Part shown: positions 1 to 64,000 of the stretch, in pieces
How positions within the stretch are numbered: the first letter of the stretch is position 1
Layout of the letters: the number at the start of each line of letters is the position of its first letter
Source: Eledone cirrhosa
Lineage: Eukaryota
Direction of reading: 5' to 3'
Length of the DNA: 64,000 nt
NCBI GenBank assembly: GCA_964016885.1
Contig: OZ024752.1
Span: forward strand, 6,882,001-6,946,000
The notes under the pieces: generated by a model
Seen by the model: only the letters and a program-made list of their open reading frames with translations
Databases searched by the model: none
What the model was told of the DNA's origin: nothing
Position numbers and translations under genes: made by a program

Positions 1-535
1 ACAGCCAGATCTGACAGAAGGAAGCAGGATTTGACCTCATACAGCCAGATCTGACAGAAGGAAGCAGGATTTGACCACATACAGCCAGATCTGACAGAAG
101 GAAGCAGGATTTGACCCTACACTGCCAGATCTGACAGAAGGAAGCAGGATTTGACCTCATACAGCCAGATCTGACAAAAGGAAGCAGGATTTGACCTCAT
201 ACAGCCAGATCTGACAGAAGGAAGCAGGATTTGACCTCATACAGCCAGATCTGACAGAAGGAAGCAGGATTTGACCACATACAGCCAGATCTGACAGAAG
301 GAAGCAGGATTTGACCCTACACTGCCAGATCTGACAGAAGGAAGCAGGATTTAACCACATACAGCCAGATCTGACAGAAGGAAGCAGGATTTGACCAGAC
401 ACAGCCAGATCTGACAGAAGGAAGCAGGATTTGACCAGACACAGCCAGATCTGACAGAAGGAAGCAGGATTTGACCACATACAGCCAGATCTGACAGAAG
501 GAAGCAGGATTTGACCACATACAGACAGATCTGAC
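1..535. repeat. 40-bp minisatellite, 13+ copies, runs off the window edge
   Basis: Unit acagccagatctgacagaaggaagcaggatttgacc(t/a)cat, resembling the reverse complement of the SINE B-box region. Confidence 0.95.
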
Positions 536-807
536 ATAAAAAAAAGCATTACATTTTAGTATTTAACAAATCTGCCAAATCACAGCACAGAGTCTGGTGT
601 TTTATTTGATATAGTATGGTCCCATAACTCCTGATGGAGTCAGCGGGTGCCGTAGTGGCATATAATATTTGTTGGGCATTTTTAAGCCTGGCAGAGCCCA
701 TCTCTTCTCCAAGTCAGGACACAACACATTTCTTCCAGAGAAAGAGAGAAAGTGAGAGAGAGAGAAAGTGAGAAAGAGATATAGGGGTTGGATTGCCCCC
801 AGTTCTA

Positions 808-948
808 GACTGGTACTTATTTTATCAACCACAAAAGCATGAAAAGCAAAGTTAATCATGGCAGGATTTGAAGCCAGAGTGAATAGAACTGGAAGAAATA
901 GCACAAGATATTTAATCCGACAATAACAACTCTGCCAATTTACTGCCT
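808..948 (-). mobile_element. Degenerate tRNA-derived SINE (Deu/Nin-like core family)
   Basis: Matches the reverse complement of the fuller copy at 62622-62803. Confidence 0.65.
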
Positions 949-1420
949 TTTAAAACTGCTGATAAAATGAAGGGGGATAAAAAACAAAAGTATTATGAAC
1001 AATTTCCTATAAGCTTTTTTTCTGTTTGGCCAAGATAATAGATGGTGCTGACTGCTATACTTTAAACAACAATCAATAAAGACAACAACATTATGAGAAC
1101 ATTATCAAGTTCAATGATACTTAAAAGTAACGTAGTTATTTGTTTATCATTGGGGAAAACTTCAAAAGAAGCTTTTCTAACATGCACCAGTGTTTGAGCT
1201 CATTGAAGAGAACAAAATCAATCAGTGCATATAATTGGCAACAGCTTCAGCCTCTAGTTAGTTTGTCTAGTAAGAAGATGAGTGAGAAGAAGCCTACAGC
1301 TAAGTCTTGGCTTAAAAACACAATTACCTCCTTTTATGTTAGAGTTGATGACAACTTGATGGAACGATACCAGAACTGAAAGACATCCATGATGCTGCTT
1401 TCAACATTATGTAAGAGAAT

Positions 1421-1421
<1 letters not shown>

Positions 1422-1460
<39 letters not shown>

Positions 1461-1593
1461 CATATATAGACATACATATACATAAACATATATCCATATA
1501 CATATATACAAATATACATATACAAATACACACACATATATACATACACATACACACACACATATATACATACACATACACACACACATACAG

Positions 1594-1630
<37 letters not shown>
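1422..1630. repeat. Compound (TG)n/(TA)n/(CA)n microsatellite
   Basis: Direct inspection. Confidence 0.95.
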
Positions 1631-1635
<5 letters not shown>

Positions 1636-2399
1636 CGTTTTTCAATTTGTTTTGCAAGATTTCTCATCTGAAAACGTGTGTTGAAACAGATATTGCTATA
1701 GTTTGGGAGGGTCATGCTGCCAATAAAAACACATGCACCTGTTGGTTTTCACTTCAATTTATTATAAATTTCAGGAAGGTTGTTTATATATATAGTCACA
1801 CATTCTGTCACCTCCTCAGTGACTGATTTCTTATTTTGTGTCTCTCCTGTGTTGCCCTACACCTTCTTGTTTTTGTGTGCATATCTGTGTGGTATATATG
1901 TTATATGTGGTATATATGATATACGTGAGATATGTGATATATATGTGGTATACATGTGATATATGTGTGTGAAAGTGAGAGAGTGTGTAAGTCTGTGTGT
2001 CTCTATGTGAGTATGTGTATGTGTGTGTATGTGTATGTGAGTATGCGTATTTGTATGAGTGTGTGTGTAACTGTGTGTGTGTGTGTGTGTGAATGAGGGA
2101 GAGAGAGTTGACTCCAGTAGTAAACTGGTACTTGTATCACATGAAATTACATTAACAAAACATTTTTATAAATTACAAAACACTGACATTAGAAGTTAAT
2201 TTTCCCAAATGTCCAACAAATACTATAAACAGAGTTAGCAAATCATTTTGACATAAATCCTTCCAGGATGTTAAATGTTAAAACTGCCTCAAAATGATAA
2301 AGTTGACAACAAAACTCAAACAGTGACCAGGGTCAAAACAATTAATACAGAACATTTGACACTTCGTCCAATCTGTCAATTTCATACTTTTTAACTATC

Positions 2400-2965
2400 C
2401 ATCATAATTATCATTGTTTAATTCCCGTTTTCCACGCTAGTATGGGTTAGATGGGTCATCCCATTTCAAGTAAGTTGGGCCAGGTGACCATGTCTTACTC
2501 ATATAGGACTGTTTCAGGCTGGCTTTATTCAGCTGGATGCTCTTCCTAATGCCAACCACATTTACAGTGTGTACAGGGTGCTTTTAGTCATGACACCCAC
2601 ATGACCACTTTACAGTGTGTACAGGGTGCTTTTAGTCATGACACCCACATGGCCACTTTACAGTGTGTACAGGGTGCTTTTAGTCACGACACCCACATGA
2701 CCACTTTACAGTGTGTACAGGGTGCTTTTAGTCATGACACCCACATGACCACTTTACAGTGTGTACAGGGTGCTTTTAGTCATGACACCCACATGGCCAC
2801 TTTACAGTGTGTACAGGGTGCTTTTAGTCACGACACCCACATGACCACTTTACAGTGTGTACAGGGTGCTTTTAGTCATGACACCCACATGACCACTTTA
2901 CAGTGTGTACAGGGTGCTTTTAGTCATGACACCCACATGACCACTTTACAGTGTGGACTGGATAT
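2400..2965 (-). mobile_element. RTE 3'-tail fragment with a 48-bp array (2556-2965, ~8 copies)
   Basis: Reverse complement of the RTE 3' UTR (ttccacgctag, cagctggatgc-cttcctaa). Unit tttacagtgtgtacagggtgcttttagtcatgacacccacatgaccac. Confidence 0.85.
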
Positions 2966-3284
2966 TTTTGTGATACCAATATAACTTTACAGTGTAAGGG
3001 TGGTATGGACAGAAGTAGGAGGTGGTGTAGAGTAGGTGTGTGGGGGTGTATGTTTGAGTCCGTGTGCAAAGGAAGGTGGGTCTTCTGTATTACTGCATTA
3101 CGCCAAAGACCTCGATCCTGTTTTTGAGAGATTCAGTTTTGCAAGATCAGCTTTTACCCATGTGTTCTCAATTCCTACAGCCGTTGTAAGGGTGCTGTTG
3201 AGGTTGTGGGTGTGGTACACCCCTCTCTAATGCTGAATACAGACAATTTCTTCCTGAGCAAGAGATATAGAGGCAGAATCTACT

Positions 3285-3531
3285 CCAGTATGTGACTGGT
3301 ACTTTATCAACCTCAGAAGGATGAACGGCAAAATTGACCGTAGCGAGATTTGCTCTCAGAGTGGAGTGAGTTGGAATAGATACTAGAAAGCATCTCATCT
3401 GACAATCTAACAATTCTGCCAATCCACCTGACAATTCTGCCAATCCACCTGACAATTCTGCCAATCCACCTAACAATTCTGCCAATCCACCTAACAATTC
3501 TGCCAATCCACCTGACAATTCTGCCAATCCA
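3285..3531 (-). mobile_element. SINE whose 5' end is expanded as a 21-bp repeat (3409-3531, ~6 copies)
   Basis: Unit caattctgccaatccacct(g/a)a is the reverse complement of the SINE head ggtggattggcagaattg. Confidence 0.8.
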
Positions 3532-4814
3532 TGGCCACTGGAATGGTACTTTATAGTAGTTCACCTTGGCCTGATTCAAACACATTTTAATCCCATATTC
3601 TAAAGACTCAACTAATTTTCCACCTTTTAACTGTTTGTAGCTCAAGAATCCTTTCATTATTATATTTCTAATGAAAGACAGCCTATAATTTTCAAGTTAT
3701 TTTGAAAATAGTCAAGAATTTGAAAAGATTTAGTAAAACAACTTTCTCATTATGAAGTTTGGAACATAACCTAATAAAGGTTCTTACATAAATTTATGAT
3801 GCAAGTTGTTTTAGATAAATATATACACTTTAAAGAGTTTTGTGTGACAGAACTGGGGGTGGTTTCAGGTAGGTTGGTATCAAAAGGGATAAATGCTAGC
3901 TAAAATGGCAGCTTGTCCATAAATTAGACTTTTAAGGTTCTCTCCCTTTGAAGTTCTCAACTTCACTAAAACTAATTTAGCTCCAGATATAACGAATCTC
4001 TCTTGTCTTTTCATGGAAATTAGGTGACTGCTGAAATCAATAAATTTTATCTTTTCATGATCAATTCAAATGTGGAACTTGAGAAGAAACTTTATGTTTT
4101 CATGAAAATATAGAAAAAAAATGTTGATAGCAGCTAGTTAACTTGTTGATATGGAAAATAGAAGCTAATGAAAGCCAGTTTAAAAGATATCATCACATAC
4201 ACACATAAAGAATAGTTTTCTGGAGAGGAGCAGACGACAGTTAAATAAAGTACTCAATAAAGGTTTAGAAAGTACATGATTTATTTTAGATAGAATTGAC
4301 TTATGCAGGACAAGTCTTGCAGAAGTCATTTCTAGCTATATATATATATAGTAATAATAATAATATTTATACTTATATATGAGTTATATACAATTATAAA
4401 TATGAAAGGGTAGTACTAATCACTAACCAATTACCAGTAATTTATCAGATGTATTACAGAGCCGAGATACAAAATATAAAACAATCAAATTTTAGTTTAA
4501 AACATTTAATTGCTGACAATTGTTTCTTCCAGACAAATGGTTGGCTCAGCGGAGCATACACAATGTTTAAACAAGTAATTATAATCCTAGTCCTCAATAA
4601 ATATATATATATATATATATTATAATATAATTTAAAAAATAATTTAAAAAAAATATATGATCAACACTACTGTGTTTTTTTTTGCAAAATGACAATAATT
4701 TTTTTAGCCAGATAGAAATACCTTAATTCAAGTACATATAGTCCGTCTATATTATAATGTAATGCTCAGAAGTATTTTCTTAGAGCTTAATATGTGTAAC
4801 TGACTACTAAACTG

Positions 4815-4870
<56 letters not shown>

Positions 4871-5190
4871 GAACCACCTTCTGTCACTAATGACCCCTGG
4901 ATTTGCACCTAGAAAGTTCCCCTCCAGGCAAGATTGTTTGTGGAAGACCAGCAGTCGCCCATGTATACCAGTCTCCCCTCTCTATGTCACCAATGTTGTC
5001 CAGAGAAAGGCAATGGTTGATACAACTTGGCACCAGTGATGTCGCAACTCATTTCTACAGCTGAGTAAACTGGAGCAACGTGAAATAAAGTGTCTTGCTC
5101 AAGGACACAACACATCACTCGGTCTGAGAATTGAACTCACAACCTTTCGATTGCAAGGCCAATGCTCTAACCACTACGCCATGTGCCTCC
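4871..5190 (-). mobile_element. Full-length tRNA-derived SINE (second family) flanked by (TA)n
   Basis: Minus strand has A-box TGGCGTAGTGG, B-box GTTCAATTC and core tgtccttgagcaagacactttatttcacgttgctccag. Confidence 0.85.
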
Positions 5191-5249
5191 ATATATATAT
5201 ATAACTTTGATGGGTGTCCCAGAGTCTCATAAAGTGAAATGTGCACATT

Positions 5250-5996
5250 GGGACAAGCTTTGACCTGAAGAAACTCCAGCCTAGAGAGACAACTCTACTT
5301 GCAACAAAAGGCTTCTTTCTCAAAATGAAGGGCTGACTATATAAACCTTGTTTTTAAATTGTTGTGCTTCATATTGTGAGTGGGTCGAGAATGCAGAAGA
5401 TTTGTGATGGCTGGAAATAAATGAAGCATGTATGCTCTACTGGACGTAGATAAATTGTAGAAGATATAAGCAAGCAATCAGATCGAAAGATTATAATTGT
5501 ACAAGCCGAAGCTGAAGCATATAGACAGTATGGCCCCACCCCCTTCCACTGTAAGGTGGTCGTGTAGGAGACAACAAAAAAAATCACCCAGTCCACACTG
5601 TAATGTGGTTGTGTAGGAGTCACTACAAAAAACACCCAGTCCACACTGTAAAGTGGTCATAAAGGTGTCACGACAAAAAATCACCCAGCCCACACTGTAA
5701 AGTGGTCATGTAGGAGACACGACAAAAAAAATCACCCAGTCCACACTGTAAAGTGGTTGTGTAGGAGACACGACAAAAATTCACCCAGTCCACACTGTAA
5801 AGTGGTCGTGTAGGTGTCACGACAAAAAGCACCCAATCCACACTGTAATGTGGTCATGTAGGTGTCACAATAAAAAGCACCCAGTAAACACTGTAAATGA
5901 GATTAGTGTTAGGAAGGGTGTCCAGCTGTAGGAACCAAGCCAGAATCAGTTCATGCTAGCGTGGAAGAATGGACATTAAACAATGATGATGTTGAT
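5250..5996 (+). mobile_element. Decayed RTE remnant plus 3' UTR with ~7 diverged 48-51-bp units (5545-5900)
   Basis: Degenerate LLATKGF/KGRLY/NEACML similarity to 14670-14830, then UTR units and a gatgat tail. Confidence 0.8.
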
Positions 5997-6032
5997 AAGT
6001 AAAAGATGGAAAGATTGACTGTAAAAACTCAC

Positions 6033-6152
6033 CATCAAATATTCCACTTTCTAATAGACTGCCGTTCTTCTCAAGGCTCATAAATTCTTCAGCAGTAAGA
6101 AATGTATAATGGACTCCATTTATTTCTCCTGGTCGAGGACACCGTGTCGTAC
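6033..6152 (-). CDS. MAGI: MAGI-family next coding exon, 120 nt, phase 1-1, GuK-like domain
   Basis: Not in the ORF track. Translates (C)TTRCPRPGEINGVHYTFLTAEEFMSLEKNGSLLESGIFD(G), the GuK motif TTRxPRxGExxGVxYxF...LLESG. Acceptor ttttctcaaatgttcttcag, donor gtgagt. T+GT across the junction gives the Cys codon. Confidence 0.93.
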
Positions 6153-6409
6153 CTGAAGAACATTTGAGAAAATAATCAAATTAATTTAGGGTTTTAAGAT
6201 AAACACTAAGTCAGTTACTGAAAAACTAAAGTTTCTTTTTTATGTTTAAGAAGAAATATTGGATAATAAATGATTAGAATGGGAGATAAAACATTTGTGG
6301 GCAATGAAATAGGTTGAGGTGATCCCAGTTGTATTTGGGGTACATGGTACTGTGAGTACCAGATTTGAGAGCTATTTTTAAAAAAATTGGGGCCAACATC
6401 AGGGTGGGG

Positions 6410-6690
6410 CTCCTACATGACTTTCGGAGACATTTTTTCACGCTCAGAGTTGCTGAAGCACGGAAAAAACTACCTGTCGAGATACTGCATCCTTTAAAAC
6501 CTCTATGCTTCCTGAAATTCACCAACACAACACCTGATGTCCCTCCTTCCATACACACACACACATGTATATCATGACTCATACACTGTTCACTTTCCTG
6601 ACATTTGTACATTATTCTATGTATTATACATACACCTTTGATGACCTGTAGTGCACCTGAGCACTGTACACAATAATTTCATTATTATTA
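6410..6690 (+). mobile_element. CR1/L2-type LINE 3' remnant
   Basis: RRHFFTLRVAEAxxKLP resembles the CR1/L2 C-terminal R-FF--RV---WN-LP motif. (att)n tail follows. Confidence 0.6.
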
Positions 6691-7272
6691 TATTACAGAA
6701 TACAACAGTCTTTGTAACTACCAGAAAACTCAAAAACGTGCTTGACATTTGAAGGTGCCACCTCAGTTGATTGGTCAGAATTCTAGGTAAGAAATTTATG
6801 TTATGTTCCAAACATCAGCCTAACCATGAAAAAGTTAGTTACAGAATTCCTCCAAATTCCAAATTAATAATAATAATAATAAAAATCCTTGTCTGTGTAT
6901 TAAAGCAACAAAAGGGTTTAAATATTTTCCTGTTTTCTATTTTTATCTTTTTTTTTTCTACATAGTCATATATTTTTATTTTCCTATTTACTTCAAATCT
7001 TGCTGAGAGAATGTATTAATGGAGTTTTCCAAAATTACATCATTACAGTGATTATTTCAAAATTAGACAATTGATATGGCTTTTATTTTATAATTGATGA
7101 AGACATTTAGAAAGCTGTGTACTGTAAGTGACTATCAATATAGAAGACTTTCCCAGCAATATCAAGTGTTAAATAGCACAACAGTATTGCATGATGAGGG
7201 CTTAATGGTTAGGATACTTTATGGTGGATTGTAATGTTGTCAGATTCCTGGACAGGCTGTTGTGTAGAGTGG

Positions 7273-8852
7273 GTTATACACAAGTTACTATTGTGGGAAC
7301 TCATGGGAGACACAGTAGAGGAAGTTATACACAAGTTACTATTGTGGGAACTCATGGGAGACACAGTAGAGGAAGTTATACACAAGTTTCTATTGTGGGA
7401 ACTCAGGGGAGACACAGTAGAGGAAGTTATACACAAGTTACTATTGTGGGAACTCATGAGAGACACAGTAGAGGAAGTTATACACAAGTTACTATTGTGG
7501 GAACTCAGGAGAGACACAGTAGAGGAAGTTATACACAAGTTACTATTGTGGGAACTCAGGGGAGACACAGTAGAGGGAGTTATACACAAGTTACTATTGT
7601 GGGAACTCAGGGGAGACACAGTAGAGGGAGTTATACACAAGTTACTATTGTGGGAACTCAGGGGAGACACAGTAGAGGAAGTTATACACAAGTTACTATT
7701 GTGGGAACTCAGGGGAGACACAGTAGAGGAAGTTATACACAAGTTACTATTGTGGGAACTCAGGGGAGACACAGTAGAGGAAGTTATACACAAGTTACTA
7801 TTGTGGGAACTCAGGGGAGACACAGTAGAGGAAGTTATACACAAGTTACTGTTGTGGGAACTCATGAGAGACACAGTAGAGGAAGTTATACACAAGTTAC
7901 TATTGTGGGAACTCAGGAGAGACACAGTAGAGGAAGTTATACACAAGTTACTATTGTGGGAACTCAGGGGAGACACAGTAGAGGGAGTTATACACAAGTT
8001 ACTATTGTGGGAACTCAGGGGAGACACAGTAGAGGGAGTTATACACAAGTTACTATTGTGGGAACTCAGGGGAGACACAGTAGAGGAAGTTATACACAAG
8101 TTACTATTGTGGGAACTCAGGGGAGACACAGTAGAGGAAGTTATACACAAGTTACTATTGTGGGAACTCAGGGGAGACACAGTAGAGGAAGTTATACACA
8201 AGTTACTATTGTGGGAACTCAGGGGAGACACAGTAGAGGAAGTTATACACAAGTTACTATTGTGGGAACTCAGGGGAGACACAGTAGAGGAAGTTATACA
8301 CAAGTTACTATTGTGGGAACTCAGGAGAGACACAGTAGAGGAAGTTATACACAAGTTACTATTGTGGGAACTCAGGGGAGACACAGTAGAGGAAGTTATA
8401 CATAAGTTACTATTGTGGGAACTCAGGGGAGACACAGTAGAGGAAGTTATACACAAGTTACTATTGTGGGAACTCAGGGGAGACACAGTAGAGGAAGTTA
8501 TACACAAGTTACTATTGTGGGAACTCAGGGGAGACACAGTAGAGGAAGTTATACACAAGTTACTATTGTGGGAACTCAGGGGAGACACAGTAGAGGAAGT
8601 TATACACAAGTTACTATTGTGGGAACTCAGGGGAGACACAGTAGAGGAAGTTATACACAAGTTACTATTGTGGGAACTCAGGAGAGACACAGTAGAGGAA
8701 GTTATACACAAGTTACTATTGTGGGAACTCAGGGGAGACACAGTAGAGGAAGTTATACATAAGTTTCTATTGTGGGAACTCAGGAGAGACACAGTAGAGG
8801 AAGTTATACACAAGTTACTATTTGGGAACTCAGGGGAGACACAGTAGAGGAA
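7273..8852. repeat. 51-bp minisatellite, ~31 copies, derived from LINE C-terminal coding sequence
   Basis: Unit gttatacacaagttactattgtgggaactcaggggagacacagtagaggaa. The flank continues RGRPAxTFINQLPDD. Confidence 0.95.
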
Positions 8853-8959
8853 GACCTGCTTGAACTTTCATTAATCAACTCCCAGATGATATAAACCTCA
8901 GGGAGCTGTTTGTGGAGAGATTTTGTCAGGAATGTTTGACTGTGATGACGATGATGTGT

Positions 8960-8990
<31 letters not shown>

Positions 8991-9160
8991 CATACTTATA
9001 TATATGTATACATGGTGAAATCAGATGTAATTGTATATTGAGTAAATATTAACTGGCATTTTCTTGTTTAAATTACATCTTTAAGTTGGAAGGAAATATA
9101 AAATTGAAAGTTAAAGAGAGTTGTCAGGATAATAGAGCCACTGGTTGGGTAAGAAAGAAG

Positions 9161-11442
9161 TGTTCTGGTCCTGTCTGGAAGAGAGGACTGTTCTGGTCCT
9201 GTCTGGAAGAGAGGACTGTTCTGGTCCTGTCTGGAAGAGAGGACTGTTCTGGTCCTGTCTGAAAGAGAGGACTGTTCTGGTCCTGTCTGGAAGAGAGGAC
9301 TGTTCTGGTCCTGTCTGGAAGAGAGGACTGTTCTGGTCCTGTCTGGAAGAGAGGACTGTTTTGGTCCTGTCTGGAAGAGAGGACTGTTTTGGTCCTGTCT
9401 GGAAGAGAGGACTGTTTTGGTCCTGTCTGGAAGAGAGGACTGTTCTGGTCCTGTCTGGAAGAGAGGACTGTTCTGGTCCTGTCTGGAAGAGAGGACTGTT
9501 CTGGTCCTGTCTGGAAGAGAGGACTGTTCTGGTCCTGTCTGGAAGAGAGGACTGTTTTGGTCCCATCTGGAAGAGAGACTGTTCTGGTCCTGTCTGGAAG
9601 AGAGACTGTTCTGGTCCTGTCTGGAAGAGAGGACTGTTTTGGTCCTGTCTGGAAGAGAGGACTGTTCTGGTCCTGTCTGGAAGAGAGGACTGTTCTGGTC
9701 CTGTCTGGAAGAGAGGACTGTTTTGGTCCTGTCTGGAAGAGAGGACTGTTCTGGTCCTGTCTGGAAGAGAGGACTGTTCTGGTCCTGTCTGGAAGAGAGG
9801 ACTGTTCTGGTCCTGTCTGGAAGAGAGGACTGTTCTGGTCCTGTCTGGAAGAGAGGACTGTTCTGGTCCTGTCTGGAAGAGAGGACTGTTCCGGTCCTGT
9901 CTGGAAGAGAGGACTGTTCTGGTCCTGTCTGGAAGAGGACTGTTTTGGTCCTGTCTGGAAGAGAGGACTGTTCTGGTCCTGTCTGGAAGAGAGGACTGTT
10001 CTGGTCCTGTCTGGAAGAGAGGACTGTTCTGGTCCTGTCTGGAAGAGCGGACTGTTCTGGTCCTGTCTGGAAGAGAGGACTGTTCTGGTCCTGTCTGGAA
10101 GAGAGGACTGTTCTGGTCCTGTCTGGAAGAGAGGACTGTTCTGGTCCTGTCTGGAAGAGAGGACTGTTTTGGTCCCATCTGGAAGAGAGACTGTTCTGGT
10201 CCTGTCTGGAAGAGAGGACTGTTCTGGTCTTGTCTGGAAGAGAGGACTGTTTTGGTCCTGTCTGGAAGAGAGGACTGTTCTGGTCCTGTCTGGAAGAGAG
10301 GACTGTTCTGGTCCTGTCTGGAAGAGAGGACTGTTCTGGTCCTGTCTGGAAGAGAGGACTGTTCTGGTCCTGTCTGGAAGAGAGACTGTTCTGGTCCTGT
10401 CTGGAAGAGAGGACTGTTCTGGTCCTGTCTGGAAGAGAGGACTGTTCTGGTCTTGTCTGGAAGAGAGGACTGTTCTGGTCCTGTCTGGAAGAGAGGACTG
10501 TTCTGGTCCTGTCTGGAAGAGAGACTGTTCTGGTCCTGTCTGGAAGAGAGGACTGTTCTGGTCTTGTCTGGAAGAGAGGACTGTTCTGGTCCTGTCTGGA
10601 AGAGAGGACTGTTCTGGTCCTGTCTGGAAGAGAGGACTGTTCTGGTCCTGTCTGGAAGAGAGGACTGTTTTGGTCCTGTCTGGAAGAGAGGACTGTTCTG
10701 GTCCTGTCTGGAAGAGAGGACTGTTCTGGTCCTGTCTGGAAGAGAGGACTGTTCTGGTCCTGTATGGAAGAGAGGACTGTTCTGGTCCTGTCTGGAAGAG
10801 AGGACTGTTCTGGTCCTGCCTGGAAGAGAGGACTGTTCTGGTCCTGCCTGGAAGAGAGGACTGTTCTGGTCCTGCCTGGAAGAGAGGACTGTTTTGGTCC
10901 TGTCTGGAAGAGAGGACTGTTCTGGTCCTGTCTGGAAGAGAGGACTGTTCTGGTCCTGTCTGGAAGAGAGGACTGTTCTGGTCCTGCCTGAAAGAGAGGA
11001 CTGTTCTGGTCCTGTCTGGAAGAGAGGACTGTTTTGGTCCTGTCTGGAAGAGAGGACTGTTCTGGTCCTGCCTGGAAGAGAGGACTGTTTTGGTCCTGCC
11101 TGGAAGAGAGGACTGTTCTGGTCCTGTCTGGAAGAGAGGACTGTTCTGGTCCTGTCTGGAAGAGAGGACTGTTCTGGTCCTGTCTGGAAGAGAGGACTGT
11201 TCTGGTCCTGTCTGGAAGAGAGGACTGTTCTGGTCCTGTCTGGAAGAGAGGACTGTTCTGGTCCTGTCTGGAAGAGAGGACTGTTTTGGTCCTGTCTGGA
11301 AGAGAGGACTGTTCTGGTCCTGCCTGGAAGAGAGGACTGTTTTGGTCCTGTCTGGAAGAGAGGACTGTTCTGGTCCTGTCTGGAAGAGAGGACTGTTTTG
11401 GTCCTGTCTGGAAGAGAGGACTGTTCTGGTCCTGTCTGGAAG
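9161..11442. repeat. 28-bp minisatellite, ~81 copies
   Basis: Unit ctgttctggtcctgtctggaagagagga with few variants. Source of the 500-950 aa artefact ORFs. Confidence 0.97.
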
Positions 11443-11552
11443 CAGGAAGTGTTTAGATTGTGTTGTAGTCTTTAGAAAACTAGGAAATGTGTTGAAAGAA
11501 ACAACGTGTAACACAGACTTAGTCAACATTGGAAACATTAGTTTTGATAAGA

Positions 11553-11990
11553 ATGGTGGTGGTGGTGGTGGTGGTGGTGATGGTATTGATGGTGGTGGTG
11601 GTAGTGGTGATGATGATAGTGTTGGTGGAAGTGATGGCAGCGATAGTGTTGATGGTGGTGGGTGTGGTAGTGGTGATGGTGGTGGTGGGTGTGGTAGTGG
11701 TAGTGGTAGTGGTGATGGTGGTGGTGGGTGTGGTAGTGGTGATGATTGTGGTGGTAGTGGTGATTGTGGTGGTGGGTGTGGTAGTGGTGATGGTGGTGGG
11801 TGTGGTAGTGGTGATGGTGGGTGTGGTAGTGGTGATGGTGGTGGTGGGTGTGGTAGTGGTGATGGTGGTGGGTGTGGTAGTGGTGATGGTGGGTGTGGTA
11901 GTGGTGATGGTGATGGGTGTGGTAGTGGTGATGGTGGTGGTGGGCGTGGTAGTGGTGGTGTTAATGGTGATGATGATGCTAGTGGTTGTG
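11553..11990. repeat. (GGT)n-based compound repeat
   Basis: ggt/gat/agt triplets with recurring gggtgtggtagtggtgat. Confidence 0.9.
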
Positions 11991-12370
11991 AAGATGACAA
12001 GTATGAAGAAGGTATAATTAGTTAGAAAAATGGATTCGCAATCGTGAGGTTGTGATTTCAATTCCAGGACCGGTCGATGCGTTATGTCCTTGAGCAAGAC
12101 ACTTTACTTCACATTCCTCCTTCTGCCTGGAGTTGCGACCGGTAGATAGTACTAGCAACTGGAAACACCAATGGAAACATTGTTTCCTCGGTCCGATTTA
12201 ATGAGCTCCACCTCACTCATTAATTGAATGAGGTCTTGGATCTTGTCGATCAACTATTGATCAATATATATATATATATATATATATTGAGTGCTTCCAA
12301 TCTATTGTAAAACTCATTCTTTGATTTATTCATTGAACCTTGTTTAACCTTTATATACATATATATATAT

Positions 12371-15154
12371 GCAAGAATCATTAAACTCAGACTAGTCCTG
12401 AATAAGACAATTACCACAATAATATCAGCTTACGCACCCCAATCGGGGCTGCCAGACGAACTTAAGGATAGGTTTTACGAGTCCCTAATACACACTACTG
12501 CTCTAACAGACGACAAGGACTTCCTAATCATTGCAGGAGATTTTAACGGACACGTAGGTAAACACTGCGACGGCTTCAATAGAGTACATGGAGGCCATGG
12601 AGTTGGCACAAGGAATGAGGAAGGATTCAGACTTCTAGAATTCTGCGACGCCAATGACATGTCGATATGTAACACAAACTTTAAAAAACCCGACAACCAC
12701 CTGATCACCTATAGATCAGGGGAGCACTCTAGTCAGTTAGATTTTATCCTCATCAGAGGACGTGACAGATGGACGGTCGTAAACACAAAAGCCTTCCCTA
12801 GTGAGGAATGTACATCCCAACATAGCTTAGTTGTCAGCGACCTCACGGTCAGAACTAGACGAGCCCTGAAACAGAGGCCAACCTGGAGAAGAAAGATCTG
12901 GAAGCTGAAAGTCCCCTCAACCAGTAACAGATTTAAAGATATTTTACTCAACGCCTACGACAGTAAAGAAGAACAGATAGAGACATTTAACGTAGAAGAG
13001 AACTGGGAGTTCCTAAAAAATAACTTACTAGAGGCGACGGATGAGGTTTGTGGCTGGAGTAAGACCTCAAGCAGGAGGAGAGTGACTTGGTGGTGGAACA
13101 ATAAGGTAGATGAAGCAGTCAAGGCCAAGAGACAGGCATGGAAAGAATGGAAGAACGGGGGGAGCAGGGTACATTACATAGAGACCAAGAGGGAAGCTAG
13201 GCGACAAGTATACTTAGCTAGGAGGGAAGCAGAGGATAGAAAATTCAAGCATGTTTTACAACGTGAGGACCAGAAACAGGAGGTATTCAAGATTGCGAGG
13301 CAGTGTGTCAGAGATAGTTGTGATGTCATTGGAGAGAAGTGTATCCGGAATGATAAAGGTGAGCTTGCCCTCACAAGTGCTGAGAAGAAAGATGCATGGA
13401 AGAGTCATTATGATAGATTACTAAATGAGGAGAATGCATGGGAAGAAGAGACCCTACCCCACGTAGACCCTATAGAGGGACCAGCAGTACAAGTCAGCGG
13501 CAGCGTAGTAAGTAAGGCAATCAGAGATATGAAGATAGGGAAGGCAACCGGTCCATCGGGTATAGCTGCCGAGATGCTGAAGGCATCTGGGTCTGTAGGT
13601 CACACTATAACCACACGTATCGTTAACCAGGTAATACTAGAGGGGGCCATACCAAAAGATTGGTGCAGTAGCATCATTGTCAACTGCTACAAAGGTAAAG
13701 GCGATGCACTAGATAGAGGAAACTATAGAGGTATAAAGTTGATGGACCAGGTCATGAAAGTAACAGAAAGAGTTATAGCACAGCTGATTAGGGACCGGGT
13801 GAATATAGACGAGATGCAATTTGGGTTTGTTCCAGGGAAAGGCACCACTGATGCGCTCTTCCTTGTGAGGCAATTACAGGAAAAGTACCTAGCTAAAAGT
13901 AAGCCACTCTACTTGGCATTTGTCGACCTTGAGAAAGCCTTTGACAGAGTTCCACGTGCAGTAATCTGGTGGGCTCTTAGAAAACTAGGAGTAGATGAAT
14001 GGCTTGTGAAAGCGGTACAAGCCATGTATAGGGGAGCAGTCAGCAAAGTTAGGATTGGCAATGAGTATAGCGAGGAATTTAGCGTACAGGTTGGGGTCCA
14101 CCAGGGCTCTGTTCTTAGCCCTCTCCTGTTCATCATAGTCCTGCAGGCAATAACGGAGGAGTTTAAGACCGGATGCCCATGGGAACTCCTGTATGCTGAT
14201 GACCTCGCACTCATAGCTGAATCTATGGTAGAACTAGAGAATAAATTCCAAACCTGGAAGCAGGGACTAGAGAGAAAGGGCCTCAAAGTCAACATGACAA
14301 AGACTAAGGTCCTTATAAGTAGACGAGAAAACAGAACCCAGATCCCCTCAGGGAAATGGCCTTGCTCAGTATGTAGGAAAGGTGTAGGTAGGAACTCCAT
14401 TCTTTGCCCCAAATGCAAACAATGGGTACACAAGAGATGTAGCGGGATCTCAGGAAGCTTAATTAAGAATGTAGGATTCACATGCAGCAGCTGTGCTGAA
14501 ACAGCAAGCAAACAGCCACAGGAAACAAGTACCACCAATCTCTGGGAGGGCCCTGTAGAAACAGTAGACAGCTTCTGCTACCTAGGTGACCGAATTAGCA
14601 ACGGAGGTGGGTGCTCAGAAAGTACAATAACTAGGGTAAGAACGGGATGGAAGAAGTTTAGGGAACTACTACCACTGCTAGCTGCAAAAGGCTTCTCCCT
14701 CAGAATGAAAGGCAGACTGTATGATGCGTGTATCCGAACAGCGATGTTGCATGGTAGTGAGACCTAAGCGCTGAAGGTGGAAGACTTACGTAGATTAGAG
14801 AGAAACGAAGCCTGCATGCTCCGATGGATGTGTAACAGTAATATACGTGAACGACAAAGCATAAATGAATTGAGAGAGAGACTGAGCATAAGAGGAATCA
14901 AATGCTGCGTGCAGGAGAGGCGGTTACGCTGGTATGGACATGTGATGCGTATGAAGGATGACAGCTGCATAAAAAGGTGCAGAGCACTAGAAGTTGATGG
15001 AAACCGCGGAGTGGGGAGACCCAAGATGACTTGGGATGAGGTGATAAAAGCCGACCTTACCCAACTACACCTCTCAAAGTCAATGACACACGACCGTGAC
15101 TTCTGGCGTCACGCAGTAATACAGGGTACCCGATCTCCCATGGGTACATGCTGA
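12371..15154 (+). pseudogene. RTE endonuclease/reverse transcriptase ORF with one premature stop
   Basis: ORF-track 12659-14767 and 14777-15154 share a frame, which is open upstream to the truncation point. Confidence 0.9.
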
Positions 15155-15455
15155 AGCATATAAACAATATGCCCCCCCCCCACCGCAAGGTGGTCGTGGA
15201 GGTGCCACGGCAAAAAAGCACCCAGCCCACACTGTAAAGTGGACGTGTAGGCGCCACGAAAAAGCACCCAGCACTCACTGTAAATGAGGTTGGTGTTAGG
15301 AAGGGCATCCAGCTGTAGAAATCAAGCCAGATCAGTTCCTGTATGAGCAAGGCATGGTCAGCCGACCAGACACTGCCCACAACAGGACAACCCGTCTAAC
15401 CCATGCTAGCGTGGAAGAACGGACGTAAAACGGTGATGATGATGATGATGATGAT
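12371..15455 (+). mobile_element. 5'-truncated RTE-clade LINE (partial APE, RT, Cys/His finger, 3' UTR, (GAT)n tail)
   Basis: One reading frame from 12371 to 15154 with SAYAPQ, GDFNGHVG, QLDFIL, QFGF, FVDLEKAFD, GVHQGSVLSP, LYADD and RRLRWYGHV. A single stop, TAA at 14765, replaces the W of ETW. Confidence 0.95.
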
Positions 15456-15459
15456 ATAT

Positions 15460-16072
15460 GTAATATATGTGAACGACAAAGCATAAATAAATTGAGAGAG
15501 AGACTGAGCATAAGAGGAATCAAATGCTGTGTGCAGGAGAGGCGGTTGCGCTGGTATGGACATGTGATGCGTATGAAGGATGACAGCTGCATAAAAAGGT
15601 GCAGAGCACTAGAAGTTGATGGAAACCGCGGAGTAGGGAGACCCAAGATGACCTGGGATGAGGTGATAAAAGCCAACCTTACCCAATTACACCTCTCAAA
15701 GACAATGACACACGACCGTGACTTCTGGCGTCACGCAGTAATACAGAGTACCCAACCTCCCATGGGTACATGCTGAAGCATATAAACAATATGCCCCCAC
15801 CGCAAGGTGGTCGTGGAGATGCCACGGCAAAAAAGCACCCAGCCCACACTGTAAAGTGGACGTGTAGGCGCCACGAAAAAGCACCCAGCACTCACTGTAA
15901 ATGAGGTTGGTGTTAGGAAGGGCATCCAGCTGTAGAAATCAAGCCAGATCAGTTCCTGTATGAGCAAGGCATGGTCAGCCGACCAGACACTGCACACAAC
16001 AGGACAACCCGTCTAACCCATGCTAGCGTGGAAGAACGGACGTAAAACGGTGATGATGATGGTGATGATGAT
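15460..16072 (+). mobile_element. Second, tandem 3'-end copy of the same RTE
   Basis: Repeats 14838-15455 with about 14 substitutions and has its own (GAT)n tail. Confidence 0.93.
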
Positions 16073-16176
16073 ATATATATACATATATATATATATATAA
16101 CAAAGGAAATGTGGTAAGGAACCAGATGGACCATAACACACCAAAGTACTCAATACTTAGGATAGTAGAGTGGGTA

Positions 16177-16304
16177 ATAGGAACAAGTAGGACCCCGATG
16201 GCTGAGCTCAAGCGGTTTCAACGGCTAATTCTGGACTAAATTTAGTCCAGAATTAGCCATCGAAACAGCTTGAGCTCAGCCGTCGGGGTCCTACTTGTTC
16301 CTAT
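16177..16304. repeat. 128-bp loopless palindrome (64-bp arms, 4 mismatches)
   Basis: Centre ctggactaaa|tttagtccag at 16240/16241. Confidence 0.93.
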
Positions 16305-16469
16305 ATATATATATATATATATATAAGCCAGTTCTTAGATATATTCTTGATTGGAAAACAAACTAAATACTAGTTAAGTTGAATACCAGTGGAATTTTTC
16401 ATCAAATTTCTTTTACTTGCAGATAAATATTGTATTTGGTAATAGAAATTATATTTTAACATCAAGATA

Positions 16470-16633
16470 CCATATTTCCTGGCGCTGAAGACGCTTCATC
16501 CTCGAGGAAGCACCCTAATTTTGACAACCAAAAATTTGAAAAAATAATAAACAACCTTCAGCCTCCAGGACTCATGGTGGATTTTTGAGATTTATTTTAG
16601 GAAAAAAGTAGCCTCTTCGACGCCAGGAAACAG
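16470..16633. mobile_element. Tc1/mariner-type MITE (TIR ~CCGTATTTCCTGGCGyCGAAGA)
   Basis: TIRs present. Same family as 32948-33115 and 44198-44333. Confidence 0.75.
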
Positions 16634-16740
16634 TATATTTTAACATCAAGATATATTTCTTTTTCCATATCTATTAATGATGATCATAATTCTATTTTAT
16701 ATTCCTAAATACTTTTAATCAAAATTTTAACGACAAAAGA

Positions 16741-17291
16741 AAAAGCATCCAGTCTACCCTGTAAGGTGGTGGTGCTGGTGTCACAACAAAAAGCACCCAG
16801 TCTTCCCTGTAAGGTGGTAGTGCTGGTGACACAACAAAAAGCACCCAGTCTTCCCTGTAAGGTGGTGGTGCTGGTGTCACAACAACAAGCACCCAGTCTA
16901 CCCTGTAAGGTGGTAGTGCTGGTGTCACAACAAAAAGCACACAGTCTTCCCGGTAAGGTGGTGGTGCTGGTGTCACAACAAAAAGCACCCAGTCTTCCCT
17001 GTAAGGTGGTGGTGCTGGTGTCACAACAAAAAGCACCCAGTCTTCCCTGTAAGGTGGTAGTGCTGGTGACACAACAAAAAGCACCCAGTCTTCCCTGTAA
17101 GGTGGTGGTGCTGGTGTCACAACAAAAAGCACCCAGTCTTCCCTGTAAGGTGGTAGTGCTGGTGACACAACAAAAAGCACCCAGTCTTCCCTGTAAGGTC
17201 GTGGTGCTGGTGTCACAACAAAAAGCACCCAGTCTTCCCGGTAAGGTGGTAGTGCTGGTGACACAACAAAAAGCACCCAGTCTACCCTGTA
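16741..17291. repeat. 48-bp minisatellite, ~11 copies, related to the RTE 3' UTR unit
   Basis: Unit aaaagcacccagtcttccctgtaaggtggtggtgctggtgtcacaaca. Confidence 0.93.
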
Positions 17292-17508
17292 GGGCTAGGT
17301 ATCTCTCTCCACCCCTTTCCCTACCAGATCCTGTAAAAAAGGTCATGGGTGCTACCCATCCTTCTCTAACTAATCAATAATAAGAATCAATCAATATAAA
17401 TTCATTGCCAAATGGCTGTTATTTGGAAGTTAATCAAAGTGTAAAATGTTGGCTCTAATAATTGATAGCAAACTTCACATTCCTTCAGTTCCACCAGTGA
17501 TAGAAACT

Positions 17509-18540
17509 ACACACACACACACACAGATACACATACAGACATACACACACACACAGACACACAGATACACACACACAGATATACAGATACACACACAGAC
17601 ATACACAGACACACACAGACATAGACACAGACACACAGATACACAGACACACAGATACACACACAGACACACAGACATACACACACACAGATACATACAC
17701 ACAGACACACACAGACACAGACACAGTCACAGATACACACACACACAGATACACATACACACACACACAGACATACACAGACACACACACAGACATACAC
17801 AGACACACAGACATACACACACACACAGATACACATACATACACACACAGACACACACAGACATACACACAGACACACAGACATACACACAGACACACAG
17901 ACATACACACAGACAGACATACACACACACACAGATACACATATACATACACACACACAGACATACACACAGACACAGACACACAGATACACAGACACAC
18001 ACACACACACAGACACAGTCACACAGATACACACAGACATACACACAGACACAGACATACACAACACAGTCACACACACATATACACACACACACAGACA
18101 CACACAGACATATACACAGAGTCACACACACACACACAGATATATACACAGACAGTCACACAGATATATACACAGTCACACATACAGACACACACACAGA
18201 TACAGACACACATACACAGACACTGACACACACACACAGACATATACAGACAGTCACACATACACAGTCTCACACACACACACACACACAGATACACAAA
18301 TACACACAGATACACACAGATACACAGACAGAGATACACACACAGACATACACACAGACACACAGACACACATACAGATACACAGACACACACACAGAGC
18401 AGCAGACAGACAGACAGACACAAACACACAAGTGCACACACACACACAGACACACCAACACACACAGACACACACACACATACAAACACGTATACACAAA
18501 GCCACACACACACGTACACACACGTACACACCAACATACA
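17509..18540. repeat. ~1-kb compound (CA)n/(CAGA)n/(CATA)n microsatellite
   Basis: Direct inspection. Confidence 0.95.
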
Positions 18541-18633
18541 CTAAAATAAAGTATTTGTCAAGGGGTCGCTATAACCAACTTCTCCCCTAAAGTAGAAATG
18601 TAAATTATGTTTAGTATTATTTAATAATTACTA

Positions 18634-18835
18634 GGGCGGTGGATTGGCAGAATCAGTAGAGCGTCGGACAACCTGCTTTGCAGCACAGAGTTATGGCCCT
18701 TTGTGATCTGAGTTCAAATCCTGCCGAGGTTAAGTTTGCCTTTCATCCTACAGGGACAATAAAACAAAGTACCAGTAATACACTGGGGTCGATTTAATCA
18801 ACTTTGCCATACCCTAAAAATTGTAAAAACCATTA
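18634..18835 (+). mobile_element. tRNA-derived SINE with Deu/Nin-like core
   Basis: Head ggcggtggattggcagaat, B-box gagttcaaatcc, core gcctttcatcct...aaagtaccag. Confidence 0.8.
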
Positions 18836-19147
18836 TTTAATATATGTATAGTATATTTGGCAATATACCGTATGTTTAATTAAAAACATTTAGAAGACCT
18901 TGCGCTATCATTTTTAAAGTAGTGACTATGTCACTTCTTTTTTCGGCAAAAGAAGGGAGAGAAGCTGACAGATTCTGTTTTTAATTAAACATACGGTATA
19001 TTGCCAAATACACTATACATACATTCATATATACATCACTATTTCAGAGCACCAATCCTAATTTTTAATTTTTGCTGGACCGGCAATCGCTCTGTATAAT
19101 CAGTTCCTGATTATTACTGGAATTCTATAAGAATCCAGCCTCTATAA

Positions 19148-19240
19148 TTTTTGGCAGAGGCGGGGAGTACGATGCTCTGAGGATCGCCAACAGCGTGAAA
19201 CAGAATCTGTCAGCTTCTCTCCCTTTTTTTGCCGAAAAAA
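19148..19240 (+). ncRNA. Type I hammerhead ribozyme (predicted), cleavage after GUC at 19209-19211
   Basis: GTAC-GATGCT-CTGAGGA-T-CGC-CAACA-GCG-T-GAAA-CAG-AAT-CTG-TC-AGCTTC. Core CUGANGA/GAAA/UH is complete. Long stem I (tttttggcagaggcggggag with ctcccttttttt-gccgaaaa) has a TAC bulge. The base of stem II is U-U rather than G-C. Confidence 0.8.
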
Positions 19241-19307
19241 GAAGTAAGTGACAGTCACTACTTTAAAACTGATAGCTTATGGTCTTCAAAATGTTTTTAA
19301 TTAAACA

Positions 19308-20627
19308 CAGTATATTACCAAATATACTGTGCATACATTATATTACCAAATATACTGTGCATACAGTATATTTGGTAATATACTGTGCATACATTATATT
19401 ACCAAATATACTGTGCATACAGTATATTACCAAATATACTGTGCATACATTATATTACCAAATATACTGTGCATACAGTATATTACCAAATATACTGTGC
19501 ATACATTATATTACCAAATATACTGTGCATACATTATATTACCAAATATACTGTGCATACAGTATATTTGGTAATATACTGTGCATACATTATATTACCA
19601 AATATACTGTGCATACAGTATATTACCAAATATACTGTGCATACATTATATTACCAAATATACTGTGCATACAGTATATTACCAAATATACTGTGCATAC
19701 ATTATATTACCAAATATACTGTGCATACATTATATTACCAAATATACTGTGCATACATTATATTACCAAATATACTGTGCATACATTATATTACCAAATA
19801 TGCTGTGCATACATTATATTACCAAATATACTGTGCATACATTATATTACCAAATATACTGTGCATACAGTATATTACCAAATATACTGTGCATACATTA
19901 TATTACCAAATATACTGTGCATACATTATATTACCAAATATACTGTGCATACATTATATTACCAAATATACTGTGCATACATTATATTACCAAATATACT
20001 GTGCATACATTATATTACCAAATATACTGTGCATACATTATATTACCAAATATGCTGTGCATACATTATATTACCAAATATACTGTGCATACATTATATT
20101 ACCAAATATACTGTGCATACAGTATATTACCAAATATACTGTGCATACATTATATTACCAAATATACTGTGCATACAGTATATTACCAAATATACTGTGC
20201 ATACAGTATATTACCAAATATACTGTGCATACAGTATATTACCAAATATACTGTGCATACATTATATTACCAAATATACTGTGCATACATTATATTACCA
20301 AATATACTGTGCATACATTATATTACCAAATATACTGTGCATACATTATATTACCAAATATACTGTGCATACATTATATTACCAAATATACTGTGCATAC
20401 ATTATATTACCAAATATACTGTGCATACAGTATATTTGGTAATATACTGTGCATACATTATATTACCAAATATACTGTGCATACAGTATATTACCAAATA
20501 TACTGTGCATACATTATATTACCAAATATACTGTGCATACAGTATATTACCAAATATACTGTGCATACAGTATATTACCAAATATACTGTGCATACAGTA
20601 TATTACCAAATATACTGTGCATACAGT
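19308..20627. repeat. 28-bp minisatellite, ~47 copies, ca(g/t)tatattaccaaatatactgtgcata
   Basis: Direct inspection. The unit contains a 9-bp stem hairpin. Confidence 0.95.
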
Positions 20628-20707
20628 CATGTATACATCGCTATTTAAGGGCACCAATCCTAATCATTAATTAATAATTTTTAATGTAAGTAATGGTTAT
20701 CATTACA

Positions 20708-20900
20708 GGCAGTGGATTGGCAGTATCGGTAGAGGATCAGACGCCATTCTTTTCAGCACAGAGTTACGGCCCTTTGCATTCTGAGTTCAAATCCCGCCGA
20801 GATTAACTTTGTCTTTCATCCTTACGGGGTTGATAAAATAAAGTACCAGTAATACACTGGGACAATTGCTGGCCTTGTGCCAAAAGTAGAAACAATTATT
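20708..20900 (+). mobile_element. tRNA-derived SINE with Deu/Nin-like core
   Basis: Full match to the family, ending gtagaaacaatt. Confidence 0.85.
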
Positions 20901-21224
20901 AGAGGCAGCAAATTGGAAGAATCATTAGCAGATCAGAGAGAACTCCGACTCTCTGTGCTCTGAGTTCAAATCTCGTTGAGGTAAACTTTGTAATCCTTTC
21001 AAAGTCAATAAAGCAGGAATCTAGTACAAGATTTGATTCTTCCTCTACATCTATTGCCCATTTCCTCTCTCCCCCATTCTAATTTTCTGGAAGGAATCTG
21101 CTGTGTTTAGACCTGGAGAGGGGACAGGCTCCACCAGGTTATCTCCCTTTATATTTCAAGAGGAGGAAACTAATTTGAAACAAAATATCTAATGTTGTGT
21201 TTATGCTGCCTTATTTTAATGGCA

Positions 21225-21772
21225 CTTTCGAGCTGACTTTTGGGAGGCTCCCATACAGCTCTGAGTTTTCATCCTCAGTGTATACTGATTAATGTTCAGA
21301 GCCATCCTCAGCATTCTCGTGTGGCACCCATCCACCATCTGAGTGAGTTTCTTGGTCAGTGTCCAAGTCTCAGACCCGTACAACAGCACAGACTCCACTA
21401 CAGCAACGAAGAGACGGATCTTCAGGTCTTTACGAAGATCCGACTTTCACACTGATCTCAAGTTGTGGCACGCTGCCCAGGCTTTGCTCTTCCTCTTGAC
21501 CACATCATCTTCCATATTCCCAAGTGACACAGAGGAGACTGAGGTTAGCTAGACATGCTCACCGACATCCACAGTTGACACTGCACTCAGTGCTCCTGTG
21601 GGAGCCCCTGCATGGACACACTAGAAGAGGAAGACTGAGGTTAACATATGTTGATGCCCTAAGGACAGACACTGGTCTCTTGGAGACGCAGGACATGGCA
21701 GCGATAATGAGGACAGAGACCGCTGGAGAGAACTCGTCCATGGATCTCGGGAATTTTACCTGCCCTAGAGAG
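21225..21772. mobile_element. LINE 3' fragment with 5' inversion and 12-bp TSD
   Basis: Minus part ends VESVLLYGSETW...LPKVSSKV. Plus part starts VTQRRLRLA...LLWEPLHG. TSD attttaatggca at 21213 and 21773. Confidence 0.88.
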
Positions 21773-22141
21773 ATTTTAATGGCAACATAAAAACTATTAA
21801 ACACTTCTAAAGTAACATTTCCGACAGTCACTCATTACCAAATTTCTGTTGATAGGAATTTAGAGAAATCTTAGAATAAACTCTATTGATTGAAGGAGTC
21901 CAAGTAGATAGAATTACCAGATACGAAAATACCAAAGATCATTTCCAGGTGTCTACAGGAAGTTTACTTCAGTTACAGGAAGTTAGTTTCTCATAAGCTC
22001 ATTCAAGACAAATCATTACAATAAAACAGGTAAATATAAATAATATCAGGTAAAAATATATATAAATGTTATTTAAGACACCCACATCAACCATTTTGTT
22101 ACCATATTTCTAATGAAAAACAGTTTAATTTTTAAAATAAT

Positions 22142-22326
22142 TGTTTCTACTTTTGGCACAAGGCCAGCAATTACCCAGTGCATTACTGGTACTTTATTTT
22201 ATCGACCCCGTAAGGATGAAAGGCAAAGTTAACCTTGGCGGGATTTGAACTCAGAATGGCAAGGGCCGTAACTATGTGTCAAAGCATGGTGTTCAACTAT
22301 CTACCGATACTGCCAATCCACCGCCG
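22142..22326 (-). mobile_element. tRNA-derived SINE with 17-bp TSD
   Basis: TSD ttaatttttaaaataat at 22125 and 22327. Confidence 0.9.
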
Positions 22327-23317
22327 TTAATTTTTAAAATAATAAAAAGAATTGAGGAATTTAAAGAAATAACTTTCTTGTTATCAAGCTAGTGTTGGAA
22401 ACACACCAACATTTTGTAAATAGAATTGTAAGGGAAGGTTTATATATGAACATTCAAGTATGAATATTTTAAAATGTTTAGGGTTGAATCATAAAAGCAA
22501 GATGGTTTCAGGTAAGATGGCACCAAATCAGTCAAATAGTTTCATTTCAAATCCATTTTTTAATGCTTACCAAAAAAAGAAGAAATTAGTAGAGAAAACT
22601 CTTCAGTTGCGTAAAAGATATGAGGGTCGTCTCCTTAATGTTGGCACCACAATAAAATATAAAGTGCACTCTGTAGAGTGTAAGATCATTGGATCTGGTT
22701 AAGTACAGTTTTGGTCTGTGATGACCTATTCAACTGTTGAGAGCTTGGAAAATGGACATTAAATGGTGCTACTGCTGCTGCGGATGAAAAATCTCTTTAA
22801 AATAAACAGATTTGTATTGCAAAACCAAATGAATGGCACTGCTTATGATTTTCAAATTGTCAGGAATTTGGTATTTGGAGTATAACAAAGGATCTTTATA
22901 TATAATTATGATGGAAAAATTTAGCTAAATATAAACACTTTAAAATATATAGTTTTGTATTGTGGAACCAGGAATGGTATCAAAAGGGTTAAGCTGGTCT
23001 TTGGAGCATAACAACAAAAGTTCTTAGAGAAAATTATGATGGAAGGTTTTTAGATAAATATAAATACTTTCAAAACAAACATTTTAGTATCATAGAACCA
23101 GGGAAGGTTTTGGACCTTTAGAAATGAGTTAAAGACAAAAACCTGAACCAAACTAAAAGCACACTAACCTACATAATCAATAATAAATCAATTATAGACA
23201 AAATGTGAATTGATAAATCTGACAAGTAATGTAATTTATATTACCTTGAATGAAATCTGACTAGAAAAATAAATGATTGGTTTTTTTTTTCTTCAGACAG
23301 GAGATCTCTACTGGATG

Positions 23318-23865
23318 TCATGTATATATGTATATATATATATGTGTGTGTATGTGTGTGTGTGTGTGTATGTGTGTGTGTGCATCTGTATATATGTATA
23401 TATATATATGTGCGTGTATGTGTGTGTGTGTGTATGTGTGTGTGTGTGTATGTGTGTGTATGTGCGTGTGTGTGTGTATGTGCGTGTGTGCATCTGTATA
23501 AATGTGTGTGTATGTGTATGTGTGTGTGTATGTGTGTGTGTGTGTATGTGTGTGTGTGTGTGCATCTGTATATATGTATGTGTGCATCTGTATATATGTA
23601 TGTGTATATATGTATGTGTGTGTATGTGTGTATGCATGTGTATGTGTATATGTGCATGTGTATATATGTATGTGTGTGTATGCGTGTGTATGTATGTGTG
23701 TGTATGTATGTGTGTGGTGTGTGTGTATGTATGTTTTGTATGTATGTTTGTGTATGTATGTATGTATGTGTGAGTATGTATGTGTGTGTGTATGTATGTA
23801 TGTGTGTGTATGTGTGTGTATGTATGTATGTATCTGTGTGTGTGTTTATGTGTGTGTGTGTGCAT
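23318..23865. repeat. Compound (TG)n/(TATG)n microsatellite
   Basis: Direct inspection. Confidence 0.95.
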
Positions 23866-23960
23866 GGAGAAAAAGCCATTAAACAGTGATGATGATGATA
23901 TATACTCAAATAGGTTTTTCATCTGATAAAGTCATCTCCTTAGACATGTCTAGTCACAGA

Positions 23961-24203
23961 TGAGAGAGAGAGAGAGAGAGAGAGAGACGGGGAGGGAGGG
24001 GGAGGAAGAGAGAGATGGGGGAGAAGAGGGGAGGGGGAGAGAGAGAGAGGGGGAGAGGGGAGGAGAGAGGGAGAAAGATAGGGAGAAAGAGAAAGAAAAA
24101 GAGAGAGACAGAGAGAGAGACAGAGAGAGGGGGAGAAAGAGAGAGACAGAGAGAAAGAAAGAGAGACAGACAGACAGCGAGAGACAGACAGATAGAGAGA
24201 GAG
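23961..24203. repeat. Polypurine (GA)n-rich tract
   Basis: Direct inspection. Confidence 0.9.
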
Positions 24204-24931
24204 AGTATAAAGAGTTAATTAGAGGAAGAAGAGAGAGTATATGTCTTTAAGTCTTCATGTCCTGTACCACATGAAACCACATTAGTAAGATAGTCTGGAA
24301 TAGTACAGCACCATGGCTGCATTACATTAAAAATTAAAGTCTTTACTATGGTGGAAATGTTCACAAAAATCTCTTAAAATTGTAAAGATACTATAAACCT
24401 TTGAATAAAGAAATCCCATGAAGTCCCATTAGTAAGATATTCTTGTGAAGTACAGAGTATCTCTCTCTCTGTCTCAGACTCTGCTAAATCATTAAAAGGA
24501 CATAAAAAAGGTAAAAATTTGAGATAACAAGCTTTACCCTATATTTTTCTTATGTATTTTTACATCATCATAAATTAATGTCTATTTTTCCATGTTTGCA
24601 TGGCTTAGACAGGTTGTGACGTTATGAAACATGTCAGGCCTGGAGACCACATCCTTCTCATACAGATCTGTATTTTGTCCTGGTTTCTACAGCTGGATAC
24701 CCTTCTTATGTCTGTTGGGATGGGTTGTACAGGTTGTCAACATCTGAGACCATATTTTGCCTGGTTCCTATGGTTGGCTGGGTCTTCTTAACGTCAACCA
24801 CTTTAAAGTGTGTGTGTGTGTGTGTGTGTGTGCGTGTGTGTCTCATCATATTACATTTCTCTGCTTGCGTGGGTTGGCCAGATCATTTTCAGCACAACAT
24901 CCTGCCATTTGTATTGTTTCTTCATCATCTC

Positions 24932-24971
<40 letters not shown>

Positions 24972-24974
24972 ATA

Positions 24975-25005
<31 letters not shown>

Positions 25006-25289
25006 GTGTTTTTTTTTTGTGTATGTTTACATACCTATATACATCAACATAACATACACATGTACTTGCATACATACATACACACACACACATACATACA
25101 CACACACACATATATAATTCACAATTATATTAAAGTTTAGAGAAGAAACCAAATATAATTTATTCCATAAACCAAGGGGCTATATACTAACGGGAAAATA
25201 ACATTTGTCAATTAAGCTTTAAATTTCCATTTTAATTCAAAATCCAAACTTTGAAAGGTAACGGATATTGAACCATGGGGAGAATGACC

Positions 25290-25853
25290 CTGAGTGACTC
25301 ATGTATAAGACCCACACACTAATACACATAACCATTGGGTGAGTGACTCATGTATAAAGCCCACACACTAATACACAGAACCATGTGGGTGAGTGAGCCA
25401 TGTATAAAGCCCACACACTAATACACAGAACCATGGGGTGAGTGACTCATGTATAAGACCCACACACTAATACACAGAACCATGGGGTGAGTGAGCCATG
25501 TATAAAGCCCACACACTAATACACAGAACCATGGGGTGAGTGACTCATGTATAAAGCCCACACACTAATACACAGAACCATGGGGTGAGTGAGCCATGTA
25601 TAAAGCCCACACACTAATACACAGAACCCTGGGGTGAGTGACTCATGTATAAGACCCACACACTAATACACAGAACCATGGGGTGAGTGACTCATGTATA
25701 AAGCCCACACACTAATACACAGAACCATGGGGTGAGTGACTCATGTATAAGACCCACACACTAATACACAGAACCATGGGTGAGTGAGCTATGTATAAAG
25801 CCCACACACTAATACACAGAACCATGGGGTGAGTGACTCATGTATAAGGCCCA
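25290..25853. repeat. 49-bp minisatellite, ~12 copies
   Basis: Unit ggggtgagtgactcatgtataaagcccacacactaatacacagaaccat. Confidence 0.95.
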
Positions 25854-25904
25854 TTAATTCACAGCTTTTATACAATTAACTTTTCATATGATGGAATAAT
25901 TTTC

Positions 25905-25999
25905 AGTGTTTTAACAGTGTTTTAACAGTGTTTCAACAGTGTTTAAACAGTGTTTCAACAGTGTTTAAACAGTGTTTAAACAGTGTTTAAACAGTGTTT
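25905..25999. repeat. 11-bp tandem repeat, ~8 copies
   Basis: Unit aacagtgttt(t/c/a). Confidence 0.9.
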
Positions 26000-27202
26000 T
26001 TCATGATGGAATCATTGTATAGCAATTATGTTTTTCAAATGTTCTACAATGAGCTTAACACTTGAATGTCATATTATGTTGTTTTATTCTTTTAATCACT
26101 TAAATTATGTAAAGATTGGTTGGCTTTCAAAAATTGGGAAATTTCAAAATATATTTGCTACAATGCAGTTAAATATAATAATAGTTGAATAAATTAGGTA
26201 AAGTAACCCTAGAAACAGAGAAAAGTATCTCCAGAGACTTGAACCATGTATCTCTCATATGTCAGGTAAACACATTTAGATACTGTCAGGCATTTGAATT
26301 ATATTTGACCATGATAAATGAAGCCAGCACACAGCCATGGTAAAATACACCCAGTACACTCTGTAAAATGGTTGGAACTCAAATTTAGACAAGATAGAGT
26401 TGAGAAGAATCTTCAGACTTGTTAAGTAATTGACAATCTCTTTAGTGCTAGAGCTCTGATAAAATGCACCCAGTACACTCTGTAAAGTGGCTGGCACTCA
26501 GAGACAGTGTCAGATTGAGAGAATTCTCTAATTTTGTCCAAGATATGAGAACCTCTCTAGTGTTGTCAAGGATATAATAAAATGCACCCAGTACACTCTG
26601 TAAAGTGGTTGTTGTTTGAATGAGTATCCAGCTAGAGAAATTCTATAAAGAACTGGAATGTATGAATAAAATGTTGTCCTTTGACCCATCAAGGTACAAA
26701 CATGGGTTGTAACAAACCATCGAACACAGAGAATATAAAACAACTTTGAATATGAATATGATAATGATGATGATGATAATTTGAAACAAAAACGTTAAGT
26801 TTAAGTTGAGATATTCCACCAGAACGGCAAAGTGTTAATTTTATGTCCTGGACCATTATGATATCTTATTTGGAACAGAAGCTATATGAAGAAAATGTCA
26901 AAATTTTACTACTTCCCCAATTAAATGTCATTTAAAGCTATTCACCAGGTCTAAAGTGCAGAAGTCAAAATGTGTCTAAGTTAACCTTTAAGAATCTACT
27001 ACAACATTACCAGAAACATCTTATAGAAATATTTTGAAAACATTCTCTTAAATATCTGAACTATAAGATAAACATCTAAAGATCTATTGTGTTAAGTTCA
27101 GGTTAGATCTCAGACGAGTTTATTAAATCAACTGACTCTCACTTTTAATTCTATCTCATTAAATGGCGGCCTTATACTAATTAATCAATAAAACAAAAGG
27201 AA

Positions 27203-27482
27203 AGGAGCTGATTATTAGATCAGACTAACAAAGTAGTACTTCCATTGGTCTTTCTATTGCTGATACTATCTGTCGGTCATAACTCTTGGCAGTTGAAAGG
27301 AGCTGATCATCAGTTCAGACTAAGGAAACAATGTTTCCATTGGTCTTTCCATTGCTGATACTGTCTGTTGGTCACAACTCCTGGCAGTTGAAGCGAGCTG
27401 ATCTTTTGATCAGATCAAGGAGACAATGTTTCCATTGGTCTTTCCATTGCTGATACTATCTGTTGGTTACAACTCCTGGCAG
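27203..27482. repeat. Three diverged 95-bp units; a related reverse-complement copy lies at ~12120-12215
   Basis: gagctgat recurs at ~27205, 27300 and 27395, each followed by ttccattggtcttt..attgctgatact. Confidence 0.8.
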
Positions 27483-27803
27483 AAGGAAGCAAGATTTGAA
27501 CTCAGAATGTACAGAGTCAGATCAGATGCCACAAAGCATTCTATCTCACTCTAAGAATTGCAACAATCCTTATCTGTGGACTGGTACTTTCACTTAACAC
27601 TGACTGAAAACAATGAGAGTTCCAGCTGTTCAGTCAATAATACAGCTGGCTCGTGAATTTAAAATGTAAGTAGCTGCACATTCCACAAATACGTGTACCT
27701 TTAATATAGTTCTCAGGGAGATTCAGAATGGCACTGTATGTGACAAAGATGGCTGGACCTTCAAATTACAGGTACAGTCCATATGATGGGCTTCCAAACA
27801 ATT

Positions 27804-28794
27804 TGTCAGCCTAGTTTTACAGACAAGGTATGGGTCAAGCAGAGATTCTGTCAACCCAGTTTTACATACGAGTATGGGTTAACGTGAGGTTCTGTCAACC
27901 CAGTTTTACAGACAAGGTATGGGTGAAACTGAGGTTCTGTTAGCCCAGTTTTTCAGACAAGGTATGGGTCAAACTGAGGTTCTGTCAGCCCAGATTTACA
28001 GACAAAGTATGGGTCAAACTGAGATTCTGTTAACCCAGTTTTACAGACAAGATATGGGTCAAACTGAGGTTCTGTCAGCCCAGTTTTACAGACAAGGTAT
28101 GGGACAACCAGAGGTTCTGTTAGCCCAGTTTTACAGACAAGGTATGGGTCAAACTGAGGTTCTGTTAGCCCAGTTTTTCAGACAAGGTATAGGTCAAACT
28201 GAGGTTCTGTTAGCCCAGTTTTACAGACAAGGTATGGGTCAAACTGAGGTTCTGTTAGCCCAGTTTTGCAGACAAGGTATGGGTCAAACTGAGGTTCTGT
28301 CAACCCAGTTTTACAGACAAGGTATAGGTCAAACTGAGGCTGTTAGCTCAGCCTTGCAGACAAGGTATGGGTTAACCAGAGGTTCTGTCAGCCCAGATTT
28401 ACAGACAAAGTATGGGTCAAACTGAGATTCTGTTAACCCAGTTTTACAGACAAGATATGGTACAAACTGAGGTTCTGTCAGCCCAGTTTTACAGACAAGG
28501 TATGGGACAACCAGAGGTTCTGTTAGCCCAGTTTTACAGACAAGGTATGGGTCAAACTGAGGTTCTGTTAGCCCAGTTTTACAGACAAGGTATAGGTCAA
28601 ACTGAGGTTCTGTTAGCCCAGTTTTACAGACAAGGTATGGGTCAAACTGAGGTTCTGTTAGCCCAGTTTTACAGACAAGGTATAGGTCAAACTGAGGTTC
28701 TGTTAGCCCAGTTTTACAGACAAGGTATGGGTCAAACTGAGGTTCTGTTAGCCCAGTTTTGCAGACAAGGTATGGCTCAACCAGAGGTTCTGTT
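27804..28794. repeat. 45-bp minisatellite, ~22 copies
   Basis: Unit cagttttacagacaaggtatgggtcaaactgaggttctgttagcc. Confidence 0.95.
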
Positions 28795-29604
28795 GATTGA
28801 ACAGCTGGAAGAGTCATCTTCTAAACCAATAGATGTCCATTTACCTTTCTATATAACTGAATACCTTGCCTCATACCTGAATATTAATTTTTATCTTTTA
28901 TTACAACCAAAGTTCTAGTTTGAATAATCTCACAAATAACAAAAGAAGAATCTAATGTGCCACCACCAAGACAGAAACACCATACTCTTCATCATTGGAA
29001 TCACAGAACATTTCTATAATTACCCTATTCAACATAAAATTAATCATAGTAACAAGCTGATCTCTCTAACTATTGACATTTTCTTTCCTTTGTCAATAGT
29101 AGAAACTTTGAAACAGCAAAAAATACCAATTCACAGCAAACTCCACATTGCATTCTTTTATTATTATTTTTTTTTTTTTTTTAGTTCTTCCTGTGTAATT
29201 TTAACATATTTCCTCTCTTTCGAAATTATTTCAAAGGATTTCCTTTAATTTTCAATATCAAAACAATTAAAGTGATTCTGAATGCTCATTAAAAACACAA
29301 AGACAGCATATCTCCCCTACTCCCCACACCAAAAACAAACAACAGTTACAAGACATTAAAAGAGAACGGAATTTTTCCGTTTTACATTTGCAGTCAAAGG
29401 AAATGAAGTGATTAGTAAGGTTTTATAGCAATACGATTCTCCTAAAATGTTATTAGAGCAGCCATTTAGGAGGAAGCATATTTTAGAGATACAACAGACA
29501 TTACTTGGGGAAGGTTTAAGATAATTCTCATCTTGAAAATTTCAAATTCTTTGGAGATACAATTTGCAGGGAAACTGCTTTATATGTTAAATTGAAAATA
29601 TCTA

Positions 29605-29940
29605 TTCTCGCGTCTCAAATAATCGCTCTCACCTCCCTGCTTATTAAATTTTCAGATTTTTTCCAACCCCTCTACCCCCCCCCCCCCCTCTCATTACATT
29701 TTGCTAATCTTTCCCCAGTGAAATTTTATTTTAGTGATAGTATTCCTGCAACAATTTTCTACATTAAAAAACATACATGACAAAATATGTTCATTACCAG
29801 AAATCCCATATGTTATAAAATAAATAGGATGGGTTGGGATCTCAATATGTAAACTAAACAACTAATTCTGGTTTTTAAAAAACAATGAAAACCACCTGGA
29901 CAAATTATCACCCCCCACCCCATTATTTTGGACCCGAGAG
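29605..29940. mobile_element. TA-flanked MITE (Tc1/mariner-type)
   Basis: Left ta-ttctcgcgtctcaaataat, right attattttggacccgagag-ta. Confidence 0.6.
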
Positions 29941-30149
29941 TACACTTCATGACAAAAGTACATACTACCCCTTCTATGAACACTCAATACAAACTGTAAA
30001 GTGGTAGGTTTTAGGAGTCACAGAAAACCTGTCAAACAAATAGTTAAAAGGACTCTTCAGTTGTGTCAAAGAAAGCTTTGAAATATAAGTTTGAAAAGAG
30101 AAGCAAAGGAGAAGAGTTCCAGCTAGATTCTCTCAACAAAATCTCCATA

Positions 30150-30522
30150 AGGTTTGAACAGAAAGAGGTGAGAATTCTGGCCAGTTACAGCCGGTTTGAA
30201 CTGAAAGAGGTGAAAGAAATCTGGCCAGATATGGGCGGTTTGAACAGAAAGAGATGAGAAAATTCTGACCAGTTACAGCCGGCTTGAACTGAAAGAGGTG
30301 AGGGAATTCTGACCATTTACAGCCGGTTTGAACTGAAAGAGGTGAGGGAATTCTGACCATTTACAGCCGGTTTGAACTGAAAGAGGTGAGGGAATTCTGA
30401 CCAGTTACAGCCGATTTGAACTGAAAGAGGTGAAAGAAATCTGGCTGGATATGGCCGGTTTGAACAGAAAGAAGTGAGAGAATTCTGACCAGATACGGTC
30501 GGTTTAAATGCTAAAGGGTTAA
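30150..30522 (+). repeat. 44-bp repeat (~8 copies) grown from the right end of the piggyBac-type MITE
   Basis: Unit ccggtttgaactgaaagaggtgagggaattctgaccagttacag, ending in the TIR taaatgctaaaggg-TTAA. Confidence 0.85.
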
Positions 30523-31493
30523 AGTTACAACTAGACAGCCAATGTTCCATCTAACACTACACTTCACATTAAACCATCACACAGACAACATTTGGTTTTT
30601 TTTTTAAATTTACTTTATGTTCCATTTTGCTGTATTTTGGGATGTGTTGTTTAGCCAAAAGACAAAATTTGTTTTGAATATGTATTAACCCTTTTATCAT
30701 GTCACCAGACTTTGCCCTTCATTCATCAAGGATTGATCAAATAAAGTACCAGTGATGAACTGGGTTGATTATATCAATCATTCCCCTTCTTCAATATAAG
30801 AGTCCCTCGGCCTATCTTAGAAATCAATTATGCTGCAACTCATTACTCTTGTAAATTACATTCTAATTTCATTAGAATATTTTTATTAAAAAAACCAACA
30901 TCAACAGCGGCAAAAAGTTATCCCTACTGTTGCCACCCCCATCACCATTACCACCACCACTGCTACCACCATCACCATTATTACTATTACCATCACCACT
31001 ACCACCATCATTATCACCACTAGCACCAGTGATGGTGGTGGTGGTGATGAAGATTGTTGCAATATTTCTAATGAAATACACTGCCTATCACTTTCAAATA
31101 ATTTTGAAAAATAATCAAGAATTTTCTAAAGTACTGGGACTGATTCTTCCTCTATATCTCTCTCCCTCTCCCTCACTTCCTCTCCCTCACTTCCTCTCCC
31201 TCACTTCCTCTCTCACTTCCTCTCTTTCACTCTCCTTCTCTGGAAGAAATCTGCTGTACCCAGGCCTGGTGCAGAGACAGGTTCTGCCAGTTTTTAAAAA
31301 ATGCTCTAAGAAACGGTGTATGTCAATGTGCCACCCTTATGACCCCCCTCAAGAGTTACAGTCAATGTGCCACCCTTATGACCCCCTCAGGAGTTACGGT
31401 TCCATACCATACCATGATTTATAGTGATCAAATATTATTGTCATTCATGCTGGGGTGAATAGTTTTATATTATAGAACCAGGGGTCGTTTCAA

Positions 31494-31957
31494 GTGGAGA
31501 CATCTGGTGTCCTTGGCCGTAGGGCGGTTGTGCCCCTAGCAGTGGGGACATCTGGTGTCCTTGGCCGTAGGGCGGTTGTGCCCCTAGCAGTGGAGACATC
31601 TGATGTCCTTGGCCGTAGGGCGGTTGTGCCCCTAGCAGTGGAGACATCTGGTGTCCTTGGCCGTAGGGCGGTTGTGCCCCTAGCAGTGGGGACATCTGGT
31701 GTCCTTGGCCGTAGGGCGGTTGTGCCCCTAGCAGTGGGGACATCTGGTGTCCTTGGCCGTAGGGCGGTTGTGCCCCTAGCAGTGGAGACATCTGGTGTCC
31801 TTGGCCGTAGGGCGGTTGTGCCCCTAGCAGTGGAGACATCTGGTGTCCTTGGCCATAGGGCGGTTGTGCCCCTAGCAGTGGAGACATCTGGTGTCCTTGG
31901 CCATAGGGCGGTTGTGCCCCTAGCAGTGGAAACATCTGGTGTCCTTGGCCATAGGGC
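31494..31957. repeat. GC-rich 48-bp minisatellite, ~10 copies
   Basis: Unit gtggagacatctggtgtccttggccgtagggcggttgtgcccctagca. Confidence 0.95.
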
Positions 31958-32947
31958 TACCTCCCAACTCACCACCAAAGGCACTGAGTTGGCAAAGCTG
32001 CATGAGCCTCGCAAGATGGAATGACTTTTCTATCGCATCTCCCTCACCATCCTCCAGGGAAACGCCTTCTCTATTCTGTCCGCCGGGGCCATGGGGTGAC
32101 CAGCACGTGGGACCCCATTTACTTATAATACAAAGAGATGGGGGAGGGTGAGAGATGGAGACAATGACAGTAGGAGTTTGGCTCCTCTGTGTTTGGGACT
32201 GGTGTATATGTGTGAGGAGGAGGGCGAGAGAGATGGAGGCGATAACAGTGGGAGTTTGGCTCCTCCGTGTTCAGACCTGGTGTACATGAGAGAGATGGGG
32301 AGGGCGAGAGAGATGGAGGCGATGACAGTGGGAGTTTGGCTCCTCTGTGTTCGGACCTGGTGTATGTGTGTGTGTGTGTGTTTACTTCTATTCATTAACA
32401 AATTAAGACTCACATTCATTTATTTATTCTTCTGTTGGAATTATGAAGAGAACAGAACAAACAAGAAACTTGAAGTAGAAATATGAGAAACAGAAGATAT
32501 TTTAATAAACTTTAGTTTTAAAAAAGATCTAAGACATCTTCAGATACTTTTCCCTCCTCATCAAATAAATTAACTCGTTTGTAATCAAAACTGTAATTAA
32601 ATATTTCATATTTCATTTAATTCATGAAAGATTTGAAGGGATTTATTATTCCATTATTAAAATATTATCGTAACACAACCCGACAAAAGGTTCTTATATA
32701 AAATTGTGCTGGAAGATATTAATTTAAATAGGAACTCTTTAAAATTGGTGCTTTTGTTTCATAGAAACAGAAGAATTTGGGCTGGCTAGGTATCAAAAGG
32801 ATTACCAAAAAAGTCTTTAAATGTTATGCTACCAAAAATGTAACTCACCTGAGCTTTCATATTACACAGATGATGAAAAGAGATGAAAGATTGTTGTTTT
32901 AGCCCCGGTAATGATTTAGCAGAAAATGTCTAAAAGCAGGTTTGTTA

Positions 32948-33115
32948 CCGTATTTCCCAGCATCAAAGATGCTACTTTTTCCATAAAATAAGTCTCAAAA
33001 ATCTACCATGCGTCCTGGAGGCCAAAGGTTGTTTATTTTTTTTTTTTCAAATTTTGGTTGTGAAAATTAGGGTGTGTCCTCGAGGACAAAGTGTGTTCAG
33101 CGCCAGGAAATACGG
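32948..33115. mobile_element. Tc1/mariner-type MITE, TA TSD
   Basis: ta-ccgtatttcccagc ... gcgccaggaaatacgg-ta. Confidence 0.85.
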
Positions 33116-33244
33116 TAATTCAAATGTTTATATATTTACTAGTGGAGAAATTGTTGTGAAAATCTGCAGTATTAAAATGAAGACTTCAGTTTTTAGAGGA
33201 TGCAGTCATAATGCTGTTTTGTACTTTTGAAGAATGTCTTGCTA

Positions 33245-33460
33245 ATGTGGTTTCATGTAGTAAAGTTACTGTGGTTTCATGTAGTAAAGTTACTGTGGCT
33301 TCATGTAGTAAAGTTAATGTGGTTTCATGTAGTAAAGTTACTGTGGTTTCATGTAGTAAAGTTACTGTGGTTTCATGTAGTAAAGTTACTGTGGCTTCAT
33401 GTAGTAAAGTTACTGTGGTTTCATGTAGTAAAGTTAATGTAGTTTCATGTAGTAAAGTTA
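33245..33460. repeat. 24-bp minisatellite, ~9 copies
   Basis: Unit ctgtggtttcatgtagtaaagtta. Confidence 0.93.
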
Positions 33461-33857
33461 AGAGTTAAAGAATTAATGAAGGGACACTTACAAATGAAAC
33501 GTGGATACTTATCTCCAGGAGGTTGGCATCAACAGTAATGGAATCAGTTAAATAAATTGTCGAAGACAGAGAAAACAACCAGTATATATTATTAGAAAGA
33601 AACAATATTTGAGTGTTGCTAGAAAGTGTTAATTAAGCGATTAACAGTAAATGTCTAATCAGGTAATAGCTGATAGCAATGTCATTTTAGCTAAACTACA
33701 AAGATACCAAAACTAATTTCACAGCTAATGACAAGAATTACATTGTACAAGGAGACACAGAGAAATAGATACTCTACTGCGTAAATTGTAGAACAGAAAT
33801 CTAATACCAAATAATTACAATATAGAATTATCATCAAATCATTATTATTATTATTAT

Positions 33858-34034
33858 TGGCAGTGACAGTGTAGGGTCGGACGCCATGCTTTGCAGCATA
33901 GAGTTACGGCCCTTTATGATCTGCGTTCAAATACCGCAGAAGTTAACTTTGCCTTTCACCCTTACGGGGTCGATAAAACAAAGTACCAGTAATGCACTGG
34001 GATAATTGCTGGCCTTGTGCCTAAAGTAGAAACA

Positions 34035-34066
<32 letters not shown>

Positions 34067-34245
34067 GGGTGGTAGATTGGGTGGTAGATTGGCAAAATCG
34101 GTAGAGCGTCGGACACTATGCTTTGCGGCATAGAGCTATGGTCTTTTACGTTCTGAGTTCAAATCTCACTAAGGCTAGCTTTGCCTTTCATCTTTTCAAG
34201 GTCGATTAAAATAAAGTACCAGTAATACACTGGGGTCGATCCAAT
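33858..34245 (+). mobile_element. Two tandem tRNA-derived SINEs separated by (ATT)n
   Basis: Family consensus appears twice. Confidence 0.85.
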
Positions 34246-34334
34246 CAAGAGAAAGAGAGAGATGAGATGATCCAAGTACTGGACTGGTACTTTATCTTAA
34301 AAAGATGGAAGGTAAAGTTGGCCTTGGCAACATT

Positions 34335-35083
34335 TTCAACAACAACCATTACCTTATACACTTTCAGGGCCCAGTTATTATTCAACAACAACAACCATTA
34401 CCCTATACACTTTCAGGGCCCAGTTATTATTCAACAACAACAACCATTACCTTATACACTTTCAAGGCCCAGTTATTATTCAACAACAACAACCATTACC
34501 TTATACACTTTCAGGGCCCAGTTATTATTCAACAACAACAACCATTACCTTATACATTTTCAGGGCCCAGTTATTATTCAACAACAACAACCATTACCTT
34601 ATACACTTTCAGGGCCCAGTTATTATTCAACAACAACAACCATTACCTTATACACTTTCAAGGCCCAGTTATTATTCAACAACAACAACCATTACCTTAT
34701 ACACTTTCAAGGCCCAGTTATTATTCAACAACAACAACCATTACCTCATACACTTTCAAGGCCCAGTTATTATTCAACAACAACAACCATTACCTTATAC
34801 ACTTTCAAGGCCCAGTTATTATTCAACAACAACAACCATTACCTTATACACTTTCAGGGCCCAGTTATTATTCAACAACAACAACCATTACCTTATACAC
34901 TTTCAGGGCCCAGTTATTATTCAACAACAACAACCATTACCTTATACACTTTCAGGGCCCAGTTATTATTCAACAACAACAACCATTACCTTATACATTT
35001 TCAGGGCCCAGTTATTATTCAACAACAACAACCATTACCCTATACACTTTCAGGGCCCAGTTATTATTCAACAACAACAACCA
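34335..35083. repeat. 49-bp minisatellite, ~15 copies
   Basis: Unit ttcaacaacaacaaccattaccttatacactttcagggcccagttatta. Confidence 0.95.
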
Positions 35084-35861
35084 CTGCCTTTTTCAAAGAA
35101 ACACACAAAGATAAGGTAATTATATTCTTCCACTCTACTTTCAAATTCATTAACGTCACCTGTGCAACTAATTAGGGTTGAGGTGTTTAACGAGATATTG
35201 AAACGTCTACAGAAGTGAAACTAAAACAGTTTTTTTAAATAATAAAACTTCAGATGAATCCAAGAATTTTGATGAAGACAATGAAAGATGTAGGTGAAAG
35301 GTAGAGGTAATGACAGGTAGAGGTGATGACAGGTAGATGTGATGAAAGGTAGAGGTAGATGAGATGGAAGCTGATTTTAAGGGTCTAAATATCACATATG
35401 AAATGAAAAATAAAAGAGACATATGGAGGGATGCTGTACTATAGGGGACACATCTGACACAGTCTCCTGTAAGTTGTGCATTGATATAAAAGTGAACATT
35501 TTGCAGAGGTTACATAACAGTACTTGCCTTAACACGAGAGCTGATTTCTTTAATCACTGCTCCCATGCTGTGAAGTTTCTGTTATGTAACTGGAAGGAGA
35601 CAGGATAACTGGAAGTTTAACCCGGACTGAACAAATAATTGTTCTAACAAAAGTTGTCCACCCTGCAACAGTCTAATTTGAGTTGTCTCCCTCATCGTCA
35701 AACTACCAACATCTGTTGCACAGAATCCAGCCAGCTCATATATACATCCATTCTCACTGCAGCCATATACATGTTGAAAAATCCATCTGGCGAAATACGT
35801 GTCCTTGAATACAGTTTGCTAATTTGTTGTGGAACTCTCTCTCTCTCTCTCTCTCTCTCTC

Positions 35862-36008
35862 CAGAGGTGGTGAGAGCGGACCTCAGATCGCTGAAGCTCA
35901 CAGAGGAGATGATGAAGGACCGTGAAAAGTGGAGAGATGCTGTGCTGAATAGGACCTGTCCCACCCTTGCAAGCAGGGAAAAGTGGACGTAAAATAATGA
36001 TGATGATA
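35862..36008 (+). mobile_element. RTE 3' end remnant (related family)
   Basis: EVVRADLRSLKLTEEMMKDREKWRDAV followed by tggacgtaaaa-(gat)n tail. Confidence 0.75.
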
Positions 36009-36126
36009 TATATATACTCACACACACATATATATATATATATTTATACACACACATACACAAATACTTCTTTTATAGATCTCTCTTTGTCATACCACTA
36101 AGTTAGGGACATAAACTGACAAACGT

Positions 36127-36161
<35 letters not shown>

Positions 36162-36984
36162 TATCATCATCATCATCGTTTAACGTCCATCTTCTACGCT
36201 AGCATGGGTCTGATATATATATATATATATACACACACACATATATGTTGAACCTCTGCAGTTTCTGTCCACCAAGTTTCACTCACAAGGCATTGGTCAA
36301 CTTGAGACTATAGTAGAAGATAGTTGACCAAGGTGCCATGCAGCTGAAATGAAATCAAAAGCCTGTAGTTGTGAAGCAAACTCCTGAACCACACAGCCAT
36401 GACTGCACCTGTAACTAAACTTGATCAATAAAGCTTTATTTGTTAATAACTTGTTCCTCGCTTATATCAAGAATTCAAATGAGTGTGTGCGTACACGCGC
36501 GTGTGTGTGTGTGTGTGTGAGTGGGTGTATTTGAAATTTACAATGCATTAATGTATCATAAATATATTTATATACAATACATTTTATATAAATAGGTTTA
36601 ATACATATGTATAATACATTTATATACATTCAAATAAATATACAAATACATTTAAATTGAAACAATTTTTACTATTTTGAAATCATTCATTCATGATGTT
36701 TATTTGGTGGGGCAGCTATATTTACAGGTGAATACCCTTCTAATCACTCAACCATAATGTAGGAAATTCACAAATTTGTCAGTATGGGGACAATAATCAA
36801 TCATTAATGGGATGTAAACTCAGAATATACAAAGAATGGATTAGATTTTATCAATATTTCTCACATAACGAAGTCATATTAAAAGGTGGAGATGATTTAC
36901 AAATGGAACAAACAACAGAAAGAAGAGAACAGAAAGACAAAACGAGATGTGTACCTCAAACAACAGGGATTGTGAGGTAAACCA

Positions 36985-39900
36985 AGGTACTGACAGTATT
37001 ATCAGGTGAGATAGCAAAGATGAGGTACTGGAATAGACAAGTACCACAGTATTACCAGGGGAGATAAAGATGAGGTACTGGAATAGACAAGTACCACAGT
37101 ATTACCAGGGGAGATAAAGATGAGGTACTGGAATAGACAAGTACTACAGTATTACCAGGGGAGATAAAGATGAGGTACTGGAATAGCCAAGTACCACAGT
37201 ATTACCAGGGGAGATAACAAAGATGAGGTACTGGAATAGCCAAGTACCACAGTATTACCAGGGGAGATAACAAAGATGAGATACTGGAATAGCCAAGTAC
37301 CACAGTATTACCAGGGGAGATAACAAAGATGAGGTACTGGAATAGACAAGTACCACAGTATTACCAGGGGAGATAACAAAGATGAGGTACTGGAATAGCC
37401 AAGTACCACAGTATTACCAGGGGAGATAACAAAGATGAGGTACTGGAATAGCCAAGTACCACAGTATTACCAGGGGAGATAACAAAGATGAGGTACTGGA
37501 ATAGCCAAGTACCACAGTATTAGCAGGGGAGATAAAGATGAGATACTGGAATAGCCAAGTACCACAGTATTACCAGGGGAGATAAAGATGAGGTACTGGA
37601 ATAGACAAGTACTACAGTATTACCAGGGGAGATAAAGATGAGATACTGGAATAGCCAAGTACCACAGTATTACCAGGGGAGATAACAAAGATGAGGTACT
37701 GGAATAGCCAAGTACCACAGTATTACCAGGGGAGATAACAAAGATGAGGTACTGGAATAGACAAGTACCACAGTATTAGCAGGGGAGATAACAAAGATGA
37801 GGTACTGGAATAGCCAAGTACCACAGTATTAGCAGGGGAGATAAAGATGAGGTACTGGAATAGCCAAGTACCACAGTATTACCAGGGGAGATAAAGATGA
37901 GGTACTGGAATAGACAAGTACCACAGTATTACCAGGGGAGATAACAAAGATGAGGTACTGGAATAGCCAAGTACCACAGTATTACCAGGGGAGATAACAA
38001 AGATGAGGTACTGGAATAGACAAGTACCACAGTATTAGCAGGGGAGATAAAGATGAGGTACTGGAATAGACAAGTACCACAGTATTACCAGGGGAGATAA
38101 CAAAGATGAGGTACTGGAATAGCCAAGTACCACAGTATTAGCAGGGGAGATAAAGATGAGGTACTGGAATAGCCAAGTACCACAGTATTACCAGGGGAGA
38201 TAAAGATGAGGTACTGGAATAGACAAGTACCACAGTATTACCAGGGGAGATAAAGATGAGGTACTGGAATAGCCAAGTACCACAGTATTACCAGGGGAGA
38301 TAAAGATGAGGTACTGGAATAGACAAGTACCACAGTATTACCAGGGGAGATAAAGATGAGGTACTGGAATAGACAAGTACCACAGTATTACCAGGGGAGA
38401 TAAAGATGAGGTACTGGAATAGCCAAGTACCACAGTATTACCAGGGGAGATAAAGATGAGGTACTGGAATAGACAAGTACCACAGTATTACCAGGGGAGA
38501 TAACAAAGATGAGGTACTGGAATAGCCAAGTACCACAGTATTACCAGGGGAGATAACAAAGATGAGGTACTGGAATAGACAAGTACCACAGTATTAGCAG
38601 GGGAGATAAAGATGAGGTACTGGAATAGACAAGTACCACAGTATTACCAGGGGAGATAACAAAGATGAGGTACTGGAATAGCCAAGTACCACAGTATTAG
38701 CAGGGGAGATAAAGATGAGGTACTGGAATAGCCAAGTACCACAGTATTACCAGGGGAGATAAAGATGAGGTACTGGAATAGACAAGTACCACAGTATTAC
38801 CAGGGGAGATAAAGATGAGGTACTGGAATAGCCAAGTACCACAGTATTACCAGGGGAGATAAAGATGAGGTACTGGAATAGACAAGTACCACAGTATTAC
38901 CAGGGGAGATAACAAAGATGAGGTACTGGAATAGACAAGTACCACAGTATTACCAGGGGAGATAACAAAGATGAGATACTGGAATAGACAAGTACCACAG
39001 TATTAGCAGGGGAGATAAAGATGAGATACTGGAATAGCCAAGTACCACAGTATTACCAGGGGAGATAAAGATGAGGTACTGGAATAGCCAAGTACCACAG
39101 TATTACCAGGGGAGATAACAAAGATGAGGTACTGGAATAGCCAAGTACCACAGTATTAGCAGGGGAGATAAAGATGAGATACTGGAATAGCCAAGTACCA
39201 CAGTATTACCAGGGGAGACAAAGATGAGGTACTGGAATAGCCAAGTACCACAGTATTACCAGGGGAGATAAAGATGAGGTACTGGAATAGACAAGTACCA
39301 CAGTATTACCAGGGGAGATAACAAAGATGAGGTACTGGAATAGACAAGTACCACAGTATTACCAGGGGAGATAACAAAGATGAGATACTGGAATAGACAA
39401 GTACCACAGTATTACCAGAGGAGATAACAAAGATGAGGTACTGGAATAGCCAAGTACCACAGTATTACCAGGGGAGATAACAAAGATGAGGTACTGGAAT
39501 AGACAAGTACCACAGTATTACCAGGGGAGATAACAAAGATGAGGTACTGGAATAGACAAGTACCACAGTATTACCAGGGGAGATAACAAAGATGAGGTAC
39601 TGGAATAGCCAAGTACCACAGTATTACCAGGGGAGATAACAAAGATGAGGTACTGGAATAGACAAGTACCACAGTATTACCAGGGGAGATAAAGATGAGG
39701 TACTGGAATAGACAAGTACCACAGTATTACCAGGGGAGATAACAAAGATGAGGTACTGGAATAGCCAAGTACCACAGTATTACCAGGGGAGATAACAAAG
39801 ATGAGGTACTGGAATAGACAAGTACCACAGTATTACCAGGGGAGATAAAGATGAGGTACTGGAATAGCCAAGTACCACAGTATTACCAGAGGAGATAACA

Positions 39901-40088
39901 AAGATGAGGTACTGGAATAGCCAAGTACCACAGTATTACCAGGGGAGATAACAAAGATGAGGTACTGGAATAGACAAGTACCACAGTATTACCAGAGGAG
40001 ATAACAAAGATGAGGTACTGGAATAGCCAAGTACCACAGTATTAGCAGGGGAGATAACAAGGAGAAGGTTCTAGAATAGACAAGCTAC
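36985..40088. repeat. 53/50-bp minisatellite, ~60 copies
   Basis: Unit gagata(aca)aagatgaggtactggaatag(c/a)caagtaccacagtattaccaggg. Confidence 0.97.
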
Positions 40089-40597
40089 CAACAGATGCCA
40101 TTACCTGATGTCTAAATAAGGTGAACTGTTAATAACAACAACAACATCATTTAACAACTATTTCCCTTGTTTGCAAGGTTTAAACGATGGCATTTGACAA
40201 CTGGTTGGAAGTCACACAAAGTCATTAATCAGAGCCACATATCTCTAAGATGAGCCAGACATTACATTTTGCTTACATACATTCTCATGCCAAACAGAGT
40301 GCACTGGGTGCATTTTACCATAGTACCAACACTAGGAATGTTGTCATGTCTTTCACATAACTAAATAGTCTTCTCAACCCTTGGTTTCACAAGTTTTCTA
40401 GGGCTGGATACCCTTCCTATCACCAGCCACTTCACAGGGTATACTGGGTATGTTTTATCATAGCCACACCAACACTAGTGAGGTTGTCATGTCTGTGACT
40501 CAACTTAGGAATCCTCTTATCTGTTTCTTTATGGCTATATCAAGCTATAAAGCCCAGTCCTAGTCCAATCACTAAACTTAAGCAACATCAAGCTTTA

Positions 40598-42233
40598 CCC
40601 TTTAGTATTTACATTACTCTATATATGCTATTGTATTGTCACAGTAAAGGCTTTACCTCACATAATATCTCACATAACATTTACATTACTCTATATATAC
40701 TATTGTATTTTCACAGTAAAGGCTTTACCTCACATAACATTTACATTACTCTATATATACTATTGTATTTTTACAGTAAACGCTTTACCTCACATAATAT
40801 CTCACATAACATTTACATTACTCTATATATACTATTGTATTTTCACAGTAAAGGCTTTACCTCACATAATATCTCACATAACATTTACATTACTCTATAT
40901 ATACTATTGTATTTTTACAGTAAACGCTTTACCTCACATAATATCTCACATAACATTTACATTACTCTATATATACTATTGTATTTACACAGTAAAGGCT
41001 TTACCTCACATAATATCTCGCATAACATTTACATTACTCTATATATACTATTGTATTTTCACAGTAAAGGCTTTATCTTACATAATATCTCACATAACAT
41101 TTTTATTACTCTATATATACTATTGTATTTACACAGTAAAGGCTTTACCTCACATAATATCTCACATAACATTTACATTACTCTATATATACTATTGTAT
41201 TTACACAGTAAAGGCTTTATCTTACATAATATCTCACATAACATTTTTATTACTCTATATATACTATTGTATTTTCACAGTAAAGGCTTTACCTCACATA
41301 ATATCTCACATAACATTTACATTACTCTATATATACTATTGTATTTTCACAGTAAAGGCTTTACCTCACATAATATCTTACATAACATTTACATTACTCT
41401 ATATATACTATTGTATTTTCACAGTAAAGGCGTTACCTCACATAATATCTCACATAACATTTACATTACTCTATATATACTATTGTATTTTCACAGTAAA
41501 GGCTTTACCTCACATAATATCTCCCATAACATTTACATTACTCTATATAAACTATTGTATTTTTACGGTAAAGGCTTTACCTCACATAATATCTCACATA
41601 ACATTTACATTACTCTATATAAACTATTGTATTTTTACGGTAAAGGCTTTACCTCACATAATATCTCACATAACATTTACATTACTCTATATAAACTATT
41701 GTATTTTTACGGTAAAGGCTTTACCTCACATAATATCTCACATAACATTTACATTACTCTATATATACTATTGTATTTTCACAGTAAAGGCTTTACCTCA
41801 CATAATATCTCACATAACATTTACATTACTCTATATAAACTATTGTATTTTCACGGTAAAGGCTTTACCTCACATAATATCTCACATAACATTTACATTA
41901 CTCTATATATACTATTGTATTTTCAGGGTAAAGGCTTTACCTCACATAATATCTCGCATAACATTTACATTACTCTATATATACTATTGTATTTTCACAG
42001 TAAAGGCTTTACCTCACATAATATCTCACATAACATTTACATTACTCTATATATACTATTGTATTTTCACGGTAAAGGCTTTACCTCACATAGTTATCTC
42101 AAATAATATCAAATCTACGAGATTTTGATATTATTTAATTTTAGAATAATACTTTAACATCAGTATGAGTAGCCAGTTTGAGAAAGAGGTGAGAGAATTA
42201 TGGCCAGATACATCAAGTTTAAATGCTAAAGGG
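40598..42233 (+). mobile_element. piggyBac-type MITE holding a 72-bp array (40607-42092, ~21 copies)
   Basis: TIRs ccctttagtattta and taaatgctaaaggg, flanked by TTTA and TTAA. Confidence 0.85.
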
Positions 42234-43062
42234 TTAATTAATATATAAATTGGTGACCAACAAATCTTATGAAAGAGTCTACCATTTCTGCTAAACCAAT
42301 TATTCTGCTTCTATCTGTTAGGTCACTTGTAATAATCCTGGGTAATCCTGGATATCTCCTCACAAGATAAAATTGACACGTATTGGAAATTATAGGAAAG
42401 AAAATATAATTAACCTTTTCGTGACAGTATTTCAAATAAATACACTCAATTAATTAATGAAGAATTTTGAGGGATTTACTGAAATTATTAATTATTTCAT
42501 TTCTAAGATAGTAACTTAATATACTTCTTATATAAATTTATATTGGATGATTTTAATATAAATAGGAACCTTTAAAATGGGTGTGTTCGTTTCTTAGAAC
42601 CAGAGCAGATTTTGGCAAGGTTGGTTATTAGAAAGAACTGGAGATTTGGCTCATATACTTGAGACTGAAATGGTTGGGGTAACGCTGGAGATAGATTAAA
42701 TGTATTATATTTTATTATTGGAACTTTTAAATGGTTTACACTCCACACTTGCAGAGTTTTCTTTGGATTATGGTTACAAGGAAATACAATTAAGGAGATT
42801 TAGTAGGAATTGGTAGGAATTACTAAGACTTAATATTTAGTATAGAAGTAGTATTATAGAGAAAATATAGTGTGGGTGTGTGTGTTGTGTGAATGTGTTA
42901 TGTGAAAGAGTATGATTGTGTTATGAGAGAGAGAGGGAGAGAACGGTTGTTATATGAGAGAGAGGGATGGAGAGAGTATGATTGTGTTATATGAGAGGGA
43001 GGGGGAGATGGGGAGAGGGGGAGTGAGGGGGTGGGTGAGGGGGAGTGAGGGGGAGATAGAAT

Positions 43063-43063
<1 letters not shown>

Positions 43064-43122
<59 letters not shown>

Positions 43123-43125
43123 CGC

Positions 43126-43160
<35 letters not shown>

Positions 43161-43162
43161 TG
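43064..43162. repeat. (TG)n-(CG)n-(TGCG)n alternating purine-pyrimidine tract
   Basis: About 100 bp of unbroken alternation, with Z-DNA potential. Confidence 0.9.
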
Positions 43163-43434
43163 TTGCCATTCTTTATTCCAAGAAGTCAATATCCAGCCAT
43201 AAATACATTCCCCACTGCAGAAGTTCCATCCAATATTTATATATGTCGCTCCAAGACACAGGATTGACATCTGACCTAATTCTACCATCAGAAATTAACA
43301 ACTGAAGACTATATTATCTTTTTACAAAGAAAGATATTTAGAAGAAATGTCAAAAAGTCTATTAATTCCAATTCAGGGTTTTGGTATAAATGTTTCTTAA
43401 GACTATCACATCTCCATGTCGCAAATTGAATTAA

Positions 43435-44146
43435 CCGTTTACCATTTACATTACTCTATATATACTATTGTATTTTCACAGTAAAGTCTTTACCTCACAT
43501 AATATCTCACATGACATTTACATTACTCTATATATACTATTGTATTGTCACAGTAAAGTCTTTACCTCACATAATATCTCACATAACATTTACATTACTC
43601 TATATATACTATTGTATTTTCACAGTAAAGTCTTTACCTCACATAATATCTCACATAACATTTACATTACTCTATATATACTATTGTATTTTCACAGTAA
43701 AGGCTTTACCTCACATAATATCTCCCATAACATTTACATTACTCTATATATACTATTGTATTGTCACAGTAAAGTCTTTACCTCACATAATATCTCACAT
43801 AACATTTACATTACTCTATATATACTATTGTATTTTCACAGTAAAGGCTTTACCTCACATAATATCTCACATAACATTTACATTACTCTATATATACTAT
43901 TGTATTTTCACAGTAAAGGTTTTATCTCACATAATATCTCACATAACATTTACATTACTCTATATATACTATTGTATTTTCACAGTAAAGGCTTTACCTC
44001 ACATAATATCGAATCTATGTGATTTTGATGTTTTTTATTTTGAGAACAATACCTTAACATCGGTATGAGTGACCAGTTACAGCTGGTTTGAACAGAAAGA
44101 AGTGAGATAATTCTGACTAGATATGGCTGGTTTAAATGCTAAAGGG
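43435..44146 (+). mobile_element. piggyBac-type MITE holding the same 72-bp array (43443-44010, ~8 copies)
   Basis: TTAA-ccgtttaccattta ... taaatgctaaaggg-TTAA. Confidence 0.88.
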
Positions 44147-44197
44147 TTAAGATGTGTCAGTAATAGAGTATTTCAATCACTAACACATCTTTATATA

Positions 44198-44333
44198 CCG
44201 TATTTCCTGGCATCAAAGACGCTAATTTTTACCTAAAATAAGTCTCAAAAATCCACCATGTGTCCTGAAGGCCGGTTGTCAAAATTAGGGTGCGTCTTTG
44301 ACGACGAAGTGTCTTCGGCGGCAGGAAATACTG
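44198..44333. mobile_element. Tc1/mariner-type MITE, TA TSD
   Basis: ta-ccgtatttcctggc ... ggcaggaaatactg-ta. Confidence 0.8.
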
Positions 44334-44732
44334 TAATTGATAATTTCTGCTGATCAATTATTTAATTCATCTAATTATGCCAGTGTTGATTAATAATGTG
44401 TAAAGTTAAATATGTTTGGAGGCGATTCTATGTTTGGAACCCTAAAACAGTGATCTGGAATATCTTTCTATGATATGAACCTGACATTTTACTGAGAGAC
44501 TCATAAACAACCCTTAAATTCCATATTTCATTATATGAACTCCACATTGAACAAGAAGAAGAAAAAGAAGAAAAAGAAAAAGAAGAAAAAGAAAAAGAAA
44601 AGAGAAAAGAAAAAGTAAAAAGAAAAAGGTTTTGTTGGCTTTAGTCGTTGACCAGTTCTAATTTTGATAAACCTTGAGCCAACAAACATTCAAGATTTTG
44701 AAGGTTTATTAAATGTAAAATTTAAGATGAAC

Positions 44733-44968
44733 ACATGTAGCAGAAATACATATGACAGACACATGTAGCAGAGATACATGTAGCAGAAATAGATATGACA
44801 GAGACACATGTAGCAGAAATACATATAGCAGAGACACATGTAGCAGAAATACAGGTAACAGAAATACATGTAGCAGAAATACTGGTAGCAGAAATACTGG
44901 TAGCAGAAATACATGTAGCAGAGACACATGTAGCAGAAATACATGTAGCAGGATCACGTGTAGCAGAA
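44733..44968. repeat. 15-bp minisatellite
   Basis: Unit acatgtagcaga(aat/gac). Confidence 0.9.
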
Positions 44969-45240
44969 AGAGTCCAGGGTGGAAATTTATTGTTAAATTC
45001 AACCTAAAGTCCTTAAAATTATGGTAATACGAAGATTTCCAAGATGGCAGAATTGTACAGACAATAAGAAGCTGAGTTATTAGGTAGTAATTATTTACAA
45101 TTGGTTATCTAATTATATTAATCTGGCTTCCATTAATAAATCTCATATGATCTGGAGTAATGTTTTAATGTCAAGCTGTTACCAAGTCACCTGAAATCAC
45201 CCCTGATTTTATCATAGAAAACTTTGTTTTTAAGTGTTTA

Positions 45241-45874
45241 TCTATATATCTAAAACAGAGAATGTCTGTCTGTCTGACTCCCTGAAACTCGAGAACCACC
45301 CAACCGATTGTTTTCAAACTTTACACATGTAATACTTATGGTCCTGTGAGTATTTCAAATTTTCAATGCCCTAGGGACCGCATTATGCGATTTAGTGATC
45401 TCTCTCTATAATTCTTAGTCTTTTTTTTTAGATAGATACATAGATATAACGTTGCGCCCTTATAATATCTGTCTGTATGTCTGGCTGTCTGCATTACAAC
45501 ATTATGACGCTATATGTGTGTGTGTGTATATGTATATATATAGTGTGTGTATATATGTATATATCGTGTGTGTATATATATAGTGTGTAACGTTTTTCAA
45601 AATATTTACTTCTGCATTCACAGATTGATTTTTTTTAGTTTCAGAAGATCCCGTTAAGGGTGAAAGCAGCGATTCTTTGCTTAAACTTTAATCTGTTATT
45701 TTAATATATATAATTATATATATAATTATATATTCGTGTACAGATATTTTTGCATAGACAATAACAAAATATAAACAAACGTATTTATTTCACGAAGCTC
45801 GACAAGGATAAATATATATCAAATATATAAGAACCCTAGAACAAATCCCGAGCAATGCTGGGCCATTCTGCTAG
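45241..45874 (+). mobile_element. Non-autonomous Helitron
   Basis: Starts A|TCtatatatctaaaa with (ctgt)n near the 5' end. Subterminal hairpin cccgagc-aat-gctggg. Ends CTAG|T. Confidence 0.8.
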
Positions 45875-46189
45875 TATATATCTAAAAAAAACACAACAAC
45901 CTTCCATTGTGATTTCATTAATTTCATGTAAGAACCTTTATAAAGTTATGTTCCAAACACCAGATTAATAAGAAGAAAGTTAGTTAATATTAATAAGTTC
46001 CTACAAATTCTTGATTATTTTAAAAATTAATTAAAAATCATAGACAATGTTTTTCATTAGAAATATGGTAACAAAACATTTAATATGTTGTTTTACAATT
46101 CCCAACTGCAGCCAACAAGCCATCATTGACTGGGGATATTTATAAAGGTTATACTGCAATGTTTGACAAGATCTTCTTCACACACTTAT

Positions 46190-46392
46190 TCCTGAGAGGG
46201 TCATGGGGGCAGAGACCCCACACACTCCCTCCAGTGGGTCCTGAGAGGGTCATGGGAGCAGAGACCCCCACACACTCCCTCCAGTTGGTCCTGAGAGGGT
46301 CATGGGAGCAGAGGCCCCCACACACTCCCTCCAGTGGGTCCTGAGAGGGTCATGGGGGCAGAGACCCCACACACTCCCTCCAGTGGGTCCTG
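46190..46392. repeat. ~50-bp minisatellite, 4 copies
   Basis: Unit cctgagagggtcatggg(g/a)gcagagacccc(c)acacactccctccagtgggt. Confidence 0.9.
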
Positions 46393-46434
46393 TCAGCTGC
46401 AACTGTCTCCAACTGATGCGGCTAGTTTCCCATG

Positions 46435-47815
46435 TGTGGCTGTGATATCAATGTAATATGACAGTGATATCAATGTAATATCTAGTGTGTGGCAGTGAAA
46501 TCAATGTAATATCAAGTGGCAGTGATATCTACTCTGTGGCAGTGTTATCAAGTGTGTAGCAGTAATATCAATGTAATATGACAGTGATATCAATGTGATA
46601 TCAAGTCTATGGCAGTGATATCAATGTAATATCAAGTGTGGCAGTGATATCAATATAATATCAAGTGTGTGGCAGTGATATCAACGTAACATCAAGTGTA
46701 TGGCAGTGATATCAATGTAATATCAAGTGTGTGGCAGTGATATCAATGTAATATCAAGTGTGTGGCAGTGATATCAATGTAATATCAAGTGTGTGGCAGT
46801 GATATCAATGTAATATCAAGCATGTGGCAGTGATATCAATGTAATATGACAGTGATATCAATGTAATATCAAGTGTGTGGCAGTGATATCAATGTAATAT
46901 GACAGTGATATCAATGTAATATCAAGTGTGTGGCAGTGATATCAATGTAATATGACAGTGATATCAATGTAATATCAAGTGTGTGGCAGTGATATCAATG
47001 TAATATCAAGTGTGTGGCAGTGATATCAATGTAATATCAAGTGTGTGGCAGTGATATCAATGTAATATCAAGTGTGTGGCAGTGATATCAATGTAATATC
47101 AAGCATGTGGCAGTGATATCAATGTAATATGACAGTGATATCAATGTAATATCAAGTGTGTGGCAGTGATATCAATGTAATATGACAGTGATATCAATGT
47201 GATATCAAGTGTGTGGCAGTGATATCAATGTAATATGACAGTGATATCAATGTGATATCAAGTGTGTGGCAGTGATATCAATGTAATATGACAGTGATAT
47301 CAATGTGATATCAAGTGTGTGGCAGTGATATCAATGTAATATGACAGTGATATCAATGTGATATCAAGTGTGTGGCAGTGATATCAATGTAATATGACAG
47401 TGATATCAATGTAATATCAAGTGTGTGGCAGTGATATCAATGTAATATGACAGTGATATCAATGTAATATCAAGTGTGTGGCAGTGATATCAATGTAATA
47501 TCAAGTGTGTGGCAGTGATATCAATGTAATATCAAGTGTGTGGCAGTGATATCAATGTAATATCAAGCATGTGGCAGTGATATCAATGTAATATGACAGT
47601 GATATCAATGTAATATCAAGTGTGTGGCAGTGATATCAATGTAATATCAAGCATGTGGCAGTGATATCAATGTAATATGACAGTGATATCAATGTAATAT
47701 CAAGTGTGTGGCAGTGATATCAATGTAATATGACAGTGATATCAATGTGATATCAAGTGTGTGGCAGTGATATCAACGCGATATCAAGTGTGTGGCAGTG
47801 ATATCAAGTGATATT
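46435..47815. repeat. Mixed 31-bp/22-bp minisatellite
   Basis: cagtgatatcaatgtaatat followed by either caagtgtgtgg or ga. Confidence 0.95.
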
Positions 47816-48219
47816 AAAGTTTAAGACTGAAGAGTGAAGTGAGTGAACTAAGAAAACAAATGTTAAACGAAGAAGATATTGATTTAATAGAAATCTGATT
47901 TTAATTTAGTTGAGAGTGACTCTAACGAACATAATTAATTAAATGTCAATATGCATTTAATTGATAAAAGTGGTATTGAGGAGATTCCTGTAATATAGTT
48001 TCCTCCTCACTGGACCCCCCCCCCCCTTTCATCATACTGTATTTTCACGGTAAAGACTTTACCTCACATAATATCAAATATATGAGATTTTGATATTACA
48101 TATTTTGAGAACAATACCTTAACAGCAGTATGAGTGGCTGGGTACAGCCAATTTAAACAGAAAAAGCTGAGAGAATTCTGGCCGGATATGGTTTAAATGC
48201 TAAAGGGTTTAAATGCTAA

Positions 48220-48618
<399 letters not shown>

Positions 48619-48839
48619 TCATGAATGACAGTGAAGGTATCTTATATATATAATATAAAACAAAAAATCAGTGATGCATCTGAACTCAATTTATTGCGTG
48701 TTACAATTCGTTTTATATTATATCATACTCTGTTCTGTAAGACCATAGAGTGCTCAACCGGCATACTGCATATGGAAGCATCTTAGCTACCATCAGACAC
48801 ACATATATATATTTATTTATATATATATATATTTGGTAC

Positions 48840-49106
48840 CACAACATCCAGTCCAAAACAAATGAGGTCGTGTAGGTGTCACGACAAAAAACACACAGTC
48901 CACGCTGTAATGTGGCCGTGTAGGTAACACGGTAAAAACCTCCCAGACCCACACTGTAAATGTGGTTGGTGTTAGGAAGGGCATCCCACTGTAGAAAACC
49001 TGCCAGACAGTCCTATGCGAGCAAGACAACCACTCTTGCCTCAAGTGGGAAAACTCCCGTCCAAACCCATGCAAGCGTGGAAGATGGACGTTAAACGATG
49101 ATGATG
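48840..49106 (+). mobile_element. RTE 3'-tail element; similar minus-strand copies at 53125-53345, 58102-58295, 58608-58770 and 63628-63925
   Basis: ggttggtgttaggaagggcatcc...acccatgcaagcgtggaagatggacgttaaac(gat)n. Confidence 0.85.
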
Positions 49107-49304
49107 ATATATATATATATTGGACAATATATCAAACATGTTATATATATGTGAGATAATATAATGTGATATATAGGAGACAATATAAAGTATGTTGAAT
49201 GTATGTATATATATATAAACCCATGCTAGCATGGAAGATAGACGTTAAACGATGATGATGATGATATATATATATATATATGACAATATGAAATGTTATA
49301 CATG

Positions 49305-49351
<47 letters not shown>

Positions 49352-49746
49352 GAAAATATCGGTATGTAACAAAAATATATACTGATTTGCTGATCAATAA
49401 CCCCTCAATGTAAAATTCCCGAAACTGAAGGAACTCACAAGATATTGTTATTGGTTCAACAATTTAGATATATAAAAAAAATATATAGACCATATAATTA
49501 GTTCTATTACTGTATATCATATATAAGATTTTTCATTCATTTATATTATTATTTGTCTGACCCGAATTTTCCTGGTCGTTTTTTTCGGCTGTGCGAGTGA
49601 TTTTAAGCATTGTCTCCGTGTGTTGGTATTTAAACGATAGTTATAGCTCTGGTTTATCCAAACTATTGAGCCCTTTGCCACACATTTCGAAGATTGTGTT
49701 TCGTTATTTCGTGGGCCGAAATTCCGATACTCGATAATTTATTTGT

Positions 49747-49796
<50 letters not shown>

Positions 49797-49855
49797 CAAG
49801 TATTGTACCAAGAAAAATATAGACTTCAGTGAGAAAGGAGAGTAAGAATTTATTG

Positions 49856-49966
49856 GCTATAACATATGTTTCTGTGTCTATTATAATAGTCTACATATAC
49901 TGACTACAATATATATTGTTCAATCATATACAATACTTAATTATTTATCACACATCTTCAGAAAGC
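49856..49966 (-). ncRNA. Degenerate Penelope-type minimal hammerhead motif
   Basis: Minus strand GCTTT-CTGAAGA-TGTG..(long AT loop)..CACA-GAAAC-ATAT-GTT-ATAGC. Confidence 0.5.
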
Positions 49967-51029
49967 TCAAAATTGTTTGTATGTGTGTGTGTGTATATAT
50001 ATATATATATAGGTGGATTCCCAATGTATATCAGGTGACCACAGTTGAAAAAGATACGCAATACGTTAGTAGAGTATAGGCATATTTATTTTATTATAGA
50101 AATGACTTCTACATGACTAGAACTATTTCAATCGTAAGAGGATGAAACACAAAGTTGACCTCGGCAGGATTTGAACTCAGAGCGTGCAATGAGGTGCGAC
50201 AAATACTGTAAAGCATTCTATCTGATGTCTTAACGACTCTGCCAATTTGCCGCCTATTTAAGTATAAACAAATTTATAAATAGTAACAAATTAATTAGGT
50301 TTAAAATGAAATAGTTGAGAATGGCTTTCGTCTATTTGCTAACCTAAACTTTGATCTTAAGATGAATAATAACATGTGATATATCATGTGATGAGCAATT
50401 GGTAGAATGTAGAAGTTTCTAGAATATAAAGAAATATCTTCTCAGGAATTCTTTGTTAATGACTTGGAAAATTTAATTACCAAAACATTTATTTTTGTCT
50501 TTATCTAACTTTGTCTTCAACATAGAACCATGGATCTCATTCTCTCTTGCTTCTCTCTCTGGTATGTCCCCCTCTCTCTATATATCTGCCTCCCTCATAT
50601 CATTCTCTCTCTGTCACTACTCCCTCTCTCTCTTCTCTCTCTACTCCTCTGTATATGTGCCTCCCTTCCTTCTCTCTCTACTCCTCTGTATATGTGCCTC
50701 CCTTCCTCCTCTCTCTGTTTCTCTCTTCTATTATACTTTAAGGGAATATTAGTTAGTTTTCTGTTCAAACCAGCTGTAACTTGTTACTCATACTGATGTT
50801 AAGGTATTGTTCTCAAAATAAATAATATCAAAATCTCTGAAATTCGACATTATGTGAGATAAAGCCTTTACCACTTGTTTTCAAAATCATTTGAAAATCA
50901 AAGCCAGAGTCTTTCATTAGTAATATGGAAATGGAAACGGTTAAAATGTCTATCAACTGTCAAAAGAGTTGATACACAATTCTCAATAACCCAGTCCACT
51001 TAAGTTGGAGAGTTTGATTCTTTACAGTG

Positions 51030-51260
51030 CAGAGTCCTTGAGCAAGACACTTTATTTCATGTTGCTTCAGTTCACAAAACTGGCAAAAATTACTTGTAAC
51101 TGCCATTCAAATAGCCAACCTTGTCACACCTTGTGTTACACTGAATCTCCCTGAGAACCATGTAAACGATACATATATCTGTAGAATTCTCAGCCACATT
51201 CATGTTAGTTTCATGAGTAAGCTGTTCCAATAATGAAACCAAGCAGACACACACTAGTTT
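51030..51260 (+). mobile_element. SINE body; related minus copies at 27605-27780 and 60300-60490
   Basis: gtccttgagcaagacactttatttc...ctgaatctccctgagaac. Confidence 0.75.
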
Positions 51261-51903
51261 CTCAGCAGAACCAATGGAGGCCCAACACGGTTGATTTAGC
51301 AACAGACAAGATTTATATTGTAGTAAGAAGCTGAGGAATAATACTATAACGTTGTTGTAGCTGTGGTTGTTTAGTCTTAGATATCCCCTCCCCCCGCCTC
51401 CCTTCCCTGATTGAGTAGATCTATATTCAAAGTATTTCAGTCAGGAACATCCCAGCTTATTCTAACATAATACATTAGGACATTGATCCAAATTATATCC
51501 TTCCTTGTTTGAAGATGGTGGGTTGTGGTCCAAGGGAAATTAACTGCTTTTTCTAGCAATTAAAGCAACAAAATACATGCCTCCTCTTTGACCTGACAGG
51601 CAAGTGTTCTGTTATCTTGTAGCCCTCAGTTCACATCCACTAAAGAGTAACACTTGCAATAGAACAGGGGGTCTTATTCAGACAGAGAAATGTTTCTCCA
51701 GAAATAAGATAATTAAAAGTGACTTGGACACAGCTGGCTTCCCACCACACTTAAAACTGGGTCTGACCAAAAGAATGGTTTGGACATCTGAGAGAAAAAC
51801 TGGGTGTAAGAGAAATCAGATGTAATATGCAAGAGAGAAAACTACACTGGTTTAGATTTGTGAAGTGTATGGATGATAACTGCTGAGTCATGAAGTGCTG
51901 GCT

Positions 51904-52466
51904 CAGTGGTTCCCAGCCTTTCATCTAAAAACTATGTAGCCCCCCCCCCCCCGATATGAAAACAGCAATGATCAACTGCAAAGTGTAAACAAATTGGTGT
52001 ATAGGTGGTGCCAGATGTACAATAACATATGGAGGAGGTGAGACAGGAGTTTCTGACAGTAATGTCTACCACCAAAGTTACCTTGGTATAGGTGGTGCCA
52101 GATGTACAATAACATATGGAGGAGGTGAGACAGGAGTTTCTGACAGTAATGTCTACCACCAAAGTTACCTTGGTATAGGTGGTGCCAGATGTACAATAAC
52201 ATATGGAGGAGGTGAGACAGGAGTTTCTGACAGTAATGTCTACCACCAAAGTTACCTTGGTATAGGTGGTGCCAGATGTACAATAACATATGGAGGAGGT
52301 GAGACAGGAGTTACTGACAGTAATGTCTACCACCAAAGTTACCTTCGTGTAAAGGTAATAAAGTAAAACCTGAGGTTTGTTCTCATTAACATCATTTTCA
52401 AATGGCCCCCTTAAATAGTCAAATTGCCCCTCTGTGTGGGAGTGTGCCCCACGTTGGGAATCATTG
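51904..52466. mobile_element. hAT-type MITE with an internal 87-bp array (51998-52346, 4 copies), nested in an RTE remnant
   Basis: TIRs cagtggttcccagc and gttgggaatcattg. Flanking 8-mers tgctggct and tgctaggt. Confidence 0.8.
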
Positions 52467-53531
52467 TGCTAGGTGATACCAGTGGAAGGAAGCTACAGTA
52501 GAGGAAGACTGAGAAAAACCAAGGTGGAGGTGGTTTGAACTGATCTTAAAACACTGACCCTCACAAAGATGATGACAAAGGAATGTTATAAGTGAAGAGA
52601 AGCTGCACTTGAAAGGAACCATCCAACCCCACCAGATAAGATAGATGTTTTCTTTTTGTTATAACCAACATTTAATGTCTGAAACTTAAGTTGAAAGCAA
52701 AAACTAAAAAAAAAAAGACAAAATGGAAAAAATTGAAATAAAATGATTTAAAAAATATATTTTGTCTGTTTTTACTTTTTTACTGTACAAAATTCATCTT
52801 TGTAAAATTGATACAACAATAAGTGATTTATTTCAATTCTAAACATATTTTATATTTCACTAGTTTTTCAAACTGACTTTTCAAGTACCATGAAATAATA
52901 GTTTCAAAAAGGTTTCATATTAAAATACGGTGCTGTTTTATTTTAATATATTACATTTTTTTAAAAATGCTGAATAGTTTTAATTGTAGATTTAGAAAGA
53001 CATCAGCTATAATGTTGGATGGCTAAGTACATCTTGGATTACTATGTACTGTGTGTATATAGCCCATGTTTGATGGATACATCGATTATTGAGAGGAATT
53101 CATAGGGTCAAAATTTGGCAACTATCAACATCATCATCATCATCGTTTAATGTCTATTTTCCACGCTAGCATGGGTTAGACGGGTTTGTCCCATTTAGAG
53201 GCAAGTTGGGTCAGGTGACCGGATTTTGCTCATATAGAACTGTTTCTGGCTGGTTTTCTATAGCTGGATACCCTTCTTAACGCCAACCACATTTACAGTG
53301 TGTGGTGCGTGTTTTTTGTTGTGATACCTATATGATCACTTTACAAAACATACCATCATGAACAACAGATGTAAAATAATGAAAACTGAATTTTCAGCAG
53401 TTTTGACACTTCAAAAGTTAAATTGAAAAGAAAGAAAATTATGAAATATGAGATGAAAATTATGAAATTTGTGATGAAAATAAAAAGTATTTAGAAAAAA
53501 TAATCACAAATTTGTATTCATTTTACAAAAA

Positions 53532-53562
<31 letters not shown>

Positions 53563-53866
53563 TATCAAAAGATATTCAAACAAAACAAAACCTAAATATA
53601 TATATATATATACACACACAAATATACACACATACACATACATATATATACACAATGATTTTATTTGTGTTTAAAGTCTGCAATTGTCTGGACAAAAGTA
53701 AAGTGAGAAGACTTGGAATATGGGGGGTGGGGTTCTTATTTGTCCTACATTCATCAAGATGGCGACACAGTGGAATCTGTTTAGTCTTGTATTAGTTTAA
53801 TGGTAATTCTGAGGGCAAGTTTCTTTGTCCTTCCTATGTAGTCTTTGTTACAACCTTTACACTTAA

Positions 53867-55083
53867 TCCTTTAGCATTTAAACTGGTCATATCCAGCTAA
53901 AATTCTCATCTTTTTCTGTTCAAACCAGCCATAACCAGACAACCAGCGACTCATACTGACATTAAGGTATTGTTCCCAAAATAAATAATAACATCATTAA
54001 AATCTCATAGATTCCATATTATGTGAAATAAAAACCTTAAATACAATAGTATATATAGAGTAATGTAAATGTTATGTGAGATATTATGTGAGGTAAAGCC
54101 TTTACTGTGACAATACAATAGTATATATAGAGTAATGTAAATGTTATGTGAGATATTATGTGAGGTAAAGCCTTTACTGTGACAATACAATAGTATATAT
54201 AGAGTAATGTAAATGTTATGTGAGATATTATGTGAGGTAAAGCCTTTACTGTGAAAATACAATAGTATATATAGAGTAATGTAAATGTTATGTGAGATAT
54301 TATGTGAGGTAAAGCCTTTACTGTGACAATACAATAGTATATATAGAGTAATGTAAATGTTATGTGAGATATTATGTGAGGTAAAGCCTTTACTGTGACA
54401 ATACAATAGTATATACAGAGTAATGTAAATGTTATGTGATATTATGTGAGGTAAAGCCTTTACTGTGAAAATACAATAATAAATATAGAGTAATGTAAAT
54501 GTTATGCGAGATATTATGTGAGGTAAAGCCTTTACTGTGAAAATACAATAGTATATACAGAGTAATGTAAATGCTATGTGAGATATTATGTGAGGTAAAG
54601 CCTTTACTGTGAAAATACAATAGTATATATAGAGTAATGTAAATGTTATGTGAGATATTATGTGAGGTAAAGCCTTTACTGTGAAAATACAATAGTATAT
54701 ATAGAGTAATGTAAATGTTATGTGAGATATTATGTGGGGTAAAGCCTTTACTGTGAAAATACAATAGTATATATAGAGTAATGTAAATGTTATGTGAGAT
54801 ATTATGTGGGGTAAAGCCTTTACTGTGAAAATACAATAGTATATATAGAGTAATGTAAATGCTATGCGAGATATTATATGAGGTAAAGCCTTTACTGTGA
54901 AAATACAATAGTATATATAGAGTAATGTAAATGTTATGTGAGATATTATGTGAGATATTTTGTGAGGTAAAGCCTTTACTGTGAAAATACAATAGTATAT
55001 ATAGAGTAATGTAAATGTTATGTGATATTATGTGAAGTAAAGCCTTTACTGTGAAAAAGCAATAGTAGTGTAGTGTAAATGTT
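53867..55083 (-). mobile_element. piggyBac-type MITE with the same 72-bp array, inverted (54016-55060, ~14 copies)
   Basis: TTAA-tcctttagcatttaaac terminus. The array is the reverse complement of the one at 40607-42092. Confidence 0.85.
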
Positions 55084-55662
55084 ATTTTACCAAAACCAAA
55101 GATGCCGACATGTTGACAGAATCTTCAGTAACAATTATAGACAGGAACAGCTACAACTCAGAGCTAACAATACACTCAATCATTATAAAAGAATATATTA
55201 TACAATGGAATCAGAAATAGCAGTGCATTGACGAATTTGAAAGATGTTTTTTTTTAGACACAATCAATGTAATTCACAACACCTGGTGGTACAAACTAAT
55301 GAGAAACTGAAGATAATCAACTCACCCAAAAGAAATATTTCAATACAACAAATTAAAACCCCTTCAAAAGAGCTAAAATGTACTCCAATGCCTCACTACC
55401 CTAACTACAATGAACTACACAATGATATTTCACACTTCTGTAGAGAATTATGCATAGCAGAAGAATTATTTGATAAGGAAAACAGAGATGAATTAAATAT
55501 TAAAATAAAAGTAGCTACAAACCAACAAAAGGTAGGAATAAAACATTGAATTTTGTGACTGTGTATCCACCTTCCCATACAACAAACTACGACATCCAAT
55601 ATCAGTTGAAAGGAATGGGAAGTTATCCATGAACTCAAAAATATTAAAGACATTGTTATTAA

Positions 55663-55770
55663 CATTTAACACGTTGTCGGCGACACATTGCGACAGTAGA
55701 GTAATCTCCCCTTAATACATAATGCAGTGTCAAGGGAAGTAATTCATAAAGAAATTCAGTGTGCTAAAGG
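55663..55770. mobile_element. 108-bp TTAA-flanked MITE inserted in the Penelope RT
   Basis: TTAA at 55659 and 55771. Removing it restores VIKEVDKGSA. Confidence 0.8.
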
Positions 55771-55935
55771 TTAAGGAAGTGGATAAGGGAAGTGCTACTA
55801 TAATATGTTGAACACTACAAAAATGTATTATTTCTATTAAAAGACAACACCTATTATGAAAAGGTAAACAATTACCAACAAAAACGATGTCAAAACTAAA
55901 CACACTCATTCACTAACATTAATAAGATGTAACAA

Positions 55936-56040
55936 CAAAGCCGAGGTTAACTTTGCCTTTCATCCTTACGGGGTCGATAAAATAAAGTACCAGTAATGTA
56001 CTGGGTATTTGATGGCCTTGTGCCAAAAGTAGAAACAATT
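55936..56040 (+). mobile_element. 5'-truncated SINE with 15-bp TSD
   Basis: aataagatgtaacaa at 55921 and 56041. Confidence 0.9.
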
Positions 56041-56198
56041 AATAAGATGTAACAAACAAAGAATCTAACTACCTAAATCATTTTGAATGAAAACTATCAA
56101 TTTTTTTGGTCGCCCTAAAATCCAACGATGTCTGTAAAGAGTCAGCTTTAACTTGTATAAACATACCCCCCCCCCCCCCAAGAATCTTAAGATCCATT

Positions 56199-56480
56199 GT
56201 AGCAAACCTCAATGATGAAAGACAGACTCAGTAGCAAGCGTCAATGATGAATCACAGACTCAGTAGCAAGCCTCAATGATGAAAGACAGACTCAGTAGCA
56301 AGCGTCAATGATGAATCACAGACTCAGTAACAAGCCTCAATGATGAATCACAGACTCAGTAGCAAGCCTCAATGATGAAAGACTCAGTAGCATGCCTAAA
56401 TGATGAATCACAGACTCAGTAGCAAGCCTCAATGATGAAAGACTCAGTAACAAGCCTCAATGATGAAAGACAGACTCAGG
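56199..56480. repeat. 32/28-bp minisatellite, ~9 copies, within the Penelope RT
   Basis: Unit gtagcaagcctcaatgatgaa(tc/ag)acagactca. Confidence 0.9.
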
Positions 56481-57357
56481 AGCTTATACTAGTGAAACCA
56501 CTTTTAAAATACACACCAAGTTTTATAAATGATGGCCTGGATCTGTTAAACCACCTCCCTAAACCCCATTAACAGAGAAACTACTACTGTACCATTAAAC
56601 CTCTATACTATGATCCCACATCAATAGGGACTAGAGGCAATAGGATTCTGGTACGAAAAATTCCCTAATGAACTTCTAAACAGAATAGAAAAATGTTTCA
56701 TCACCGTAGGATTAAAATAATAATTTTGACTTTAATGGCAACATTTACAGACAAATACCTGAGACTAGGATGGGTACAAAAGTAGCTCTGACTCATCATG
56801 ACACACATAGAGGTCCAAATATATGAACTATGCAGATTTAAATACAACTTTAGACTTCCATAAATAGTTACTAGAAAACTGGAAACGTTACTTAAATGAC
56901 TGCATAATTCTGTAGACACATATCTTTGATTTCAAATGCATATGACAAATGCAACCTTCGACCTCAGAGGTATGGTAGATTCTTTAGGGAAAAAATAGTG
57001 TTTTCAATGCAGACAAATACAGTACATTACTAAAACACCTCAAAAATCTTTTATTATTTCCAAAATTATTTGAAAATTGTAAGCAGTGCCCTTCATTAAA
57101 AATGTAGTAACAAGAGGGTGAACAAAACAGAAGAGACAATCTGGATCTGCTTTCAAGAATAAATCAAATCATTAGATAAAAATCAACATTAGATTGGTTC
57201 AGACATATGGCCATGTTTTAATCTACCCTCATACCCCCCCCCCCTACCTCACTTGATTGCTGATTATCAAAATGTTTATGTAAGAACAGCGTTCCTGTTT
57301 GTATATGCATGAGGATGTTTACATTACATGAAATTTTGTGTGTGCAGTTGCATATTC

Positions 57358-57418
<61 letters not shown>

Positions 57419-57426
57419 AGTGTGTC

Positions 57427-57465
<39 letters not shown>

Positions 57466-57756
57466 TCATCATCATCATAAATACATAGTTCCATATTGAG
57501 TTGGTTAAGACCCCCACCCAATCATGTAGAGCCACACACGTGATTTGTTGAACAAATCATTGGAAATACACACATGTTTGCATGTGTGTGACAATGTTTA
57601 CATAACAGGAAATGTTGTGTGCTCATGCATATATATATATATATATATATATGCAAGAGCACACAAAAGTTCCTATGTAAACATTGTCATCATTTCTGAA
57701 GACAGCATGTATATGTGTAGGTATGTATATTTCCTCTGATAATTTGTAATATTTTT

Positions 57757-57934
57757 ACATAGATCTATATGATATACATACCAACACACATATATATCCT
57801 ACATAGATCTATATGATATACATACCAACACACATATATATCCTACATAGATCTATATGATATACATACCAACACACATATATATCCTACATAGATCTAT
57901 ATGATATACATACCAACACACATATATATATCCT
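57757..57934. repeat. 44-bp repeat, 4 copies
   Basis: Unit tacatagatctatatgatatacataccaacacacatatatatcc. Confidence 0.9.
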
Positions 57935-58005
57935 AGAAACGATCATAAAATGATGAATTTTTTAATAAGGAACTTGTTCTTTGTTTTTATTCATTGTTTT
58001 TATTA

Positions 58006-58045
<40 letters not shown>

Positions 58046-58528
58046 GTGCATGAGCATATATATATATACATATATATACTCATGCATGTGTATATATATA
58101 TATCATCATCATCATCATCGTTTAACGTCCATCTTCCACGCTTGCATGGGTCTGGACGGGAGTTTTCCCACTTGATGCAAGATTGGTTGTCTTGCTCGTG
58201 TAGGACTGTCTGGCGGGTTGTCTACAGCTGGATGCCCTTCCTAACACCAACCACGTTTACAGTGTGGACTGGGAGGTTTTTACCGTGTTACCTACCTATA
58301 TATACACACATATATGAGCATATATATATATATATACACATGCATGAGCATATATATATATGTATATATATATGTACATGAGAATATATATATATATATA
58401 TATATAGATAGATAGATATATTGGTTCAACTGTTAGTTAAGAGCCTTTTCAATCATTTACTCTCTCTTTCCCTCTCTCTCTCTCTCTCTCTCACACGATT
58501 GGTTGGACAAATGATTGTCCCACACATA

Positions 58529-58579
<51 letters not shown>

Positions 58580-58785
58580 GTGTATGTATGCATATATATA
58601 TATATATCATCATCTTCGTTTAACGTCCATCTTCCACACTAGCATGGGTTAGACGGGAGTTGTCCCAATTTGAGCCAAGGTTGGTCGGGTGACCACGTAT
58701 CGCTCATATAGGACTATCTGGCAGGTTTTTTACAGCTCGATGCCCCTCCTAACACCAACCACATTTACAGGATATATATATACAT

Positions 58786-59263
58786 ATGGTGGCTGCCAAC
58801 TCGTTTTCGAGTACGGCCACTACTTTATATCCATGTAGGAGAACTCCTACCGATGCGCTGAACGAGTGACTTTTTAGTCCAGCCAGCGACTTGAAAACTC
58901 TGGTACAAACACTGCACCTGTGACAATTATTGACACATAGTGCTGGGCCCATGGTACCATGTGAGGACAAGTGCAGAGAGATCTCCAGATATAAAGCAAT
59001 GCCTGTGCCGTGAAGCTTTTATAGTGAGCAAAGGCACTGCACAAAGCCAGTCCCACTCTCTTAACCAAGGTGATATTTACCAAAAAGAAGAACAAGTCAA
59101 CATCATTGGATACCATCAGGGTTGCAGGTGTTATATCAGAGTTTTCCTTCTCCTAGAATTCTGCCTTGACAAAGGCTAAGGGGTCATCTCTATATATATA
59201 TATACATACATACAGAAACACATATACATATTTGATTACTTAAACAAATGACTCTAAAGTCTA

Positions 59264-59329
<66 letters not shown>

Positions 59330-60093
59330 AATAGACTTTAGAGTCATTTGTTTAAGTAATCAAATGTGTATATGTGTTATGTTTCTGTATATATGTATAT
59401 ATATGTTATGTGTATGTATGTATATATATGTTATGTATATGTATGTATATATGTATGTATGTATATATGTATGTATGTATATGTCAGGTCACCAGTTGGT
59501 GCTACTGGTAACATGTATCCCAGTACAACCTGTCCCATGGTCGGGTCGTTGGCGACTAAACTGGCAACCCCACCAAGGTTTCTTGGTGAGGAGGGTGACT
59601 TTGGACATCCTGCAGGACTAAAAACAAAACCTGTCAAAGGGCAAAGGAGCTCTTAAGAGTCAATGGCCATCCAAAATCACCGGGAGAGATGACCCCCTTA
59701 GCCTTTGTCAAGGCAGAATTCTAGGAGAAGGAAAACTCTGATATAACACCTGCAACCCTGATGGTATCCAATGATGTTGACTTGTTCTTCTTTTTGGTAA
59801 ATATCATCTTGGTTAAGAGAGTGGGACTGGCTTTGTGCAGTGCCTTTGCTCACTATAAAAGCTTCACGGCACAGGCATTGCTTTATATCTGGAGATCTCT
59901 CTGCACTTGTCGTCACATGGTACCATGGGCCCAGCACTATGTGTCAGTAATTGTCACAAGTGTAGTGTTTGTACCAGAGTTTTCAAGTCGCTGGCTGGAC
60001 TAAAAAGTCACACTCGTTCAGCGCATCGGTAGGGGTTCTCCTACATGGATATAAAGTAGTGGCCGTACTCGAAAACGAGTTGGCAGCCACCAT
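58786..60093. repeat. Inverted duplication (~405-bp arms at 58786-59191 and 59685-60093) of an RTE-derived element
   Basis: Arms differ by about 6 substitutions and 2 indels. They encode a C2H2-like CSVCTRVFKSLAGLKSH. An inner inverted repeat lies at 59217-59264 and 59331-59378. Confidence 0.9.
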
Positions 60094-60491
60094 GTATATA
60101 TGTATGTATGTGTGTGTATGTATGTATGTGTGTGTATATGTGTTTCTGTATGTATATACATACATACAGAAACATACACACACATACATACATACACACG
60201 TGTATGAATGTGTATGTATGTATGTATGTATGTATGTATGTATATATACCAACCATTTTAGATTATATTTATCATACACAGGAACTCTACAGGAAGGAAG
60301 GTACTCCATTGGTTACGACGACTGTTCCATTGATCCAATCAATGGAACAGCCTACTTGTGAAATTAACATACAAGTAGTTGAGTATTCCACAGTCACGTG
60401 TACCCTTAACGTTGTTCTCAGGGAGATTCAGAATGTGACAAGGCTGGCCATTCGAACTACAGACACAACTCATTTCTGCCAGCTGAGTACA

Positions 60492-60843
60492 TTTGACACG
60501 AGAGTGCAAGAAAAGGAGAAGGAGAAAATTAACTGATACCAGGATTTAAAGTGGGAGTTAAAAAGGATTTGGGACTGTCATGAGATCAAGGTCGTCCCGA
60601 TTGTCATAGGAGCACTAGGTACTATCTCAAAGGGTTTTCAAGGATGGTTAAAGAACATTAGTCCAGCTCCCTTTTTTTGGAACACTTCAAAAGGTATGCT
60701 TGCTGGGAACAGCAAGAACCCTCCGGTATGTCCTGAATATCTGAGGCTGCAGGTAGCGACTTGATGTTCATTTGGACAAACTTTCCAGTTAAATAACATC
60801 AATGACAGACTCAAATAACAATAATAATAATAATAATAATAAT
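60492..60843 (+). mobile_element. R4/Dong-clade non-LTR 3' fragment (restriction-like endonuclease region)
   Basis: EKEKEKI-YQDLKWELKRIW..VVPIVIGALG..LQKVCLLGTARTLR with a (TAA)n tail. Confidence 0.8.
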
Positions 60844-61224
60844 CAGCAGCAGCTAATACAGTAATTGATCTCAGTGACCTGTAATGCTCATATTCTTGAG
60901 ATGTCAGAGTTAATTTACTAGGGGGCTAACTCAGTCCCACGGTATTCCTCTACACTATTTCATTAATAGTTTTTCAAATTACCACATTTATTCTACTACC
61001 ACTACTACTACTACTGGTGTTGTTACTACTACTACTACTAGTGTTGCTACTACTACTACCACCACCACTACACACTGCGTAATGACCTCACTATCAAACA
61101 GAGGTCATCTAGAAACCAAAACAATGACAGAGGAATTTAGATAAATAGTTAAACAAAGCAATTCTTGTAATGAACTAAATTCAAGCCCCCAAGCTTGTGG
61201 TATAACCAGTGAGATGACCCCTTT

Positions 61225-61728
61225 ATTTTATCAATCCTGTAAGGATAAAAGTCAAAACTTAACCTCAGTAAAATTTGAACTCAGAACGTAAAGGAATGTA
61301 ACTATATGACACAAAGCATGTTGTCTGATGCTCTACTGATTCTGCCAATACAACATTAATTGTTTCTACTATTGGCACAAGGCCATAAATTACCCAGTAC
61401 ATTACTGGTACTTTACTTTATCGACTTCGTAAGGATGAAAGGCAAAGTTAACCTCGGCGGGATTTGAACTCAACAATAATGTTATCAAAACATGACAGAT
61501 CATATGTTGTCCCTTTATTAATCTATTCCACGGTGGAATTAGGCGGTGAATTGGCAGTATCGGTAGAGGGTCGGACGCCATGCTTTCCAGCATAGTTACG
61601 TCCCTTTACGATCTGAGTTCAAATCCCGGCGAGGTTGACTTTGCCTTTCATCCTTACGGGGTCGATAAAATAAAGTACCAGTAATGCACTGGGTAATTGC
61701 TGGTCTTGTGCCTAAAGTAGAAACAATT
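61225..61728. mobile_element. Cluster of three SINEs (two minus at 61225-61471, one plus at 61541-61728)
   Basis: Family consensus on both strands. Confidence 0.85.
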
Positions 61729-61729
61729 A

Positions 61730-62608
61730 TCTCATCATCCGGCAACCTCAGCCGAAGTCGACTTAACAATTGATCTCCCCGTGGGTCTATCATTGTCGTT
61801 GCCAAGTCTTGGATTTCAATACCAGAATCTCTGGAGATGACGTCAGGATAGGAGAGCTTGTGTCCCCTGTTATTAGTGACTGCTTGTGGTTTCCAGAGCA
61901 CTAATGGGGACACAACCTCAGAGGTGGTGCAATGGCAGTGGCCAGCAAATCTTACTCTCCTTTTACGTACAACGACATATATGTGTGGGAGCCCGGCATA
62001 TATTTCTCTCAAAGTCAGATGTCGCCAGCTTATGTTGTGAATGCACTGAAGCAGGCAAGTGTAGGTGCCACCAAGGTAGTAGTAGTAGTAGTGTAGGTGC
62101 CACCATGGTAGTAGTAGTAGTAGTAGTTGTAGTAGTGTAGGTGCCACCAAGGTAGTAGTAGTAGTAGTAGTTGTAGTAGTGTAGGTGCCATCAAGTTAGT
62201 AGTAGTAGTAGTAGTAGTTGTAGTAGTGTAGGTGCCACCAAGGTAGTAGTAGTAGTAGTAGTTGTAGTAGTGTAGGTGCCACCAAGGTAGTAGTAGTAGT
62301 AGTAGTTGTAGTAGTGTAGGTGCCATCAAGTTAGTAGTAGTAGTAGTAGTAGTTGTAGTAGTGTAGGTGCCACCAAGGTAGTAGTAGTAGTAGTAGTTGT
62401 AGTAGTGTAGGTGCCATCAAGTTAGTAGTAGTAGTAGTAGTAGTTGTAGTAGTGTAGGTGCCACCAAGGCGCTTTTGTTTGGATGAAAGCATTCATGGTT
62501 TACTTCCAGATAGTAAGATTGGTTGAATTGTTACTTGGAAGAGTTTGATCTTGGTGTGGTTGGAAATATTTGAGCACCAAACTCGATCCATCTTGTTGCA
62601 AGTTGACC
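61730..62608 (-). mobile_element. LINE 3' remnant split by a compound gtgtaggtgccaccaagg-(gta)n array (62060-62469)
   Basis: TKIKLFQVTIQPILL..RLGGTYT / CLLQCIHNISW..RRVRFAGHC..LVLWKP. Confidence 0.8.
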
Positions 62609-62621
62609 ATTATTATCTACT

Positions 62622-62803
62622 GGTGGATTGGCAGTATCGGTAGAGGGTCAGACACCATGCTTTGATGCATAGAGTTACGGCCCTTGCAATTCTGAGTTCA
62701 AATCCCGCCGAGGTTAACTTTGCCTTTCATCCTACCGGGTCGATAAAATAAAGTACCAGTAATGCACTGGGTAATTGCTGGCCTTGTGCCAAAAGTAGAA
62801 ACA
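62622..62803 (+). mobile_element. Full-length tRNA-derived SINE with Deu/Nin-like core and 10-bp TSD
   Basis: TSD attatctact at 62612 and 62804. B-box gagttcaaatcc. Core gcctttcatcct-gggtcgataaaataaagtaccag. Confidence 0.9.
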
Positions 62804-64000
62804 ATTATCTACTACACCTACTGAGTATATTTACAAACATGTCATCTAAAAATGAATATTGCTACACTCAATAAAAATGTCTAAATGTATACAGTTTTAA
62901 TTTTAGTTCAAAATGTCTAATATAATAAAAGAAAATATGTTATATATCTTCACCTTCAACCAACTTATGGTGGCCAACAACTTTATCTTATTCCATTCTA
63001 ATCTACCGTATCTGCCAACATGAACTTTCTTTCATAATTCTTAACCTAAGTTCACTTATCCATCAGATTATTTCAGACAAGAATTTCCATTCTTGGTACA
63101 AGATGACATAATCACAATCTAACAAATATGTCAAAGATTCCAATATATAATTCTTAAGTTATCTTTGGTTCTATTATTTTAGCAACTAAATTACTAGATT
63201 AGTATTTTTTTATCCCTAGCAGGATTATATGAGTTTAACATCACTAATTTATTCATCTGAAATAGCTGGTATCTGAAATAGAGGTATGGGGGTTGATTCC
63301 TGATATCGACCAATAACAGCTTCTTTTTCCATTTTTAAGGGTCTTCACCGTATTTTATGTAATGATATTATAAATAGAATCTGTATATCATTTTGTATGT
63401 AAAGATTTTGATTATATGATTTACACTTAACGTCGGAGTAATTCGATGTATATAACTCACTCGAAACGTGCAAGGAATTACAATAATTTAAAAATTAATT
63501 TTTCCATCTATATATTTGATTTTATATATATATTGAAAAGACTTGCTGAACACACAAGCCGAAACCGCTTGGTCCCAGGGTCAGGGTTTCACATCTATCT
63601 CTCTCTCAAATATATATATATATATATATCATCATCATCATCATCATCAACGTTTAACGTCCGTGTTCCACGCTTGCATGGGTTTGGACGGGGGTAGTCC
63701 CACTTGAGGCAAGAGTGATTGTCTTGCTCGCATAGGACTGTCTGGCAGGTTTTCTACAGTTGGATGCCCTTCCTAACACCAACCACATTTACAGTGTGGG
63801 TCTGGGAGGTTTTTACCGTGTTGCCTACACGGCCACATTACAGCGTGGACTGTGTGTTTTTTGTCGTGACACCTACACGATCTCATTTGTTTCGGCCTGG
63901 ATGGTGTGGCACCAACATAACTTTACATAGAACGGGGTGGCGTGGATGGGGGGGGGGGGTATTTTGTTAGAGATGCCTACTGGCTGTAGTAGGTTTTACT

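Follow-up and report, generated by a model that had tools for sequence, protein, structure and literature searches.

The non-LTR retrozymes of coral, mussel and axolotl (PMC7229834, PMC7761336; here and below, papers are cited for the passages available) are tandem copies of a low-GC unit of about 300 bp that has no open reading frame and carries a type I hammerhead ribozyme. One of them, the axolotl HHR_Amex2, has a U-U mismatch at the base of helix II; its monomer cleaves to 22% in 1 h and its dimer does better (PMC7229834). A link between retrozymes and the Penelope-like elements (PLEs) is a proposal of 2020, for which a 2026 preprint on vertebrate retrozymes (bioRxiv 10.64898/2026.07.22.740005) argues from homology: these co-occur with Neptune-type PLEs, and monomers, dimers and multimers are mixed; one of nine predicted dimers cleaved, and no mollusc is named among the sampled groups in the available part of the text. 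The Neptune/Nematis and Naiad PLEs (PMC8557442, PMC4209133) form partial tandems with an inverted 5'-truncated copy and a tail of 30-40 bp at one end--the signature of these elements (PMC8557442)--in (TA)n targets, which Naiads prefer, and have a hammerhead upstream of the 3' end; the U3-A8 variant of the hammerhead core is found in Schistosoma Cercyon.

The family described here, from the genome of Eledone cirrhosa, is like the metazoan retrozymes in its hammerhead, its small low-GC unit and its tandem copies; like the vertebrate retrozymes in its mixture of lengths and its company of PLEs; and like the PLEs in all of the features just listed, the U3-A8 core included. It differs from the first in consisting mostly of dispersed insertions with inverted arms and two fixed ends in (TA)n targets, and in that circle and cleavage are here predicted. 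The vertebrate link to PLEs is co-occurrence plus homology to a pseudo-LTR, whereas here it is the anatomy of insertions, and no homologous pseudo-LTR was found among the PLE loci compared. Unlike a PLE, the unit has neither reverse transcriptase nor endonuclease, and in place of the minimal hammerhead type it has a full one, whose stem I is long and whose stem II has 4 bp. Our search of the literature, within the library consulted, turned up no description of a cephalopod retrozyme or of this footprint in retrozymes, and the family may be catalogued in Repbase or Dfam; a squid genome paper counts 235 Rfam hammerhead matches, in the part available without analysis (PMC6962438). Earlier publications cover the retrozyme class, the U-U at the base of stem II and the U3-A8 core.

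The locus lies in a stretch of 64,000 nucleotides, referred to as the window, whose + strand holds one full 316-bp unit at 18977-19292 (unit coordinates u1-u316, u1 being 18977). The period of 316 bp claimed in a first-pass annotation is there, as are its four hairpins (at 19096, 19117, 19247 and 19308; the two at 19096-19138 are short and lie upstream of the ribozyme). At 37% GC, with no ORF longer than 32 aa (the longest that starts with ATG), the unit falls within the range used to recognise retrozymes (150-450 bp, <45% GC, ORF-less). No reading frame for a reverse transcriptase or a GIY-YIG endonuclease was found in it.

A complete type I hammerhead occupies 19167-19217 (+), and all of the parts named beforehand can be located by sequence match: the loop-1 strand GUAC (19167-19170), the 5' strand of stem I (19171-19176), the core CUGAGGA (19177-19183), stem II as UCGC-CAACA-GCGU with a U-U at its base (19184-19196), GAA (19197-19199), stem III as ACAG-AAU-CUGU (19200-19210), C17 at 19211, directly 3' of which the cut is predicted, and the 3' strand of stem I with one U-U (19212-19217). 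CUGAnGA, GAAA and UH are thus present in type I order with three helices. The stem I of about 25 bp that had also been claimed appears in the minimum-energy fold of 19148-19239 as a long distal extension (z -1.7, with 9 of 200 shuffles equally good), along which compensatory changes are found across subfamilies. Loop 2 is CAACA in 199 of 210 pattern-selected copies and loop 1 mostly GU(A/G)C, a layout that may resemble the tertiary-contact arrangement of the Schistosoma hammerhead. The window hammerhead is confirmed as a genuine ribozyme fold, predicted to self-cleave after C17.

Thermodynamic prediction and library search give a different view of the same stretch. The whole unit folds with z -2.7 (0 of 100 shuffles match it); the hammerhead junction is absent from the predicted minimum-energy fold, and forcing the active fold of the window copy costs 3.3 kcal/mol relative to the ensemble (medians across the 12 commonest ribozyme classes range from 1.7 to 9.4 kcal/mol). 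Three Rfam scans returned hairpin-type chance matches only; neither the window copy nor, at E up to 0.5, any of 20 sister loci matched a hammerhead model. The covariance-model check that the first-pass annotation had set for itself accordingly came out against it. An Rfam match is a library criterion rather than a mechanistic one; with none in hand, the case for a ribozyme rests on the family, and there covariation outweighs the negative scan.

In 85 aligned copies (a subset of the 210, with related copies counted as independent) 86.5% of cells are paired, against 82.2% in shuffled alignments (0 of 500 as high) and 26-50% in slid controls, and double changes number 81 against 29 in shuffles (0 of 500); two further measures of covariation fail to beat the shuffles (42/500 and 262/500). 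Both partners have changed in each of the four stem II pairs, though for one pair this is seen in just one copy. Among the 210 pattern-selected copies the second pair is C-G in 141 and U-A in 56, the third A-U in 147 and G-C in 46, and the base pair A-U in 106, U-U in 93 and G-C in 8. The U-U that had been entered as a caveat is indeed present on the + strand of the window copy; read as decay it does not hold up, because 93 of 210 copies share it and mismatched ribozymes that cleave are known, which makes it an amplified subfamily trait. Pair 6 of stem I is G-C in 95 and U-A in 83 of 198 parsed copies, and distal stem I covaries too (54 copies). Stem III keeps ACAG...CUGU around a loop of 0-5 nt, with no double changes among the 85 copies; in two versions it is perfectly palindromic, a form linked to cleavage as a dimer.

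The core itself covaries. Pair 3-8, counted by hand in the first 100 of 1130 matches to one core pattern, is C-G in 54, U-A in 40, C-A in 3 and U-G in 3; in a class with 403 matches it is U-A in 97 of 100. A tree built without the ribozyme columns splits U3-A8 between two lineages, with 3 changes where shuffles need at least 13, and the swap probably arose twice, to judge from these alignments. (A technical note: a single origin of U3-A8 was tried and is weakly rejected, with p-AU 0.039 for a quick tree of 77 of 145 copies and 187 columns; a faster test of the U3-A8 clade gave a smaller p, but on 2,000 replicates and 53 rows.) Repeated compensatory changes imply selection on the RNA fold, and on this comparative evidence the hammerhead is a selected RNA fold, the core covariation being the strongest sign of it.

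These variants have counterparts. The natural covariation to U3-A8 is active, and U10.1-U11.1 is the best tolerated mismatch, in a study of natural hammerhead variants (PMC3088659); both changes are described there, while here they segregate as subfamilies of one element. The A-A and C-A stem II bases of some putative ribozymes of this family are without precedent in the literature consulted. They belong to the subfamilies at L327-L356 (the class with 403 exact matches), which combine a U3-A8 core with a covarying stem I and a palindromic stem III, and which have spread with the same two 3' ends as the rest. Several other hammerhead families in the genome share the U-U stem II base, and two PLE families carry U3-A8.

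How large is the family? A search of the 3.0-Gb genome with the unit yielded 2,961 first-look candidates, the best 39 others being 90-94% identical. Four core patterns have 534, 1141, 1130 and 403 exact genomic matches, each with 0 for the reversed control (1141 are cores with a 5-nt loop 2 and 1130 cores with a 6-nt loop; the 403 are a further class, with slight overlap with the 1130). Exact core matches number about 2,600, more than chance would give; other copies that retain the core, whose absence would have counted against the first-pass annotation, are present. Two words from the body of the unit have 1954 and 2568 exact matches (reversed controls each 0); the second is exact in 63 of 159 core-bearing copies, so that about 6,500 copies should hold that segment, a rough figure, biased toward young copies and best summarised as 6,500 or more. 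Among 66 copies chosen without regard to the ribozyme, the core is a perfect C3-G8 one in only 27, and of the U3-A8 form in a further 12. Most copies are dispersed insertions of 0.5-2 units; tandem units occur at 22 loci, with dimers in several subfamilies, and arrays exist of at least 8 units and of 3+2 units (L381, L387). Tandem multimers and covariation in stems I and II, both among the proposed checks, were found. The proposal of a remnant of a retrozyme family is borne out by the thousands of ORF-less copies, the tandem dimers and arrays and the covarying hammerhead; the adjustment to make is that dispersed short insertions prevail over satellite-type arrays. By its genome-readable features this is likely a family of the metazoan non-LTR retrozyme kind.

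The insertion at this locus has three parts. The full unit is preceded by an inverted, 5'-truncated arm (18843-18980, - strand; u222-316 plus u1 to about u45-49), which lacks the catalytic core because it begins inside stem III, and whose outer end is close to the short 3' end of the family. It is followed by a second, partial unit, u1-u86 (19293-20664, +), which stops at the long 3' end and has no second ribozyme. The window copy thus has one end of each kind, short and long, and a single complete ribozyme, as the first-pass annotation had said. The second unit is stretched by a 28-bp minisatellite of 47 copies (19307-20625, +), its u14-u41 hairpin grown in place; in some of the repeat units the hairpin loop stands in reversed orientation. 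Neither the inverted arm nor the hairpin origin of the array figured in that annotation. A candidate target-site duplication of 12 bp brackets the whole (18831-18842 and 20665-20676, +), its copies alike at 11 of 12 bases, AT-rich, and a single case. The insertion stands between two copies (18635-18787 and 20708-20861) of a repeat that is common and dispersed; they are 83-87% alike and, by resemblance, probably SINEs.

In 82 insertions picked by their core alone, two clusters, u47-66 and u84-93, take in 104 of the 119 outer 3' ends; the alignments overrun by a few bases into the TA target, which puts the true ends near u50-57 and u86. The 3' end is thus fixed at two sites some 30 nt from each other, and each arm has one of them. 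Inverted pairs make up 37 of the 82 insertions (26 with both ends in the clusters, 11 with an end elsewhere), and 22 of the 26 have one end of each kind (p 5e-4), counts that treat kin copies as independent and include two loci, L112 and L113, that resemble one duplicated insertion. A second set gives 16 of 18, with 9 of 27 having an end elsewhere, and the U3-A8 class has the same two ends. (TA)3 follows 51 of 54 long ends, against a background of 9.6%, and most insertion flanks are microsatellite. An inverted PLE locus in the same genome (L074) is built likewise from a short end plus a tail about 40 nt longer. This anatomy is a PLE footprint, and suggests that PLE-type enzymes copy the unit.

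The reading preferred here, to which we assign a probability of roughly 0.6, is that the locus is one insertion of an ORF-less 316-bp non-LTR retrozyme, copied from a unit-length RNA circle by a PLE reverse transcriptase together with its GIY-YIG endonuclease. A source locus with at least two units would be transcribed (such loci are seen; their transcription is presumed). Its hammerheads would excise one unit, possibly aided by the pairing of two palindromic stem III regions, and the unit would be ligated into a circle, as in other retrozymes. A PLE endonuclease would open an AT-rich or (TA)n target, and each strand would prime cDNA at about u50-57 or u86. Copying would run back through the closed cut site, often for more than one unit and with variable stops, and the two cDNAs would join head to head. 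A fuller version, which we hold tentatively and at slightly worse than even odds, has the PLE reverse transcriptase primed by both strands of a cut (TA)n target on one and the same small ribozyme circle, where the two priming sites are fixed and some 30 nt apart, and makes of the family a natural mutational series in which a single body carries about a dozen amplified versions of the hammerhead, among them two C3-G8 to U3-A8 swaps of independent origin and A-A or C-A bases of stem II that still spread.

Is the template really a circle? The most serious competitor, unlikely on balance but well short of negligible, keeps the element and the PLE enzymes and replaces the circle with a linear, incompletely cut multimer (or with jumps between linear RNAs), the hammerhead trimming some transcripts. 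From a downstream anchor, 71 of 100 copies reach at least 40 nt upstream, beyond the cut site, and only 3 of 100 end there (the reference units omit the U3-A8 subfamilies, and some extents may be short); a pile-up of 5' ends at the cut site was accordingly not found in either count (5/125 and 3/100). Such read-through implies a template RNA with an intact junction, not a linear RNA with a ribozyme-made 5' end. (Another 22 of the 100 go no further than 25 nt from the anchor and end at the 3' arm of long stem I, possibly where a polymerase stalls.) Within a locus the two arms differ by 5.1%, while one locus differs from another by 14.7%, or by 6.6% if their class is the same (33 loci); the arms share ribozyme class in 22 of the 33 (11% expected), so that both come from the same subfamily and possibly from the same molecule. 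Read-through, lengths above one unit (46 of 82 core-bearing insertions) and the similarity of arms are most simply accounted for by a circle. The first two fit an uncut multimer equally well, and further observations keep the linear multimer in play: adjacent tandem units resemble each other no more than inverted arms do (median divergence 7.7% at 22 loci vs 5.5% at 50; p 0.21), units of long arrays are 9-15% apart, and one tandem dimer (L380:1648-1998) joins two ribozyme classes, C3-G8 with a 5-nt loop and U3-A8 with a 6-nt loop, as either a template switch or a snapshot of a transition; one circle alone would not produce this. The weak predicted folding of the monomer in several classes points the same way. 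Against the multimer, potential sources are scarce: two same-strand ribozymes occur in just 4 of the 82 core-bearing insertions, while more than half exceed one unit. Two units at L378 are 0.7% apart and have a private change in common, and circles have been shown for the coral, mussel and axolotl retrozymes (PMC7229834).

The unit might instead be the pseudo-LTR of an unsampled autonomous PLE, its copies being truncated ends. PLE termini do bear hammerheads and yield the same footprint, and of 57 Xenopus retrozyme families 24 have a match in Repbase, where 21 of the 22 matched elements are PLEs (bioRxiv 10.64898/2026.07.22.740005). The genome has 10,596 GIY-YIG candidates, and long RT-CxxC-GIY-YIG frames of the Neptune/Nematis layout; comparison of the unit with 50 of these loci (30 + 20) found no PLE that shares it, a coverage that leaves this reading some room. 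It is nevertheless improbable. In the sampled copies and listed junctions what lies upstream of u1 is u316, the inverted arm or unrelated flank, never a common longer body. Four PLE proteins compared with 60 element loci and the window gave no collinear case, and a PLE frame lies within 1.5 kb at only 1 of the 60, on the opposite strand. The PLE hammerheads here are minimal types of other sequence. Descent of the unit from an old pseudo-LTR is another matter, and may have occurred.

Other hammerheads of the genome deserve mention in their own right. Two Neptune-like PLE families (L032:2190-2240, L061, L062, L072) have minimal hammerheads in the 3' region, with a U3-A8 core and a palindromic stem III; at L032 the element adjoins a PLE end with (TA)n between. 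Open PLE frames of 938 and 1096 aa stand at L061:3809-6622 (-) and L063:775-4062 (+), and frames of this length mean that candidate partners may be young. Another hammerhead family (L066, L070, L079, L162, L176, L252), unrelated to the 316-bp one, combines a U-U at the base of stem II with a stem III whose loop is long; it too forms inverted pairs that end in (TA)n, here with some 65 nt between the two ends. A likeness of u120-160 to another family's hammerhead, seen by eye, was dropped for want of BLAST support.

Less probable still is that the unit is a satellite or a SINE which a LINE mobilises, or which multiplies by recombination at the DNA level, with the ribozyme incidental. A LINE reverse transcriptase frame in the window, the arrays and the growth of a minisatellite inside the window copy would suit it. 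The unit has no B box, with one loose match to an A box, there is no A-rich tail at the listed copy ends, and the repeated compensatory changes speak of an RNA fold under selection. Copies that are circularly permuted, have two fixed ends and carry inverted arms do not belong to the known LINE pattern. That the hammerhead is a chance resemblance, as the empty Rfam scans and an active fold that is not the minimum-energy one might suggest, can be set aside, given stem and core covariation across many subfamilies, of which that at pair 3-8 excludes it in practice.

The element sits in an intron of about 42 kb between two consecutive MAGI exons: an upstream one in a frame at 48385-48618 (-), assigned by motif match, and the next, with the guanylate-kinase-like domain, in a frame at 5959-6180 (-), whose best solved match is MAGI2 (E 7e-10). 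With MAGI exons on the minus strand on both sides, the ribozyme is antisense to MAGI, as had been proposed; the MAGI-sense arm has no core, so that MAGI pre-mRNA would stay uncut. The window copy shows no sign of an effect on MAGI. Having one ribozyme only, it could not release a circle, and it would be an inert dead end that makes at most one cut in an antisense transcript. The same intron holds the LINE frame, of 818 aa, with endonuclease, reverse transcriptase and PHD finger (12311-14764, +), and decayed PLE fragments (reverse transcriptase and endonuclease pieces) lie at 53630-56930, upstream of the first MAGI exon found.

For the enzyme that mobilises animal retrozymes, co-occurrence and homology are still the arguments on offer (PMC7229834, PMC7761336 and the 2026 preprint, in the passages available). 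With hundreds of sampled copies showing inverted arms and ends that are fixed and asymmetric, the PLE hypothesis and its circle-template step can be put to a direct test with a substrate of 316 nt. If two-site priming is true, it would be a direct genomic footprint linking animal retrozymes to PLE enzymes, and would account for the one-sided "tail" of PLEs as well. The subfamilies, for their part, offer a natural series on how much change a hammerhead core tolerates while it supports transposition.
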